A stretch of DNA of 64,000 nucleotides from Fimbriimonadia bacterium (GCA_041483895.1 JBGPGO010000005.1:128001-192000), one strand, 5' to 3'. Shown: positions 1 to 64,000, numbered from the stretch's first letter. Numbers and translations are program-made. The notes: generated from the letters alone by a model not told the origin.

Positions 1-117
1 GTTGCCGACAAAACTTAGCCCGGCTCCGGAAGAGAAATCGTTGTACCCAAAATCCGAAAAGGCGGTTGTTGCGAGAATGGCGAAGATTCCCGAAAGCGTG
101 ATGGTGCGCAGTTGCAT
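1..117 (-). CDS. 5' part of a secreted protein (signal peptide; possible L-type lectin-like start), truncated by window edge
   Basis: AAGGAG RBS then ATG; MQLRTITLSGIFAILATTAFSDFGYNDFSSGAGLSFVGN is open to position 1; not in the ORF track. Confidence 0.65.
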   Translation of the reverse strand, partial: MQLRTITLSGIFAILATTAFSDFGYNDFSSGAGLSFVGN

Positions 118-268
118 TTTCTTGCTCCTTTAGCAATAAGTGATGTGGCACCCAGGAGCAAAGTGAATCGGATGACTCGAAAACAGAACTATATCGGCAG
201 TCGGTCCAATTGTAACAGATTATCGCCGAAACTTGATCATCTTCATCGGGGTTTATCAGTTGCGGACA

Positions 269-300
269 ATAGGACTTATGGGACATATAGGTCATATGAG
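269..300. repeat. Short 9-bp-period intergenic repeat
   Basis: ataggactt/atgggacat/ataggtcat/atgag; shares TAGGACTTAT with 4689. Confidence 0.55.
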
Positions 301-326
301 GCGCCTTGGATGGGGTCTACTAGGGC

Positions 327-1145
327 ATGAAAACCCTCGTGCTACTCGCCTCGCTGTTAGTCGCCGCAGCCCAGGCCCAGCAGGTTGCCGACTCGAACTA
401 CGATGTCAGCGTCAAAAAGCCCACCTACGGACATGTCCATCCAAAAGTGCTATTCGACGAAGCCCACAACAACTTCCACACAACAATTGGAAGGTACAAG
501 CCGTTTGCCGATCTGATGCGCAACGACGGCTTCCATATCACTCCCAGCGACAAGCCGTTCGGCAAGGAAACCCTCCAGGGATACAAGATACTTGTGATCG
601 CCAACGCACGCGCTCCGAAAGGCGGAGGATCGCTGCTGCTCATTGCGGATCATGCGCCGATGGGCTACAACGCCGAAATCTTGGCCAAGCGTTTCAGTGT
701 GGATATGAGCAAAGGATTCACCGCCGACGAGAAGCATTGCAAGGACAAGGACGAAACCACGCTGATTTACAGCCGGGAGAACGGGCTGCTCGGAAAACAT
801 GAAATCACAAAGGGAATCAATACGGTTGTCGCCTTCACAGGCCAATCCCTGAGCATCCCGAAGGGCGCATCGGTTTTACTGCAGCTCGCCTCGACCGCTA
901 CGGACCGGCAGCCGGACATCGAACGATCGCAAAAGGAAAACAGGATGATCCTCGGAGATTCAATATCGGCCAAGGGCCGCGCGCAGGGGATCGCGTTCCA
1001 GCATGGCAAGGGCCGAGTGGTCATCTTGGGGGAGGCCGCAATGCTCACGGCGCAGGTCGCGGATGGCGAGAAGTTCGGCATGAACGCGCCGGGCAATGAC
1101 AATAGACAGTTTGCGCTGAACATCATGCACTGGCTGGCGCGATAG
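327..1145 (+). CDS. Secreted DUF4350/GATase-like fold protein
   Basis: Signal peptide; VLFDEAHNNFH, GGSLLLIADH, GKGRVVILGEAAML, DNRQFALNIMHWL motifs. Confidence 0.7.
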   Translation: MKTLVLLASLLVAAAQAQQVADSNYDVSVKKPTYGHVHPKVLFDEAHNNFHTTIGRYKPFADLMRNDGFHITPSDKPFGKETLQGYKILVIANARAPKGGGSLLLIADHAPMGYNAEILAKRFSVDMSKGFTADEKHCKDKDETTLIYSRENGLLGKHEITKGINTVVAFTGQSLSIPKGASVLLQLASTATDRQPDIERSQKENRMILGDSISAKGRAQGIAFQHGKGRVVILGEAAMLTAQVADGEKFGMNAPGNDNRQFALNIMHWLAR

Positions 1146-1154
1146 ATCCGCTCG

Positions 1155-1751
1155 CTATCTGTCGGGTAGGAATTTTGGATCGACGCGGCCGCTAACCATA
1201 TCATAGACCGCTCCCACCAATAACGCCTGTCCACCTTGGATGCGCGAGCGGAGATCGAGGCTTTGGATGCGAATTGCTTCGAGCGACATTTGAACGTTCT
1301 CGTAAATCGCGGCCGTCAACAGATCCGGCGTGGGATGAGACTGCGCACGCTGCACGGCGGAGTACAAGCGCAAGACCACGGGACCAAGTGGACCAACGGC
1401 GGCGCTGTTGGACGCGGCGGCTTCGACAGCGGCACAGTGCGAGTGCCCGAGAACCAACAGCAGCGGGGCGCCGAGCTGACACACGGCAAATTCGAGGGCC
1501 GCTAGCGTCTCGCTGGTCACGATATTTCCCGGCACCCGCGTGACGAACATGCGGCCCAACGGCTGATCGAAAACGATTTCCGGCGCTGTGCGGCCGTCGG
1601 AACAGCAAAGCACTGCCGCAATGGGAGCAACATGGGCGATCAGCCCGCGGCGAACCTGTTCGTCATGCTCCCACGCGGCCGGACGACATTCCGCAAATCG
1701 CTCGTTTCCTTCCAACAGCTCGCGCAGCGCTTCTTGTCCCGTCATTGACAT
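1155..1751 (-). CDS. Beta-class carbonic anhydrase
   Basis: LLEGNERF, CSDGR, RVPGN, LGHSHC zinc ligands; start may be 1745. Confidence 0.9.
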   Translation of the reverse strand: MSMTGQEALRELLEGNERFAECRPAAWEHDEQVRRGLIAHVAPIAAVLCCSDGRTAPEIVFDQPLGRMFVTRVPGNIVTSETLAALEFAVCQLGAPLLLVLGHSHCAAVEAAASNSAAVGPLGPVVLRLYSAVQRAQSHPTPDLLTAAIYENVQMSLEAIRIQSLDLRSRIQGGQALLVGAVYDMVSGRVDPKFLPDR

Positions 1752-1868
1752 TGATTATGACGGTTGGGTTGGGGCTGTCATGCGACGTCCCTTGAAAATG
1801 CGGCAGCGACCCGATCCTCTCCCCGTTCAGATGCCACGATTATGGTGTTCTTGAAGTAATATGAAAGC

Positions 1869-3086
1869 GTGATCAAGGCAGCCTATCTCCTCGGTCTGGT
1901 GTGCCTGTGTTCTGCGACAATCCTCGCGATTTCGGACTGCGGCACGCGGAAAACAGCCACGCCGAAAAAAATAATCACCGATCCTGGCTGGCGAAAGCTG
2001 GTGCGGGCCATCGACATGATCCGGAAGAACCCGGCGACTGTTGATGCAAACAGCAAAGGTGATTTGATGGAGCTTCCCGTTCGCGAACAGAAGGCGCTTG
2101 TTGCGGCAAATCGCGACGGGCTGAATGCCCTGCGGCAGGTGGCGCGAGCTGAAATCCATGTTCCCCCAGAGTCAACGGATAAGACCGGCTTCTATCTTCC
2201 CATGTGCCGCGAATCCGTGCGAATGCTGGCCGTGGCAGAGCAACTTGCCTTCGCCGACGGAAGCACCCGAAAGGCTCTCGCTGATCTGTTCGATGGGATT
2301 CGCCTGGGGCAGACGCTACAACAGGCGACCTTCACAACATGTAGGGTGGGCGTCGCTTGCGAGTCCCTTGTGGCAGAGCCCTTTGCGAAGAATTTGGATC
2401 GACTATCGCCAAAGGATTGCGAAGCGATTTTAGACGTGATTGCCCGTCATCTAAAGGAACAAATCCCCATCGCATCGATCGCCGCGGGGGAAGACCGAGA
2501 GATTCACGATATGCTCATCGACCTTGTGAAGAGGAATGAGAAAGATCTCATTCATGATGTCAGCCGTCTGCCCGGTGGCGAAAACATAGAAGACCGTCTG
2601 CGAAAAGACCCACATACTTGGGAAAAGCTGATTCGCCGATCCGATCAGGTGAGAGGTCAGATTTACCGGGCGTTTGTGGCAGACATGGCCAAGCCGTTCC
2701 GACAACGGACCGTCGAAGGGCTCAAAGCTCCTCCAGACGACCTACTGACACAAATTATGATCGATGCACTGTACGGTACAGGCAACCTGAAGGGCTTTTC
2801 TATATGGCAGACCGCGCGCGAAGCCCATTTGAAGCTTATCGGCTTGCATGCGGCGATTGCTGCCTATCGCCTCGAGCACGGAAAGTTGCCAGACGCTCTC
2901 GCGGATCTGCGCCAGAAAGATCGCACGATCGATCCGTTTTCTGGTGAGCAGTTCCGTTACGCGCGCGACAAATCGGATTACAGACTCTATTCCGTTGGGG
3001 CGGACCTAAAGGACGATGGGGGCAAGCCCGGCAAGGGCTATTTTGGCAAAGGGGACCTGTTCCTCACGATGGACGGCAGCCGGTGA
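1869..3086 (+). CDS. Hypothetical exported protein with GspG/pseudopilin-like C-terminal motif
   Basis: N-terminal hydrophobic segment; C-terminal AYRLEHGKLPDALADL..DPFSGEQFRY..LYSVGADLKDDGG. Confidence 0.65.
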   Translation: MIKAAYLLGLVCLCSATILAISDCGTRKTATPKKIITDPGWRKLVRAIDMIRKNPATVDANSKGDLMELPVREQKALVAANRDGLNALRQVARAEIHVPPESTDKTGFYLPMCRESVRMLAVAEQLAFADGSTRKALADLFDGIRLGQTLQQATFTTCRVGVACESLVAEPFAKNLDRLSPKDCEAILDVIARHLKEQIPIASIAAGEDREIHDMLIDLVKRNEKDLIHDVSRLPGGENIEDRLRKDPHTWEKLIRRSDQVRGQIYRAFVADMAKPFRQRTVEGLKAPPDDLLTQIMIDALYGTGNLKGFSIWQTAREAHLKLIGLHAAIAAYRLEHGKLPDALADLRQKDRTIDPFSGEQFRYARDKSDYRLYSVGADLKDDGGKPGKGYFGKGDLFLTMDGSR

Positions 3087-3204
3087 CCACGTGAGGATGC
3101 GACCTCACCCTATTTCAACAATGAATTGGAGGCCGGGGTCGCCTTGTCGTGGTCCAAGGCCATTCCCTACGTATTCGAGTCTGAGAGCGCGGTAAAATCG
3201 GGCC

Positions 3205-3756
3205 GTGATCAAGACCGTGCCAATGGAAGTCGTCATCCCGCCCCACGCGGAGGAGTGGTACCACGTCGTCAACCCGGACGTGGTGAAGTACCCCGCCGCC
3301 GTGCTGCGCAGCGTCGCCAAGCCGGTCGGACGCATCACACAGGGCACACAGGGGCTCATCGACAGGATGCTAAAGGCGATGAAGGACGCGCGCGGGATCG
3401 GTCTCGCCGCGCCACAGATTGGCGTTTTGGAGCGCGTCTGCATCGTCGCCCCCGCCGACGAACACCCTATGATCCTGATCAATCCGGAGATCGTCAGCTC
3501 AACCGGACTCATGATCGGGCAGGAAGGGTGCCTCAGCATTCCCGGCCTCTATGGCGACGTGGAGCGATATGCCGAGGTCGAGGTCAAGGCCACCAATCGT
3601 CGTGGGAAGCCGGTGCGGCTGAAGTTGGAAGGCATGACGTCGCGGGTTGCCCAGCATGAAATCGATCATTTGGACGGGGTGCTGTTCACGGACCGCGTGG
3701 ACGCGACCACCTTGCATTGGCGGCACCCGCACGCGGAGGACGAAGACGAAATATGA
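3205..3756 (+). CDS. def: Peptide deformylase
   Basis: GIGLAAPQIG, EGCLSIPG, QHEIDHLDG motifs. Confidence 0.97.
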   Translation: MIKTVPMEVVIPPHAEEWYHVVNPDVVKYPAAVLRSVAKPVGRITQGTQGLIDRMLKAMKDARGIGLAAPQIGVLERVCIVAPADEHPMILINPEIVSSTGLMIGQEGCLSIPGLYGDVERYAEVEVKATNRRGKPVRLKLEGMTSRVAQHEIDHLDGVLFTDRVDATTLHWRHPHAEDEDEI

Positions 3757-4673
3757 CGCTGGTGTTTTTCGGTACCGCTGAGTTTGCGGTGCCAGCTCTC
3801 CGCGCAATCGCCGCCTCTTCTCATACAATCCTCGCCGTCGTGACCCAGCCGGATCGGCCGACCGGCCGCGGCATGAAGCTCCATTCTTCCCCCGTTTGTG
3901 CCGCCGCTGTGGCCGTCGGACTTCCGGTGATGAAGCCCGAAAAGTGCCGCGATCCGGAGTTTATCGAACAGATCGGCTCGATGGAACCGGACGTGTTGGT
4001 GGTTGCGGCGTATGGCCAGATCATGCCGGTTGCGCTGTTGGAGTCGGCCAAGTTTGGCGGGATCAACATCCACGGGTCGCTGCTGCCCCGATGGCGAGGG
4101 GCGGCGCCGATCCAACGCGCCATCCAACATGGAGATAGCAAGACAGGCATCACGATCATGCAGATGGACAAGGGGATGGATACCGGCGACATCTTGATGC
4201 AAGACGAGATGCCGATATTGTCCGATGCAACGGCGGAATTTGTCACGCATTGGTTGGCAGAGTTGGGCGCATTAATGATCGTCCGGGCGCTCGATCGACT
4301 TCCCGATCTGACTCGAACACCTCAAGGCGGATCATTGGCGACTTACGCGCCCCGAATCAAGCCGGAGGAGGGTCGAATCGACTGGGGGCGCACGTCTGTC
4401 GAGATTTACAACATGTATCGCGCCTTCACTCCTCGCCCCGGCGTGTTTGCGACCGCCGGCGGAAAGAGATTGAAGATTATCGAAATGCGACCCGCGGGGG
4501 ACGGCGGAGAGCCCGGTATTGTCACATCAGTGATCTCTGGCGGCATCCTGGTCGCGGCGGGCAGCGGCTCGCTTCAATTGATTCGGGTGAAGCCGGAGGG
4601 TAAACCGGAAATGTCCGGCACGGCATTAGCAATCGGCCATGGCATCCGGCCGGGGAGCCGATTCGGATTGTAG
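3753..4673 (+). CDS. fmt: Methionyl-tRNA formyltransferase
   Basis: FFGTAEFA, VVTQPDRP, NIHGSLLPRWRGAAPIQ, MDTGD; ATGA overlap with def. Confidence 0.97.
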   Translation: MTLVFFGTAEFAVPALRAIAASSHTILAVVTQPDRPTGRGMKLHSSPVCAAAVAVGLPVMKPEKCRDPEFIEQIGSMEPDVLVVAAYGQIMPVALLESAKFGGINIHGSLLPRWRGAAPIQRAIQHGDSKTGITIMQMDKGMDTGDILMQDEMPILSDATAEFVTHWLAELGALMIVRALDRLPDLTRTPQGGSLATYAPRIKPEEGRIDWGRTSVEIYNMYRAFTPRPGVFATAGGKRLKIIEMRPAGDGGEPGIVTSVISGGILVAAGSGSLQLIRVKPEGKPEMSGTALAIGHGIRPGSRFGL

Positions 4674-4688
4674 CGTGCATCGTTCAAT

Positions 4689-4724
4689 TAGGACTTATAG
4701 TACGTATGAGACCTATAAGTCCTA
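4689..4724. repeat. 12-bp inverted repeat built from 9-bp-period units, between convergent genes
   Basis: taggacttatag-N12-ctataagtccta. Confidence 0.7.
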
Positions 4725-4767
4725 TGACCTCCGGAGATGGATACTGTTTGGCGCGCTGAGGCCGAAT

Positions 4768-5850
4768 CTAGTCGCCGCCTTGCGGCTCGCCGGGTTGGGT
4801 CTGCTTGGGCATCGCGCTCGGAGGGATGATGGGAACGATAAAGTTCTCCATCTTCGCCTTTTCCTGGAGCTCCCGAACCAACATGCTGCGGCGCATATCG
4901 GTGATCCGCTTGGTCGCCGCCTGATATTCCGCGGGAGTGGCTCCCGTGCCGAATTTGGTCGCGCGAATAATCTGGTAGCCGCCAGGAGTCTCGACCGCAT
5001 CGGCGATATCACCGGGCTTCAGCTTGAAGACCGCTTCGGCAAACTTGGGATCGAGCTCGTCCCTCCATTTCCAGCCAAGATCGCCGCCCTTCCCTTTCGT
5101 GAACGGGTCCTCGCTGTACTTCTGCACGGCATCATCCCATTTCATTCCGCCGCGAATTTCTGCCACGATCTTGTTCGCCGCTTCCAGCGTCGCCTCCTTG
5201 TTCTTCGCTTGCTCTTCCGGCGTGTTTCCGGGAACGCGAACGACAATCTGGGCCGACTGGATTAGGTCCGACTTCTTGAGACCCTTTTCGGTAATCTTGT
5301 CCAGTTGAAGGGTCGCTCGAAGTTGCACGTAAACGCGCGACCAAGAATTATTGAGCGCCATCAGCTCCTGGTCAAGCGTGTGGCCCTTGGGCATCCGGCT
5401 CTTCAGGTCCTTGAGTTGCTCGTTCATCATCTTCTTGACCTCGGCATCGATGACGACAACGCCTCGCTTCTTGGCCTCTTGGTCAATCAGCTTAAAAATC
5501 ATCAGCGTGTTGATGACGTCATTGCCGCGCCATTCCCAAATGAACTGCGCCACATCCGCGCCGGTAATTGCCTCTCCATTGACTTTGGCAACCACTTTGC
5601 TTGCCGGCCAGGGCGCCAAGAGCCGATCTTTGGGCACTCCGAATGTGGTGGTGGCTTTACTTGTCGGCGCCTTTGCTGGAGCTTTACCGGTGGTCTTTTT
5701 TTGCGCCGGCTTTTTTGCCGGAGCCGACTTTGCGGGCTTCTTCGTCCCTTGAACGAAAACGGATTGCTGGGTGTGGGCGCTTGGAACCACGGCAAGTAGG
5801 GGCAGCGCCAACGCCGCGAGCAAGATTTGGCGGATAGAAATTCTCAACAA
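4768..5850 (-). CDS. PpiC-type peptidyl-prolyl isomerase (PrsA/SurA-like foldase)
   Basis: Signal peptide, VAKVNGEAIT, YSEDP..GGDLGW, FAEAVFKLKPG, ETPGGYQII. Confidence 0.88.
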   Translation of the reverse strand: MLRISIRQILLAALALPLLAVVPSAHTQQSVFVQGTKKPAKSAPAKKPAQKKTTGKAPAKAPTSKATTTFGVPKDRLLAPWPASKVVAKVNGEAITGADVAQFIWEWRGNDVINTLMIFKLIDQEAKKRGVVVIDAEVKKMMNEQLKDLKSRMPKGHTLDQELMALNNSWSRVYVQLRATLQLDKITEKGLKKSDLIQSAQIVVRVPGNTPEEQAKNKEATLEAANKIVAEIRGGMKWDDAVQKYSEDPFTKGKGGDLGWKWRDELDPKFAEAVFKLKPGDIADAVETPGGYQIIRATKFGTGATPAEYQAATKRITDMRRSMLVRELQEKAKMENFIVPIIPPSAMPKQTQPGEPQGGD

Positions 5851-5970
5851 TTACACCTCGATGATCTCTGTGGCGGGGCAATGGCCAGCCGCGAATTGTG
5901 CGATTCTTGCACGGATTGCCCGTTCCTGTCGACGGTTTCGCCCGCGCCCGCCATAGTTTCGACGCCAATT

Positions 5971-6933
5971 CTATCGCGGCACAGGCACCTGATTGAGTAC
6001 GGACATCACCGCATCGTCCGCGTCAACGCCTTCGATTTCCGCCTCCGGCCGCAGCAAGACGCGGTGCCGCAGAACAGGCAGCAGCACGGCTTTCACATCG
6101 TCCGGCGTTACAAAATTCCGCCCCTGCAATGCAGCCATTGCCTTGGAGCAGATAAGCACCGCAATTCCCGCTCTGGGCGACGCGCCGAGAACGAACTGGT
6201 CCGCCTCCCTCGTCTTTCGCACGATGACGCCGATGTAATTGAGTACCGAATCCGCAACATGGATTTGCCGCACGGTCTGGCGCAGTGCTGTGAGCTGACT
6301 CACATCAATTACGCGAGCGATCCCCACATCTTCCAAATGAGATGCCCGGAATCCATGGTCGTGGCGCCGCAGAATCTCCATCTCGGCCGCCTCTTCCGGG
6401 TATCCGACAACCACTTTCAGAAGAAATCGATCCAGTTGAGCCTCCGGCAGCGGGTATGTGCCCTCGTACTCGATCGGGTTCTGCGTTGCGAACACAAGGA
6501 ACGGATCGGGAAGCGGCAACGGCTCGCCGTCGATTGTCACGCGGCGCTCTTCCATTGCCTCCAAAAGTGCGGATTGGGTCTTCGGCGGCGTCCGATTGAT
6601 TTCGTCGGCAAGGAGCACGCTCGTGAAGATGGGACCCTTTCGAAGCTCGAACTTGGAGGTTGAAGCATTCAGGATATTGACGCCGGTAATGTCGGAAGGC
6701 ATCAGGTCGGGTGTGAATTGAATGCGTCGATACGGCAGGTCGCAAGCCAGAGCCAAAGCCCGAACCATCAGGGTCTTCGCGACGCCCGGCACTCCCTCCA
6801 AAAGCACATGGCCGTCCGAGAGCAGCGCCACGATAATCTGATCGATGACATCTGTTTGGCCAACGATTGCTTTTGCGAGCTGGCCCCGCAACTCCTCCGT
6901 CGCGGCGATGATAGGTTCGACATTTGCTTCCAT
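5971..6933 (-). CDS. MoxR-family AAA+ ATPase
   Basis: LLEGVPGVAKT, RIQFTPDLMPSD, DEINRTPPKTQSALLEAM, GTYPLPEAQLDRF. Confidence 0.95.
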   Translation of the reverse strand: MEANVEPIIAATEELRGQLAKAIVGQTDVIDQIIVALLSDGHVLLEGVPGVAKTLMVRALALACDLPYRRIQFTPDLMPSDITGVNILNASTSKFELRKGPIFTSVLLADEINRTPPKTQSALLEAMEERRVTIDGEPLPLPDPFLVFATQNPIEYEGTYPLPEAQLDRFLLKVVVGYPEEAAEMEILRRHDHGFRASHLEDVGIARVIDVSQLTALRQTVRQIHVADSVLNYIGVIVRKTREADQFVLGASPRAGIAVLICSKAMAALQGRNFVTPDDVKAVLLPVLRHRVLLRPEAEIEGVDADDAVMSVLNQVPVPR

Positions 6934-6979
6934 GCGCAGTACGATTTCGCCAACCCCGCAGCAATTCCTTGTGGCGGTC

Positions 6980-8275
6980 CTAGGGGAAGATTCCGCGAAT
7001 GGTCGTCGCTTGGGCAACTCGCTGCACACCGATGATGTAAGCCGCAATTCGCATGTTGGTCTTGTGGTGGCTCATGGTGCTCCACACGGAATCAAAGCTC
7101 CGGCGCATGATCTGTTCTAAGCGATCGTTGACCTGATCTTCCTGCCAGAAGAAGGCCTGCAGGTCCTGCACCCATTCAAAATAGGAGCAGACAACGCCGC
7201 CGGCATTCGCCAGCACATCCGGAACGACAAGGATTCCCCGGTCCATCAAGATGTCGTCGGCCTCCGGCGTCGTGGGGCCATTCGCCCCTTCCACGACCAG
7301 TTTCGCTTTGACCCTGCTCGCGTTCGCCTCCGTTATCTGGTTTGCTGCCGCGGCAGGCACCAAAATGTCACATTGCTGCGTCAGCAGCTCGGAATTCGAC
7401 AGCGGTTGCGCATCTTTGTACTCCTGCAATCCGCCATCCCGGCCGGCATAGCCCAGGAGCTTCTGGACGTCAAGACCCTTCTCATTGTAGATGCCACCGC
7501 GCGCGTCGCTGAGCCCCACGATTGTCGCTCCCTGTTCCGCCATCAGCTTCGCCGACACGCTGCCAACATTGCCAAAACCCTGCACAATGACCTTCGATCC
7601 GTCCAGCTTCATGTTCCGCATCTTCGAGGCCGCATCGGCGATCACCATCACGCCGCGTCCCGTCGCCTCAAACCGGCCCTCCGTGCCACCAATCTGGATC
7701 GGCTTGCCCGTGACGACCCCGGGAACGGAGTGGCCGACCTCCATGCTGTAGGTATCCATGATCCAGGCCATCACCTGCGCGTTGGTTCCGACATCGGGCG
7801 CGGGAATGTCCGATTCGGGTCCGATCAGAAAATTGATTTCGGTCGCATATCGCCGGGTCAGCTTCTCCAGTTCACGTGAGCTGAGCAGTTTCGGATCAAC
7901 GCAAACGGACCCTTTCGAGCCGCCGTAGGGGATGTTGACGATGGCGCATTTCCAGGTCATCCACATCGCCAGCGCTGTGGTCTCATCCAGGTCGGCGTCG
8001 GGAGAGTACCGAATGCCGCCCTTTGTCGGCCCTCGCGCGGTGTTGTGCTTGACACGATGACCGGTGAAAACCTTGATAGATCGATCGTCCATAACAACCG
8101 GAAAATTCACGGTTACCGTGATTTTTGGAACCGAAAGCACTTCGATGAGGCCATCTTCCAAATCAATGTAGTTGGCGGCAATAGCAAGTTGGTCTTGCGC
8201 CATCCGAAACATGCTCGTGCGTTCGCCATGCTGGTGATGAGAATTGGTTATCGTCTCTGTGCGCGCGCCGGCCAT
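6980..8275 (-). CDS. gdhA: Glutamate dehydrogenase (Glu/Leu/Phe/Val family)
   Basis: KGGIRY, MTWKCA, DIPAPDV, EATGRG, QGFGNVG, EGANGPTT, SYFEWVQ. Confidence 0.93.
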   Translation of the reverse strand: MAGARTETITNSHHQHGERTSMFRMAQDQLAIAANYIDLEDGLIEVLSVPKITVTVNFPVVMDDRSIKVFTGHRVKHNTARGPTKGGIRYSPDADLDETTALAMWMTWKCAIVNIPYGGSKGSVCVDPKLLSSRELEKLTRRYATEINFLIGPESDIPAPDVGTNAQVMAWIMDTYSMEVGHSVPGVVTGKPIQIGGTEGRFEATGRGVMVIADAASKMRNMKLDGSKVIVQGFGNVGSVSAKLMAEQGATIVGLSDARGGIYNEKGLDVQKLLGYAGRDGGLQEYKDAQPLSNSELLTQQCDILVPAAAANQITEANASRVKAKLVVEGANGPTTPEADDILMDRGILVVPDVLANAGGVVCSYFEWVQDLQAFFWQEDQVNDRLEQIMRRSFDSVWSTMSHHKTNMRIAAYIIGVQRVAQATTIRGIFP

Positions 8276-8300
8276 ACTCATTCCCTCCCCATCGTAGGTG

Positions 8301-8786
8301 CTATCGGTTTGCGGCGGTCTTCATCGACCGAAGAAGCAGCAGATACAGCGGCACACAGAGCCCCGCATGATATGCGCTTCGCAGTATAGACAGTTTTACC
8401 CAACTTCCCAGGTCGTTTTGAGGCGCGATCAGCAAGAAAACCAGGTCAACGGTCAGGGTAGAGAGAAACGTGACTACCGGCCCGGTGATCCAGAGCTGGG
8501 GCAATAGAAATCGCGGCGCCCACCCCGCGACGAAGCCGCCGAAGGCTCGACTCACCGCGTAGGCCCCCAGAAATTCACCCGTCAGCGAACCCATCAGCAG
8601 TCCCGATACAAATCCGACAACGGCGCCCGCAGCTCTGCCCAGAAACAGGGACAGGCACGCGACGCCGATGACGAGCAGATCGGGGGCGGCCCCGAAAAGC
8701 GCCATGCGATGCGCCAATGGGCCGTTCAGGATTGCGCCGAGGATGAGCACGAGGACAATCCAGATCGCTGCGCGCATCCCGGTCAT
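8301..8786 (-). CDS. mreD: Rod shape-determining protein MreD
   Basis: Hydrophobic protein with PDLLVI and GFVSGLL motifs; follows mreC with 4-nt overlap. Confidence 0.85.
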   Translation of the reverse strand: MTGMRAAIWIVLVLILGAILNGPLAHRMALFGAAPDLLVIGVACLSLFLGRAAGAVVGFVSGLLMGSLTGEFLGAYAVSRAFGGFVAGWAPRFLLPQLWITGPVVTFLSTLTVDLVFLLIAPQNDLGSWVKLSILRSAYHAGLCVPLYLLLLRSMKTAANR

Positions 8787-9583
8787 CGGAGCACGATCGC
8801 CTCTTCCAACGCATCGGGCTGCACCGACGGCTCGACCCATGCCCGCATGTAGCCATACGATCGGTCCCGCCAGACCTGCTTTACCGTGCCGACGAACAGG
8901 CCCTTCGGATACCGTTCCCCGACTCCCGACGTAACAATCTTGTCGCCTACCGCAACGTCCGCCCCTTCGGATAGGTGATCGAGCAGCAGCATATCGCCGC
9001 CCAGCCCTTTTGCGACGCCGGCCGCGCGCGATCCCTCCCGCGCCACCCGCGATCCAACCGCGAATCGATCGGCCGTCACCATGAGCACCACGCAGGAATT
9101 TCGGTCCACTAGCTGGACGATGCCGGCAAGTCCGTGCGGCGCTACCACCGGATTGCCAACACGCACTCCGTCTTCCGACCCGACCGAAAGCATCGCGGTC
9201 AAGGTCTGAGGATAGTAGGCGATGACCGACGCGGGCAGCGGCTTTCCGGGCGTTTGACGCAGCGTTTCCAGCAAAGCATGCAGCCGCCGGTTCTCCTGAT
9301 CCAGCTCATCGATCTTGACCTGCTGCGATACTGCCGCCGCCCGATCCCGTTCCAGCTCTCGTACACGGTTCCGAAGATGAGGAGCCTGGCCGATCCCGAT
9401 AAACAGATCGCCGGTAGATACAAGCGCGCTGTTTACAATGCCCTGGGGTCCGCAAAAAACCGACCGGACGGTATCGGTCAGCGGCTTCGAAACCACGCCC
9501 CGGTCCGCCCCCAAAACTGCGCCAAGGACGACCAAGGCGAGCAAGACGATCCAGTCCCGGGGCCGAATTCCACTCGGTTCCAT
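8783..9583 (-). CDS. mreC: Rod shape-determining protein MreC
   Basis: TM helix, coiled coil ENRRL, GSEDGV, GDKIVTSG..YPKGLFVG. Confidence 0.93.
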   Translation of the reverse strand: MEPSGIRPRDWIVLLALVVLGAVLGADRGVVSKPLTDTVRSVFCGPQGIVNSALVSTGDLFIGIGQAPHLRNRVRELERDRAAAVSQQVKIDELDQENRRLHALLETLRQTPGKPLPASVIAYYPQTLTAMLSVGSEDGVRVGNPVVAPHGLAGIVQLVDRNSCVVLMVTADRFAVGSRVAREGSRAAGVAKGLGGDMLLLDHLSEGADVAVGDKIVTSGVGERYPKGLFVGTVKQVWRDRSYGYMRAWVEPSVQPDALEEAIVLR

Positions 9584-10626
9584 TAGGAGTGCGCGGCTTT
9601 AAGAAGCTTGCTCAAATGCGGATTCTGTCGGATCTCTTCCAGGACGACTCCCGTTCCGATCACGACGCAGTTGAGCGGCTCTTTCGCGACAAAGACCGGC
9701 ATTTCCGTCTCTTTCATCAGGAGCCGATCCATCCCTCGCAATAACGCTCCTCCTCCCGCCAGACAGATTCCCCGATGCATGATGTCCGAGGCAAGCTCGG
9801 GCGGCGTCGCTTCGAGCGCCAGTTTTACCGCGTCAACAATGTTGTTCAGCGGTTCCGCGATGGCAGCGCGCAACTCTTCCGACGTGATGGTGGCGCTGCG
9901 CGGCAGGCCGGTGACCAGGTCGCGGCCCCGCACTTCGGTTTGCAACTCCTGCTCCAGCGGATACGCCGAACCGATCTCGATCTTCACGTTTTCCGTCGTG
10001 CGATCCCCGATGTACAGGTTGTATGCGCGCCGGACGTAGGCGCCGATGGCCTCATCGACCTCATCGCCCGCCACGCGGATGGACTTGCTGAACACAATCC
10101 CGGCAAGGGAGATGATGGCTACTTCCGTCGTGCCGCCGCCGATATCGACGATCATCGATCCTGTGGGCTCGCCGACCGGCAGGTTGGCGCCAATTGCCGC
10201 CGCCATCGGCTCTTCGATCAGAAAGGCTTCGCTGGCTCCGGCGCGCTTGGCGGCTTCGTACACGGCTCTCCGCTCGACTTCCGTCACTCCGCTCGGGATG
10301 CCGACGACGACTCTGTGCCACGCGAAGGTTCGTCGGGTGGACTTCTGAATGAAGTAGCGGAGCATCTTCTCCGTCTGATCGTAATCGGCGATGACGCCAT
10401 CGCGCAACGGGCGGATTGCGACGATGGAGGCGGGAGTCCGGCCCACCATTCGCTTGGCCTCTTCCCCAACCGCCAATATCTGCTTGGTTTCGGAATCAAT
10501 CGCGACGACGGAAGGCTCTCGCAGAAGAATCCCCTTGCCCTGCACGTAAACCAAGGTGTTGGCCGTACCCAGATCTACTCCCATGTCGCTGGTCATCCGC
10601 GACAGGAGCGACCGCAAAAATCGCAT
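9583..10626 (-). CDS. mreB: Rod shape-determining protein MreB
   Basis: [37 protein letters not shown]. Confidence 0.98.
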
Positions 10627-10641
10627 CCACCTACCCGCTTC

Positions 10642-10929
10642 CTATTTATTGTCCGATTTATTGTCAGATTCGTCTTCGCCGATGTCTCCACTGCAGAGAC
10701 GCTTAGCCAGGGTCTCCTGAGAGATGGCCGAGATAACGACCGGTCCAGAATTGGTGAAGATTACACTTTTCGTGCGCCGGCCTTGGGTCGCGTCAATCAG
10801 GTGCCCAGTCTTGCGGAGCTGTTGGATCAGCCGCCGCATGGGGGCCGATTCGCTGCTGACAAGCGCAACGATCTGCTCCGCCACGACAAAATTGTAAAAG
10901 CCGACATTCAATACCGGTGGCATAGCCAT
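10642..10929 (-). CDS. remA: RemA/DUF370 family protein
   Basis: LNVGFYNFV, SAPMRRL, LIDATQGRRTKSVI, ISAISQETLAKR. Confidence 0.88.
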   Translation of the reverse strand: MAMPPVLNVGFYNFVVAEQIVALVSSESAPMRRLIQQLRKTGHLIDATQGRRTKSVIFTNSGPVVISAISQETLAKRLCSGDIGEDESDNKSDNK

Positions 10930-11062
10930 CACCCTGCTCCCCGAAAGCAAAAATAGCGGAAAGTCGAAAAAATGACGATGAGACGCCCAGGATTATGCCA
11001 CAAGACCCTGTTACTTTCAATAGGTCGCGATATCTGAGGTTTTCTTTGTTTTTCAAAGTATC

Positions 11063-11089
11063 ACGCGCGCGGTGATTCACCGCGCGCGT
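11063..11089. terminator. Near-perfect palindrome; hairpin or protein-binding site downstream of 11105-11422
   Basis: acgcgcgcggtga-t-tcaccgcgcgcgt; no U-tract on the minus strand. Confidence 0.45.
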
Positions 11090-11104
11090 TGCGAAGTCTT
11101 GATC

Positions 11105-11422
11105 TTAGAGGGCTGCGCCGGCCGGAGGACCGCTGGGAGCGCCACCCGGCATCAACTGTCCGCCACCGGGACCTGGTGCGGGACCGCCAGGACTGGGAGC
11201 AAAACCGCCTCCACCTTGATCCTGGTTCTCCGAATTGCCCCAAAGCGGCGCCTGGCCCTGCATCTTCGACGCCTGCACGGCTTGGAGATTGGGCTGGGCC
11301 GGCGGAGGGATTTGTGCCGGCTCCTGCTGGCCGCCAAAATACCAAAACGCCGCCGCGCCGACAACACCAACCGCGATAATACCGATCAAAAACGGATCTA
11401 CGCCTTTATTTGGATTCGCCAT
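11105..11422 (-). CDS. Small single-pass membrane protein with Pro/Gly-rich tail
   Basis: AGGAG RBS, one TM helix, low-complexity C-terminus. Confidence 0.7.
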   Translation of the reverse strand: MANPNKGVDPFLIGIIAVGVVGAAAFWYFGGQQEPAQIPPPAQPNLQAVQASKMQGQAPLWGNSENQDQGGGGFAPSPGGPAPGPGGGQLMPGGAPSGPPAGAAL

Positions 11423-11451
11423 AATCGTCTCCTATTGTACCACCCCACCAC

Positions 11452-12981
11452 TTAATGCCTGAAACACCGAACATCGGTAAATAGCATCGCCATTTCATAT
11501 TTATTGACGGCCTCGATGACCTCAGGGTCCCTTTTTGACCCGCCAGGCTGAAGTATTGCTGAAATTCCCGCCTTCGCCGCTCCTTCAATCGAATCCGCGA
11601 AAGGGAAAAAGCCGTCGCTGGCCAGGACGGCCCCTTTCGCCTGCTCTGCCGCCTGCTCCAAGGCAATTCGAACGGAGCCGACGCGGTTCGTCTGACCGGA
11701 CCCGATCCCCAAGGTCCGGCCATTCTTGGCCACAACGATCCCATTCGATTTGACAAACGCAGCGATCTGCCATGCGAATGCCAGATCCGTTCGTTCTTGC
11801 TCCATTGGCTCCCGACTGGAAACGGTCCTTGGCTGAAAAGGCGGCGCTCCGACAGTCTGAACCAGCAGGCCGCCCGCGACCGACCGAATGTCATGCCCCG
11901 GCTGCCTTCTTCCCTCTCCGATGGCAAGCAGCCGCACGTTTTGGCCCCACCCGGACCGCGCCTGGATAAGCTCCGTGGCAGTTTCGGAGAACGCCGGAGC
12001 GCAAATCACCTCCAGGAACTGGTTCGGGGCGATGAGCTCCTTCGCCTCGGCATCTCCAATCGGCCGGTTGACAGCGACGATGCCACCGAACGCCGACACG
12101 GAATCGGCGTCGATGGCGGTCCGTATCGCAGCACTGGCATCCTCGGCTATCGCCGCCCCGCAGGGAGTCAGGTGCTTGACGACGACGGCGGCGGGTCCGT
12201 CGAAATCCCAACACGCGGCGATTGCGGCGTCGGCGTCGAGAATGTTGTTATAGGAAAGCTCTTTGCCGCCCAGCGGGGCCGCATGAAGCGCGCAAGGACC
12301 GAGATAGGATGGATCGATGTAGGCGGCCGCAAGCTGCCAAGGGTTTTCGCCGTATCGGAGCGTGGCCCAGCGCGGCATGGCGATCGTCAGCGGGTCCGGC
12401 ATCTCCTCTTCCCGATGGAAGTAGGCCGAAATCTGCGCGTCGTAGACGGCAACGGTCCCAAACACCTTCGCCATCAGCCTCCGCCTCGTCTCCAGAGAAA
12501 CCTGCCCTTGGCTTCGAAGCTCTTCAATCACTTTCGGGTAGTCCAGCGGGTCGCAAATCGCCGTCACGGACCGATAGTTCTTCGCAGCGGCGCGCAGCAT
12601 CGCCGGTCCGCCGATATCGATCATCTCGATCGCTTCTTCCAGCGTGTGCTCGCCTGAGACGGTTCGAATGAAGGGATACAGGTTGACCGCCAACACCTGG
12701 ATTGAGCCAATTCCATGCTCCGCGAGCGCTCTACCATGGTCGGGGTTGGATTGGTCCGCCAAGAGCCCAGCATGAATGTAGGGATGGAGCGTCTTGACGC
12801 GGCCATCGAGGATTTCCGGGAATTTCGTGATTTCCGCGACATCGGTGACGGGCAGGCCCAGGTCCCTCAAGTGCCGAGCGGTACCGCCCGTGGACACAAG
12901 CTCGAATCCAAGCCCATGGAGCTCTTCCGCAAATGAATCGATCCCGCTTTTGTCCCAGACGCTGATTAACGCTCTCTTCAC
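11452..12981 (-). CDS. purH: Bifunctional AICAR transformylase/IMP cyclohydrolase
   Basis: RALISVWDK, STGGT, GRVKTLHP, IDIGGP, LRYGENP, SDGFFPF, RCFRH; GTG start overlaps upstream stop. Confidence 0.97.
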   Translation of the reverse strand: MKRALISVWDKSGIDSFAEELHGLGFELVSTGGTARHLRDLGLPVTDVAEITKFPEILDGRVKTLHPYIHAGLLADQSNPDHGRALAEHGIGSIQVLAVNLYPFIRTVSGEHTLEEAIEMIDIGGPAMLRAAAKNYRSVTAICDPLDYPKVIEELRSQGQVSLETRRRLMAKVFGTVAVYDAQISAYFHREEEMPDPLTIAMPRWATLRYGENPWQLAAAYIDPSYLGPCALHAAPLGGKELSYNNILDADAAIAACWDFDGPAAVVVKHLTPCGAAIAEDASAAIRTAIDADSVSAFGGIVAVNRPIGDAEAKELIAPNQFLEVICAPAFSETATELIQARSGWGQNVRLLAIGEGRRQPGHDIRSVAGGLLVQTVGAPPFQPRTVSSREPMEQERTDLAFAWQIAAFVKSNGIVVAKNGRTLGIGSGQTNRVGSVRIALEQAAEQAKGAVLASDGFFPFADSIEGAAKAGISAILQPGGSKRDPEVIEAVNKYEMAMLFTDVRCFRH

Positions 12982-13529
12982 AATCGTGCCCTGAGAAGGG
13001 CAATTACGCGCCGCACGAGCTTCTCCTGCTGGTCCAGCGCGATATGAGGGCCGTCCGGCCGGCTGACTTCGGAATGGGGAACATGGATGAAGATGCAGGG
13101 GGTCTCGGTCGATGCGAGGAGGCAGTAGTACCAGAAATTGCACAGATAGCCGCCGGCGTCGTCCGAAAGCTGGACAGCTTCGAGACCGGTGGGATCGATG
13201 ACGATGCGCGACGGGATCGTTTCGGGCCCAGGCGGGAGCGATGCGGCGTCTCCGGCCGTTCCCGCCATGTCCGACGTCTCATTGGCCGTGCGGAGCGCTT
13301 GGGTCTCCAGCCGAATCACCGCGTCGCCGCCATGAACACCCATTGCCACAATAAGGTCGGCCGGGGGAATGGCCGCAGCGGCAGTGAGGGCATCCGCGTA
13401 TGTCACCGGGAGAATGCGTGATTCAACCTCGAAACCATCGACCCCGACGGCCAGACGCATGGCCAGCGCCGCGGAGGGGTTGTCCGATATCGTGCGAAAC
13501 GATCCGAAGCCGGTTATCCAAAGCCGCAC
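12978..13529 (-). CDS. pcp: Pyroglutamyl-peptidase I (peptidase C15)
   Basis: ITGFGSF..NPS, RLE, SDDAGGYLCN, FIHVP (E-C-H triad). Confidence 0.85.
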   Translation of the reverse strand: MRLWITGFGSFRTISDNPSAALAMRLAVGVDGFEVESRILPVTYADALTAAAAIPPADLIVAMGVHGGDAVIRLETQALRTANETSDMAGTAGDAASLPPGPETIPSRIVIDPTGLEAVQLSDDAGGYLCNFWYYCLLASTETPCIFIHVPHSEVSRPDGPHIALDQQEKLVRRVIALLRARL

Positions 13530-13532
13530 AGC

Positions 13533-15038
13533 TTACTTGATACCGCCGTCCCCCGCCGGGGAGGCGACCACAACTCGGACCAGTTTCGTTGTCGGACGGC
13601 CTTGGGAATCCAGGGCGGTCAGGGTGAAGGTGGTGGTCTTCGTTACGTCAACCTCCATGCTTCCGCTTTCCGGGCTGATCGAGCCGACGTCGCTATCGAT
13701 CGATGCCTGTGTCGCGCCTCGAATCTCCCAACTTAGGGTCACCTTCCCGCCATCCGTGGGCAGCGTTGGCGGATCGGCGGCGAACTTCGCGATCTCCGCG
13801 TCGCTATCATCCACCTGAATCATGAAGCTCTTCGTGACGGTCTTGTTGTCGCTGTTGACGGCGACGAAATCGTATTTGCCGGAGCGCGGGAACACGATAT
13901 CTTTCGAGTGCAGGAACGGCTCGAGCTGAATATCAAGCGGGGTGATGAAGATGCGGACCGCCTTTTCCACGGCATAGGTGATCGTCGTCGGCTGGCCCTT
14001 CTTCACGCGTTTGGGATTGACGGTGAACTCTTTGATCTCCGGCATCGGCGCCTCTTGCGGGCTGTTGACCGTTATCGTCTTGTCCAGCCTGCTCTGGCCC
14101 ATCTTGCCTTCCGCGACGATCTCCAGCTTCCCGGTCTTTGGCGGCGCGAAGGTGAACGAACCGCTCGGCTTCAGGTTGGACTCTAGCACCTTGCCATCGT
14201 ATTCCAACTGAATCATCGCCGCATTGTTGGCGGTCCAGGTCACCGTGACCTCCTCCCCTTCTGTCACCGTCTCGCTATCCACAGTGAACCGGGTGATTTG
14301 AGACGGGCGGGGCCAGACGTACCAGCCGACGAGCACCAGTACGGCGATGACCACCAAGCTGATGAGAACGGACGGGCTAAGCATCCCTTTGCGCTCAATC
14401 TGCCCCTGGGCCGTGGCCGACACGTGGGAATTCTCCACCGAACGCGCCGAAACGGAGAATCCGTACAGACGCGGGGAGGAGATAATCGGCAGGCTGGTCG
14501 CCATGGCCGCCAGTCCGACCTCAGCCTGCCCTCCCGCAGGTAAGGTTTTCCGCTCCTCATCATATTGGTAGGTGCAGCCATCTTCCGGATCGGAGGCGAA
14601 CAGCTGGACGTGCTGCTCGGTATTTCCCAGATTGGCGACGATCGTTCGGAACTGCGCCGACCGGGAAAACGGCGAAATATCCCCACGCTTGGGCGCCAAT
14701 TCAATCGTCAGCAGGTTGAGCGGCTTTACGGTCACGCTTCCCTGCCGGGAAACCTTCTCTCCCGATTCCAACGACTTTACGCTGAGAACGAACGGGTAGA
14801 CGCCGGCGCGGCTCTCGCTGCTGCGTGGCGGCTTGACGAGCACCCGCTCCCTCGTCTCTTCTCCCGGTTGGAGGGTAAACGCAGGCACGGGAATGGCGCA
14901 CCATTCAAGATCGAGCCCTTCCACCTCCAACGCATACCGGCCCGCGGCATCGCCGGTATTGGCGACAACAACCTGGATCTTGACGGTACCGCCCGGCTCG
15001 ACAGCGAGTTCTTCTTGTTCGAGGGTGACGGTTATCAT
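13533..15038 (-). CDS. Bitopic membrane protein with Ig-like domains on both sides of a TM helix
   Basis: Beta-rich N-terminal domains (NTG, AGVYPF), TM ~aa222-242, three repeats IxxF..P....G..vTlxW. Confidence 0.7.
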   Translation of the reverse strand: MITVTLEQEELAVEPGGTVKIQVVVANTGDAAGRYALEVEGLDLEWCAIPVPAFTLQPGEETRERVLVKPPRSSESRAGVYPFVLSVKSLESGEKVSRQGSVTVKPLNLLTIELAPKRGDISPFSRSAQFRTIVANLGNTEQHVQLFASDPEDGCTYQYDEERKTLPAGGQAEVGLAAMATSLPIISSPRLYGFSVSARSVENSHVSATAQGQIERKGMLSPSVLISLVVIAVLVLVGWYVWPRPSQITRFTVDSETVTEGEEVTVTWTANNAAMIQLEYDGKVLESNLKPSGSFTFAPPKTGKLEIVAEGKMGQSRLDKTITVNSPQEAPMPEIKEFTVNPKRVKKGQPTTITYAVEKAVRIFITPLDIQLEPFLHSKDIVFPRSGKYDFVAVNSDNKTVTKSFMIQVDDSDAEIAKFAADPPTLPTDGGKVTLSWEIRGATQASIDSDVGSISPESGSMEVDVTKTTTFTLTALDSQGRPTTKLVRVVVASPAGDGGIK

Positions 15039-15139
15039 TGGGTGATCGAATTCCGGGAGGATTATACGAAATCCCTTCGTAGGGTGTCAACGCGACCCGG
15101 TTGTGGGTTCGCCGAAGTCCTAGGTAGACTCATCCCGCC

Positions 15140-15856
15140 ATGACGATCAAGGAAACAACCCTGCGGGTTCCCGCAAGCTGCCGTCCGGCGGACGAAGGCC
15201 GAACCAAGAGTCAGTTCACCGAGAGCGTGGAAGAGTACTCCGAGGGAATTTTCCGGCTGCAGCAGGACTCCGAGAAGGTGACCACAGGCGAATTGGCGAC
15301 TTACATGACCGTTTCGCCGGGGTCGGTCACGACGATGGTGAAGAAGCTCCAGGAGCTTGGTCTGGTCAATCATGAAAAATACCAAGGCATTCGCCTCACG
15401 CCAATGGGCGAACAGTTGGCGAAGCAGCTCACGCGAACGCATCGCATTCTGGAAGTCTTCTTGGTGGACATGCTCGAACTGCCTTGGAACGATGTCCACG
15501 AATTGGCTTGCAAGCTGGAGCATTATCTGCCGGACGACCTGATCCGGCGGATCGAGCGGAAGCTCGGGCATCCGAAAACCTGCCCTCATGGCAACCCGGT
15601 CAATCCTGAGGAACCGCACGGCAGCTATCGTTTGCGCGAGGCCCACGTTGGGGATCATCTGCAGGTCGTGCGGATAACGGACGAGCGCGTGGAGTTCTTG
15701 CACCATCTTGAGGAACTTCAATTGACTCCCGGCGCGGAATTCGATGTCCTCGGTTCCGAGCCGTTCGACGAGCTGATCCGTTTGCGAATCAACGGCAATG
15801 AGCACACGGTCGGGCGAGCTGTTTCCACCCACCTTTGGGTTAAAAAACCGAGTTAG
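15140..15856 (+). CDS. DtxR/MntR-family metal-dependent regulator (with FeoA domain), copy 1
   Basis: SVTTMVKKL HTH, HRILEVFL, ACKLEH, CPHGNP. Confidence 0.92.
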   Translation: MTIKETTLRVPASCRPADEGRTKSQFTESVEEYSEGIFRLQQDSEKVTTGELATYMTVSPGSVTTMVKKLQELGLVNHEKYQGIRLTPMGEQLAKQLTRTHRILEVFLVDMLELPWNDVHELACKLEHYLPDDLIRRIERKLGHPKTCPHGNPVNPEEPHGSYRLREAHVGDHLQVVRITDERVEFLHHLEELQLTPGAEFDVLGSEPFDELIRLRINGNEHTVGRAVSTHLWVKKPS

Positions 15857-16306
15857 TGGCCCCTCCGGCAGGACAACACCGAATATTTGAGAATATTAAC
15901 CCCAGTGTTAATGTTTGATTCTTCCGTCTTGGGAACTAGTTCTAACCATACTGTCCCTTTGACGAGTTGACAGATCGGCGAAGGCGTTTGATAATTCACG
16001 CAGAGACTGATACCTGTCGGACGCGGCATGCGCCAAAGTCTGCGTTCCTGATTGTCGTTTTTTTTGATTGATTAGAGGAAGGGAAGAGAGAGATAGCTTG
16101 ACACGCTCGCAGTACGGGTCCAAACGACGCTGGCAATATGCTTCTCCTATCGCGGCCATGCCGTGCCTGGCACGCCGCTTCATTTCCTCCTCCCATCAGA
16201 CATCGCCAATCAGATTTAACCGGCCCGAAAGCGCCCCCGCGAACGTGGGGTGGCCAATCGGCCCGAACGAATTTTCCCGCAGCGACGAGAATTTTTCCAA
16301 AATACC

Positions 16307-16335
16307 TTGTCAGAAGGCCTGGCCTCTGATATGAT
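16307..16335 (+). promoter_or_regulatory. Sigma70-type promoter of the TPR gene with an inverted repeat across the spacer
   Basis: TTGTCA-N17-TATGAT with extended TG; tcagaaggcc-t-ggcctctga dyad. Confidence 0.6.
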
Positions 16336-16382
16336 TTCCTTGTTGCTCCGGGCTGCCACGTCAGACAGTCTTAGGTGAGTTC

Positions 16383-17165
16383 GTGATGTCAGCAATGTTT
16401 GATAATTATTCCGCAGCGGCGGGAATGGGAAAGGGAGAAGAAGGCTGTGGGCCGCCGGTGATTCCGGTCATCGGTCCTGCATCGATTATCCCTGAGCGAG
16501 ATACGGCCGAGTTTTCGGTCGCGGAATATCGTGAGAAAGCTCACGTGCTTCGGCTTTGCGGACGATGGTCCGAGGCGGTGGAAGCCGCCCGAAAAGCGAT
16601 CTCCCTCGATCCGCTCGACCCTTGTGGACGAAATCTTTTAGTCAATATCCTGCTCGATCGCGGCGAATACTCGGACGTTGTTCGAGAATCCGCGACCTGG
16701 CTGGAGCTTCAGCCTTACAATACCGGCGCCCTGGAGGCGCTCGCAAAGGCCCATTGGTACCGGAGCGAAATCGACAACGCCCTGCGGGTGATGTCGCGGC
16801 TTCTCCATCTAAGTCCCTATGAACCGAATTACCGATTCCAAAGAGGCGTACTTTATCAATATAAAGGCGCATGGGGACTTGCGATGGATGATTTCCTTGC
16901 GGTACTAAGCGGACGTTGCGCGGAAGAGTTGCGAAACAGAACGCAAGAGGCGGTAACGAGCCTGGAACATTGGCAATTGCGCCTCATCGCCATGCTCATC
17001 GTCGAATCGTATCAGTTTCGCATGGAGTTTCTCATTGATGCAGAGGAAGCCGTTCGCGGCAGGGGATTCCGATTGACCGAGGCCGGGATTGCGGTCCTGC
17101 GTTTCCTTCCTTACGGAAATCAGTTCGGAACGGATGCCCAATCGTCATTCTATCGGTACGAATAA
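16383..17165 (+). CDS. Tetratricopeptide repeat protein
   Basis: About four TPRs (EAVEAARKAISLDP, LELQP, LHLSP). Confidence 0.85.
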   Translation: MMSAMFDNYSAAAGMGKGEEGCGPPVIPVIGPASIIPERDTAEFSVAEYREKAHVLRLCGRWSEAVEAARKAISLDPLDPCGRNLLVNILLDRGEYSDVVRESATWLELQPYNTGALEALAKAHWYRSEIDNALRVMSRLLHLSPYEPNYRFQRGVLYQYKGAWGLAMDDFLAVLSGRCAEELRNRTQEAVTSLEHWQLRLIAMLIVESYQFRMEFLIDAEEAVRGRGFRLTEAGIAVLRFLPYGNQFGTDAQSSFYRYE

Positions 17166-17184
17166 ATTCATTCCATTTAGCAGG

Positions 17185-17218
17185 GAGTGGCCGCGAAGTT
17201 TTCGCGGCCACTCTTTTT
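17185..17218 (+). terminator. Rho-independent terminator
   Basis: gagtggccgcgaa-gtt-ttcgcggccactc then TTTTT. Confidence 0.9.
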
Positions 17219-17319
17219 ATGCGCTCAAAACGGCGCCGCTAGGCTCAAATCGGCTCGAATTACCCCGCTCAGCCACAAGCAACTCCCGAACTCGTCCCGA
17301 TTTGCCGATAATATGTTTG

Positions 17320-17354
17320 TTAGTCTTGGCTAATAATCAAAGTTGTGCTATACT
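17320..17354 (+). promoter_or_regulatory. Putative MntR/SirR-type operator overlapping the promoter of the mntR-mntH operon
   Basis: TTAG-N6-CTAA dyad (17320-17333) over -35 TTGGCT; N17; extended -10 TGCTATACT; ATG 8 nt later. Confidence 0.7.
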
Positions 17355-17362
17355 AATTCACG

Positions 17363-18031
17363 ATGATTGCCCAAACTATCTCCGTCGAGGACTATCTGAA
17401 GGCGCTTTACGGGCTTGGCGCCCTGACAGATTTTGTTCGGCCCGCCCGAATCGCGGTCCGGCTCAGCATTTCGCGGCCATCGGCCGGCGCGATGCTGGGG
17501 CGGCTGGAGGAGGGCGGGTTTGTGGAATCCGAAAAGGGACGAGGGTACCGATTGACATCGGAGGGAGCGCAGCGGGCGTTGCGCGTCGTTCGCAAGCATC
17601 GGATATTGGAACTCTATCTCGTGCGGGTCCTGAAGCTCGATTGGGAGGCCGTGCATGAGGAGGCCGAACGGCTGGAGCACGCGCTTTCCGACCGCGTCGA
17701 AGCCGCCATGTCCCACGCGCTGGGCGATCCCGAGTGGGACCCTGAGGGCCAGCCGATCCCGACGCAGGACCTGCAAGTGGCCGTACGAGATCTTCTTCCT
17801 CTCGGCGCGTCCGCACCCGGCGGCGATTTCATTGTTCGGGAGCTTCGCAACGAGGCGCCGGAACGATTGCGGCGATTTCGCGACAGGGGCCTGGTGCCGG
17901 GCGCCCGCGTTTCCGTTGAGGAATACGACGAGATCGACGATCTGTACACCCTTCGAATTGGCCGCAAGAAGGTAGTGATTGGAACGGAAGGGTTGGACGG
18001 AGTGTTCGTGGAGGCCGCCACCGAGCCATGA
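17363..18031 (+). CDS. mntR: DtxR/MntR-family manganese-dependent repressor, copy 2
   Basis: VEDYLKAL, HRILELYL, EAERLEH; directly upstream of mntH. Confidence 0.88.
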   Translation: MIAQTISVEDYLKALYGLGALTDFVRPARIAVRLSISRPSAGAMLGRLEEGGFVESEKGRGYRLTSEGAQRALRVVRKHRILELYLVRVLKLDWEAVHEEAERLEHALSDRVEAAMSHALGDPEWDPEGQPIPTQDLQVAVRDLLPLGASAPGGDFIVRELRNEAPERLRRFRDRGLVPGARVSVEEYDEIDDLYTLRIGRKKVVIGTEGLDGVFVEAATEP

Positions 18032-19440
18032 GATCGCGAACCAAGGTGATCAACCATCGCAATGGCCGCGAAGCGCCTTCCCTGGTCGAGGTGTATCGAA
18101 GCGTTCGATTACCCGAAGGCGCTAGGGGAATCCGCCGCTTCCTTGCGTTCGCCGGTCCCGGCTTCTTGGTGAGCGTCGGCTACATGGACCCCGGCAACTG
18201 GTCGTCCGATCTGTCCGGCGGCTCCATTTTCGGCTACAAGCTTCTTTGGGTAATTCTCGCATCCAACCTTATGGCGCAACTGCTACAGGTTCTATGCGCG
18301 CGATTTGGGTTGGTGACCGGCCGTGATCTGGCGCAAGCCTGCCGCGACTATTACAAGAGGCCGGTATCCATTGCCTTGTGGCTGATCTGTGAAATCGCCA
18401 TCGTCGCGTGCGATTTTGCCGAGGTGATTGGGTCGGCGGTGGCGCTGAACCTGTTGCTGGGCATTCCTCTCGTCATGGGCGTCTTTATCACAAGTGCGGA
18501 CGTTCTCATATTGCTGGCCCTTATGCGATTCGGTTTTCGACTGATTGAGGCGATTGTCATCACTCTGGTCACGACCATAGGGGTCTGCTTCGCCATCGAA
18601 TTAATTATGGCCAAGCCGGATCTGGCGGCAATCGGGGTAGGGATGATCAAACCCGCGATCCCTAACTTTCAGGCGCTGTACATTTCGCTGAGCATCTTAG
18701 GGGCTACAGTGATGCCGCACAATTTGTATCTTCACTCTTCCATCGTCCAAACCCGCGCAACGGAGCCGACGGAAGATGGATTGCGGGAGGCGATCAAGAA
18801 CAACACGTGGGATACGATTTTGGCACTCAGCGCGGCGTTCTTCGTCAACGCTGCGATCTTGGTGCTCGCCGCAGCCGTGTTCCACGGAACGGTGGGAAAG
18901 GTGGAAGAGCTGCAGGACGCACACAGGCTGCTCACGCCGCTGTTGGGCGGCGGGGCTTCCACGCTGTTCGCCGTCGCTCTCCTTGCATCCGGCCAGTCGT
19001 CCACCATCACCGGGACGCTGGCGGGTCAGATCGTCATGGAGGGCTTCCTGCGCATTCGGATCACGCCCTGGCTGCGGCGTCTGATCACTCGACTCCTCGC
19101 CATCATTCCGGCTGCGATTCTCATTGCGGTTTCGGGCGGAAAGAACACCGTGGACCTGCTGAACCTCTCTCAAGTCGTCCTTTCCATGCAGCTCTCGTTC
19201 GCTACCTTTCCTCTCGTGATGTTTACGTCCGACAAAAAACGAATGGGGAAGTATGTCAATCCGCTGTGGCTGAAAGTGGTCGGCTACGCCGTTTGCACGA
19301 TAATCGCCGGACTGAACATCTATCTGCTCTACAAGAGCATCTCTCCTCTTTTGCTGTGGGGGATTGCCTCCGTGACGGTGGGTTTCGCTGTATGGGTGAT
19401 GGTTTTCTACAAGGGGAAGGAAAGGGAAGCGAAGATGTGA
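18028..19440 (+). CDS. mntH: Nramp divalent metal (Mn2+) transporter
   Basis: GYMDPGNW, VMPHNLYLHS, GQSSTITGTLAGQIVMEGF. Confidence 0.97.
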   Translation: MRSRTKVINHRNGREAPSLVEVYRSVRLPEGARGIRRFLAFAGPGFLVSVGYMDPGNWSSDLSGGSIFGYKLLWVILASNLMAQLLQVLCARFGLVTGRDLAQACRDYYKRPVSIALWLICEIAIVACDFAEVIGSAVALNLLLGIPLVMGVFITSADVLILLALMRFGFRLIEAIVITLVTTIGVCFAIELIMAKPDLAAIGVGMIKPAIPNFQALYISLSILGATVMPHNLYLHSSIVQTRATEPTEDGLREAIKNNTWDTILALSAAFFVNAAILVLAAAVFHGTVGKVEELQDAHRLLTPLLGGGASTLFAVALLASGQSSTITGTLAGQIVMEGFLRIRITPWLRRLITRLLAIIPAAILIAVSGGKNTVDLLNLSQVVLSMQLSFATFPLVMFTSDKKRMGKYVNPLWLKVVGYAVCTIIAGLNIYLLYKSISPLLLWGIASVTVGFAVWVMVFYKGKEREAKM

Positions 19441-19562
19441 CGCTGCTATCGCTTGCCCTGCTCACTACCGGATTCGCGCCGTTGCCGACGGCTCTGCAAA
19501 CGGCTGTGCCGAATGAGGCCATCAACACCGATCGGCCGGATTTCACAGAGGCTTCTCGATGA
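19437..19562 (+). pseudogene. Truncated outer-membrane channel gene (Phenol_MetA_deg-like N-terminus)
   Basis: GTGA overlap with mntH stop; signal peptide then INTDRPDFTEAS, stop after 41 aa. Confidence 0.6.
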
Positions 19563-19617
19563 ACGGCGACGACCGAAAGCCGTTTGTCGGGTTCGGATTT
19601 GCTTTCCGGTATTGACG

Positions 19618-20259
19618 CTACGCGGTCAGAACCGTGCCTTTTTCCAGGCGCATGTCGGTATCGGCCCGTTCTAACACGTCGGCCATCCCGTCCATTGAGC
19701 AAGCGACGCCCGTGGTGAAGCTGAACGGCGGCAGACGTAGCATCTGCCTGGCCTCCAGCAGCGATGCCCTCATGCGGGCCAACATCACGGCGGCGCCCGC
19801 CTTATCGGTATCGGTCAGGATGATCCCGAACTCGTCCCCGCCGATGCGTGCGACGGTATCGGCCCCTCGCACGGAGCGAATTAGATAGTTCGCGGTCGCC
19901 CGGATCGCCAGGTCCCCAACTTCGCGGCCATGCTCCTTGTTCAGCGTCTCCAGCCCGTCGATATCGAGCGTGATGACGCACAAATTTGTCCCGTGCCGCC
20001 TAGCCTGGGTGATGTCGCGGGCGATGGACCGCTCGAACTCTGGCCGCAAGATGAGACCGGTAAGCGGATCGCAGGTGGAGGGCAATGGCTCTCGCTCGGG
20101 CCGCTTCGTCAGCGCGACACCGGACAACCCAACGATAAGAACCATGGCGACCGACTTCGCGAAGCCCAGCATGCACGGCATGTTTGGCGGTCCCATTTCG
20201 AAAACCATAACCGTTGCAACGGATAATCCGAAGAGAAGAAGTATCGTTTTTGCTACCAA
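19618..20259 (-). CDS. Membrane-bound GGDEF diguanylate cyclase
   Basis: Two TM helices, DPLTGL, DIDGL..LNKEHG..VGD, ARIGGDEF; start uncertain. Confidence 0.88.
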   Translation of the reverse strand: MVAKTILLLFGLSVATVMVFEMGPPNMPCMLGFAKSVAMVLIVGLSGVALTKRPEREPLPSTCDPLTGLILRPEFERSIARDITQARRHGTNLCVITLDIDGLETLNKEHGREVGDLAIRATANYLIRSVRGADTVARIGGDEFGIILTDTDKAGAAVMLARMRASLLEARQMLRLPPFSFTTGVACSMDGMADVLERADTDMRLEKGTVLTA

Positions 20260-20300
20260 ATCTACTAGTCCACCCTTCCTTGATCTATACTCCCATCCTG

Positions 20301-20870
20301 ATGGGAGAGACCGAATCACCGCGCCGGCGGTCCAAATGCTGCGTTTGGGTTTTCCTTACGCCGTTCATATTGATCGGCGTCGGCCTGATCTTCCTATACT
20401 TTTACGCCGGCTTCCCGCCGAAGCAGGTCTGGCTGTACCTGTTCAACCCGAAGCGGGATCTGCATGTCGGGAGCTGCCTCGACAACTTGCGCGAAATGCA
20501 AAAGGCTCTTTCCGCATACGTTGTGAGTAATGACCGGTATCCTCCTGCGGATCGGTGGATGGACGAAGTGATCCAGTACAACTCCCCGGATGACGTGACC
20601 CGCAAAGAGAACTGGAAGCGATTCCGGTGCCCCACCTCCACCGGCGAGGACGAATACGGCTATGCGATGAACGCCGAGCTTTCCGGCGCGTTGCGGCCGC
20701 TGGAAAAGGACAAAGCGGAGTGGGCTCGCGCGGAGAAGACCCCCTTCATCTTCGATTCTTCGGACACATCCCGCAATGCTCACGGGTCCCTGTCGCTGTT
20801 GCCGAAGCCAGGCCGGCACGACGGTAAGAATAACATGCTGTATGCCGATGGACACGCAGCGTCTGAGTAG
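20301..20870 (+). CDS. H-X9-DG C-terminal domain protein with N-terminal TM anchor
   Basis: CLDNLREM, FRCP, YGYAMN, RH-DGKNNMLYA-DGH. Confidence 0.8.
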   Translation: MGETESPRRRSKCCVWVFLTPFILIGVGLIFLYFYAGFPPKQVWLYLFNPKRDLHVGSCLDNLREMQKALSAYVVSNDRYPPADRWMDEVIQYNSPDDVTRKENWKRFRCPTSTGEDEYGYAMNAELSGALRPLEKDKAEWARAEKTPFIFDSSDTSRNAHGSLSLLPKPGRHDGKNNMLYADGHAASE

Positions 20871-22371
20871 CGATCTGGCTGCGATTGTCGGCGACGAGGG
20901 TGTGATCTCTCGCGCTGACCAGCTTGTAATGTACGATTGCGACGCGTATACAATCGAGAAGGCGCTTCCCACCGTCGTCGTGCTGCCCACCTCTACCGAC
21001 CACGTATCCGCCATCTGTCGTCTGGCACATCGTGCTGGGCTGCCGGTGATTCCACGGGGCGCCGGGACCGGGCTTTCCGGCGGCGCGTTGGCGGTCGAAG
21101 GCGGGATTATCATCTCTTTGACCCGCATGAACCGCATTTTGGAGATTGATATCCCGAACCGTTTCGTCCGCGCCCAGACGGGGGTGGTCAACGCCAGCAT
21201 TACGAAGGCGGTGAGATCCACAAGCCCTCCCCTTTTTTCCAGCGACTCCGGCAACAACCCGACGATGTCCAAACTCTCTGAGCCGGAAAAAGGGGGAGGG
21301 TTGGGTGGGGGTTCTTCGGATTTCTTCTTCGCCCCGGACCCCTCTTCGCAAGGCGCATGTACCATCGGCGGCAACATTGCCGAAAACTCCGGAGGGCCGC
21401 ACACGCTGCGCTACGGTGTGACAGCCAACCACGTCACGGGACTGACATTGGTTCTCCCCGATGGTACGGTGGAGGAACTGGGCGGGCCGGAGAGGGAGCC
21501 GTTCGGCTACGACCTGGTCGGCATCGTGGTCGGCAGCGAGGGCACGTTTGGGATCGTGACCGAGGCGACCTGCCGAATCTTGCGAAAGCCGGAGGCGGTG
21601 GTTACACTGCTGGCCTCTTTCCCTTCCGTGGAATCGGCGACGCAGGCCGTGACCGCTGTGATTGCCGAGGGATTGCAACCCGCCGCGCTAGAGATGATGG
21701 ACCGTCCCGTGCTGGAGGCCGTCGAGATGGCATTTGGGTACGGTCTGGCGCGCGGAGCGGAGGCGGCGCTCATCGTCGAGTTCGAAGGCTGCGCGCCATT
21801 TGTCCAAGAGGCCTCTCAGCAGGGCGATGCCATCTGTCGAGCGGAGGGGGCCTTCGCGGTCCTGTCCGCGACGGAGGACCTGGAACGGGCGAAGTTGTGG
21901 GCGGCGCGGAAGAAGGCGATCGGGGCGTTGGGTCACATCACGCCGAGCGTGGTGACCCACGACGGCGTAATCCCCCGGTCCAAACTGCCTTCGGTCCTGG
22001 CGCAGTGCGCCGATATCGCGCGTCGGCATGGGCTGCGAAATGCCAACGTTTTTCATGCGGGCGATGGGAATCTGCATCCGGTGCTGATGTTCGACGACAC
22101 CGATCCCGAACAGGTGCGAGCAGTGGTGGCGGCGGGGGAGGAGATTCTGAATACCTGCCTCGCCGCGGGGGGAAGCCTGACGGGCGAACACGGCATCGGT
22201 ATCGAGAAAGCAACGATGTTGGACCGGATGTTCGATGCGGACACGATTGACTGCATGCGCCGCCTGAAGACTGTATTCAATCCGGACGGGCGCTGCAATC
22301 CGGGCAAGATATTCCCCGATTCAAAGCATTGCTATGAAATGAAGCCTCGGCGGGGTCCGATCGGGGTTTGA
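20848..22371 (+). CDS. glcD: FAD-linked oxidase, glycolate oxidase subunit GlcD-like, with in-frame repeat insertion
   Basis: RGAGTGLSGG, APDPSSQ, GSEGTFG, HAGDGNLHP, GEHGIG, NPGK. Confidence 0.88.
   Translation: MDTQRLSSDLAAIVGDEGVISRADQLVMYDCDAYTIEKALPTVVVLPTSTDHVSAICRLAHRAGLPVIPRGAGTGLSGGALAVEGGIIISLTRMNRILEIDIPNRFVRAQTGVVNASITKAVRSTSPPLFSSDSGNNPTMSKLSEPEKGGGLGGGSSDFFFAPDPSSQGACTIGGNIAENSGGPHTLRYGVTANHVTGLTLVLPDGTVEELGGPEREPFGYDLVGIVVGSEGTFGIVTEATCRILRKPEAVVTLLASFPSVESATQAVTAVIAEGLQPAALEMMDRPVLEAVEMAFGYGLARGAEAALIVEFEGCAPFVQEASQQGDAICRAEGAFAVLSATEDLERAKLWAARKKAIGALGHITPSVVTHDGVIPRSKLPSVLAQCADIARRHGLRNANVFHAGDGNLHPVLMFDDTDPEQVRAVVAAGEEILNTCLAAGGSLTGEHGIGIEKATMLDRMFDADTIDCMRRLKTVFNPDGRCNPGKIFPDSKHCYEMKPRRGPIGV
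21221..21314 (-). repeat. REP-like palindromic element inside glcD
   Basis: ccctccccttttttccagc (21225-21243) pairs with gccggaaaaagggggaggg (21282-21300), followed by ttgggtggggg. Confidence 0.8.
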
Positions 22372-22387
22372 GGAAAGCGGCAACCTT

Positions 22388-22420
22388 GGTGGCGGAGACG
22401 AGACGATCATCTTCGCCACC
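22388..22420. terminator. Hairpin between convergent genes
   Basis: ggtggcggaga-N11-tcttcgccacc. Confidence 0.55.
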
Positions 22421-22443
22421 GATTGCCTACACCAATTGCGACG

Positions 22444-22905
22444 TTAGGCTCCGACGAGGCCGTAGTTCATGAACATCAGATTGATATCCTTGAGGTCTAC
22501 GACACCGTTTCCGGTCACGTCCGCGTCGTTCGCTCCGGCCTCACCAAAATTGATAAATACGGTATTGATGTCCTTGAGCGTAATTGCGTTGTCGTGGTCT
22601 GCATCCCCGTTGCAAACGAACATCACATCCACCTCTGTGATGACTTCGATGTTGATGTTCTCTTCGCGCACGGATAGCCATTGCGGCGCTTTGGCAACGA
22701 CCGTCGTTGGGCCCATAGTGTTCGTTACCACAATGTACATGCTATTTTCGTCCAAGGTCCCGACGACCGTTTCGACCAGAGTATTATTCTGGTACAGATC
22801 CAGCGTCACCGGGATTCCGGTCACGTTGCCGACGTAGTCGGGAAGGTCGACCATTCCCATGATGCAACCACCGAACATTGAAGAAGCAACTAGTAGGCTA
22901 AGCAT
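22444..22905 (-). CDS. Small secreted protein with C-terminal dockerin-like (double EF-hand) module
   Basis: NGDADHDNAITLKD...ADVTGNGVVDLKD..FMNYG. Confidence 0.8.
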   Translation of the reverse strand: MLSLLVASSMFGGCIMGMVDLPDYVGNVTGIPVTLDLYQNNTLVETVVGTLDENSMYIVVTNTMGPTTVVAKAPQWLSVREENINIEVITEVDVMFVCNGDADHDNAITLKDINTVFINFGEAGANDADVTGNGVVDLKDINLMFMNYGLVGA

Positions 22906-23141
22906 TGCGTTTTGGCTCCCTTCTGGCTCGAGTCTTGAACCCCGCCCACCCCCTTGGGGGCAAGCGGAATAGGTCATTATATCACAGCATACGTACTTAT
23001 GGAGCCGGTCGGGCTATCATTTTTGTGCCGATCCAAACGGGCGGGCTTATTCTTCGACCGTGGCGGTTCTGCGCGTGGCGTTGCAATTCCAAGGCAGGTC
23101 GATTATAATAACTTCCGTAAGCTAGGTTGCGAGGTGGGGAC

Positions 23142-26060
23142 ATGAGGATTGCAAAGAGCGCCATTTGTTTGTCAATCGGGCTGAGTTGCCTTCTTGCTTT
23201 CGGGCAGAGTGGAACTCCGACCTACACGAGGGTATCCGCCGCCAACAGCGGCAAGCCAGCGAATGCTTCTTGCGTTTATGGACTGCCAAGCGGGGACGGA
23301 TCTGCGGTGGCATTTGCTTCGTATGCCACAAATCTGCTTCCAGGAGACTACTCAAACACGTCCGACATTTTTCTCTACAATCGATCTCTGCCGAGACTTC
23401 GCCTTGGCGCTGGATTTGCGCGCGATTATTATCCATCCATGGGATCGGCATCTCCCTCATTGAGCTTTGACGGTCAGCGACTCGCCTTCGTCGCATACGA
23501 TATCGCTGTATCGACGTTACAGGCTTACGTAAGAGATTTGCCAAGCGAACAGATCATAAATATCTCAGTGAACAATTCAGGAACGTTTGGAAACTCTTCC
23601 GCGCAGGTTCCTTCGATCAGCTCTTCGGGCAACTTTGTTGCCTTCATCAGCCAATCAACGAACTTGACGCCGAACGATACGGACTCAAGTCCGGATGTTT
23701 ATTTACGCGACATAAATACTGGCACGACGGAGCTAATTTCCATAAGCACGTCAGGGGCCAACGCAAAATCGACTTGCCGAAACTGTTCCATAAACGCCGA
23801 TGGAAGGTTTGTTTCCTTTGAGTCGAATTCAAAATTCTTGGATCCGCGTGTTACGACGACAACCTATACACATCTTTATGTTCGGGATCGATTGCTGGGC
23901 ACGACGACGCTGGTTGACAATGCTATGAATGGCAATCCTTCTGCCGTGGGTGTAAACGGATCCTACATTTCGGGAGACGGAAATTGGATCGGCTTCACTT
24001 CCACTTCCTCGAATTTTCTTCCGGGAGACACGAACGGAAAGTCGGATGGCTATCTCTTGAGCCTTGTTACTGGCAAGTATTACCGGGCTTCGATCACAAC
24101 TGACGGGAGCGAGTCGAACGGCTCGTCGCTCGTATGCGGCTTGAGTTCGGATGGTTCAAAGGTTGCTGTTTTGAGCAACGCCGACAATATCGTCCCGAAC
24201 GACGGCAATGCCGATTATGACTGCTTTATCTATGACCGGGTTTCGAATTCAATCCGGTGCATCTCCCTTACCGACGATGGGCAGACGGGTGAGGCGGAGA
24301 GCGGATACTATGGATTTAATATTAGCGCCGACGGCAATACGGCAGTTATCACAACTTCGGCAAATAATTTGGTATCAAACGATTTGAATCCGTATAAGGA
24401 TGTCATCGTTGTTGATTTGGTGCAGAATACGAAGGCGTTGATTTCGCTTTCGGGAGATGGCATACCAGCAGATACGTCGGTATACGGCGCTCTCCATACG
24501 CCAGATTGTCGATATTCAGTTTATACGACAAATGCCACAAATCTAGACGGCAATAGCGACGGCACTTATGGGCTTTACCTCTTTGATGAGGAAACGAGAA
24601 GAGTCGAACTTCTCAGCTACGCAAATGACGGTCATTCCGTGCATTCACCGTCTCCTCAAATACTCTGTGGCATGTCGGCGGATGCGCGCTATGTTGCGTT
24701 CGAATCTTCGTTACCCGACTACGTAGACAACGACACTAATGGTTTCGGTGACACTTTTGTACGCGACCGCAAGCTCGGGACAACGACATTGGCAACCCTG
24801 TCATATGATGGCAAACAATTGAACAGCCCAGCATATGGAGTACTCACTGCAAATGGCAAGGAGATGTTTTTCACGACCGCGGCAACCAACGTGGTTCCTT
24901 CAGGCCAGGATAGCGGCAGCCAAGTGTACGTCCGAAATCTGGAAACCGGCACCGTCGATTCATTAGTTTGGGAGTACACCGGAGGAAAAATCAAGAAGCC
25001 CTTGACAACGGCCGTCCTATTTTCCCCGGATGGAAGATTCGTAGAATTTGTCTCGGACGATGACTTGATCGTTCCAGGGGACACAAACGGGAGGTCCGAT
25101 GGGTTCTTGCTGGACCGGGCGACCGGATCGGTGATTCGAGTGTCGACAATGCCAGACGGATCCGATATGCCGGCGCCAATTGGCGTGCCACTTACGCTCG
25201 ACGGACGATTTGCATGGTTCACAACGAGCGTTGGATTTGATCCCGTCGATACAAATGGGCTTCAGGACACATACTTGAAAGACCTGTCGTCAGGAGAGAT
25301 TCGCCTTGTGACGACGAATGCCAGCGGACAAGTTGGGGAAAAAGCCGCCTATGCGGATATTGATCTGCTGAGTCGCTTCGCAGCCATTACAACGGCTTCG
25401 AAGAACTACCGCGGCCAGTCATCTTCGGGGATCAATGTAGTCTACTTCAAGGACCTATTATCAGGAGAACTGACAACCGTAAGCGCGACCAGTTCCGGGA
25501 AGCCCGAAGACGGCGACGCGGCGGGAATAAGTGTCGACGGTTCTCGAATCTATTTCCGATCGATGGGATCTGGGATCATTCCCGGAGATTTCAGTTCCCA
25601 CACTCAATTGTATGTATGGGACCGTGGCGTTCGAAGGACCAGATTGACATTGCGGGTAAATTTCAACGATTGGGCTGGCTTGCAACCCGTGGATGGAGTC
25701 GCGGCACGTACTAAGTGGAACGGCTACTATTATGGTCTTGCATATTTGAAATACAAGGACGGCGCGTTTGTCGGCAATGTACCGCGGGGAGATTTAGAGA
25801 TCTTTGTCTCGCACGACCATTGGCTGACCCAGTCGATCCATGTCGACACGACCGGCCAAGACACGGCGGAGGTCAGCGTGGCGTTGCCGAACGGGGATGT
25901 CGATGCCGACAATCGCGTCGATCTTCGCGACCTCAATGGCGTCTTCCTCAGCTGGGACACCGACGACGCCACGGCCGATCGGGACGGCGATGGCCTGGTC
26001 GGGTTGACGGATTTGAGCATTGTCTTCGGCAACTTTGGCCTGATCGGCAGCGAGTGGTAG
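23142..26060 (+). CDS. Large secreted TolB/PD40-like beta-propeller repeat protein with C-terminal dockerin-like module
   Basis: Signal peptide; many SxDGRxVAFxS..NL..GDTN..DxF repeats; NGDVDADNRVDLRD..ADRDGDGLVGLTD..FGNFG. Confidence 0.88.
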   Translation: MRIAKSAICLSIGLSCLLAFGQSGTPTYTRVSAANSGKPANASCVYGLPSGDGSAVAFASYATNLLPGDYSNTSDIFLYNRSLPRLRLGAGFARDYYPSMGSASPSLSFDGQRLAFVAYDIAVSTLQAYVRDLPSEQIINISVNNSGTFGNSSAQVPSISSSGNFVAFISQSTNLTPNDTDSSPDVYLRDINTGTTELISISTSGANAKSTCRNCSINADGRFVSFESNSKFLDPRVTTTTYTHLYVRDRLLGTTTLVDNAMNGNPSAVGVNGSYISGDGNWIGFTSTSSNFLPGDTNGKSDGYLLSLVTGKYYRASITTDGSESNGSSLVCGLSSDGSKVAVLSNADNIVPNDGNADYDCFIYDRVSNSIRCISLTDDGQTGEAESGYYGFNISADGNTAVITTSANNLVSNDLNPYKDVIVVDLVQNTKALISLSGDGIPADTSVYGALHTPDCRYSVYTTNATNLDGNSDGTYGLYLFDEETRRVELLSYANDGHSVHSPSPQILCGMSADARYVAFESSLPDYVDNDTNGFGDTFVRDRKLGTTTLATLSYDGKQLNSPAYGVLTANGKEMFFTTAATNVVPSGQDSGSQVYVRNLETGTVDSLVWEYTGGKIKKPLTTAVLFSPDGRFVEFVSDDDLIVPGDTNGRSDGFLLDRATGSVIRVSTMPDGSDMPAPIGVPLTLDGRFAWFTTSVGFDPVDTNGLQDTYLKDLSSGEIRLVTTNASGQVGEKAAYADIDLLSRFAAITTASKNYRGQSSSGINVVYFKDLLSGELTTVSATSSGKPEDGDAAGISVDGSRIYFRSMGSGIIPGDFSSHTQLYVWDRGVRRTRLTLRVNFNDWAGLQPVDGVAARTKWNGYYYGLAYLKYKDGAFVGNVPRGDLEIFVSHDHWLTQSIHVDTTGQDTAEVSVALPNGDVDADNRVDLRDLNGVFLSWDTDDATADRDGDGLVGLTDLSIVFGNFGLIGSEW

Positions 26061-26203
26061 CCACCTTCCCGCCGCGGGCCTTGGGGTGGTCGGTCATAGG
26101 CGGGATTCGCCAGCCGGACCTGCGGCTACAGGGGACTTTCTTGCCTGTTTTTCCGGCATTCTTGACCGATTTTCTCCATAGGAAATGATGTATGATGAAA
26201 GAG

Positions 26204-26449
26204 ATGGCAAAGGTTCTAGAAGAAAAACTGACCGCTCCGCTGACGGTTACGGCGTGCTATAAGGCCGTCGATGGATGGTTTGCGGCTTGGGTTGAAGAGA
26301 TTCCCGGGGTGAATTCCCAAGGTCGAACGCTTGATGAAGCTCGAACGATGTTGGCGGACGCCCTTGCAATGATGGTTGCAGAATACCGGGCTGATACCCA
26401 GGCCGAGTTTGGTACCGGCGAGGTCCGCGAAACTTTGACGTTGGGCTAA
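26204..26449 (+). CDS. hicB: HicB-family antitoxin (short, no DNA-binding domain)
   Basis: GWFAAWVEEIPGVNSQGRTLDEARTMLADAL; start 26192 or 26204. Confidence 0.88.
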   Translation: MAKVLEEKLTAPLTVTACYKAVDGWFAAWVEEIPGVNSQGRTLDEARTMLADALAMMVAEYRADTQAEFGTGEVRETLTLG

Positions 26450-26643
26450 CTGCGACTTTCCGGTTCGGGAATTCCGAGATCGCGGCAGATTTTCTTCACC
26501 GTTAACCAGTTCACTTCTTTGTGTCGAGGGACCGAGGACTTACGGCCGGTCCGCTTATTGACACATATCTCATGTCCCCCACCCTCACGCAAATGCTCGC
26601 ATTCGTTTTTTCGCAAGTGTCTCTCCAATTCCGATCTCTTCAC
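26446..26643 (-). CDS. hicA: HicA-family toxin (mRNA interferase)
   Basis: MKRSELERHLR..LREGGGHE..VPRHKEV..KKICRDLGI. Confidence 0.9.
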   Translation of the reverse strand: MKRSELERHLRKNECEHLREGGGHEICVNKRTGRKSSVPRHKEVNWLTVKKICRDLGIPEPESRS

Positions 26644-26652
26644 ACACGCACT

Positions 26653-28338
26653 CTATCCCAGCTTCACCGCTACCTTGACCACCCCAGCCTTTTCGTGCCG
26701 GGCCGTTAGCTTCGCGGTGCCGCCCTTGGGCGCGCGGACCGTCCACTCGATCTTCAGCCGCTCATCCGTGGTGTCCGCATTCCACAGCCCGCCGGAGCCG
26801 CCGTTGTAGCATTTCCCCTCCAATTGAGAAAGCTCCATCCGTTCTTTCCCGCTCTCCAACATAGCCCCCGGCGGCAGCTTGATCTCCGCGACGATGGGCC
26901 GCACGATCTTCCCAGAAACCGCCTTCTTGGAAATGTACGTCGGCAACCATCCGGTGTTTTCGATATACATCCGCACCACATAAGACCCCCGGCCCAACGG
27001 CTCCGCCTCCGCCTTGATCAGCTCCAGCCGCGGCGCGATCTGCAGATGCCAGATCAGCCAGTCTGTAAACGGCGCGATCTCTTTCTCCAAAAGGTGCGGC
27101 GGCGGATTGCGCCATGCATAGCCGAAATCCCACCCGCCCAGCTCGATCTTCCCCAGCTGTGGATGTTTGAACTCATACCAATCGATATACCCGCGACCCT
27201 TCAGCTCCTTGTCCGCCCATTCGATCAATTTGACATCATCTTCAATCGGATGCTCGCGGAACCAATCGATGTATTTGAAATCTTTGATTCCGGCCTGTCG
27301 CTGCGGGCTCCATATCTCCACCGTCCACGCGAAAACGCCGCGATGCTCATACATCCAATCGTCAAAGACGCCCGTGATCACTTCTTTCGGGTGGTACTTG
27401 AAATCGTGGAAAACCGAGATGGCAGGGTAGCCGGTGAGCTCGGTTCCCTTCGCGCCGATTTTCTTGAATGTCCACACGTCCTCGGCTGGCAGCTCGTCGT
27501 CGGCCACGCGGCTCGGAGGGCGCAGCAGCACGCCGCTAAACGTGTGGAAGCATACCGCCCCGGTGATGTTCGGGTGCTTGCAGATGAAATCCACCTGCGC
27601 TCGGATTTCCGGTTCGGATGTGGGGTATGGGCCAGCGCCATATTGCTCGCCCTCGATGCGCCAGCCGGAGGGGTAGTTGCGGTTGAGGTCCAGTCCCTCC
27701 TTGCGCTTGGCCAGGTTGATCATCACGCCGTCATAGTTGTCCAACTTGCCCTCGGGCAGGAGGCGATAGTAGGTTCCGCCTTCTTCGCCCGGTTCGCGTG
27801 GAATGAGCAGCTTGGTGACCTCCGGATGGGATTTCCACGCGCCGTTGGGGTCTTTGATTCGCATCGAGAGCATGCGGCCGTCGCCATCGATGTCTTCATG
27901 ATGCAGGCCCTCGATCGGCTCTTCGTCGAACGGATACGGGCGGGTGCTGGAGCGGATAATCTTGGGCTTGTCGGCAAGCGCCCATTCCGCGCCGTCGGGG
28001 TTGAGGCGGGGAACGACGTAATAGGCGCGGGTGTCCAGCAGCCGCTTGATCTCCTTGCTCTTGGGGTCCTCGGTCAGAAGCTTGTTGATCAGATGGAGGC
28101 AGGCGGTGGAAGCGGAGACCTCGCTGGCGTGGATGTTGCCGTCGACCCACAAGGCGGGCTTTTCCTCGGCGGCGCCGGTTCGGAAGCGGGTGATGGTGCA
28201 GAGCCAGATGTCGCGCCCTTCGAAGCTCTTCCCGATGGATTCGAGGCGAAAAATGTCCGGCCGGTCTTTGGCGAACTGTTTTAGGAACTTGGTGATGTCG
28301 GCGTAGCGATAGTATTGGTTGAATTTTATATTGGCCAT
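26653..28338 (-). CDS. M14 zinc carboxypeptidase
   Basis: IGKSFEGR, NIHASE, NPDG, DLNRNY, FHTFSG. Confidence 0.93.
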   Translation of the reverse strand: MANIKFNQYYRYADITKFLKQFAKDRPDIFRLESIGKSFEGRDIWLCTITRFRTGAAEEKPALWVDGNIHASEVSASTACLHLINKLLTEDPKSKEIKRLLDTRAYYVVPRLNPDGAEWALADKPKIIRSSTRPYPFDEEPIEGLHHEDIDGDGRMLSMRIKDPNGAWKSHPEVTKLLIPREPGEEGGTYYRLLPEGKLDNYDGVMINLAKRKEGLDLNRNYPSGWRIEGEQYGAGPYPTSEPEIRAQVDFICKHPNITGAVCFHTFSGVLLRPPSRVADDELPAEDVWTFKKIGAKGTELTGYPAISVFHDFKYHPKEVITGVFDDWMYEHRGVFAWTVEIWSPQRQAGIKDFKYIDWFREHPIEDDVKLIEWADKELKGRGYIDWYEFKHPQLGKIELGGWDFGYAWRNPPPHLLEKEIAPFTDWLIWHLQIAPRLELIKAEAEPLGRGSYVVRMYIENTGWLPTYISKKAVSGKIVRPIVAEIKLPPGAMLESGKERMELSQLEGKCYNGGSGGLWNADTTDERLKIEWTVRAPKGGTAKLTARHEKAGVVKVAVKLG

Positions 28339-28408
28339 CGGGTCTCTTCCTTGAGTTGGGGTCTTGGGAAAGCAATTCGATAACGAACGGTCTGGTCCTG
28401 CCGGACCG

Positions 28409-28633
28409 TCAAGCTGCGAATCCCGGGTGGTCTATGCGGCGAGCGGCATACGTGAGGCAAGCTTTCAGATCATCCGGCTCCAGATCCGGCAATTCCTGCA
28501 AAATCTGCTGTGAGGTCAGACCTGAGGCAAACAGGTCGAGAACGTCGGAGACACGAATCCGCATTCCTCGGATGCAGGGCCGTCCTCCGCACTGGTCAGG
28601 GTTAATCGTTATCCGACGCAACATGTCTTCCAT
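28409..28633 (-). CDS. DUF433 domain protein (orphan antitoxin-like)
   Basis: RITINPDQCGGRPCIRGMRIRVSDVL..LEPDDLKACLTYAA. Confidence 0.92.
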   Translation of the reverse strand: MEDMLRRITINPDQCGGRPCIRGMRIRVSDVLDLFASGLTSQQILQELPDLEPDDLKACLTYAARRIDHPGFAA

Positions 28634-28664
28634 TGTCGCGATTCTACCATTCCGTGCTTGACAT

Positions 28665-29783
28665 TCACGCAAATACCTCTAGATATTTCAACCCCGAACC
28701 AGTGTTGAAGAGGACCACGGTGTCCATAGGGGAGATGAACCCCGTGGCGAGGAGATTGCGGGCGGCGGCGAGGGTCGCACCACCCTCAGGGCAGGCGAAG
28801 ATCCCCGTCTTTCGCGCCATCTCTCTGGCCGCTCCAATCATTTCCTCATCTGTGACAGTGACGGCCGTTCCGCCCGAGGCACGGATCAGATCGAGCATGA
28901 TGAAATCACCGATGGCGCGGGGAACACGAAGGCCGGAGGCCGCGGTCTGTGCGTTCGGATAAGTCTCCGCGAAACGCTCGCCGTTTTGGAAAGCGGTGAC
29001 GATGGGCGCGCAGCCGGCGGCCTGCACCGACACCATTTTCGGCCGCTCGGATTCAATCCAGCCCATGCGCTCCATCTCGTCGAACGCCTTCCACATGCCC
29101 ACCAATCCGGTCCCGCCGCCGGTCGGATAGATGATAACGTCCGGCAATCTGCCGAGCTGCTCAAATAGCTCATACCCCATCGTCTTTTTACCTTCCACGC
29201 GATAGGGCTCCTTGAGGGTGCTCATATCAAACCAACCCTCATGATCTTTGCGTTTCGCGATTTCCGCGGCGCAATCCGTGATGAGGCCGTCGATAAGAGT
29301 TACATGGGCACCGTACACTTGGCATTCGATGACACATGCGCGCGGCGTGTCGGCAGGCATAAAGACGTGCGCCTCCAACCCTGCCTTTGCGGCATAGGCG
29401 GCGAGCGCTCCGCCTGCGTTTCCCGCGCTCGGGACCGCGAGCTTCATCGCGCCGAGATGTTTGGCCATGGAAACCGCGACGCTCATGCCGCGCGCTTTGA
29501 AACTCGCCGTCGGGTTGACGCCTTCATCTTTCACATACCACCAATCACCCAAAGCAGGTGTGTGATGCAACGGCGTAAATCCCTCGCCCAACGAGATCGG
29601 TTCGCACGGCGGCAACACTTCGCGATATCGCCATAATGATGGTGACCTGACCCCTAGATCGTGCGATTGGAGGGCGCCCGGAGTCAACTGATAGTCCACA
29701 CGCAACGGCTTGCCACATTCACAGATCGACTGCAATCGATTGGGATCATATTGATTGCCGCAGAGGAAGCAAGAGAGAGTCAT
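28665..29783 (-). CDS. thrC: Threonine synthase (PLP-dependent)
   Basis: LWRY, SLGEGFTPL, NPTASFKARG, SAGNAG, EGKKT, NTGSGLKY. Confidence 0.9.
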   Translation of the reverse strand: MTLSCFLCGNQYDPNRLQSICECGKPLRVDYQLTPGALQSHDLGVRSPSLWRYREVLPPCEPISLGEGFTPLHHTPALGDWWYVKDEGVNPTASFKARGMSVAVSMAKHLGAMKLAVPSAGNAGGALAAYAAKAGLEAHVFMPADTPRACVIECQVYGAHVTLIDGLITDCAAEIAKRKDHEGWFDMSTLKEPYRVEGKKTMGYELFEQLGRLPDVIIYPTGGGTGLVGMWKAFDEMERMGWIESERPKMVSVQAAGCAPIVTAFQNGERFAETYPNAQTAASGLRVPRAIGDFIMLDLIRASGGTAVTVTDEEMIGAAREMARKTGIFACPEGGATLAAARNLLATGFISPMDTVVLFNTGSGLKYLEVFA

Positions 29784-30832
29784 CTCAGTTCTTGGATTCG
29801 GATGTTGCGATATTCAATGCGGCCGGGAGGACCGTTATGAGAATCTTGGAGACCGATATATCCTCGCATGGGCTTCTCGGCGATCGCGGGCACTTTATCC
29901 ATGTCAACGTCCACGCATGTTACGCCGTCGCAAGTCACCGTGATCTTCTTGCCGGCACAGCGAATATCGTAGTGATGCCATACGTCGTTGGTTTCGGATG
30001 GCCGCGGATGCACTGAGACAGTTCCATAGAGTGAACCGGTGCAGTGCATGTCATCGCGTGGCTCGTTCGATATCTGGACTTCATGGCCCGTCTCCCACGG
30101 ATTGGCCTCCGCATCGCAACGCAGAAATACGCCGCTGTTCCCGTTTTTTGAGACGCGCCAATCCAGACGCAGATCGAAGTCGCCGTACTGTTTGCGCGAT
30201 CGCAACCATAGTCCGTTCCTGCCGCTTTCGCTGACGATCTCCCCATTGCACACCATGAAGCCCAACGGATCGCCGACTACGATCCAATCGTCCAAATTGT
30301 CGCCATCAAATAAAGACGTGAAACCGGCTTCAACAGCAAGTTTCGCTTTGGTATGAAACAGCACACCGGCGGGAATCTCTTTCTTGTCGACACCGGGTCC
30401 AGAGTAGCTCACCTTCAACGCAAATTCTCCGCCACCTTGTTGGTAGCGCAGCACGATCGTGTGCATGCCGGCGGCCAGGCCGACCTCGGCGGACTGTTCC
30501 CCCTTGTCCCAATTGCTCATGATTGCCACGCCGCCAATCCGAAGCTCGCTTGTATCATCCGACTGCACAAAGAAGTGGTATGTGCCGGGTTTATCGATTC
30601 GGATATAGCCTTCGAGGCGCAGCCCGAAATCATAGTTGCGACGCATCGGGTAGGTGCTGAATGTCGCCACGGTCCCGGTGGCCACCGGATCCAAATGATC
30701 CAGCAAGCGCGCGTCCTGTGGAACGCCCTGGTAGTAGACATAATGAAGACCCGGCGCGACGTTCCCCAGCTTTTCCGCTGGAACTAGACCGGTTTGCGCC
30801 GCCGCGGCCAACAGAAGGAGAAGTACATTCAT
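29780..30832 (-). CDS. Secreted PA14 + DUF1080 (3-keto-disaccharide hydrolase-like) protein
   Basis: Signal peptide; PGTYHFFVQSDD (PA14); SLFDG, NSGVFLR, EVQI, GYIGLQDSH, YRNIRI. Confidence 0.88.
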   Translation of the reverse strand: MNVLLLLLAAAAQTGLVPAEKLGNVAPGLHYVYYQGVPQDARLLDHLDPVATGTVATFSTYPMRRNYDFGLRLEGYIRIDKPGTYHFFVQSDDTSELRIGGVAIMSNWDKGEQSAEVGLAAGMHTIVLRYQQGGGEFALKVSYSGPGVDKKEIPAGVLFHTKAKLAVEAGFTSLFDGDNLDDWIVVGDPLGFMVCNGEIVSESGRNGLWLRSRKQYGDFDLRLDWRVSKNGNSGVFLRCDAEANPWETGHEVQISNEPRDDMHCTGSLYGTVSVHPRPSETNDVWHHYDIRCAGKKITVTCDGVTCVDVDMDKVPAIAEKPMRGYIGLQDSHNGPPGRIEYRNIRIQELR

Positions 30833-30839
30833 ATTCGCC

Positions 30840-31214
30840 CTATTCGCCGGCTGTTCGGGATTTCCTGGCCGGGTTCCAGCCAGTCCGGTTCCGGACCATG
30901 ACAAACTGGACCGCCAGCATCTCGGTCCGCCCTTCCAGGTAGGCCTTCGCGACCCGATGGCTGCCGTCCATCAGCATGCCGTCCGCCGACAAAATGATTG
31001 GCCGGGATAGGTCGGCGTCGAGGATTCGCTTCACGTGATCGGCCACGTGGCGGCAAGTCGGCAAACGCTCATCGTCGAACCAACAGTTTTGATCAAACTC
31101 GCGAATATCTGCGATGAAGACAGTCCTAGTGGGAAGGTCCACCGCGGCCTTCCAGAAATTCTCCGTCCACCAGAACTTTCTTCCCCCAGGCGTAAGTCGT
31201 GAATGTCTTGCCAT
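30840..31214 (-). CDS. Small ParB/Srx-like domain protein
   Basis: ADLSRPIILSADGMLMDGSHRVAKA. Confidence 0.65.
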   Translation of the reverse strand: MARHSRLTPGGRKFWWTENFWKAAVDLPTRTVFIADIREFDQNCWFDDERLPTCRHVADHVKRILDADLSRPIILSADGMLMDGSHRVAKAYLEGRTEMLAVQFVMVRNRTGWNPARKSRTAGE

Positions 31215-31274
31215 GCGAAAATGAAAAGGACCTCGCTGTCGCGGCGCCGGCCCCGCATACTCCAACTAGATTGA

Positions 31275-32054
31275 CTAAAACTCGTACTCCATGATGAAAT
31301 GAAACTGATCGGAATTGTCTTCCCGGTTGTTGATCGCGAATGCGTACGTGCCAAGAACGTTGAAGTTCTTACTCGCGCGATATACCAACGTTGGACCTAA
31401 CAGCATGTCGTGTCCCGAATCATGGAGATCGCGCACGAATTCAAAACCCCCGCGAAGTCCGGGCATGTACTCCAACTCCCCATACCCGTGCTCCTCATGA
31501 CCTTCAAATTTGCCATTCAGAGGCCGCACGTAACCCAATGTCAACTCGCTGTCAGTCGACTTGTTATCACCCTCGAGGTTTTGACCCACATTGACATTGA
31601 TCGTAAGGTCGCCGCCATCGTGGAAATAGACCGTCGAGATGAATTTTAGTTCGCCATGCGAATCCTCGTTTTTTGGCTTCTCAAATTCGAAGTTCAGCGC
31701 CGGCAGAATTCGGTCATAGTGGAAATCACCGAAGTTCAATCGAAGTTCCCCGTCAAACCCCTCGTACTTCAGCTCTTCGCCGTTGTCGCGAACGTACATG
31801 ATCCCCGGTTCGAATGCGATATGGTCTGTGATGCCATACTCGAACTCAAACTCCTGCACATACTGCTTCGTCTTATTGAAGAAGTGGCTGCGCGATTCAA
31901 TCTCTTTCTCACCCTTGTATGGGAGGAAAAAATCACGACTCAGTGTAAAATCGCGGTGATGGGCCCCCGCCCGTGGCGCGGCAAAAAGGAAACCGCCGGA
32001 TATTAGCGTTATCCAAGCCAATCCAATGGCAGTCCGACCGTTGAAAACCCTCAT
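31275..32054 (-). CDS. Putative outer-membrane beta-barrel protein
   Basis: AAGGAGG RBS, signal peptide, alternating strands (EFEYGITD), C-terminal FIMEYEF. Confidence 0.72.
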   Translation of the reverse strand: MRVFNGRTAIGLAWITLISGGFLFAAPRAGAHHRDFTLSRDFFLPYKGEKEIESRSHFFNKTKQYVQEFEFEYGITDHIAFEPGIMYVRDNGEELKYEGFDGELRLNFGDFHYDRILPALNFEFEKPKNEDSHGELKFISTVYFHDGGDLTINVNVGQNLEGDNKSTDSELTLGYVRPLNGKFEGHEEHGYGELEYMPGLRGGFEFVRDLHDSGHDMLLGPTLVYRASKNFNVLGTYAFAINNREDNSDQFHFIMEYEF

Positions 32055-32144
32055 GCAATCCTCCTTGATCTGGCAATTCACGCCAATTCTGACCAGTGTA
32101 GCACCTTCCACACGCCATTTCAAGCTGAATTTCAGCGTTTTGAC

Positions 32145-32726
32145 CTATCCGTCCACCGCTCCCAATGGGTGATCGCCTCCGTGCCGGCGAATGAGCTCGT
32201 CGTGCACGCGCTGAATCAGATCCGATTTTTGCACGTTTATTCCCGGACAATTGTGCGTTGTCTTCGGATCCTCTTTATGGAAATGAATCGTGTGGGAATC
32301 GATGCCGGCGGCGGCATGCAGCGTAGCGAGCGCAGAAACCGCATTGTCCCGGACCTTGGCACCCGAACCCGTGTCGAACGCCTCTGTGCTATAGTCTCCC
32401 ACCATTTCCACGCCCCAGGAAATCGCGTTCCATGACGGCGAATGGACGCCGGAAGTTGTTAGGTGCGTGAACACCCAAATGAGATCGTCCGCAACAAATA
32501 GATGCGGCCCCGCCGACCACTTGTGCGTGTCCCGATAAAAGTGTTCCAGGTTCTTCATCCGCTGCTCCCCCGAAACAGAATGCCACTGGGAAAGTTTGGG
32601 CGATCCTGTGTTATGAACCACCACAAACGACGGCCGCCAAGCCGGAAATACCAGCGTTTCAACATATTCCTCAAATTCGTCTGGAGAAAACTCCCGGCCG
32701 ACGATGCCCTTCCATTTTGCCACCAC
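32145..32726 (-). CDS. N-acetylmuramoyl-L-alanine amidase (Amidase_2/PGRP-like)
   Basis: VVVHNT, GPHLF, GVHS..WN..GVEMVGDY, HFH..CPG. Confidence 0.88.
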   Translation of the reverse strand: MVAKWKGIVGREFSPDEFEEYVETLVFPAWRPSFVVVHNTGSPKLSQWHSVSGEQRMKNLEHFYRDTHKWSAGPHLFVADDLIWVFTHLTTSGVHSPSWNAISWGVEMVGDYSTEAFDTGSGAKVRDNAVSALATLHAAAGIDSHTIHFHKEDPKTTHNCPGINVQKSDLIQRVHDELIRRHGGDHPLGAVDG

Positions 32727-32734
32727 ACACCCCC

Positions 32735-34678
32735 TTACATTCGCGCCTTGATTCGATTGAGAATTTCGTTTCGCGTCGCAGCGTCTTCGTCGAAGCCCCC
32801 ATGCGATGTGGACTGCGACAAAAACCCGTCCTGATTTCTATCTTGGCACGAGGTAATAAAATCCCACGTCGCAATATCGGCTGGCCGGTTCTGCTTTGCA
32901 GCATCGGAATACCGTTGCATTCCCAAAATCGGCGTCTGCTTCTTATGCTCGCAAGCATTGGAAACTAAGTACAAGAGTGAGCGGTTGTATGGCAATGGAT
33001 GGCAGTTATCATCCTGCTCTTGCCTTTCGCTCAGTTGAAATTGCGTATAGCAGTTAACGCCATGATTGCCAAAGCAAGGTCGAACGATCTGATCGAAAAG
33101 ATCCACTCGGATTGCCGGAGCCATCAGGTAGATGCCGTCAACATGGAATCCGGCCTGTAGCATCGGCTGCAGCAGATGCGCGTGAAAATTCGCGCCCGCG
33201 CTGTGTCCAATCAGGTGAAATCGCAACCGATCCTTGACCTCTTCCGCCCTTTCCCGAAACGCCTCATATAGGATGCGAATCCCGCCGTCCGGATTCCGTG
33301 TTGCCTGCGCGGCGTTCTCTTTGATCTCGTCCCAGCTCGCGGTTCCCAATGCGGAGCAGAGCTGCTCGATGCGGTCATCTTTCCAATCCGTGAGCTTGTC
33401 CCAAAACGCGCCCGCCGCGGGCCGCGAGTCGATGCCGAAGAACTCCTCAATCATGTACTTTAGGACCTGCTGCCATCCGGTTTCCCACATGAAGAAAACG
33501 GGGAAAACTCCGGCGGCGTGCAGCGCCGGCACCCAACATTTCGCGGTGTCCTCCGCCGCGGCCTCGTCTACCAACCCGCCGTGCGCGTAGAGCGCAACAT
33601 CGATCTTGCCATTGTGCTCGTATTGGCTCCGCTCACTAAGGAGATAGTTCGAGACCAGATCGAGCAGATCGTGGGGCGCCGTTCGGAACTTGCCGCTCGA
33701 GGACAGTCTGCCGTTGTTTTCCAGATCGACAATGTATGGATTAACTTCCTGCGCCGCAACGCTTGAGTCAGACGAGAGTACGGAAACTCTTCCCGCGACC
33801 GGCGCGGTGAGGCCCGCCGGAAGTTGGTCCGTCGCCCGGCTGATATGCACTCCCAGTTGGCCCACCCAGGCGTCCATCCCGTTCGCTTGCCAGTCCATAT
33901 ATGTGAGGCGCGCAAACCCCCGCATCCCCCAATCCGGCCCCCACGAATTCTGAATCCAAAACCCATGCTCGTCGTAACCGACGATAAGATAGGCGTGACC
34001 TCGAACCACACCATCGGATTCCGACGTCTGATCCGGCAGATAGATTTGGCCATCCCGCGGCTTGTCCCATCCAGAATGGACTTTCGAGGTCACGTAGATG
34101 GCGCCGGTCTCGGTCAGTGCCGCGTGCATGTCGGGAATCGAGGTGTGATCGACCCGATAGTACGCGCCGAGGGGCCGGAAGAACGCGTCTTGCACCCATT
34201 CTCGCTGAAACAGCGGTGGCTCGGTCCTCACATAAGCATCCGGCCGATCCGGATAGGGTAGCCACGGATCCAAATCCCAAAACCGCTCCGATTTCCAATA
34301 TTTCAGGGCGCACGCGCCGTGCTTGTGCCATGCGCGCATCGCCCCCCGCGCGGTAGAACCCGCGGTCGGATCGTCGGTGGACAACTCGTCGTATTTTCGG
34401 GCAAAGAAGAACAGCATGTACGGCGAAACCGGTTCCTCGTACGTGCGGGCGATCGTTTGCAGCCGCTCCACCAGGCAAGCCAGCGCAAAGCCGGTGCAGG
34501 CCATCGTTTGACCCTGGTCCTTGATGCCGGCGACGAGGTTCCGATCATCGAAGGGCCGGCTGTTCAGCTCGCGCGGCAAGGCCTTCAGAGTCGGGCTGTA
34601 CATCCGATCCCTCAGATCGATCGGATCCGGATAGACATTGATCTGCCGAGACGGTCCGCTCATTTTCACCCCCCGCAT
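32735..34678 (-). CDS. Papain-like (C1A) cysteine peptidase fused to an alpha/beta-hydrolase domain
   Basis: DQGQTMACTGF, GHAY, IQNSWG; YAHGGL, LIGHSAG, SHGGFD. Confidence 0.88.
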   Translation of the reverse strand: MRGVKMSGPSRQINVYPDPIDLRDRMYSPTLKALPRELNSRPFDDRNLVAGIKDQGQTMACTGFALACLVERLQTIARTYEEPVSPYMLFFFARKYDELSTDDPTAGSTARGAMRAWHKHGACALKYWKSERFWDLDPWLPYPDRPDAYVRTEPPLFQREWVQDAFFRPLGAYYRVDHTSIPDMHAALTETGAIYVTSKVHSGWDKPRDGQIYLPDQTSESDGVVRGHAYLIVGYDEHGFWIQNSWGPDWGMRGFARLTYMDWQANGMDAWVGQLGVHISRATDQLPAGLTAPVAGRVSVLSSDSSVAAQEVNPYIVDLENNGRLSSSGKFRTAPHDLLDLVSNYLLSERSQYEHNGKIDVALYAHGGLVDEAAAEDTAKCWVPALHAAGVFPVFFMWETGWQQVLKYMIEEFFGIDSRPAAGAFWDKLTDWKDDRIEQLCSALGTASWDEIKENAAQATRNPDGGIRILYEAFRERAEEVKDRLRFHLIGHSAGANFHAHLLQPMLQAGFHVDGIYLMAPAIRVDLFDQIVRPCFGNHGVNCYTQFQLSERQEQDDNCHPLPYNRSLLYLVSNACEHKKQTPILGMQRYSDAAKQNRPADIATWDFITSCQDRNQDGFLSQSTSHGGFDEDAATRNEILNRIKARM

Positions 34679-34800
34679 CGTTACCTGGCAACTGCCGTAC
34701 TCTGCAGTTCACGCCCGGTTTTTCCGGTTCCTGCGTCACAATTGGCCGAATAATAAGAATAACTGGAAACATTAGAACCTATACTAGAAGAATGTCTACT

Positions 34801-34830
34801 ATTATAACCTAACCGTCTACCATTTGTCAA
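34801..34830 (-). promoter_or_regulatory. Consensus sigma70 promoter upstream of the peptidase-amidase pair
   Basis: Minus strand TTGACA-N18-TATAAT. Confidence 0.75.
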
Positions 34831-34878
34831 GCCTTTCGACCAGTCAGCCAAAATGCCATAATCGACAACCCAACCAAC

Positions 34879-37137
34879 ATGCCTGAAAAGCCTTCCGTCC
34901 TCATCGTCGGTCCCATCCCGCCTCCCGTTGGTGGAGTGGAGACTCAAATCACCGCGCTGCTCGAGTCGCCGCTCAACGAGCGGTTTGATCTGATTCATTG
35001 CAACACGAGCAAAGGCCGGCCGAAACAGACCCAGGGCCGGTTCGATGCTGGGAACGTGGCGTGGGCGCTCCGGCATTTTCGGCGTCTGTCCAACGACCTG
35101 AAGACGCACAAGCCGGACATTGTCTACATGCCGATCTCCTCGACCCTCTCCGGGTTCCTGCGCGATTCCATCTTCGTCCGAATCATCAACCGACACAAGA
35201 ACCTGCTTGTCGGGCATGTGCACGGGGGAGATTTCGACCGCCTCTATCAGGCGTCGAGCCCCATGCTTCGCAAACATATCGTCCGCACGCTCAATCGAAA
35301 CGACGTGATCTGCGCCCTGGGAACCATGTGGAAACGGCTGTTCTGGGATGTCCGCGTCCGCGCCGAAGTTCGGATCGTTCCGCCGACCACGCGGGAAGAG
35401 GTGTTTGATCGAGGGGCGCAGGTCAAGCGGTCGCCGGAAAACGTGGACGGCCGTGTCACCGTGCTGTTTGTCGGTCAGGTTGGGAAGCGGAAAGGCGCCT
35501 TCGACATTTTGGACGCGGCAAAAAGAATCCGCGCGGAGGCCCCGCAGAGTCGGCTGCTAATGGTTGGGCCGGATGAGTTTGCCGGAGAATGGGATCAGGT
35601 GATGGCGAAGGTCAAGCGGCTTGGCCTCACAGACTATATCGAGTTCACCGGTCCGTTGCAGGGAGAAGACCTGCTGCAGACCTACGTGCGGGGCGATTTG
35701 CTGCTGCTACCGTCCTATCATGAGGGGTTTCCTGCCGTCCTGATCGAGGCGGGCGCGTTTGGCCAGCCGGTCATCACTACCCCTGTCGGCGCGATTGCCG
35801 ATTACGTGACCGAGGGAGAGAACGGATTCCTTGTGCAGCCCGGCAATTCCGATGAGATTGCGGACCGTGTGATCCGGCTCTGCAACGACCCGGCCCTTCG
35901 ATACGCGATGGGGCAGCGCAATCGGGAGGAGGCGCAGGGATATCACCCCGTATCGATCGCGGAACGGGTTGGAGATGCGCTGCAGGCGGCACTGGATCTC
36001 CCACCCACACGACGCGCATTGGCAATACGGCCGCGTGTGCTCTTGGTAGGTCCCGTCCCTCCTCCGGTAGGCGGCGTGGAATCCGTGACGCACAGTCTAT
36101 TGGATTCGGAACTTCGTTTCGATTTCAATCTAACCCACTGCGACATATCGCGCAAGCAGACGAAGGAGTTCGTCAGCCGAATCACCGTGCGGAACATATA
36201 TTGGGCGGCAAAATACACCCTGCGATTCATGGGCATGGTGATCTGGAATCGGCCGCATTTGGTTCATTCACCCATCGTCAGCCTGCCCGTGCCGTTTACG
36301 CGTGACGCATGGTTCGCGATATGGGCCTGGATGTGCGGCAGAAAGCTGGTCCTGCATAGTCATGATGGCTACCTGCCGGAGGTGTACAACCGATCGTCTC
36401 CCCTGCGGCGAAGATTCATGAAGTTTGTTTTCAACCGGGCGAAGCGGCTCATTACCATCTCCGAAACATGGGAGCGATTCTTCTCCGATTGGGGCCTTAA
36501 ATGCCCCATAGATACTGTTTATAATCCGTTGGATCAAAAAATGTACGAGATGCTGAGCGAGCCAAATTGTCATCCTTCACATCCGTGGACCGCGCTGTTC
36601 GTCGGCGCGATCTGCCGGGACAAGGGTGCGCTTGATCTTTTGAACGCTGCGGACGCGGTGCTGAAAACGCATCCGGACGCCCGATTTCTGTTGGTCGGGC
36701 CGGGCCGGTTTGTTGGGGAATGGGACATGGTGCAGCGCGAGCGGGAGAAGATGGGCCTAACCGATAAAGTGGAGATGCCGGGGAGCCTTTCGCTGGAGCC
36801 GCTCGCAGATGCATATCGCAATGCGAACTGTTTTGTGCTTCCCACCTATTTCGAGGGGATGCCCGTGGTGTTGGTGGAGGCGATGGCCGCGGGACTGCCG
36901 ATTATTACGACCGACGTGGGCGGAATTAAAGATTTGGTAGAGGACGGCGTGAACGGCTATATCATTCGGCCGGGAGACACCGAGGCGCTGACAAGAAAGC
37001 TGCTTGATCTCGTCGAGCGGCCCGACGGAATCGATCGGATGGCGGCGGTCAATCGCAAGAAGATTGAAGATCAGTATTTGCAGAGCGCGATTGCCGCGAA
37101 GGTCGCCGAGGTGTATCGGAAGGCATTGCGGCGTTGA
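34879..37137 (+). CDS. Tandem double GT4 glycosyltransferase
   Basis: Two halves each starting VLxVGPxPPPVGGVE, with EGFPAVLIEA and EGMPVVLVEA. Confidence 0.92.
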   Translation: MPEKPSVLIVGPIPPPVGGVETQITALLESPLNERFDLIHCNTSKGRPKQTQGRFDAGNVAWALRHFRRLSNDLKTHKPDIVYMPISSTLSGFLRDSIFVRIINRHKNLLVGHVHGGDFDRLYQASSPMLRKHIVRTLNRNDVICALGTMWKRLFWDVRVRAEVRIVPPTTREEVFDRGAQVKRSPENVDGRVTVLFVGQVGKRKGAFDILDAAKRIRAEAPQSRLLMVGPDEFAGEWDQVMAKVKRLGLTDYIEFTGPLQGEDLLQTYVRGDLLLLPSYHEGFPAVLIEAGAFGQPVITTPVGAIADYVTEGENGFLVQPGNSDEIADRVIRLCNDPALRYAMGQRNREEAQGYHPVSIAERVGDALQAALDLPPTRRALAIRPRVLLVGPVPPPVGGVESVTHSLLDSELRFDFNLTHCDISRKQTKEFVSRITVRNIYWAAKYTLRFMGMVIWNRPHLVHSPIVSLPVPFTRDAWFAIWAWMCGRKLVLHSHDGYLPEVYNRSSPLRRRFMKFVFNRAKRLITISETWERFFSDWGLKCPIDTVYNPLDQKMYEMLSEPNCHPSHPWTALFVGAICRDKGALDLLNAADAVLKTHPDARFLLVGPGRFVGEWDMVQREREKMGLTDKVEMPGSLSLEPLADAYRNANCFVLPTYFEGMPVVLVEAMAAGLPIITTDVGGIKDLVEDGVNGYIIRPGDTEALTRKLLDLVERPDGIDRMAAVNRKKIEDQYLQSAIAAKVAEVYRKALRR

Positions 37138-39047
37138 GTTTCGACTGGTATTGGCGTCGGCTTCGGGCGATGGGCGCGGGAGAAATTGCGACTCGCGTTC
37201 GCCGGAAGGTGCGGGACAAATACTTCCCCGCCCGGTATCACAAAATGACGGCGGAGCAGGCGTTCCATCACTTTTTTCCCTCGGACCCGGTCGTCCCTCT
37301 AGTGCCAGACGGTCTGTTCGAACTACTGCTCGCTAGCCCCCACCGCAACCCTCCCCCGCAAGCGGGGGAGGGAGTCCTTCCGACGGATGCGACCGGTCTC
37401 CTGACCGAGTCGCAAGTTGATCTTCGGTCTCCCGACCGCATGGGTACGGCCGAGCTGCTTGGGATCACCCTGTTCGGAACCCGTGTCACGCTCGACGATC
37501 CGCCGAACTGGCGCAAGAACTATATCACCGGACAGGAGTGGCCGGACGCCCCATCGCATGACATCGACTACCACAGCATCGATATCGCGGGCGGGGTGAA
37601 ATATGTGTGGGAGCCCAGCCGCCATCAAGTGCTGACCGCGATGGCGTATCGCTACTACCGGACAAGCGATGAAGAGCTGAAGCAAATGCATGTCCGTTGG
37701 CTGGAGGACTGGATCGCCAAGAACCCGGTGGACCACGGGATTCACTGGACCAGCGCATTGGAGATGGCGGTGCGGATCATCGTCTGGACGTGGAGTATCG
37801 CGCTGATCGATGCGAAGAGCGGCTATCCGAAAGAAACGCTGCGGCGCGCGCTGGGATCGATGGCGCAGCAGGCCGCGCATATCGAAGAAAATCTTTCGTT
37901 CGGCTCGTCGGCCAACAACCATCTGATCGGGGAGTCCTGCGCGCTCACATTCTTCGGCGCGGCCTGGCCCCAATGCAAGATGGCGGGAAAATGGAAACGG
38001 ACCGGATTGGCGATTGCCACGCGGGAATGCTTGCGACAGATCTATCCGGATGGAGTGCCGGCGGAGCAGGCATTTGGATATCTGCCGTTCGTGTGGGAGT
38101 TCTATCTGCACCTCGCCCTCGCTGGAATTGCGCTGCCGCCCAACGTGGTCGAGCGTCTTGGGACCAGCATTCGCTTCATCGATCAGGTTGCCGATTCGTC
38201 AGGATATGTTCCGCAGGTCGGCGACGAGGATGATGGGTCGGTGGTGGCCTATTACGGCACGGGCTGGCCGCGATATGAGACGGTTGCGCACGGGATGCGG
38301 GCCGCTCTCGACACACCGCTTTTGCCTGGAGGTAAGGCCGCGGGGGTCATGGAATTTCCCGACGGCGGATACACGGTTTTGCGAGCATCCGATCCGGAGA
38401 TGGTAGCGGTGTTCGATCACGGCCCGCTGGGTCTCGGCTCTCTCGCCGCGCATGGCCATGCGGACGCGCTATCGATCACGCTATCCGTGGATGGCCAGCC
38501 TGTCCTCGTCGATCCAGGCGTGTATGCGTATCACGAGGACCCTGCATGGCGCGACTATTTCCGCTCCACGCCCGCGCACAACACGGTGACGATCAACGAC
38601 ATGGATCAGGCGCAGATGTTGGGGCCATTTCTGTGGGGCGCGCGCTCGTCCGTGACAAAACTGGCCGATGCCTGGCGAGTCAATCTTCGGGACGAAAATA
38701 AGATTTATCACGACCGGCAGGTGTCGCTGGACGGCCATCGGCTGACGGTATCGGATCGGATCGAGGGGGAATACAGATCGGCGAAGGCGGCATGGCACTT
38801 CCATCCATCCGTTACGGTCGAGCAGGATGATACCGGCCTCATCCTTTCCTGGGACGGCCGCGCGCGATTAAAAATGACGTTCGATCCGAAACCGTTTACG
38901 ATGGAGATCATCCACGGCGAACCATCCCGCAGATATCCAGGTCCCGGTTGGTATTCGCCCTCTTTTGGCCGATTGATCCCAACAACAACCGTTCAAACCC
39001 CCATCGAGGGCTCGCTTTCCACACGGTGCGTACCGCTGAACAACTAG
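37134..39047 (+). CDS. Heparinase II/III-family (alginate lyase-like) protein
   Basis: WEPSRH, ANNHLIGE, HGHADALS, VDPGVYAY, RSTPAHNT. Confidence 0.88.
   Translation: MSFDWYWRRLRAMGAGEIATRVRRKVRDKYFPARYHKMTAEQAFHHFFPSDPVVPLVPDGLFELLLASPHRNPPPQAGEGVLPTDATGLLTESQVDLRSPDRMGTAELLGITLFGTRVTLDDPPNWRKNYITGQEWPDAPSHDIDYHSIDIAGGVKYVWEPSRHQVLTAMAYRYYRTSDEELKQMHVRWLEDWIAKNPVDHGIHWTSALEMAVRIIVWTWSIALIDAKSGYPKETLRRALGSMAQQAAHIEENLSFGSSANNHLIGESCALTFFGAAWPQCKMAGKWKRTGLAIATRECLRQIYPDGVPAEQAFGYLPFVWEFYLHLALAGIALPPNVVERLGTSIRFIDQVADSSGYVPQVGDEDDGSVVAYYGTGWPRYETVAHGMRAALDTPLLPGGKAAGVMEFPDGGYTVLRASDPEMVAVFDHGPLGLGSLAAHGHADALSITLSVDGQPVLVDPGVYAYHEDPAWRDYFRSTPAHNTVTINDMDQAQMLGPFLWGARSSVTKLADAWRVNLRDENKIYHDRQVSLDGHRLTVSDRIEGEYRSAKAAWHFHPSVTVEQDDTGLILSWDGRARLKMTFDPKPFTMEIIHGEPSRRYPGPGWYSPSFGRLIPTTTVQTPIEGSLSTRCVPLNN
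37337..37438 (+). repeat. Mosaic of palindromic repeats inside the heparinase-like gene
   Basis: ccccaccgcaa + ccctcccccgc-aa-gcgggggaggg (37349-37372); cggtctcctgaccg (37394) and cggtctcccgaccg (37425). Confidence 0.7.
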
Positions 39048-39112
39048 GCCGCTGTCGAGCGAACCGGTCGCCCTGCCGAACCGTTTTCAAGCCGGCAGAT
39101 GTTTGTCATTGA

Positions 39113-39129
39113 TTTTTATGACATAAAAA
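39113..39129. promoter_or_regulatory. AT-rich perfect palindrome upstream of propeller module 1
   Basis: TTTTTATG-A-CATAAAAA. Confidence 0.45.
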
Positions 39130-39268
39130 ACAACGACAGACAGTGGGGCCATTTGCCCGGTAGGCTGTACGATAAAAAGGCGGCTGAGGCTCTGAGTTCA
39201 TTCGCCATTCATTTAGCCGAGTTCAAAGTCAAACCAAAGCGGTCACCTCACAGAGAGAGGAGGCTATC

Positions 39269-40804
39269 GTGAAGACCATCAGCGCAGCCCTCATTGCGAC
39301 TTTCGGGGTTGCCGGTCTTTCCGCCCAGGTTCCGGACAACTCCCCGTGGCCGATGTTGGGCCACGACGCGAAACATACCTGTCGTGCCGTAGCCACCGAG
39401 TCGTCCGAGCAGGTCCGCGGCACGATCAAGTGGACGTACGATCCGGATGACACCCACGATTCATCCAACGAGATTGATGGAATCAAAGGTGGAGTCGCCA
39501 TCGGCCCGGATGGCAAGATATTCTTCGGGACACGGGGCGGCCGGTTTATTTGCATTGACCGGAACGGCGACAAAGTTTGGTCCTATCCCGCCCACAACGC
39601 AAATCCATTCCACAATGGCGCCGGCGGCATCGTCTGCACACCGGCTCTTAACGAAGCGTTGGATTTGGGCGACACCCCGACCGTTCCCTACGACGTCTAC
39701 TACGTAACCGTCGACGGATACCTGGTTTCATTCACATCGTCGGGATCGTACCGATGGTCCGCTCAGATTGGGGACGGCGGCGACATATTTACTCATCCCG
39801 TTGTTGGTTCGAACGGCCGGATTTACGTCACATCTCGGTCTGGATCGGGCGGTTCGACTCACGTCCACCTCAAGGCCTATAACAAATCAGGCACCTTACT
39901 GTGGACATACACACCTGCCACACATGTGAACCAAGAAATATTCGGCGGCCCGACAATCGGCGACGACGGGACGATCTATTTTGTGGACACTATGGGTAGA
40001 GTCCACGCCGTGACTGACAACGGAACTTTCGCTTCAGCGAAGTGGAGTCCGGCCTATTTCAGCCTCGGCGGCGCTCGTGTGATCGGCCGGGCCGCCGCGA
40101 TCGATGACAGTGGAACGAATCCTATTCTATATGTTCCGGGATTCAACGGGACCGGAGGCACCAGCGGCATATTTGCCATCGAGGATCGCGGAGCGAATGA
40201 GGAAGCAAGGTTGCATTGGCCCCTTGAACAGATCGGCGAGACCGTGTATTTTCCTGGCTTCCTCGAAGACTTCAACATCTACGATCAGAGCGAGCGCGAG
40301 CCGTTCGATCAAATGGATGGATCGCCCATGCTGGATACTGATGGGCAGATCTGGGTAGGCGAACAGTACTTTACCTACCTGCCGAGGATGGTGCGAATCC
40401 GCGAAGAGACCCGGCCACTCGGCCACCCATTTGAAGGCTATCTATACGCCGATGGTTGGGCGCTCCGAACGCAGGACGGAGATGAAGAGAACGAGCCTCT
40501 TGGCAATCAAGATGTGACTGGCTGGATCGCCATCGACGGCGAAGGGAATTCGTACGCTGTGGGCGCAGTCTATGAAGATCCTCTGATTATTTCCTGGGAT
40601 CCGACATGGGATTCCAACAATCCACATGGCCTCGGGCCGGTTTCCCAAGGCGGTAAGCGCCGCTGGTCCTTGGTGCCCGATACCGATCCCGCACCTTGCC
40701 TAGACCTTGGCTTCACCGCCCTCGATTCTGATGGGACGATCTACATTCCGTCCGGTGATGGCGATACCCCCGACGGACTATTGATAGCTGTCAATGGACC
40801 GTAA
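39269..40804 (+). CDS. Secreted PQQ-binding-like (BamB-like) beta-propeller protein
   Basis: GAGGAGG RBS, signal peptide, SPWPMLGHDAKHT, KWTY, IGPDGKIFFG, IGDDGTIYF. Confidence 0.82.
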   Translation: MKTISAALIATFGVAGLSAQVPDNSPWPMLGHDAKHTCRAVATESSEQVRGTIKWTYDPDDTHDSSNEIDGIKGGVAIGPDGKIFFGTRGGRFICIDRNGDKVWSYPAHNANPFHNGAGGIVCTPALNEALDLGDTPTVPYDVYYVTVDGYLVSFTSSGSYRWSAQIGDGGDIFTHPVVGSNGRIYVTSRSGSGGSTHVHLKAYNKSGTLLWTYTPATHVNQEIFGGPTIGDDGTIYFVDTMGRVHAVTDNGTFASAKWSPAYFSLGGARVIGRAAAIDDSGTNPILYVPGFNGTGGTSGIFAIEDRGANEEARLHWPLEQIGETVYFPGFLEDFNIYDQSEREPFDQMDGSPMLDTDGQIWVGEQYFTYLPRMVRIREETRPLGHPFEGYLYADGWALRTQDGDEENEPLGNQDVTGWIAIDGEGNSYAVGAVYEDPLIISWDPTWDSNNPHGLGPVSQGGKRRWSLVPDTDPAPCLDLGFTALDSDGTIYIPSGDGDTPDGLLIAVNGP

Positions 40805-42029
40805 ATACATTACACTGATGGTCGGATTGGGGCTCCTGCCAGCTGTGGCGCCGGGCCAAATCGTTTGGCGACATCAGAAGCTCCAGTCCGGCCTCTTCAA
40901 TGTATTCGAATGGCCTTACTGCGTGGTCAACGGTTCCGGAAAGGCGGCCTACACTGTTGAGACATCGACGGGCATGAACGTATTCTTAGGTCCAGTCAAT
41001 TACAGCACTCTTGTGTATGGTGGACCGAATTCTTCCCAACTCCGAGGTATCGCAGCAGACGGCGATCCCATTTGGCTATTGTTTAACCACCTATACAAAG
41101 GAAACAAAAGGATTGCAGTGCAGGTGAAGGACGCCGATTTTCAAGATGGACTCGGCGGTCATTTAACGTACGTGGCTACGGTGGCGGGAAGAGATCGGGC
41201 ATTCATTGACGAGACAGACGTGACAACACCCGCGTTGGGCGAAACGGGAATCGGTGTGCTGGCCGAAGTTCCGAATGCATACAGCGTCTTTGCGTGGCGA
41301 GGAAAGGGACCAGGCACGGACGGATACTACGACGTGTTCAAGAGCGGGGTGAATCTCAGCAAGAACCTGCTTGGCGCCAATCGCTATGCTTACCCGAACG
41401 GGACGATGGAAAATGGACAAAGTGTTTGGAACGGACGTGGCGATCTTACCGGAGGGATTTACAAGTATAAGGTTTTTGTAGACACGTTCGATCTCACAAC
41501 CAACGTCCTTGGTCAGGCGGGATCCGGTACCGGCTCCATGAACAATAATCATGTCCTTTGGTTTGGAGGCGACGACCGAGGGCCACAGATTTTCCTCGAT
41601 TCTCGCAGTGTCACCGCGCCGGTCGTCGGCATCAGCCATGATATGCAGCTCTACAAATACAACTGCTCCGCCGACGGAAAGGTGTTGTGGGGCGTTCTGG
41701 TTGATGACGGCATCGATCTCTACGTCGAGTCCTACAACCTCAGCAGAACCGTCCTTGGCCACGGAATGCAGGGCGAGGTGTGCGACATCAACGCGAGCGG
41801 ACACGTCGCATGGACCGGGGAGCCGGTGTTTCCGCAATCCGACGTGTTTTACGACAAATTTAATCTTAGCCAAGACGCACTGGGCGCCGGTCGGGGCAGC
41901 TCCATCGTGATGGCAATCGGCGACGGCGGGCACTTTCTGTGGAAACATGCGAACCCGGCCACCCCGAACCGGTGGGACGTATGGCTCTCCACTCCGATTC
42001 CGGCACGGGCGGTTCCCATCAAGAAATAG
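40794..42029 (+). CDS. Secreted ~43-aa repeat protein, paralog of 50024-51430, lacking PEP-CTERM tail
   Basis: Repeats VFxDxxNLSxxxLG...GxVxW; ends WLSTPIPARAVPIKK. Confidence 0.78.
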   Translation: MDRKYITLMVGLGLLPAVAPGQIVWRHQKLQSGLFNVFEWPYCVVNGSGKAAYTVETSTGMNVFLGPVNYSTLVYGGPNSSQLRGIAADGDPIWLLFNHLYKGNKRIAVQVKDADFQDGLGGHLTYVATVAGRDRAFIDETDVTTPALGETGIGVLAEVPNAYSVFAWRGKGPGTDGYYDVFKSGVNLSKNLLGANRYAYPNGTMENGQSVWNGRGDLTGGIYKYKVFVDTFDLTTNVLGQAGSGTGSMNNNHVLWFGGDDRGPQIFLDSRSVTAPVVGISHDMQLYKYNCSADGKVLWGVLVDDGIDLYVESYNLSRTVLGHGMQGEVCDINASGHVAWTGEPVFPQSDVFYDKFNLSQDALGAGRGSSIVMAIGDGGHFLWKHANPATPNRWDVWLSTPIPARAVPIKK

Positions 42030-42047
42030 GCGTCGTCTGCTTAACCG

Positions 42048-42980
42048 TTACGTGCGCTTCCACCACAGATTCTGCGTGGTGGCCCACTGTTTGGCGGTCG
42101 AGCGGAGAGCCGCGAGGTCGGAATCGGACAGGGATTTGAACGAGCGCGCGGCCTCGACATTGGACTTCACCTGTTCCAGCGTCGTCATCCCGCACGTCAG
42201 CGCGCAGACCGGCAGCGACATCGCGTAGTGCAGAAGCTGCGTGGCGGTCAGCGACCGGGACCCGCCGTTTTGCCAACCCTTCAGGCTCTTCATCCCCGCG
42301 ATGGAAATCCCCATCTCTTTCGCCTTCGGGATCACTTTCTCCGCGAAATCGTTGACATGAAAGTCGGCGGCGGAGACCGGAACCAATATGGAATCAAACT
42401 TGTATCGCTTCAATGCCTCTAAGATCACTTCCGGCCGCGTATGGCCCGTGATGCCGATGTGCCGAATCTTCCCTGCCTTCTTCGCCTCCTCCAACCCATG
42501 CACGGCCCCGCCCTCGCTCAAAGCGGCGTCCAGATTCTGCATGTTGTTGACCGAGTGTATCTGAAGCAGGTCGATATGGTCGGTCTGCAGCCGCTTGAGC
42601 GAGGCATCGACCTCGGCAATGGCCCCGACCTTGTCGCGCGCCAGGGTCTTGGTCGCTAGAAAATACTCTTTCCGCCTTCCGTGTATCGCTCGGCCAATCG
42701 CGATCTCGCAGGCAAACCCTTGGTAGCTCGGCGCGGTGTCCATGTAGTTGATTCCCAAATTGAGGGCGGTTTTCAGCATTCGATCCGTCAGGTCCGCATC
42801 TCCGACCGGCAGCTCCGCCGTTCCGAAAGCGAGCACGCCGGCGTTCCAATCCATCTTCCCCAGCTTGCGCTTCGGCATTTCGCCGGCCTTTTCGGGCATG
42901 GATAGGCCGATCTTCGCGGCGGCCATCGCAACCCCCGCCGCGCCCATCTGCCGGAGAAACTCTCGCCTGGACGTGTCCAT
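42048..42980 (-). CDS. Tat-exported aldo/keto reductase
   Basis: SRREFL twin-arginine signal; GINYMDTAPSY, SLKRLQTDHIDLLQIH, GKIRHIGITGH. Confidence 0.9.
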   Translation of the reverse strand: MDTSRREFLRQMGAAGVAMAAAKIGLSMPEKAGEMPKRKLGKMDWNAGVLAFGTAELPVGDADLTDRMLKTALNLGINYMDTAPSYQGFACEIAIGRAIHGRRKEYFLATKTLARDKVGAIAEVDASLKRLQTDHIDLLQIHSVNNMQNLDAALSEGGAVHGLEEAKKAGKIRHIGITGHTRPEVILEALKRYKFDSILVPVSAADFHVNDFAEKVIPKAKEMGISIAGMKSLKGWQNGGSRSLTATQLLHYAMSLPVCALTCGMTTLEQVKSNVEAARSFKSLSDSDLAALRSTAKQWATTQNLWWKRT

Positions 42981-43055
42981 GCGGGCATGGTACCACGGTA
43001 CCGGCAGTTCCGCCAGGCCCCGGGCATAGACAGGCGGCGGTACAATTGGGACCAT

Positions 43056-44093
43056 ATGAAGCGACTGGAACTGCCACAGCGCAAATGGGTGATCCTCCAG
43101 GCCATCGTGTGGGACTATGTGGACACGGCCGAACCGGTTGGATCGGAGACGCTCGTCCAGCGATATAGTTTGGACGTGAAGCCCGCCACCGTGCGCCACG
43201 AGATGGCGGAGATGCTGGACCTGGGATACCTGCTGCAACCCCATACCTCAGCGGGCCGCGTGCCGTCCGATACCGGCTACCGCTACTATGTGGACCATCT
43301 GGAAGGCGGCGAGGAGCCGACAGCGCAAGAGAAGACCCATCTCAAGGGCATCCAGCGGAAAAAAGAGGACCTAACGGAGATTTTGGAAGAGACCTGCCGA
43401 GTGCTGGCCCGGTTGACCAACTATCTCGCGATCGCGTCGACCGTTCGCAATGACGACGTGTTCATCCGGCAGGCAATCCTGTCGCCGGTGTCCACCGAAC
43501 GGACGCTGATGGTGCTGGTCCTTAGCAACGGACAGGTGGAGAACCGAGTGATCGATGCGGCCCCGCCCAGCCAGGTGGCGGACCTGCAGCGGACGAACGA
43601 TCTGCTTACCGAGTTCATAACCGGCCAAACCCTGCGGGAGATTTCGCGCAGGAAGGCGCCGGAAACATCCCCCGCGGCCACCGCCGAGCTGTTCGCCAAG
43701 GTGATCAAGGAGCTGAAATTGGCGGCGCGCAGCATGTCGCGCGGCAAGACCATCCACGAAGGAGTGGCGAATGTATTGAGCCAGCCGGAATTCAATCGGG
43801 ATGTCGGTTCACTCTTCGACGTGCTTTCGTTTATCGATGACGAGGCGACGGTTTCGAAGACTCTGGAGCAGGCGGGGCAGGAGGGCGCGACGATCCTGAT
43901 CGGCTCGGAATCGGGACACGAGAAGGTGGCCCACTGCTCCATGGTGGCAAACCGGTTCTTTATCGGCGACAAGGAGGCGGGCGTGATTGGGGTGCTGGGG
44001 CCGACCCGGATGCGGTATGAAACGGCGATCTCCCTGGTCCGATATTCGTCCCAGTTGCTCACGGAGACCCTGAGCAGAATGTTCGCAAATTAG
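43056..44093 (+). CDS. hrcA: Heat-inducible transcription repressor
   Basis: AEPVGS, ATVRHEMA, QPHTSAGRVPSDTGYRYYVD, GVLGPTRMRY. Confidence 0.96.
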   Translation: MKRLELPQRKWVILQAIVWDYVDTAEPVGSETLVQRYSLDVKPATVRHEMAEMLDLGYLLQPHTSAGRVPSDTGYRYYVDHLEGGEEPTAQEKTHLKGIQRKKEDLTEILEETCRVLARLTNYLAIASTVRNDDVFIRQAILSPVSTERTLMVLVLSNGQVENRVIDAAPPSQVADLQRTNDLLTEFITGQTLREISRRKAPETSPAATAELFAKVIKELKLAARSMSRGKTIHEGVANVLSQPEFNRDVGSLFDVLSFIDDEATVSKTLEQAGQEGATILIGSESGHEKVAHCSMVANRFFIGDKEAGVIGVLGPTRMRYETAISLVRYSSQLLTETLSRMFAN

Positions 44094-44122
44094 GGAGTTA
44101 TGGTATAATTTCGTCTACTAGT

Positions 44123-44668
44123 ATGAAACGGCAGTTCATTATCGAGCGGGACGGGAAGAGCTTTGTTCTTTACGCGGGGCTTTTGGATGCCGCCCACGAA
44201 CAGGGCTTGGAGTCCATCGAAACCGACCTGATCCAGGTCCCGGCGCAGGCGAACGGCGAGGTGGCGATTTGCCGCGCCCGCGTCGTCACTGCCAAAGGAT
44301 CGTTCGTCGGGTTGGGCGACGCCGCGCCGGACAACGTGCCCGCAGAGTTCACAACCTGCCTCATTCGTATGGCGGAGACCCGGGCGAAGGCCCGGGCGTT
44401 GCGCGACGCCGTGAACGTGGGCATGGCCTCCTTCGAAGAGCTGCCTGGCCTCGATGAGGTGGACCTGAGCGACGATCTGGCCTACTCCCAACCCACGGCC
44501 GCGGAACCGGAGCCGCCGCCCATCAATATTCCGAAAGAGGCCGCGACGTGCGACGAGTGCGGCAAAACGCTCACCCTGCCCCAAACGCAGCTCAGCATGG
44601 TGGCATTCGGCATGCCGCTGTGCCCCAAGTGCCAACAATCTCGCCGCAAAGCCGGTGCCGCCCGGTAG
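44123..44668 (+). CDS. Conserved hypothetical protein, Rad52/Sak-like fold inferred, with C-terminal Zn ribbon
   Basis: YAGLL, GLGDA, RMAETRAKARALRDAVNVG; CDEC...CPKC. Confidence 0.7.
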   Translation: MKRQFIIERDGKSFVLYAGLLDAAHEQGLESIETDLIQVPAQANGEVAICRARVVTAKGSFVGLGDAAPDNVPAEFTTCLIRMAETRAKARALRDAVNVGMASFEELPGLDEVDLSDDLAYSQPTAAEPEPPPINIPKEAATCDECGKTLTLPQTQLSMVAFGMPLCPKCQQSRRKAGAAR

Positions 44669-44835
44669 GTCTCGCAGTTGCATCAACTTCCCCGCCGTCA
44701 CGTTCAAAAGAGCCAAGTAGAATTATCTGTCGTCGCGGACCGATTGCCATTTTATGCCGCATCCATTGGGTCCGCCGTGCGTACTAACTATCTGGTTGTA
44801 TAATATGATTACTCTTAACGGGACCCGGTGATACT

Positions 44836-47295
44836 ATGAAAAAGATCCTTATCTTCCTTTCCTTCGCGGTCTGCCTCGCGGCGTACTGCCAGGAACAGAC
44901 CGTCCGGCTGTCGGACGATTCGCGCCTGACGAAGAAGTTCACCAAGAATTACGAAGCGACCTCGTTCAAATCGCTGTTGGAGGACTTTACGGCCGCAACC
45001 GGCGCGGACATCAAGGCCGGCAACAAGATTTCCGGGGATCTCATCATTCTGTCGGTGAAAGACAAGTCCTATGCCGAGATCATGGCGAAGATCGCCGAGC
45101 ACTTCGATTTCGGATGGGAAATCAAGGGAAGCGCGCCGAGCTATTCCTACGTTCTCAGCCAGCCCACCGACGCTGCAAAGCGGGAATACCGCAATCGGCT
45201 CGATTCCGAGCGAAAGCGAATCGCGAAGATTCGAGAAGTGGTGGCGAAGGTCGCAAAACTCTCGGACAAAGAGATCGATGGGATGAGGGAAAAGTATAAG
45301 GAATGGGCAAAGGCAGAGCCCAAGATCGATTGGAAGAAGATTGAGGAGGAGCACAACCGTAACGACGAATGGCAGCAGTCGCCGGAAGAGAAGGCTCATC
45401 AGATTTGGCAGTCAAAGCCGGAAGGACAACTGAGCGACGATATCCGCGCGGATCGCCGCACCATCGCGCAGTTCCTGTCCAACCTGAGCGACCAGACCTG
45501 GGACCGAATCGCGGCGGGAGACCCCGTGAGTTTCTGCACCGCTCCGCGCATGTATCAGCTTTCCCTCGCCAATCAGTGGATTGGAACGATGCGCGACTGG
45601 TGCGCCTATGAACCAAGCGCGGGGGAAGCACCGGCGGTCGAAGACGATGCCTCGCCGCCAGCGCCGGAAGATGTCTATCAAGGCATGAACGTCGATCCGG
45701 AAGCGAGCATCGGTCCGTCCGTGCATCCGGTCTGGTCGGAGGAGCAGGGAGATGTTCCCAACGGGCCAGGTGTGGATACCAACCCACAGTCCGTCGCAAC
45801 AGTCACAATCTTGGTGCGGTATGGAACGACGAATCGATGGATGATGTCCAGCGACGCGGGCGGACTTTCCGTCAACCTGATTGGCATGGACCGACGACGG
45901 CGCTCCGTATATGTCGGGGAATATCGCTTCGATGCCCCCACCAGCACCCCCAGTTTCTTTGGCAATGCAATGGCCGCCGCTGGCATAAAGACTTCCGACG
46001 ACACGGAAGAAAAGAGGCCTGAACCGCCGCCGCCCGATTATTCCAAGGATCCGATCTTAGGCCGCAAGGTCGTTATGCCGAAGCTGGTTCCAGACGTCCC
46101 GACAGATGATCCGACTGGCGGCATGCTCGCGGTTATGCGACACTTTATGCAGGACATGATCAAGAAAGATCCGCTCAACTGGGTGGCCGCGCCGACGCGA
46201 TTGGCCATAGCGGACTCCGCTGAACTCTGTCTCATCTCGGATGCGTTCGACGTCAGCAACCCATCGCAAACTTTGGGGATATTTGCCGGCATGCAGCCGG
46301 GTGGTCCGACCAAAGAGAATCAGAGAGTTGGACAAGCGCTGGATGAGATGAAGGCGAACGAGAGCGAAGATTGGGTCGTGAAAGACGGCTGGATTTCGCT
46401 GCGCAATCGAGAATATGGCTACTATCGGCCGCGCCAGATGCCGCGCGATACGCTCGTCGCGATCTACCGAATGGCATCCGGCAGCGAAGAACCGACAATC
46501 GATCAGCTCGCCTCGCTCGCCAATTCCGCAAACGAGCTTCAATATCGCAGCCTTTCGATGAACGGCATGGATTTCCTGATGATGGCCAGCACCGGCAAGG
46601 CCCTTTTCAGCCCGGAATCGCGAGCGATGCTGCGGCTCTGGAGCTCGCTCAGCCCGTTCCATCGCAACACTCTCACGGCCGGCAAGCCGCTTTCGATTGA
46701 CAGCCTGATGCCCAACCAAAAGGCCAACGTGATCGACGCCATCCGAGAATACAACGCCATGTATGGCGGACAGGGAATGGACTTCGACATGAGCAACATC
46801 GGGGAAGAACAGACGGACGACAAAGGTCCGTTCCGGTCTCCAACCAGTCCCTTCGATTGGGCGGAACGGGTGCCGCAAAGCACCTCTTTCCCGCTGAGCG
46901 TGTCTTTGGAGTCAACGCGCAAGAACGGCTTCTATGTTGAATTAGCGGACAAGCAAGGTGGCGGCGCCTTTTACCACATGTCGATCAGTCCCTCAATGCT
47001 CGGCGACATTGCGGACGTTCCCGAGGACGCGCGGCAGCAGATGGAGCAGATGGGGATGAAGCCCAAGATGGGGCGCGAAGAATCGCTAAAGATGCAGTTC
47101 CGCATCCATCTGACGGATCGAATCGCCATCCCCGTCAAATTGAGCTTCTCAAAACGCATGCCAAATTCCGATTTCGATATCTTTAGTCCTCCGCAGGATG
47201 TCAAAGACCAAATCGCTGCGGAGAAAAAGAAGCGCAAAAAGATGCAAGAAGATCAAGCGGCGCCACCCACACCGGCCGAAGGCCCGGGTGGCTAG
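44836..47295 (+). CDS. Large secreted hypothetical protein
   Basis: 819-aa ORF with signal peptide; no family recognised. Confidence 0.75.
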   Translation: MKKILIFLSFAVCLAAYCQEQTVRLSDDSRLTKKFTKNYEATSFKSLLEDFTAATGADIKAGNKISGDLIILSVKDKSYAEIMAKIAEHFDFGWEIKGSAPSYSYVLSQPTDAAKREYRNRLDSERKRIAKIREVVAKVAKLSDKEIDGMREKYKEWAKAEPKIDWKKIEEEHNRNDEWQQSPEEKAHQIWQSKPEGQLSDDIRADRRTIAQFLSNLSDQTWDRIAAGDPVSFCTAPRMYQLSLANQWIGTMRDWCAYEPSAGEAPAVEDDASPPAPEDVYQGMNVDPEASIGPSVHPVWSEEQGDVPNGPGVDTNPQSVATVTILVRYGTTNRWMMSSDAGGLSVNLIGMDRRRRSVYVGEYRFDAPTSTPSFFGNAMAAAGIKTSDDTEEKRPEPPPPDYSKDPILGRKVVMPKLVPDVPTDDPTGGMLAVMRHFMQDMIKKDPLNWVAAPTRLAIADSAELCLISDAFDVSNPSQTLGIFAGMQPGGPTKENQRVGQALDEMKANESEDWVVKDGWISLRNREYGYYRPRQMPRDTLVAIYRMASGSEEPTIDQLASLANSANELQYRSLSMNGMDFLMMASTGKALFSPESRAMLRLWSSLSPFHRNTLTAGKPLSIDSLMPNQKANVIDAIREYNAMYGGQGMDFDMSNIGEEQTDDKGPFRSPTSPFDWAERVPQSTSFPLSVSLESTRKNGFYVELADKQGGGAFYHMSISPSMLGDIADVPEDARQQMEQMGMKPKMGREESLKMQFRIHLTDRIAIPVKLSFSKRMPNSDFDIFSPPQDVKDQIAAEKKKRKKMQEDQAAPPTPAEGPGG

Positions 47296-47995
47296 GCTCC
47301 GGGTACTTTTCACCAACGACCTTCACGGGAGATTGACGGAGTCGCAGGCGCACCAGCTTGCTGCGATGAAGGCGGAAGAGCCGGACACGATTCTGCTCGA
47401 TGCCGGCGACGCGGTGAAGGTCGGAAACGTCGGCATTCCTCTCTTTCCGGAACCGGTTTGGCGTCTGATGGAGATCGCGGGATACGACGCGCTGACGCTG
47501 GGCAACCGGGAGTTTCATATTACCGAAATCGGTCTGCGCGCGAAGTTGAAAGGCGCGCCGATGCCGGTGCTGTGCGCGAACATGCGATCGAAAGGGTGCT
47601 CGGAACCGCGACTCGCCCCGTTTGTTCTGCTCAAGACTCCATCCGGCATATCCGTCGGCGTCATCGGCGTGACGGTGCCGATGGTGACCGAGCGTATGGC
47701 CGCGCGAATGATCAGCGCGTTCCTGTTCGATCCACCGATCGAGACAGTGCTGCGCCTGGCCCCATCGCTCCGCGCGAACTGCGACGTATTGATTGCGCTG
47801 ACCCATATCGGGCTGAAGGCCGATTTGGAACTGGCGTCGCGCGTGCCGGAACTGGACCTGATCATTGGGGGGCATTCGCACGAGGTCTTGCACGAGCCGC
47901 GCTTCGTCGACCGCTGCCCGGTTGTCCAGGCCGGCTCGCATGGAAAGTTTGTTGGGGACCTTCGGATCGAAATGAACGCAGGCTGCTTGGAGTAG
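47288..47995 (+). CDS. Metallophosphoesterase (5'-nucleotidase N-terminal-like)
   Basis: TNDLHG, LDAGD, LGNRE, LTHIG, GGHSH. Confidence 0.88.
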   Translation: MARLRVLFTNDLHGRLTESQAHQLAAMKAEEPDTILLDAGDAVKVGNVGIPLFPEPVWRLMEIAGYDALTLGNREFHITEIGLRAKLKGAPMPVLCANMRSKGCSEPRLAPFVLLKTPSGISVGVIGVTVPMVTERMAARMISAFLFDPPIETVLRLAPSLRANCDVLIALTHIGLKADLELASRVPELDLIIGGHSHEVLHEPRFVDRCPVVQAGSHGKFVGDLRIEMNAGCLE

Positions 47996-48252
47996 GATTA
48001 TTCTCTCCGGCCTTTACGCTGAAAGAATAACTGCGTCGATGCCGCAGCTGCAGGAAAGTGATTAGCAAGGTACTCCTGCGAACTGGTCTCGTAACTGTAA
48101 TGACATTTACCGTTCGGATGGTGGCCCAAATGGTTCAGGTACCCGCACTCATGTCGGTACTGATTAATACCGGCTCGTGAATCGTTGCCGATGGTGCTAT
48201 CCTTCAAATGCCCGTAATAGTGCGGTCCACACGAACCTAAAAGGAGGTTAAA

Positions 48253-49956
48253 ATGAAACCCACTGGTTTTGCTTTGAGTGAACTTGGAAGGTGTAGAATG
48301 AAAAGTAGGGTAAATCTGCGAACCGCACTCGTAATTGTAATTTCGATTACGGGCGTGGCGGTTGTAGGGCAACAAGAGCGCAATATCTTCAAATCCTCAT
48401 GGGGGATGGGAGGATACGGCTATCACCGGACGGCAAACCGTGACTACTACAGGGTTCCCGGCGGAGCGGGATCTTCGGGCGCGGTCGCATGGTCCTTTCA
48501 ACTATCCAGCGCGGCGGACATCAACACGGGAGTTGTGTGCACGCCCGTGACGAACTACAAACCGGAGGACGGCACCGTCGATCCGACTCCAACGATCTAC
48601 TTTGGCGCGGACGACGGGAAGCTGTACGCCTACACGCTCGATTGGGCCAACTCCACTCCCAGTTCCCGCGCGGTCCTCAAATGGTCTTTTCAAGTGACCG
48701 AGGACAGCATCGACTTTCCCATTCGATCCACCCCGACGCTCGTCTATTTCAAGAACCCAGCGGAAGGTCAAAACTCGTGGGGCATCTGCTTCGGCGCGGA
48801 TAACGGGCGGGTGTACTGTCTTCGGGATGACGGCAGCGGAGCTACGCTGATGTGGCGTTGGTCGAGAGTCGGAGCGAAGGTCAGCAATACCTATCCGATT
48901 ATCCGCAGCAGTCCTCTCTTTCGGCCGAGCCTCGCCCAAACTCAACCGGAACCGCCGTACCCGCAGCTCGTTTTCGTGGGCGCGGTCGGGGCGGATGGCG
49001 GCGGAGTTCTGGCCGGTTTCGACGTGGACTTTGACGGCTCCGGTGGAGATAATTCGCCGGCTTCCGGCTACAACATCACCACAATCGGTGCGGGCATCGC
49101 TGCTTCCGTCAGCTATGTTGCGGACTGGCAGGAGGTCAACAACGTCTGGTACTTTGAGCGCGGCTATCTCGTGGTACCTGACCTCGGAAACGTCATCCAT
49201 TGCATATTCGACAATCTGTCCGGCTTCCAAGATCACCAAACCCGCGCCAACGCATATGAGCCCACCGCCCCGATAACTGGCTGGGCAGCAATCCGCGAGG
49301 AGGGTGGAATTAGTGAGGTTACTGCCTACGTGGGAACCGCGGCGCATAACGACTCAAATTACGGCGGTTTCATCTACGCGGCGACAGCCCAGCTGACTTG
49401 GAGCCAAGGCACGTCAACCCTTTCATGGAGATGGTCCGGTTTGCCGCACAAGCGGATAGAAACGACGCCGTATCGGCCACCTGGACTCCCACCCCCGCCA
49501 ATTCAGGACCTGAACCTTGGTTTCATTTACGCCGATCCGTGTATTGACACGGCCGGTGAGGCGATCTTCGGGACCTGGCTTGCGGGCGCGGAGGCGCCAT
49601 CCGGCGGATCAGCGTTCGGAATGTTCACGCACGTCAGTGACGCCGGGACCACCGCAACCGCTCCGCTAGACTTCAAGAACACGACCAGCCCGAAGGACTA
49701 TCGCGCGACGCCATGCGTTGGGCGTCGGTACACCGGCGGTAGCGACGCAATCTTCTTCGTCACCGCCGGCGGTTCGCTAACGGCGGGCACGACAGGCGGC
49801 GCCATCGCGTATCCATTCCCGATCAGCCTCGGCTACGATGTTGGCGATGCGAACGACGCGTATGGCGCTCGACCCATGATCGTTGTCGACGGAGAGGGAT
49901 TGATCTATATCGGCGGGCACGGCGGCCACATGAAGGCCGTCTGGGCGCCCCACTAG
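48253..49956 (+). CDS. Secreted PQQ-binding-like beta-propeller protein
   Basis: AAGGAGGT RBS; SSWGMGG..HRT, IYFGADDGKLYAY, LKWSF, IRSTP, FGADNGRVYCL. Confidence 0.78.
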   Translation: MKPTGFALSELGRCRMKSRVNLRTALVIVISITGVAVVGQQERNIFKSSWGMGGYGYHRTANRDYYRVPGGAGSSGAVAWSFQLSSAADINTGVVCTPVTNYKPEDGTVDPTPTIYFGADDGKLYAYTLDWANSTPSSRAVLKWSFQVTEDSIDFPIRSTPTLVYFKNPAEGQNSWGICFGADNGRVYCLRDDGSGATLMWRWSRVGAKVSNTYPIIRSSPLFRPSLAQTQPEPPYPQLVFVGAVGADGGGVLAGFDVDFDGSGGDNSPASGYNITTIGAGIAASVSYVADWQEVNNVWYFERGYLVVPDLGNVIHCIFDNLSGFQDHQTRANAYEPTAPITGWAAIREEGGISEVTAYVGTAAHNDSNYGGFIYAATAQLTWSQGTSTLSWRWSGLPHKRIETTPYRPPGLPPPPIQDLNLGFIYADPCIDTAGEAIFGTWLAGAEAPSGGSAFGMFTHVSDAGTTATAPLDFKNTTSPKDYRATPCVGRRYTGGSDAIFFVTAGGSLTAGTTGGAIAYPFPISLGYDVGDANDAYGARPMIVVDGEGLIYIGGHGGHMKAVWAPH

Positions 49957-49963
49957 TAACCAC

Positions 49964-49998
49964 GATCGCCTGTCCCGCAACTGTCGGGACAGGCGATC
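49964..49998. terminator. Perfect 14-bp intercistronic hairpin without U-tract
   Basis: gatcgcctgtcccg-N7-cgggacaggcgatc. Confidence 0.6.
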
Positions 49999-50023
49999 CC
50001 TGCATTCCCTGACGGAGTATTCA

Positions 50024-51430
50024 ATGAAATCATTCGCTTTTTGCACCGCCGTGTTCCTGCCAATATGTGTGTTCTCCCAACAGCAATGGCATCACCAGTT
50101 GCTGCAAAGGGGTTTTAATAAGGTCTCCCAGGATAATGACACCGCTCACGTGAACGGTGCCGGACAGGCGTTCTACTTCGTGGGGTTTCACGGCAGCGTC
50201 AATCAGGATGTGTACAGAAATACCGAGAATATGAGCGCATGGCTTGGACCGGAGCGGGTCGCATATAGCATTGGGATTAACGAGAAAGGCCAGGTCGCGT
50301 ACGGCGGCAGCACCGGACCGGGGTTCACGATCTACACCGATCATACGGATTGGAGCAGCTCCGTACTCAACCCGAACACCACATACAATTTCAACGGCTA
50401 CGGAATTGATGAATTCGGCAGACCATTGTGGAAGGCCACAGAAACAGGCGCCCGCGCGGGCATCGGCCACCTGTTCTTGGCATCCCAACCGGTATCCGAT
50501 TCCCTCCTCACCGACCCTGTCAGGGTATCCTCCCAATATGTCAACGCGAAAGGCGACGTGGCTTGGGACGCGACGGCGAATGAGACCAACGGGGTGCAAC
50601 AAGTGTTTCTTAACCAAACATTCTACTCCGCAAGCATCGTCGGCGCGAACGTTCCCGCCGGGGTGGGTGGGATCAGCGACAACGGCGATGTTTTCTGGAC
50701 GGCAAACTACAACGGCTTCCGCCACTTGTTCGTCAACGACCTGGACTATACAAATTTCATGTTCGGGGCGGGCGCGACCGATCATAGGGTGTTCGGACGG
50801 GGCATGGATGAGCAAGGAGACATTCTTTGGTACACCGGCGGCGTGACAAACGGGCCAGAATACGGCCTATTTGTGAACAATCGGAATCTCTCCTACGAAG
50901 TATTCGGGACTCAGACGCTCCAGCAGCGCGAAGCATTGCAGATCAGCGGCAATGGTCACGCATACTGGGACGCAAAACTGCCTGACTGGTCCCACGTCCA
51001 TCTCTTCGTAGACACAAGAGATGTCTCCTTAGAGGCCCTTGGCCCGGACGTCATTCCGGACGCATACCGCGCCGAGGCTGACGACTTCGGCCGATTGATG
51101 TGGACCGTGCGCGATCCGTTCTTGGGGAGCAAGAACCGAGTCTACGTGGACAGCTTTGCCCTATCCGCAGACGCGCTGGGACTGGACGCGGCTAATTACG
51201 ACTCCCGCGGAATTCGGATGGGCCCGAACGGAGACGTGGTCTGGATCGCTTCCGATCCCACCGGCAAAGATAGCCGCCTGTATCTCTCCTCCCCAGTGCC
51301 GGAACCGTCCATGGCGGCCCTGCTTGCGGCGTTCTGTTACCCCATCATGCGGCGAGGTTGTCGGGCCGCAAGCAATGCCGGACCCAAGAACTACCGATCC
51401 CGCCGATCGAATCGATCCCGATCCGAGTAA
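50024..51430 (+). CDS. PEP-CTERM protein with ~43-aa repeats
   Basis: Signal peptide; repeats LFVxxxDxS..LG..GDVxW; VPEPSMAALLAAFCYPIMRR. Confidence 0.85.
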   Translation: MKSFAFCTAVFLPICVFSQQQWHHQLLQRGFNKVSQDNDTAHVNGAGQAFYFVGFHGSVNQDVYRNTENMSAWLGPERVAYSIGINEKGQVAYGGSTGPGFTIYTDHTDWSSSVLNPNTTYNFNGYGIDEFGRPLWKATETGARAGIGHLFLASQPVSDSLLTDPVRVSSQYVNAKGDVAWDATANETNGVQQVFLNQTFYSASIVGANVPAGVGGISDNGDVFWTANYNGFRHLFVNDLDYTNFMFGAGATDHRVFGRGMDEQGDILWYTGGVTNGPEYGLFVNNRNLSYEVFGTQTLQQREALQISGNGHAYWDAKLPDWSHVHLFVDTRDVSLEALGPDVIPDAYRAEADDFGRLMWTVRDPFLGSKNRVYVDSFALSADALGLDAANYDSRGIRMGPNGDVVWIASDPTGKDSRLYLSSPVPEPSMAALLAAFCYPIMRRGCRAASNAGPKNYRSRRSNRSRSE

Positions 51431-51744
51431 CCGGTGTCGTCGAAGACCTCAAGCACGGCCGTCAACTCGGACCGGCCGTGGTGGTCCGTGGTGCCGCGCG
51501 TCTCCACCAATCGCCAGCTAAAATCTTGATTTCCGCGGGACTGTTTGCGAGCCTGGTCCACGGCATTCCGAATCGCGCCATTCAGGTCTGTGCCCTTTGC
51601 CGAGCCGACAAACTGTCCCAGCGATCCGCCGCGCCTGCGATAGAGCGATTGGGCGCTGCCGCCCATTGCACCCGCAAATAGGGTCGCCAAAGCCGCCTTC
51701 CCTACCCACCCGGTAAACCCTCGTCGGGTCATCTTGTCTTCCAT
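51391..51744 (-). CDS. Small Tat-signal protein with dodecin-like segment
   Basis: GGAGG RBS; MTRRGF signal; VGSAKGTDLNGAIRNAVDQA..WRLVETRG. Confidence 0.65.
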   Translation of the reverse strand: MEDKMTRRGFTGWVGKAALATLFAGAMGGSAQSLYRRRGGSLGQFVGSAKGTDLNGAIRNAVDQARKQSRGNQDFSWRLVETRGTTDHHGRSELTAVLEVFDDTGYSDRDRFDRRDR

Positions 51745-51791
51745 TTGTTCAACCTCCACCGATCTGGACGAAGCGGGATCGATAACCGTCA

Positions 51792-51912
51792 GTAACGCTG
51801 CCTTCCAGCCGGCAGAGCAGCTTCATTCGTAACGCTGCCTTCCAAGCGGCACCAGTCCGAAACGATAATGCCGGCTGGAAGCCAGCGTTACGAATAAAGA
51901 GGCAGCGTTACG
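51792..51912. repeat. REP-like cluster (two direct, one inverted, one partial copy)
   Basis: gtaacgctgccttccagccggca (51792), gtaacgctgccttccaagcggca (51829), tgccggctggaagccagcgttac (51869), ggcagcgttacg (51901). Confidence 0.88.
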
Positions 51913-51939
51913 GGTTGACACGACCGGCTACAATTGGGC

Positions 51940-54378
51940 ATGCCGACGATTGTCCCCGATCCGGAAATCACCACCGAAGTATATCGCGCGATGGGCCTGT
52001 CCGACGCCGAATACCAACTGATCTTGGACAAAGTCGGCCGGCCGCTCACCTACACGGAGCTCGGCATGTTCGCCGTGATGTGGAGCGAGCACTGCGGCTA
52101 CAAATGCTCCAAGAACGTGCTGAAGCTGTTCAAGCGCTACGCCGAGGCGGTGGACGGCGCGGGCCTGGAGAACGCCGGGATTGTGGATATCGGCGACGGA
52201 CTGGGAATTGTGATGAAGATGGAAAGTCACAACCACCCCAGCGCGGTGGAGCCACACAACGGCGCGGCGACCGGCGTGGGCGGAATTCTGCGAGACATAT
52301 TCACGATGGGCGCGCGGCCGATTGCCAGCCTCAACTCTTTGCGATTTGGGCCGATTACGCTGGATTCTTGCCGGCAGGATGCCAGCGTTACGACAGCGGA
52401 TTTTGGCCGGCAGGATGCCGGCGTTACGACACCCGGGGATGTCGAGCGGAATCGGTATCTGTTCGAGCATGTGGTCGCGGGGATCGGCGGGTATGGCAAC
52501 TGCGTGGGCGTGCCGACTGTGGGCGGCGAGGTGGTGTTCCATCCACGCTACAGCGGCCCGCTGGTAAACGCGATGGCGGTGGGGATACTGCGGCTGGATT
52601 CGGTGGCCTCCGCCCGCGCGGAAGGGATTGGCAATCCGGTCATCTACGTCGGGTCGTCCACAGGGCGGGACGGCATCCACGGCGCGACATTTGCAAGCGA
52701 CACATTGGAAGAAGACAGCGCGGCCAGCCGGCCCAACGTGCAGATCGGCGATCCGTTTGCGGAAAAGCTGCTGATCGAGGCCACCCTGGAGGCGCTGGCA
52801 TCCGGCGATGTGGTGGCGATTCAAGACATGGGCGCGGCCGGGCTGACCTGCTCCACGTGCGAAATGTCGGCCAAGGGCGGAGTGGGGATGGAGATCGAGC
52901 TACGGCGCGTACCATTGCGCGAGCAGGACATGAGCGCGTACGAAATCATGCTGTCGGAAAGCCAGGAGCGGATGCTGCTAGTCGCGCGCGCGGGGCGGGA
53001 AGAGGCCGTCCGCGCGATCTTCCATAAGTGGGAGTTGAACGCGGAAGTGATCGGTCAAGTGATCGCCGACAACCACGTTCGGATCAAAGACAACGGACGA
53101 ATTGTGGCGGACTTGGAGGCGAAGCAGCTTGCGGACGAATGCCCGGCCTATGACCTACCCGCCGAAACGCCGGCCTATTCGCAGAAGGCGATTGCCTTTG
53201 ATGCTTCTAAGGTTCCGGAACCGGACGATTATGGCAAGGCACTGCTGCAACTGCTGTCTACCCCATCGATTGCGTCGAAACGATGGGTGTATGAGCAGTA
53301 TGACGTGTCTGTGCAGACGCAGACCGCCATCGGACCGGGCGCCGACGCTTCGGTTCTGGCGCCACGCGGAACGCGAAAAGGTATCGCGCTGGCGGTGGAT
53401 GGCAACGGGCGATACTGCTATTTTGATCCTCACGAGGGTGGGCGGCTAGCGGTGGCGGAGGCGGCGCGAAACGTGGCCTGCACCGGCGCGATGCCGCGTG
53501 CGATTACCGACTGTCTCAACTTCGGCGACCCAAACGATCCGCATGTGTATTGGCAGTTCAAGAACGCGGTGAAAGGGATTGCGGAGGCGGCGGACGCGCT
53601 CTGCACGCCTGTGATCAGCGGCAACGTCAGCTTCTACAATGAATCCCCTGGAGGGCGATGCTCCGTCATCGCCGGGGCGGTCGGCGATGACGGAGCATCG
53701 CCCTCCATCTTGCCGACGCCGACGATCGGCATGTTGGGCGTTTTGGAAGATGCTTCGCATCGGATCGGCTCCGCATTTGTGGGAGAGCGGGGTTTTATCT
53801 ATCTGCTGTGGGCGGATGTGGGAAATGTGCGCCACGAAGGGCTCGGCGCGAGCGAATATTTGGCGATCTGTCATGGCATCGAGGATGGTCTCCCGGCGCA
53901 TGCGCAGTTGGACAAGGAGGCCGCCGTGCATCGCTTTCTGGTGCGGGCGGCCGCGGAGGGTTGGATCGAGAGCGCGCACGATTGCTCGGACGGCGGTCTG
54001 GCGGTGGCGATCGCGGAATGCTGCATCGGCGGCCGGGCCGGGGCTCATGTGTCCCTGGAGGGCGACGCTCCGTCGTCGCCTGATTGGTTGCACAAGGAAC
54101 TGGAATCGGCGGCGAAGACACGCAAACCATTTACCTGGAGTCGATCGACGGCAGCGCTTCTGTTCGGCGAGTTCTCCCCTCGCATCATTCTCGGCACCAC
54201 TGCGCCGCTCGATTCCGAAGTCGCAAAAGACTTCGGCCTGCATCTGCGCTGCATTGGGGGCTACGATCGGCAAATCCAAGACCTGACCATAACAAACCAC
54301 CAGCAAGTGGTATCGGTGCGCATGCACGATGCGATCAATGCCTACGAGAAAGCAATCCCCAATATCATGGAGCATTAA
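51940..54378 (+). CDS. purL: Phosphoribosylformylglycinamidine synthase subunit PurL (small type), with in-frame repeat insertions
   Basis: MWSEHC, ESHNHPS, GRDGIHGA, DMGAAGL, LSESQERM, GNVSFYNE, HDCSDGG. Confidence 0.97.
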   Translation: MPTIVPDPEITTEVYRAMGLSDAEYQLILDKVGRPLTYTELGMFAVMWSEHCGYKCSKNVLKLFKRYAEAVDGAGLENAGIVDIGDGLGIVMKMESHNHPSAVEPHNGAATGVGGILRDIFTMGARPIASLNSLRFGPITLDSCRQDASVTTADFGRQDAGVTTPGDVERNRYLFEHVVAGIGGYGNCVGVPTVGGEVVFHPRYSGPLVNAMAVGILRLDSVASARAEGIGNPVIYVGSSTGRDGIHGATFASDTLEEDSAASRPNVQIGDPFAEKLLIEATLEALASGDVVAIQDMGAAGLTCSTCEMSAKGGVGMEIELRRVPLREQDMSAYEIMLSESQERMLLVARAGREEAVRAIFHKWELNAEVIGQVIADNHVRIKDNGRIVADLEAKQLADECPAYDLPAETPAYSQKAIAFDASKVPEPDDYGKALLQLLSTPSIASKRWVYEQYDVSVQTQTAIGPGADASVLAPRGTRKGIALAVDGNGRYCYFDPHEGGRLAVAEAARNVACTGAMPRAITDCLNFGDPNDPHVYWQFKNAVKGIAEAADALCTPVISGNVSFYNESPGGRCSVIAGAVGDDGASPSILPTPTIGMLGVLEDASHRIGSAFVGERGFIYLLWADVGNVRHEGLGASEYLAICHGIEDGLPAHAQLDKEAAVHRFLVRAAAEGWIESAHDCSDGGLAVAIAECCIGGRAGAHVSLEGDAPSSPDWLHKELESAAKTRKPFTWSRSTAALLFGEFSPRIILGTTAPLDSEVAKDFGLHLRCIGGYDRQIQDLTITNHQQVVSVRMHDAINAYEKAIPNIMEH
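52362..52433 (+). repeat. Two REP copies at 36-bp period, in frame inside purL
   Basis: gccggcaggatgcc(a/g)gcgttacgaca at 52370 and 52406. Confidence 0.88.
53649..53707. repeat. Perfect 26-bp inverted repeat in frame inside purL
   Basis: tggagggcgatgctccgtcatcgccg-N7-cggcgatgacggagcatcgccctcca. Confidence 0.9.
54053..54080 (+). repeat. Single copy of the same repeat unit inside purL
   Basis: ccctggagggcgacgctccgtcgtcgcc; 26/28 identical to 53646-53673. Confidence 0.8.
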
Positions 54379-55247
54379 GCAAGCCCTAGCTTCTTCGCCG
54401 CGGCAATGGCGTTCGCGAGGCAGCGTTTGACGCCCGGCACCGGATCGTCTGCCCCCGCTTCGTACTCGATCGCGACGAGGCCAGTAAAATGCACATCGAG
54501 CAGCGCGCGATAGACGCCTTCGATATCCAGGTCACCCTCGCCGACTACTTGCTCCGAGTTCGTGCCCTTCGTAAAGTCTTTGAGATGCACTCCGTGGACT
54601 CGATCACCGAAGGTTCTGATGGCGACGATCGGGTCCTCTTTCGACCGCAGATAGTGGCCGGTGTCAACGCATGCGCCGAATCGTTTCGTCCGGCCGTCGG
54701 TCGCCTCTTGCACGGCGGCAATTGTCCCATACCGGTGGCCGGGGCCATGATTGTGGATGCCGGTTTTGATGCCGAACTCGTCGCATAGATCGCAGACTTG
54801 CGGAATGGCCTCCGGATCGATATCGATGGTTAGAACCGGAATTCGCAGTCGGTGGGCGAACACGAAAACGGCGCGATTTTCCTCGGCGTTTTTGGTCATC
54901 TGCACCACCCCATGACTCAGGACCGTTATGCCGTTTTCACGTACTGGGATTTCGTATGACTTAATGCCGTCTTCACTCACTGTATGTTTCATGTGCGCGC
55001 CGGAAACATCAAGGTACTTAATTCCGATCTCGTGGGCCTTCGTCACCGCCTCCGGCCAAGAGTACGTTCGAAAAGAATAGGTCTGGAGGCCGATCTTCAA
55101 GGCTTTGACACCCTGTTCGGTGGGATTGTTTCGGAGCCGGTTTGCGCCGGACGCCCGGCTTTGTGCAATCCCGAGTCGCGACAATCCCATCGCCGCAGCG
55201 GTGCCGAGTCCCGCCGAGAGAATGTCTCTTCGCGTATAGGTATCCAT
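54375..55247 (-). CDS. Tat-exported sugar phosphate isomerase/epimerase (AP endonuclease 2 fold)
   Basis: TRRDIL signal; GLQTYSFR, IHNHG, DTGH, VHLKD, IEYE. Confidence 0.88.
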   Translation of the reverse strand: MDTYTRRDILSAGLGTAAAMGLSRLGIAQSRASGANRLRNNPTEQGVKALKIGLQTYSFRTYSWPEAVTKAHEIGIKYLDVSGAHMKHTVSEDGIKSYEIPVRENGITVLSHGVVQMTKNAEENRAVFVFAHRLRIPVLTIDIDPEAIPQVCDLCDEFGIKTGIHNHGPGHRYGTIAAVQEATDGRTKRFGACVDTGHYLRSKEDPIVAIRTFGDRVHGVHLKDFTKGTNSEQVVGEGDLDIEGVYRALLDVHFTGLVAIEYEAGADDPVPGVKRCLANAIAAAKKLGLA

Positions 55248-55296
55248 CGCATTCAAAGTTCTGGGAAGGGCGGCGGTGTCCTGTATACTTCAAGTC

Positions 55297-55692
55297 ATGA
55301 TCGAATATCGCTCCTCGCTCGCGGGGATCAACCCGGATGCCTTCGTCGGATTTGGCGTCGGGTGGCGCAAGCCGCTGACGCCTGAATTGCTGTATCGGGT
55401 GCTGACCGGCAGCGCACACGTGTGGCTAACCCTGGATGGCGAGCGCGTAGTCGGTTTCATCAACGCGATCTCCGACGGCTGCCTGATGGCCTACATCCCG
55501 CTATTGGAAGTGCTACCGGACTACCAAGATCGCGGCATCGGATCGGAACTAGTGCGTCGGATGCTCGAGACTCTTCACGACCTCTATGGGGTCGATCTCT
55601 GCTGCGATGCGAACGTCGCTCCCTTCTATGAGCGATTTGCCATGCAACGGGTGACAGGGATGGTCTTGCGCAACCCTGCACGAATCACTTGA
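55297..55692 (+). CDS. GNAT N-acetyltransferase
   Basis: AISDG, LEVLPDYQDRGIGSEL, PFYERF. Confidence 0.9.
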   Translation: MIEYRSSLAGINPDAFVGFGVGWRKPLTPELLYRVLTGSAHVWLTLDGERVVGFINAISDGCLMAYIPLLEVLPDYQDRGIGSELVRRMLETLHDLYGVDLCCDANVAPFYERFAMQRVTGMVLRNPARIT

Positions 55693-58063
55693 CCCGAAAG
55701 ATTGTGATCGAATAGGCTGGGAAATCGTGCTCGGACCGCGGGACCTTGAGATTGACCTTGTTAGTATGTGGAGCCAACTTCGCCGGACTATCGATGGTAT
55801 TTTCGTCGGTGGGTGATTCCGAAGACAGCACGGTCTGCGTACCACTCTTCGAATCGCCACCGCCTTCCAATTCAATCGTAGCGTGAACAGCGACTCCTGA
55901 CACGTTTACCACCTTAATGATCACCTCACCAGTCTTGTCAACCCTCCCGGCCACAGCGTAGAGCGGTGTGATCTGCGGGCATTCCACATCGTGGACCAGC
56001 TTGCCGTCCAGATAGCACCGGATGCGTTCACCGGAGAACTCGATCCGAATGTCATACCATCGCCCGCTCTCAATAGCGCCCGGAGCCTCCGCAATGATTG
56101 ATTTTGCGCCTGCGACGCACCGTTCGATGGCATGTTTGGTGTTCCCCCAGCCACCCAGATTCCACCAAAGGTAGTTCTGGTCATCCTCCATACCGACGGT
56201 TATCAAGAACCCCTCGGCGCCGCCGTTCTTTCGCGCCTTGAGCGTTATCGAATAGTTTGTTGAACCGTGCAACGTATGAAATGCGCGGGACGGTTCCGCA
56301 TCCGTTGTCTGCCGCAGCGCTCCATCCTGTGAACTCCAACCGCCGGGGCCACGCGTCAGCGAGCTGCCGTCCGCGCTTTCGTATAGTACGTCCGCCCCTT
56401 GGACAACCCGGATATCTTTGAACTCCGCCTGCGTGTGCCACGTGCCAACGCCGATCCCGCCGGGCGAAAATCGGGCCTTCGGAACAGAGGAATAGCTGAT
56501 ATCCATTGGCAGAATGACATCCGGACGGTTTTCGCTGAACAGCTTTTGCACATAGTACGACGGCGTGCCACAAACGCGATGGTTGTCGAAATAGATCAGG
56601 TCCGGATTCCACGTCTTGTGGTTGATGTTGGCGAACAACGGTGCATAAGAAGACATGATAACAACGTCAGAATTGCGCTCCATCCCGGTCATAAAGGCGG
56701 CCTCCCCAATCGCCGCGATCAGGTTCCCTTCCCCACAGCCCTGAGTAACCGCATATTCACCCACGTACACCTTCGGTCCCTTGCGATCATACTTATCATA
56801 GCGCGCAGCATTGTCGATGAAAAACTGGGGACTGCTATAGTAGTGTTCGTCGACAATATCCACGTTGGCATCCGGATAACCACCCCACACGTTTGCTATC
56901 AGATGCATGGTTGGATACCGTTCTTTGATAGCCTTATAGAACAACGGATATCTCTCATGATACGCCGGCCCGCCGTTTTCGTTGCCGATCTCCATATATT
57001 TCAGGCCAAACGGCTTCGGATTCCCGTTCTTCGCGCGCAGCGCACCCCATTTGCTAGTTGGAGGACCATTCGCATACTCGATCGCGTCAAGCGCGTCTTG
57101 CACAAATTCGTCCATATTGTCCATCGGCACGTTCTCTTTGTGCGACATGCCGCAATTGATCACAAAAAGCGGTTCCGCGCCCAAATCCTCACACATCTGC
57201 AGGTACTCATGATATCCCAGACCATTGGTGGACATATACTGCCACAAGTTGTACTGCGTGCGCCGATCAACTAAATCACCCACGGTGCGCTTCCATCGCT
57301 GAGAGGTCGCCATCGTGTCGCCCTCGACCCAACATCCGCCGGGAAAGCGCACGAAGGCAGGACGTAACTCCAATAGCATATCGGCGAGATCGGTCCGCAG
57401 ACCGTTGGACCGGCTGTTCCAAGTCCTTTTCGGAAAGAGAGAAACCATGTCCAGCCACACGGATCCATGACCGGAGGCCGCAATTACCAATCTTCCGCGC
57501 GTTGCATTCGCGGTCGGCTTCAGCGTCGCCCGAAACAGTCTCCACTCCTTCGTGATTCCACGAATAGTCGAATGGGCAATCGTCGTCCCTTCGTCGCCGC
57601 GCAAGAGCACCTCGACAGGAGCCGCCGTATCATCGCATCTTGCGTAGATCGAAAATTTGTACTCGTCGCCTTTTCGCGCGGCAATGCCCCAATATCCTTC
57701 ATTAATAATCTCAACTTTCCCGGAAGGAGGCAAACCGATGCGCAGCGATCTATGATTGCTCTGCGAAAGAGGCTTACTCGTGTCAACGGAGACTTCCGCG
57801 CCGCCCGGCTGAAAGCTCCAATGCTCCGGCTTTTCGCTATCTTCAAACGATCGGTTTCGCACCATCTCGGCGTACAATCCCCCATCCCCGGCGCAATTGA
57901 CTTCCTCGAAGAAAATTCCATACAGCGTGCGGCTGACGCGAATCCCCGGCTTTGTGGTATCGACGCGAATCGTTGCGGAAATTGGCTCGGATTGCATGGC
58001 GGCTCCGGCGGCTAGGATGGTGGCGAATAGAAAGTGCACGGCAAGCCGGTTCGCCAACTCCAC
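55685..58063 (-). CDS. Alpha-L-arabinofuranosidase (GH51)
   Basis: YGIFFEEVN, RFPGGC, EIGNEN, DEHYY, VGEYA, SYAPLF. Confidence 0.93.
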   Translation of the reverse strand: MELANRLAVHFLFATILAAGAAMQSEPISATIRVDTTKPGIRVSRTLYGIFFEEVNCAGDGGLYAEMVRNRSFEDSEKPEHWSFQPGGAEVSVDTSKPLSQSNHRSLRIGLPPSGKVEIINEGYWGIAARKGDEYKFSIYARCDDTAAPVEVLLRGDEGTTIAHSTIRGITKEWRLFRATLKPTANATRGRLVIAASGHGSVWLDMVSLFPKRTWNSRSNGLRTDLADMLLELRPAFVRFPGGCWVEGDTMATSQRWKRTVGDLVDRRTQYNLWQYMSTNGLGYHEYLQMCEDLGAEPLFVINCGMSHKENVPMDNMDEFVQDALDAIEYANGPPTSKWGALRAKNGNPKPFGLKYMEIGNENGGPAYHERYPLFYKAIKERYPTMHLIANVWGGYPDANVDIVDEHYYSSPQFFIDNAARYDKYDRKGPKVYVGEYAVTQGCGEGNLIAAIGEAAFMTGMERNSDVVIMSSYAPLFANINHKTWNPDLIYFDNHRVCGTPSYYVQKLFSENRPDVILPMDISYSSVPKARFSPGGIGVGTWHTQAEFKDIRVVQGADVLYESADGSSLTRGPGGWSSQDGALRQTTDAEPSRAFHTLHGSTNYSITLKARKNGGAEGFLITVGMEDDQNYLWWNLGGWGNTKHAIERCVAGAKSIIAEAPGAIESGRWYDIRIEFSGERIRCYLDGKLVHDVECPQITPLYAVAGRVDKTGEVIIKVVNVSGVAVHATIELEGGGDSKSGTQTVLSSESPTDENTIDSPAKLAPHTNKVNLKVPRSEHDFPAYSITIFRVK

Positions 58064-58093
58064 ACAAAATCCTTCCAGTGGTATGATCCTCGT

Positions 58094-60454
58094 ATGGCCA
58101 TCCTAATCGCCTTTCTACTCCAACTCGCCGTCCCGCGACAACTACCCAAGCTGGAAGAGATCCCGTTCACCCAAGTCAAAATCGCCGACAACTTCTGGGC
58201 GCCAAAGCAGGAAGTCAACCGCAAAGTCTCCATCCCACATCTGTTCCAGAAACTTGAAGAGGTGGGAACGATCCGGAACTTCGAACGCGCGGCCAAGGGC
58301 GAACACACGGGCTATGAGGGACTGATTTTCTCCGATTCCGATCTGTACAAGACAATCGAATCGGCCTCCTACTCGCTGGCCTCACATCCGGACAAAGCTT
58401 TGGATGCAAAGCTGGATGCGCTGATAGCAAAAATCGCCGCCGCGCAGATGCCGGACGGATATCTGGACACCTGGTTCCAGGTCAACGCGCCGGACAAACG
58501 TTGGACAAATCTGCGCGACACCCATGAACTATATTGCGCGGGCCACATGTTCGAGGCCGCGGTAGCTCACTATCAGGCGACGGGTAAAAGGACGTTCCTA
58601 AATGTGGCGATCAAGCTGGCCGACCTCATCGCCGAACGATTCGGTCCCGATAAGAAAATGGGCTACCCCGGCCATCCGGAATGCGAGCTGGCGCTTATGA
58701 AACTGTGGCACGCGACTGGGGACAAGAAATATTTCGAGCTCGCACGGTTCTTCATCGAAAATCGCGGCAGCCACTATTTCGCCACGGAGCACAACACGCC
58801 GCCGGATCGTTACGATGGCTCCTATTGGCAGGACGATGTGCCAATTCGCGATCACAATTCCATCGTCGGCCATGCCGTGCGCGCGGGCTATCTGTTTTCC
58901 GGCGCCACGGATGTGGCACGCGAAACGGACGATGAAGGTCTGCTGGCCATGCTCGAACGGGTGTGGAAGAACACCACGCAAAGGCGCATGTATGTTACCG
59001 GCGGGATGGGGCCGTCTGCCAGCAATGAGGGCTTCACCACCGACTACGATTTGCCTAACTTAACTGCCTATCAGGAGACCTGCGCATCGGTGGCTATGGT
59101 GCTATGGAATCATCGACTCAATCTGTTATATGGCAATGCAAAGTACGCTGATGTCATGGAGACGGCGCTCTACAATGGCATGCTGGCGGGCGTGTCATTG
59201 GATGGCAGCAAGTTTTTCTATGTCAATTCACTGGAGAGCAAAGGCAATCATCACCGATCGAGTTGGTTTGTCTGCGCCTGCTGCCCGCCCAACGAAACGC
59301 GAACATTAGCCTCGCTGGGCAGCTATATCTACGCGAAATCGAAAGACTCGCTATATGTTAATCTCTACGTCGCGGGAAGCGTTGAGACCACAATTGCTGA
59401 CAAAACGATCAAGATGGATGTTGAGACGAACTATCCGTGGAATGGAGCTGTAAAAATTGTTCTGAAATTAGAAAGGGCGATGCAATTCGCACTGCGTCTT
59501 CGCGCGCCCATCTGGAACGGCACTCCGAAGTCCGCATTCAAACCCTTTGTGAGCACACCGAGAATAAACGACGGATATCAGAAGGTGGAGATCAAGGACG
59601 GTTACTATGTCATAGACCGCATATGGAAGCCAAATGATATTGTTACATTTGATCTGCAAATGAAACCGCGAATGATAGTTTCCGATCCACGCGTCAAGGA
59701 CAACATCGGCCGCGTTGCATTGGCCAAAGGGCCGCTCATCTACTGCCTGGAGGCGTGTGACAATGTCGCGGCGTTTTCTTCTATCTACGTCAACACTGAG
59801 GAATCTATTTACGTGGGCGAGAACAAGGCACTTGGTGTTCAAACGCTTGAGTTCCCAGGCCGCGTCGCCGATGTCGCGCCGAGAAGAGGACTCTACAATT
59901 CCCCGGAGCCACCAACGACAAAACCAATCACCGCCATCCCCTACTACGCCTGGGACAATAGAAAACCCGGCGAAATGAAGGTCTGGATCCCCACTTCCCC
60001 GCCCCCACCCATCGTAGGTGGAGCGGAGTTGAGCGCAAAAGTAAACATGTCCTTCATCAGCGAAAACTGCTCCCCGTGGGCCATTAACGACGGCGTCGTC
60101 CCGGACAAATCCAACTCCCATCCCGGCGACCTCGCCCACTGGTGGCCTCACAAAGGCGGCCAGGAATGGGTGCAGTACACCTGGACCCAACCTGTAACCG
60201 TCAATGGCTCAAAAGTCTATTGGTTCGATGACACCGGCACCGGCGAATGCCGCTTCCCCGCCTCCTGGAAACTAGAGTACAAGGAAGGCGACGAGTGGAA
60301 GCCGATCGGGGCCAAATATGCGGTCGCGCCCGATAAATGGTGCGATGTCAGCTTCAAACCGATTAAAACAACCGCCCTCCGACTCATCGTTGACATGCAG
60401 CCCAACTGGGCCGCCGGCATCCATGAGTGGAAGGTGATCACCGAAGAAGACTAG
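58094..60454 (+). CDS. Beta-L-arabinofuranosidase-like (GH127) with C-terminal discoidin-like domain
   Basis: DSDLYK, HELYCAGH, GHAVRA, YQETCAS, CACCPPN, IPYYAWDNR. Confidence 0.93.
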   Translation: MAILIAFLLQLAVPRQLPKLEEIPFTQVKIADNFWAPKQEVNRKVSIPHLFQKLEEVGTIRNFERAAKGEHTGYEGLIFSDSDLYKTIESASYSLASHPDKALDAKLDALIAKIAAAQMPDGYLDTWFQVNAPDKRWTNLRDTHELYCAGHMFEAAVAHYQATGKRTFLNVAIKLADLIAERFGPDKKMGYPGHPECELALMKLWHATGDKKYFELARFFIENRGSHYFATEHNTPPDRYDGSYWQDDVPIRDHNSIVGHAVRAGYLFSGATDVARETDDEGLLAMLERVWKNTTQRRMYVTGGMGPSASNEGFTTDYDLPNLTAYQETCASVAMVLWNHRLNLLYGNAKYADVMETALYNGMLAGVSLDGSKFFYVNSLESKGNHHRSSWFVCACCPPNETRTLASLGSYIYAKSKDSLYVNLYVAGSVETTIADKTIKMDVETNYPWNGAVKIVLKLERAMQFALRLRAPIWNGTPKSAFKPFVSTPRINDGYQKVEIKDGYYVIDRIWKPNDIVTFDLQMKPRMIVSDPRVKDNIGRVALAKGPLIYCLEACDNVAAFSSIYVNTEESIYVGENKALGVQTLEFPGRVADVAPRRGLYNSPEPPTTKPITAIPYYAWDNRKPGEMKVWIPTSPPPPIVGGAELSAKVNMSFISENCSPWAINDGVVPDKSNSHPGDLAHWWPHKGGQEWVQYTWTQPVTVNGSKVYWFDDTGTGECRFPASWKLEYKEGDEWKPIGAKYAVAPDKWCDVSFKPIKTTALRLIVDMQPNWAAGIHEWKVITEED

Positions 60455-60517
60455 ATACTCCTGGCGTGGCTGGAACCGCATATCGAGAACTCGCGTCAGT
60501 CGATTAGGAGGAGAACT

Positions 60518-60958
60518 ATGAAATTTCTAAACAAACCCGTTCATCTGATCATCATCAGCACTGGTCTGCTGATAATCGGAGCCGTTTCCTTCGTTGGATG
60601 CCGATCATCAGGCCCGCAAGATACTCTGAGAGTGAGGCGACTCGAAATAGTCGATGACAAAGGCAAGACCCAAGGAATTCTCTTTGCCGACAAAGACGGC
60701 GCCGTGCTGAGCCTTAACGACTCCGATGGAAAGCCCAGGATCGTAATTGCGGCAGGGGCGACGAAACCATCGCTGGAGATATACGACGCGACCGGAAAGG
60801 TCCGACTTATCGCCTCGGTCGAAAAGGACGGATCGGCTCTTGCAATCAATAACGGATCGGGAATACCGGTCGCCACGATCGGCTATTACCAAGACCAAAG
60901 CTGGGTCGCGGTAAACGACCCAGCCGGTAATCTCGTCGCGCGTCTTCCCGCGAAATAA
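60518..60958 (+). CDS. Hypothetical lipoprotein with short beta repeats
   Basis: AGGAG RBS; hydrophobic leader FVGC; repeated LxIxDxxGK. Confidence 0.7.
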   Translation: MKFLNKPVHLIIISTGLLIIGAVSFVGCRSSGPQDTLRVRRLEIVDDKGKTQGILFADKDGAVLSLNDSDGKPRIVIAAGATKPSLEIYDATGKVRLIASVEKDGSALAINNGSGIPVATIGYYQDQSWVAVNDPAGNLVARLPAK

Positions 60959-61444
60959 CTATCGATTCATCGCCGCAAGCACGCGTTGATAATTCGAGCT
61001 AGGGGCCGGTGCTGTCGTTACGGACGAAGCGCCTTGCCGCCCTCGTCCGCTCTGGCCAATCACAAGGCCCTCTCTATAGCCGCTCTTGTAGCCCTCCGCC
61101 ATGCCCTTGCGGTAGGCGGAACTGATCAGAGACTGGACCCGCGACGAGGATCCCAGGCTCTGGCTTGATGGAGCGGATGTCAGAGTGCGGTATTTCGCCG
61201 CAGCTTTTTCGCGCCGATGGCGGGCATTGATGTCGTCCTGCATTAGCTTCGTCGCATAGGCAGTGCCGCCCAGGCCCAAAACGCCAAGGACCCGCGTGTC
61301 GCGGCGAGATAGCAGGTACAGCGAACCAATTCCCAATCCATAGGCCGTATTTCGACGACCTTCCTCGCTGGCACGAACCGGCCCAGGGTACGGAACTATC
61401 ATCAGGCTTGCAAATAGAATGACAACTACGCTTCGATACTTCAT
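60959..61444 (-). CDS. Hypothetical exported protein
   Basis: GGAGG RBS, signal peptide, Gly-rich hydrophobic segments. Confidence 0.65.
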   Translation of the reverse strand: MKYRSVVVILFASLMIVPYPGPVRASEEGRRNTAYGLGIGSLYLLSRRDTRVLGVLGLGGTAYATKLMQDDINARHRREKAAAKYRTLTSAPSSQSLGSSSRVQSLISSAYRKGMAEGYKSGYREGLVIGQSGRGRQGASSVTTAPAPSSNYQRVLAAMNR

Positions 61445-61534
61445 TGTCTTTCGCCTCCTATATGTCTTCCAATTAATCAGACTGGCAGTTGATAGATCGC
61501 GTCAGAAGAAAACGATCAGAAGCAACGACCAATT

Positions 61535-61969
61535 CTAAAGCTTGATGTCGGCGATTGCGGAAACGCCCACGCCATCAACGCGGTCGAGCGATTTACCAGG
61601 CGTCTTGGTAGAAATCGGCACGAGCGCCTTCAGCCGCAACGCCCGGCGCGCAAAATCGCCCTCGACCTGCCCAACGGCCTGCACCTTATCCACCTGGGCG
61701 ACTGGTCCCATCACCTGCGCGATGCCGACATAGCCGCCCTGACCGATGCTGAGAATCGGGACGATCTTGGTTTTCACAACATCCGTTGCCTTGAACTGGG
61801 TCAAACTGTTGATGCCCTTATCGATATCCTTGCCGAATTTGTCGGCCACAAGCACCGCTCCGCCCGCCTTGAGAGCCGCTCGGAACAGATCGTCGAACTG
61901 TCCGCTCGCAACTCCAAAAACGAGAAGCACAGAAAGTAAAACCGCAATTCTGGTGATCTTCGCTTTCAT
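61535..61969 (-). CDS. Conserved hypothetical exported protein
   Basis: GGAGG RBS, signal peptide, TKIVPILSIG, VGVSAIADIKL. Confidence 0.72.
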   Translation of the reverse strand: MKAKITRIAVLLSVLLVFGVASGQFDDLFRAALKAGGAVLVADKFGKDIDKGINSLTQFKATDVVKTKIVPILSIGQGGYVGIAQVMGPVAQVDKVQAVGQVEGDFARRALRLKALVPISTKTPGKSLDRVDGVGVSAIADIKL

Positions 61970-62018
61970 TTTTCCCCTCCAATCAATAGACGCAACCGAG
62001 CGGGGTCAATGTTCCCAG

Positions 62019-62738
62019 TTAGGCCTGTGTGCCGACGGCTAGTTTCGACGCAGCAACAAGATCGATGAACCAAATCAACTCACCGTCGCAGTGAATCCCC
62101 TGCGCCGGGTTCACGAACGGCTCATAATCCCCCTCCAATGCGCGATGCACCGCAGGCGCCGTCTCGGCCCCGGATGCCAGAACCCATACGTGGTCGGCGA
62201 AGGACAGCGCGAGAGGACTTAGCGTAATCCACTTCTGCGTGGAACCGGGGGGGCGGCTCTGCTCGACCAGCCGCGGAACCATGCCCGCATCGAATTCCGG
62301 AAAGATCGCCGCAATCGTCCCGTCCGGCGATAGACTGACGAGAGCCAAATCCAGCGGCTCGACGTCGTTCTCATATCGGCGGCATTCGGATTGGATGTCC
62401 GCATGTTCCCCATGAATTCTGTGGACGGTTCCGATTGGAAGATGCTGCAAGAAGGACGTTTCGGCCCTGGCGAACTGGTTGTCCGGATGGTCCGTGGCTG
62501 CATGAATATCGTGCGTGAAGATAAGCGAGACCTTTCCCCATTCGACTGCGGATTTGAATTCGCTCGTTGTCAGCAATTGGGCAATAGCGATCAAATCTCC
62601 CTGGAATCCCATGGCGACCCGAAACCGGCCCCGCGCTTTTATGCACTCTTGCGCCAACCGCACAAACCGCTGGGCAACGATCCGGGTAAGGGCCTGTGGA
62701 TCGTCGACAAGTCGAATCGTGCGAACATCTCCGGCCAT
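62019..62738 (-). CDS. pgl: 6-phosphogluconolactonase-like protein (degenerate motifs)
   Basis: Overall Pgl layout (RGRFRVA, DHPDNQ, ITLS, PAQ, WFID) directly after tkt. Confidence 0.75.
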   Translation of the reverse strand: MAGDVRTIRLVDDPQALTRIVAQRFVRLAQECIKARGRFRVAMGFQGDLIAIAQLLTTSEFKSAVEWGKVSLIFTHDIHAATDHPDNQFARAETSFLQHLPIGTVHRIHGEHADIQSECRRYENDVEPLDLALVSLSPDGTIAAIFPEFDAGMVPRLVEQSRPPGSTQKWITLSPLALSFADHVWVLASGAETAPAVHRALEGDYEPFVNPAQGIHCDGELIWFIDLVAASKLAVGTQA

Positions 62739-62739
62739 G

Positions 62740-64000
62740 CTAGTTTGTCAAAAGGCTCATTGCGGTTGCGGCGATATTCTCCGGCGTAAACCCATATTCC
62801 TGCATCAGAATCTCAACCGGGGCGGAAGCGCCGAATTTGTCGATGCATACAGTCTTTCCTTCAAGGCCGATATACCGCTCCCATCCCAACGGCGAAGCCG
62901 CCTCCACCGCGACCCTCTTCGTGATGGACGGCGGCAGGACGCAATCCCGATAGTCGCGCGGCTGCTGGTCGAAAAGCCGCCAGCACGGCATACTGACGAC
63001 CCGCGCCGCCACGCCTCCGTCCGCCAATCGCTGCGCCGCCGCCAGGGTTGGATGGATCTCCGATCCCGTAGAGATCAAAATCACTTTCGGCCGCCCGGTA
63101 CCAAAATCCGCCAAAACATATCCACCGTTTTGCAATCCCGAAGCAGGCGCGACGACGGATCGATCGAGCGTCGGAACCGATTGGCGGGTCAGGATCAGCA
63201 GCACAGGGCCGGACCGATGCTCCAATGCAATCCTCCATGCTTCGGCCGTCTCGTTCGCATCGCAAGGCCGGATCACAAGGCAGTTCGGAACCGCGCGCAT
63301 CGCGGCCAAATGCTCCACCGGCTGGTGTGTTGGTCCATCCTCACCCAATCCGATGCTGTCGTGCGTGTAAAGCATGATGAATCGGACGCCCGACAACGCA
63401 GCCAACCGGATCGGCGGCCGCATGTAGTCCGAAAAAACGAAGAAGGTCGAGCCGTACGGGATCACTCCGGGCGTAAGGGCCATGCCATGCAGTACGCCGC
63501 CCATCGCATGCTCCCGAATGCCGAAATGCATGGTCCGCGCGTCGTAGGAATCGGCCTCAAAATCCTTGCTGCCCTTGACCGTCGTGTTCGTCGACCCCGC
63601 GAGGTCGCCGGATCCGCCGATCAGATTCGGCAGCCGCGACGCGATGGCGGTCAAAACGTTCCCGGATGCGACGCGGGTCGCCATTCCTTTCTCCGGTCCA
63701 AACGTGGGAATTTCGGCGTCCCATCCGTCCGGAAGCCGCCCGGCGATCGATTCGAGATACTCGCCGGCCTCAGCCGGAAAAGCCGCCTGATAGGAGGCGA
63801 ATTGCGTCTGCCACGCCTCGTATCGCGCCGTGCCCTCATCCACTGTATTTCGCATTTCGGCGTACACCTCGTCCGGCACAGTAAACGGCTCTTCGTATGG
63901 CCAACCGAGATTCTTCTTTGTCAGCGCGACCTCTTCCGCGCCCAGCACGGACCCATGCGCCGCAGCGGTGTCCTGTTTATTCGGACTCCCATATCCGATG
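62740..64000 (-). CDS. tkt: Transketolase, 5' end outside window
   Basis: ATRVAS, FGIREHAM, DYMRP, THDSIGLGEDGPTHQPVEH, TGSE, FGASAP. Confidence 0.97.
   Translation of the reverse strand, partial: IGYGSPNKQDTAAAHGSVLGAEEVALTKKNLGWPYEEPFTVPDEVYAEMRNTVDEGTARYEAWQTQFASYQAAFPAEAGEYLESIAGRLPDGWDAEIPTFGPEKGMATRVASGNVLTAIASRLPNLIGGSGDLAGSTNTTVKGSKDFEADSYDARTMHFGIREHAMGGVLHGMALTPGVIPYGSTFFVFSDYMRPPIRLAALSGVRFIMLYTHDSIGLGEDGPTHQPVEHLAAMRAVPNCLVIRPCDANETAEAWRIALEHRSGPVLLILTRQSVPTLDRSVVAPASGLQNGGYVLADFGTGRPKVILISTGSEIHPTLAAAQRLADGGVAARVVSMPCWRLFDQQPRDYRDCVLPPSITKRVAVEAASPLGWERYIGLEGKTVCIDKFGASAPVEILMQEYGFTPENIAATAMSLLTN

Follow-up and report, generated by a model that had tools for sequence, protein, structure and literature searches.

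The purL locus and its repeat units

The window analysed here, a stretch of 64,000 nucleotides, corresponds to G000:C5:128001-192000, where G000 is the genome under study, a 95% complete assembly in 43 contigs. It carries a purL gene whose frame contains, and whose upstream region is occupied by, short hairpin repeats of two families, A and B.

51792..51814, plus strand: family A unit (GTAA + hairpin), intergenic cluster
51829..51851, plus strand: family A unit, left arm of an inverted pair
51869..51891, minus strand: family A unit, right arm of the inverted pair
51900..51912, minus strand: half family A unit (tag and first stem arm)
51929..51934, plus strand: TACAAT, possible -10 box of a putative leaderless purL transcript, 5 nt before the ATG
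51940..54378, plus strand: purL, small-type FGAM synthase subunit, 812 aa, intact frame
52354..52376, plus strand: degenerate forward family A unit, site 1, with a palindromic octamer, TGCCGGCA, common to the next unit
52369..52392, minus strand: family A unit, in frame, residues 144-151 (CRQDASVT), site 1
52405..52428, minus strand: second family A unit, 36-bp tandem duplication, residues 156-163 (GRQDAGVT), site 1
53649..53707, unstranded: family B inverted dimer, perfect 26-bp arms, 7-nt spacer, residues 570-590, site 2
54056..54081, plus strand: single family B unit, residues 706-714 (LEGDAPSSP), site 3, in a family-specific variable loop

The purL product exceeds the cut-offs of both family models for small-type PurL (NF002290, 899.6 bits against a cut-off of 648; TIGR01736, 823.5 against 525.75) and matches 3viu with E 8.6e-154. 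The gene is the sole strong purL match in the assembly, and its homologs carry the source names Fimbriimonadaceae/Armatimonadota. A PurQ-motif gene lies on contig C13 beside a PurS-like neighbour, the latter judged by eye.

The initial annotation had described an upstream A cluster at 51792-51912, two internal A units at a 36-bp period, and a perfect 26-bp B inverted repeat at 53649-53707 with a further single unit, all keeping the reading frame. We recovered the cluster with the same coordinates and sequences, as three full units and a half unit, found both internal A units on the minus strand with 5 differences in 36, and found the B dimer and the single B unit, the latter at 54056-54081; the ORF at 51940-54378 is open throughout, all repeat units included. 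That annotation had missed the degenerate A unit at 52354-52376, which matches at 18/23 letters (10/15 independent letters, p about 0.001) and overlaps the first internal A unit. Units of both families are stem-loops of 24-26 nt, within the 20-40 bp expected of short REP-type hairpins, and their 7-bp stems contain co-varying pairs (T-A/G-C, C-G/A-T/G-C and C-G/T-A in B; G-C/C-G and T-A/A-T in A). The fold of the site 2 dimer has z = -9.7, and one A unit folds no better than its shuffles (z -0.8).

Upstream of purL, a sigma-70 consensus scan found no full promoter. Across the genome, -10-like hexamers peak 6-7 nt ahead of the ATG, a pattern that suggests leaderless transcripts, and given the position of TACAAT the upstream A cluster would overlap the -35 region of purL. 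Elsewhere in the window, a secreted-type protein is encoded at 50024-51430, with a C-terminal VPEPS followed by a hydrophobic stretch, a tail that we take to resemble PEP-CTERM; two further genes, at 37170-39047 and 20842-22371 (both plus strand), have internal copies of other hairpin repeat groups.

Part of the stretch occurs in 24 DNA runs and, among the runs listed, in no RNA run; of the DNA runs we examined seven, which may belong to one campaign and include one that is possibly the source sample. A contig from run X7 (52263-52700) bridges site 1 and the Asn codon deletion described below with 0 differences, as do contigs of X1, X2 and X4 for site 2 and a contig of X2 for site 3. Misassembly had been named initially as an outcome that would undo the case, and these independent contigs match all three sites letter for letter.

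Repeat sites compared with homologs, and the predicted protein

PurL was compared in alignments with three sets that may overlap: 29 same-order relatives (the best 29 loci of 40 genomes), 80 metagenome loci and 119 database homologs. The unpublished genome G036 contributes one row, and no conclusion depends solely on it. The site 1 loop is 34 aa long versus 15 aa in the closest relatives, which are 71% identical, giving a net gain of 57 bp, or 19 aa. This loop is already variable, at 7-20 aa among 108 measured relatives, and one homolog, P0059, has 43 aa there with an unrelated 27-aa insert; the initial statement that PurL normally has only a few residues between SLRFG and RYLF is therefore incorrect. 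At site 2 the loop is 23 aa in the query versus 7 aa in 116/119 database homologs (3 not measurable), and it is 7 or 8 aa in 99/109 loci (10 not measurable); the insert is shared by none of the database homologs (119, 3 not measurable). Since the 59-bp dimer nets only 48 bp, or 16 aa, about 11 bp would have been displaced at this site.

The site 3 region, at 54 aa, is 5-14 aa shorter than its 59-68 aa counterpart in P0002, P0003 and P0005, three of the five homologs nearest to the query (the other two not measurable), and it is also shorter than in the relatives G001 and G002. We rejected site 3 as an added loop, as its B unit lies in a family-specific loop with no gain in length. The homolog alignment proposed initially thus confirms sites 1 and 2 as net insertions, and the claim that the repeats add peptide loops holds for these (+19 and +16 aa) but fails at site 3, where there is no net added length. 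No target-site duplication of the kind made by MITEs or IS elements is visible at sites 1-2, as judged against relatives only about 70% identical. No empty allele of the species was seen, so that timing and target site are read from those relatives; an X2 contig that skips site 2 with 19 other letters, at 85% likeness, most likely derives from another organism's purL.

The Asn of YSGNP has been lost in frame as one codon, at window positions 52555-52560 (PurL residues 205-207), which contigs of four runs confirm. All 114 measured homologs (114/114) have it as a fourth residue, so that of 115 sequences the query alone lacks it. Under the internal two-fold repeat of the enzyme, the loop that has lost this residue pairs with the site 2 loop, which may be chance.

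Conserved columns are as intact in the query as in its homologs: it departs at 2/206 and 4/273 of them, and as many or more departures occur in 45/96 and 35/119 homologs. The small-PurL motifs SEHC, K-E-SHNH, RD, ESQER and GNVS, which we take to be conserved active-site motifs of PurL, are present, and their columns are invariant in the alignment. Site 2 lies 7-8 residues past the invariant G561-N562-V563-S564 strand, which presumably binds ATP, Mg and substrate, in a loop of nearly fixed length; this proximity, together with the deleted Asn, makes impaired activity possible. An AlphaFold2 model built from a 97-row alignment (pTM 0.92, mean pLDDT 87.9) renders sites 1 and 2 as coil, with pLDDT <50 at residues 147-152 and 569-585, and site 3 as a more confident loop preceding a helix. 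Residues with no aligned homologs are expected to score low whatever their true structure, so what the model demonstrates is limited to a core able to fold without the inserts. A pair count on one of the alignments, in which the insert is present in a single row, was uninformative.

Families A and B across the genome and their relation to RAYTs

Profile scans found 142 copies of family A and 59 of family B, versus 0 and 0 in a shuffled genome, in line with the initial expectation that the units have other genomic copies. The two families are unrelated, A consisting of GTAA and a hairpin and B of TGGAG and a hairpin. Among A copies the tag is GTAA in at least 115/142, GGAG in 10 and GTAG in 3, and 58/59 B copies have TGGAG. 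Neither family has the 5' GTAG or GT[AG]G that defines the GTAG-tagged REP superfamily, and because of this difference in tag we do not file them there; their consensus ends also lack the terminal CGTC of CGTC-tagged REPs and small RPEs. Exact A and B patterns are absent from 40 relatives of the same order, and the exact A pattern has 1 match in 400 genomes of the phylum plus 1 in a viral contig. A few searches of open-access text on this group found no description of GTAA- or TGGAG-tagged repeats.

Copies occur as singles, inverted dimers and clusters, the layout of BIMEs and REPINs, and inverted pairs are found at 10 loci of A and 12 of B. Like REPs, the copies are numerous, dispersed and mostly outside genes (81 loci contain the 142 A copies, and 31 the 59 B copies). 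Against 3390 genes called with a hexamer model made for the present analysis, 11/142 A copies (8%) are internal, in 5 genes, and 23/59 B copies (39%) are internal, in 11 genes, while 69% of the genome is gene-internal; counted by locus, which is fairer because copies cluster, the figures are 5/81 and 13/31. Depletion of A and B from gene interiors is expected from the purging of harmful insertions. TAA is present in one frame of the A consensus, and 34/142 A copies provide a called gene with its TAA stop codon; the B consensus is free of stop codons in all frames, a difference that may be part of the reason for the larger internal share of B.

Together the two families lie within 15 host genes, all matching Pfam families, which include purL, purA, carB and hisF as well as glycosidases, a peptidase, a helicase and a lipid kinase. 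Five of the 14 other hosts were compared with relatives, and all five have net in-frame inserts (CarB +44, AlaS +28, PurA +17 and HisF +29 aa; Ppx at two sites). In carB, alaS and hisF (L133, L138 and L140), the B inserts finish with 15-bp tandem copies of the hairpin foot (GAACGGAGCCCTCCA-like), one or two in number, an enlargement that preserves the frame. AlaS also has an extra insert of about 53 aa versus G001 and G002, at residues 385-442, in DNA with no obvious repeat. An automated census from 22 repeat seeds, one of which was dropped as a protein repeat, pointed to about 67 gene calls with internal DNA repeats, of which 12-21 have at least two groups depending on how composites are merged. 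Scans of 20 of these 67 calls identified, among others, a DNA polymerase III alpha-type gene, ffh, trmD, era, mutY, queG and mnmG. purL is thus not special in this genome, being one among about 67 repeat-bearing gene calls. The DNA polymerase III alpha-type ORF (G000:C8:64748-69256, 1502 aa) has about six repeat groups inside and is denser in them than purL.

RAYT profile searches of the assembly gave 6 hits with PF01797, and 8 strong and 2 weak hits with NF047646; we discarded the two weak matches, which are not intact RAYTs. The eight RAYT genes are located at G000:C5:229655 and on contigs C6, C27, C21, C20, C3 and C12, with five types of flanking repeat, and some of these repeats have non-GTAG ends, such as CCCTTCACAG and CCCTCAACAG. 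None of the eight is flanked by A or B (0/8); each is flanked by other repeat types.

Other genomes contain B dimers in at least 111 stretches, most of them from Verrucomicrobiota and Planctomycetota, and the dimers are near-identical across several phyla. At 14/80 of such loci the dimer lies in a long ORF, and 4/14 scanned frames have a Pfam match, none of them PurL. Outside the genome we examined 52 RAYT loci, comprising L181 and 51 of the 57 matches in ten genomes selected because they contain B. B units lie beside the RAYT in 4/52, on both sides at L181, L337 and L350 and on one side at L344, and the L350 unit is letter-identical to purL site 2. We dropped a fifth candidate, L186, where the B dimer is 1.1 kb away and other hairpins are adjacent. 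The four B-flanked RAYTs are NF047646 genes, 50-54% identical among themselves, and among the 47 rows of sufficient length for alignment they fall in one clade of nine (99/94), to which the eight of this genome do not belong; the best match between the eight and the B-flanked RAYTs is 23-35% identity. At L337 (G423), the frame of the B-flanked RAYT itself has a B dimer (1927-2046), in open frame upstream of the matched region.

Family B is therefore an orphan in this 95%-complete assembly. The proposal that the repeats are REP-like and mobile gains from the RAYTs that B flanks in other genomes, but the assembly offers no A- or B-flanked RAYT in its favour. For family A no flanked RAYT was found among the eight here or the 52 loci elsewhere, in genomes chosen for B, and A may be linked to a RAYT by analogy only.

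Interpretation and relation to known systems

We propose, with a probability of about 85%, that two families of hairpin repeats lie in frame in purL, that they are likely non-autonomous REP-type elements moved by RAYT (HUH/Y1) enzymes, and that they have likely been kept because they preserve the frame in loops predicted to be flexible. The purL inserts are likely tolerated insertions of selfish DNA. RAYT-type enzymes would cut single-stranded hairpins and place units or inverted dimers genome-wide, selection would remove most copies within genes and leave those that keep the frame and sit in loops, and local duplication would later enlarge some inserts. Because the degenerate forward A unit overlaps the first internal unit, site 1 may be a collapsed inverted A dimer that then underwent the 36-bp duplication, making it the older and diverged insert. 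Site 2, with its perfect arms, would be a younger B dimer that displaced about 11 bp, and at site 3 a B unit would have taken the place of a segment of the loop already there. RAYT-driven arrival in this genome is conjectural, and the PurL enzyme probably still works.

Spread by gene conversion or replication slippage at hairpins, with no transposase involved, is an unlikely alternative that draws on the lack of a cognate RAYT in the assembly and on clear local duplications, the 36-bp repeat at site 1 and the 15-bp B-foot repeats in carB, alaS and hisF. Slippage could account for enlargement, though not for arrival at a new site, and B flanks RAYTs of one clade in four genomes, with near-identical dimers in several phyla, while the eight RAYTs of this genome are each flanked by other repeat types. 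It is very unlikely that the inserts and the one-residue deletion have impaired PurL under relaxed selection in a cell that relies on purine salvage. Site 2 does break a loop that is 7 aa in 116/119 homologs and adjoins an invariant strand, the query alone lacks the YSGNP Asn, and purA too has an insert; against this, the frame has stayed open through five repeat units and a diverged duplication, the conserved columns are as intact as in homologs, and the single-copy purL is accompanied in the genome by a PurQ-motif gene with a PurS-like neighbour.

Selection for the inserts, through a 26-bp mRNA hairpin or new loops that tune PurL level, folding or complex assembly, appears highly improbable to us. 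The perfect arms of site 2 (z = -9.7) would fit it, but recent insertion alone gives perfect arms, and no homolog has the site 2 insert. The presence of purL, purA, carB and hisF among the 15 hosts, and of inserts in the PurL of Opitutus terrae too, is a pattern seen post hoc; the remaining hosts are unrelated, and both families avoid gene interiors. That the repeats were misassembled into purL is scarcely conceivable: the assembly is rich in repeats and short-read contigs break near A units, but contigs with 0 differences bridge sites 1 (X7), 2 (X1, X2, X4) and 3 (X2), and chimeric joins would not preserve the frame in 15 genes.

A far broader reading would see a live genome-wide experiment in loop creation (about ten families, eight RAYTs and about 2% of genes), GTAA as an undescribed RAYT specificity, purL as a cross-phylum sink that takes up more repeats than its length would predict, and the 16-aa loop beside the nucleotide-binding strand as co-opted for tuning of the enzyme; we regard this as decidedly unlikely. 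Under the preferred reading of tolerated REP-type insertion, the locus provides a clean case, from a little-studied lineage, of repeat DNA translated inside housekeeping enzymes, and it gives small PurL natural insertion-tolerant sites, one of them in a loop of otherwise fixed length. The TGGAG hairpins and the RAYTs L181, L337, L344 and L350 form a matched set for the guide-sequence model of cleavage-site choice on a non-GTAG tag. The finding leaves the understanding of REPs and of PurL unchanged.

Compared with the small PurL of Thermus (3viu) and Thermotoga (2hs0/3d54), the protein has the same domains and conserved motifs, but its loops are longer at 141-164 and 570-590, it has a family-specific loop near 705-735, and it has one residue fewer at YSG-P. 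At about 150 bp, RPE-1 far exceeds the A and B units in length. In-frame palindromic repeats of Rickettsia, the RPEs, lie in probably functional genes (as cited in PMC3733652), and small RPEs, according to the same source, are CGTC-tagged with no dedicated transposase.

In their 5' tetranucleotide, 7-bp stem-loop, high copy number and inverted dimers, A and B resemble the REP/BIME/REPIN elements associated with TnpA(REP), or RAYT, as outlined in PMC8266576 and PMC6006769, and the latter treats in-frame REP insertions within genes as harmless if in loops. The REPs covered there have GTAG or GTGG tags, with a conserved GTAG needed for cleavage, whereas GTAG is the main tag of neither A nor B. 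Unlike REP-RAYT systems, moreover, A and B have no cognate RAYT in this assembly, and for A none was found anywhere.

The closest precedent is Opitutus terrae, for which Di Nocera 2013 (PMC3733652, also for what follows) describes intragenic GTAG REPs, as singles and dimers, in frame. Its phosphoribosylformylglycinamidine synthase, Oter_3711, has two GTAG-17 dimers of 16 aa each (supplementary file 3), and the genes for HrpA (Oter_0009) and uvrA (Oter_3168) each have two REP families. In-frame REP dimers in this PurL are thus already in print, and the phenomenon is known for this enzyme. There the protein is a large PurL (1438 aa) with both inserts from one family, whereas here a small PurL has received two families. 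The tags are GTAA and GGAG here versus GTAG in O. terrae. The O. terrae tag often gives the stop codon TAG, just as 34/142 A copies supply TAA here. The purL repeats are a new example of a known phenomenon, intragenic REP-like repeats, with non-canonical tags.
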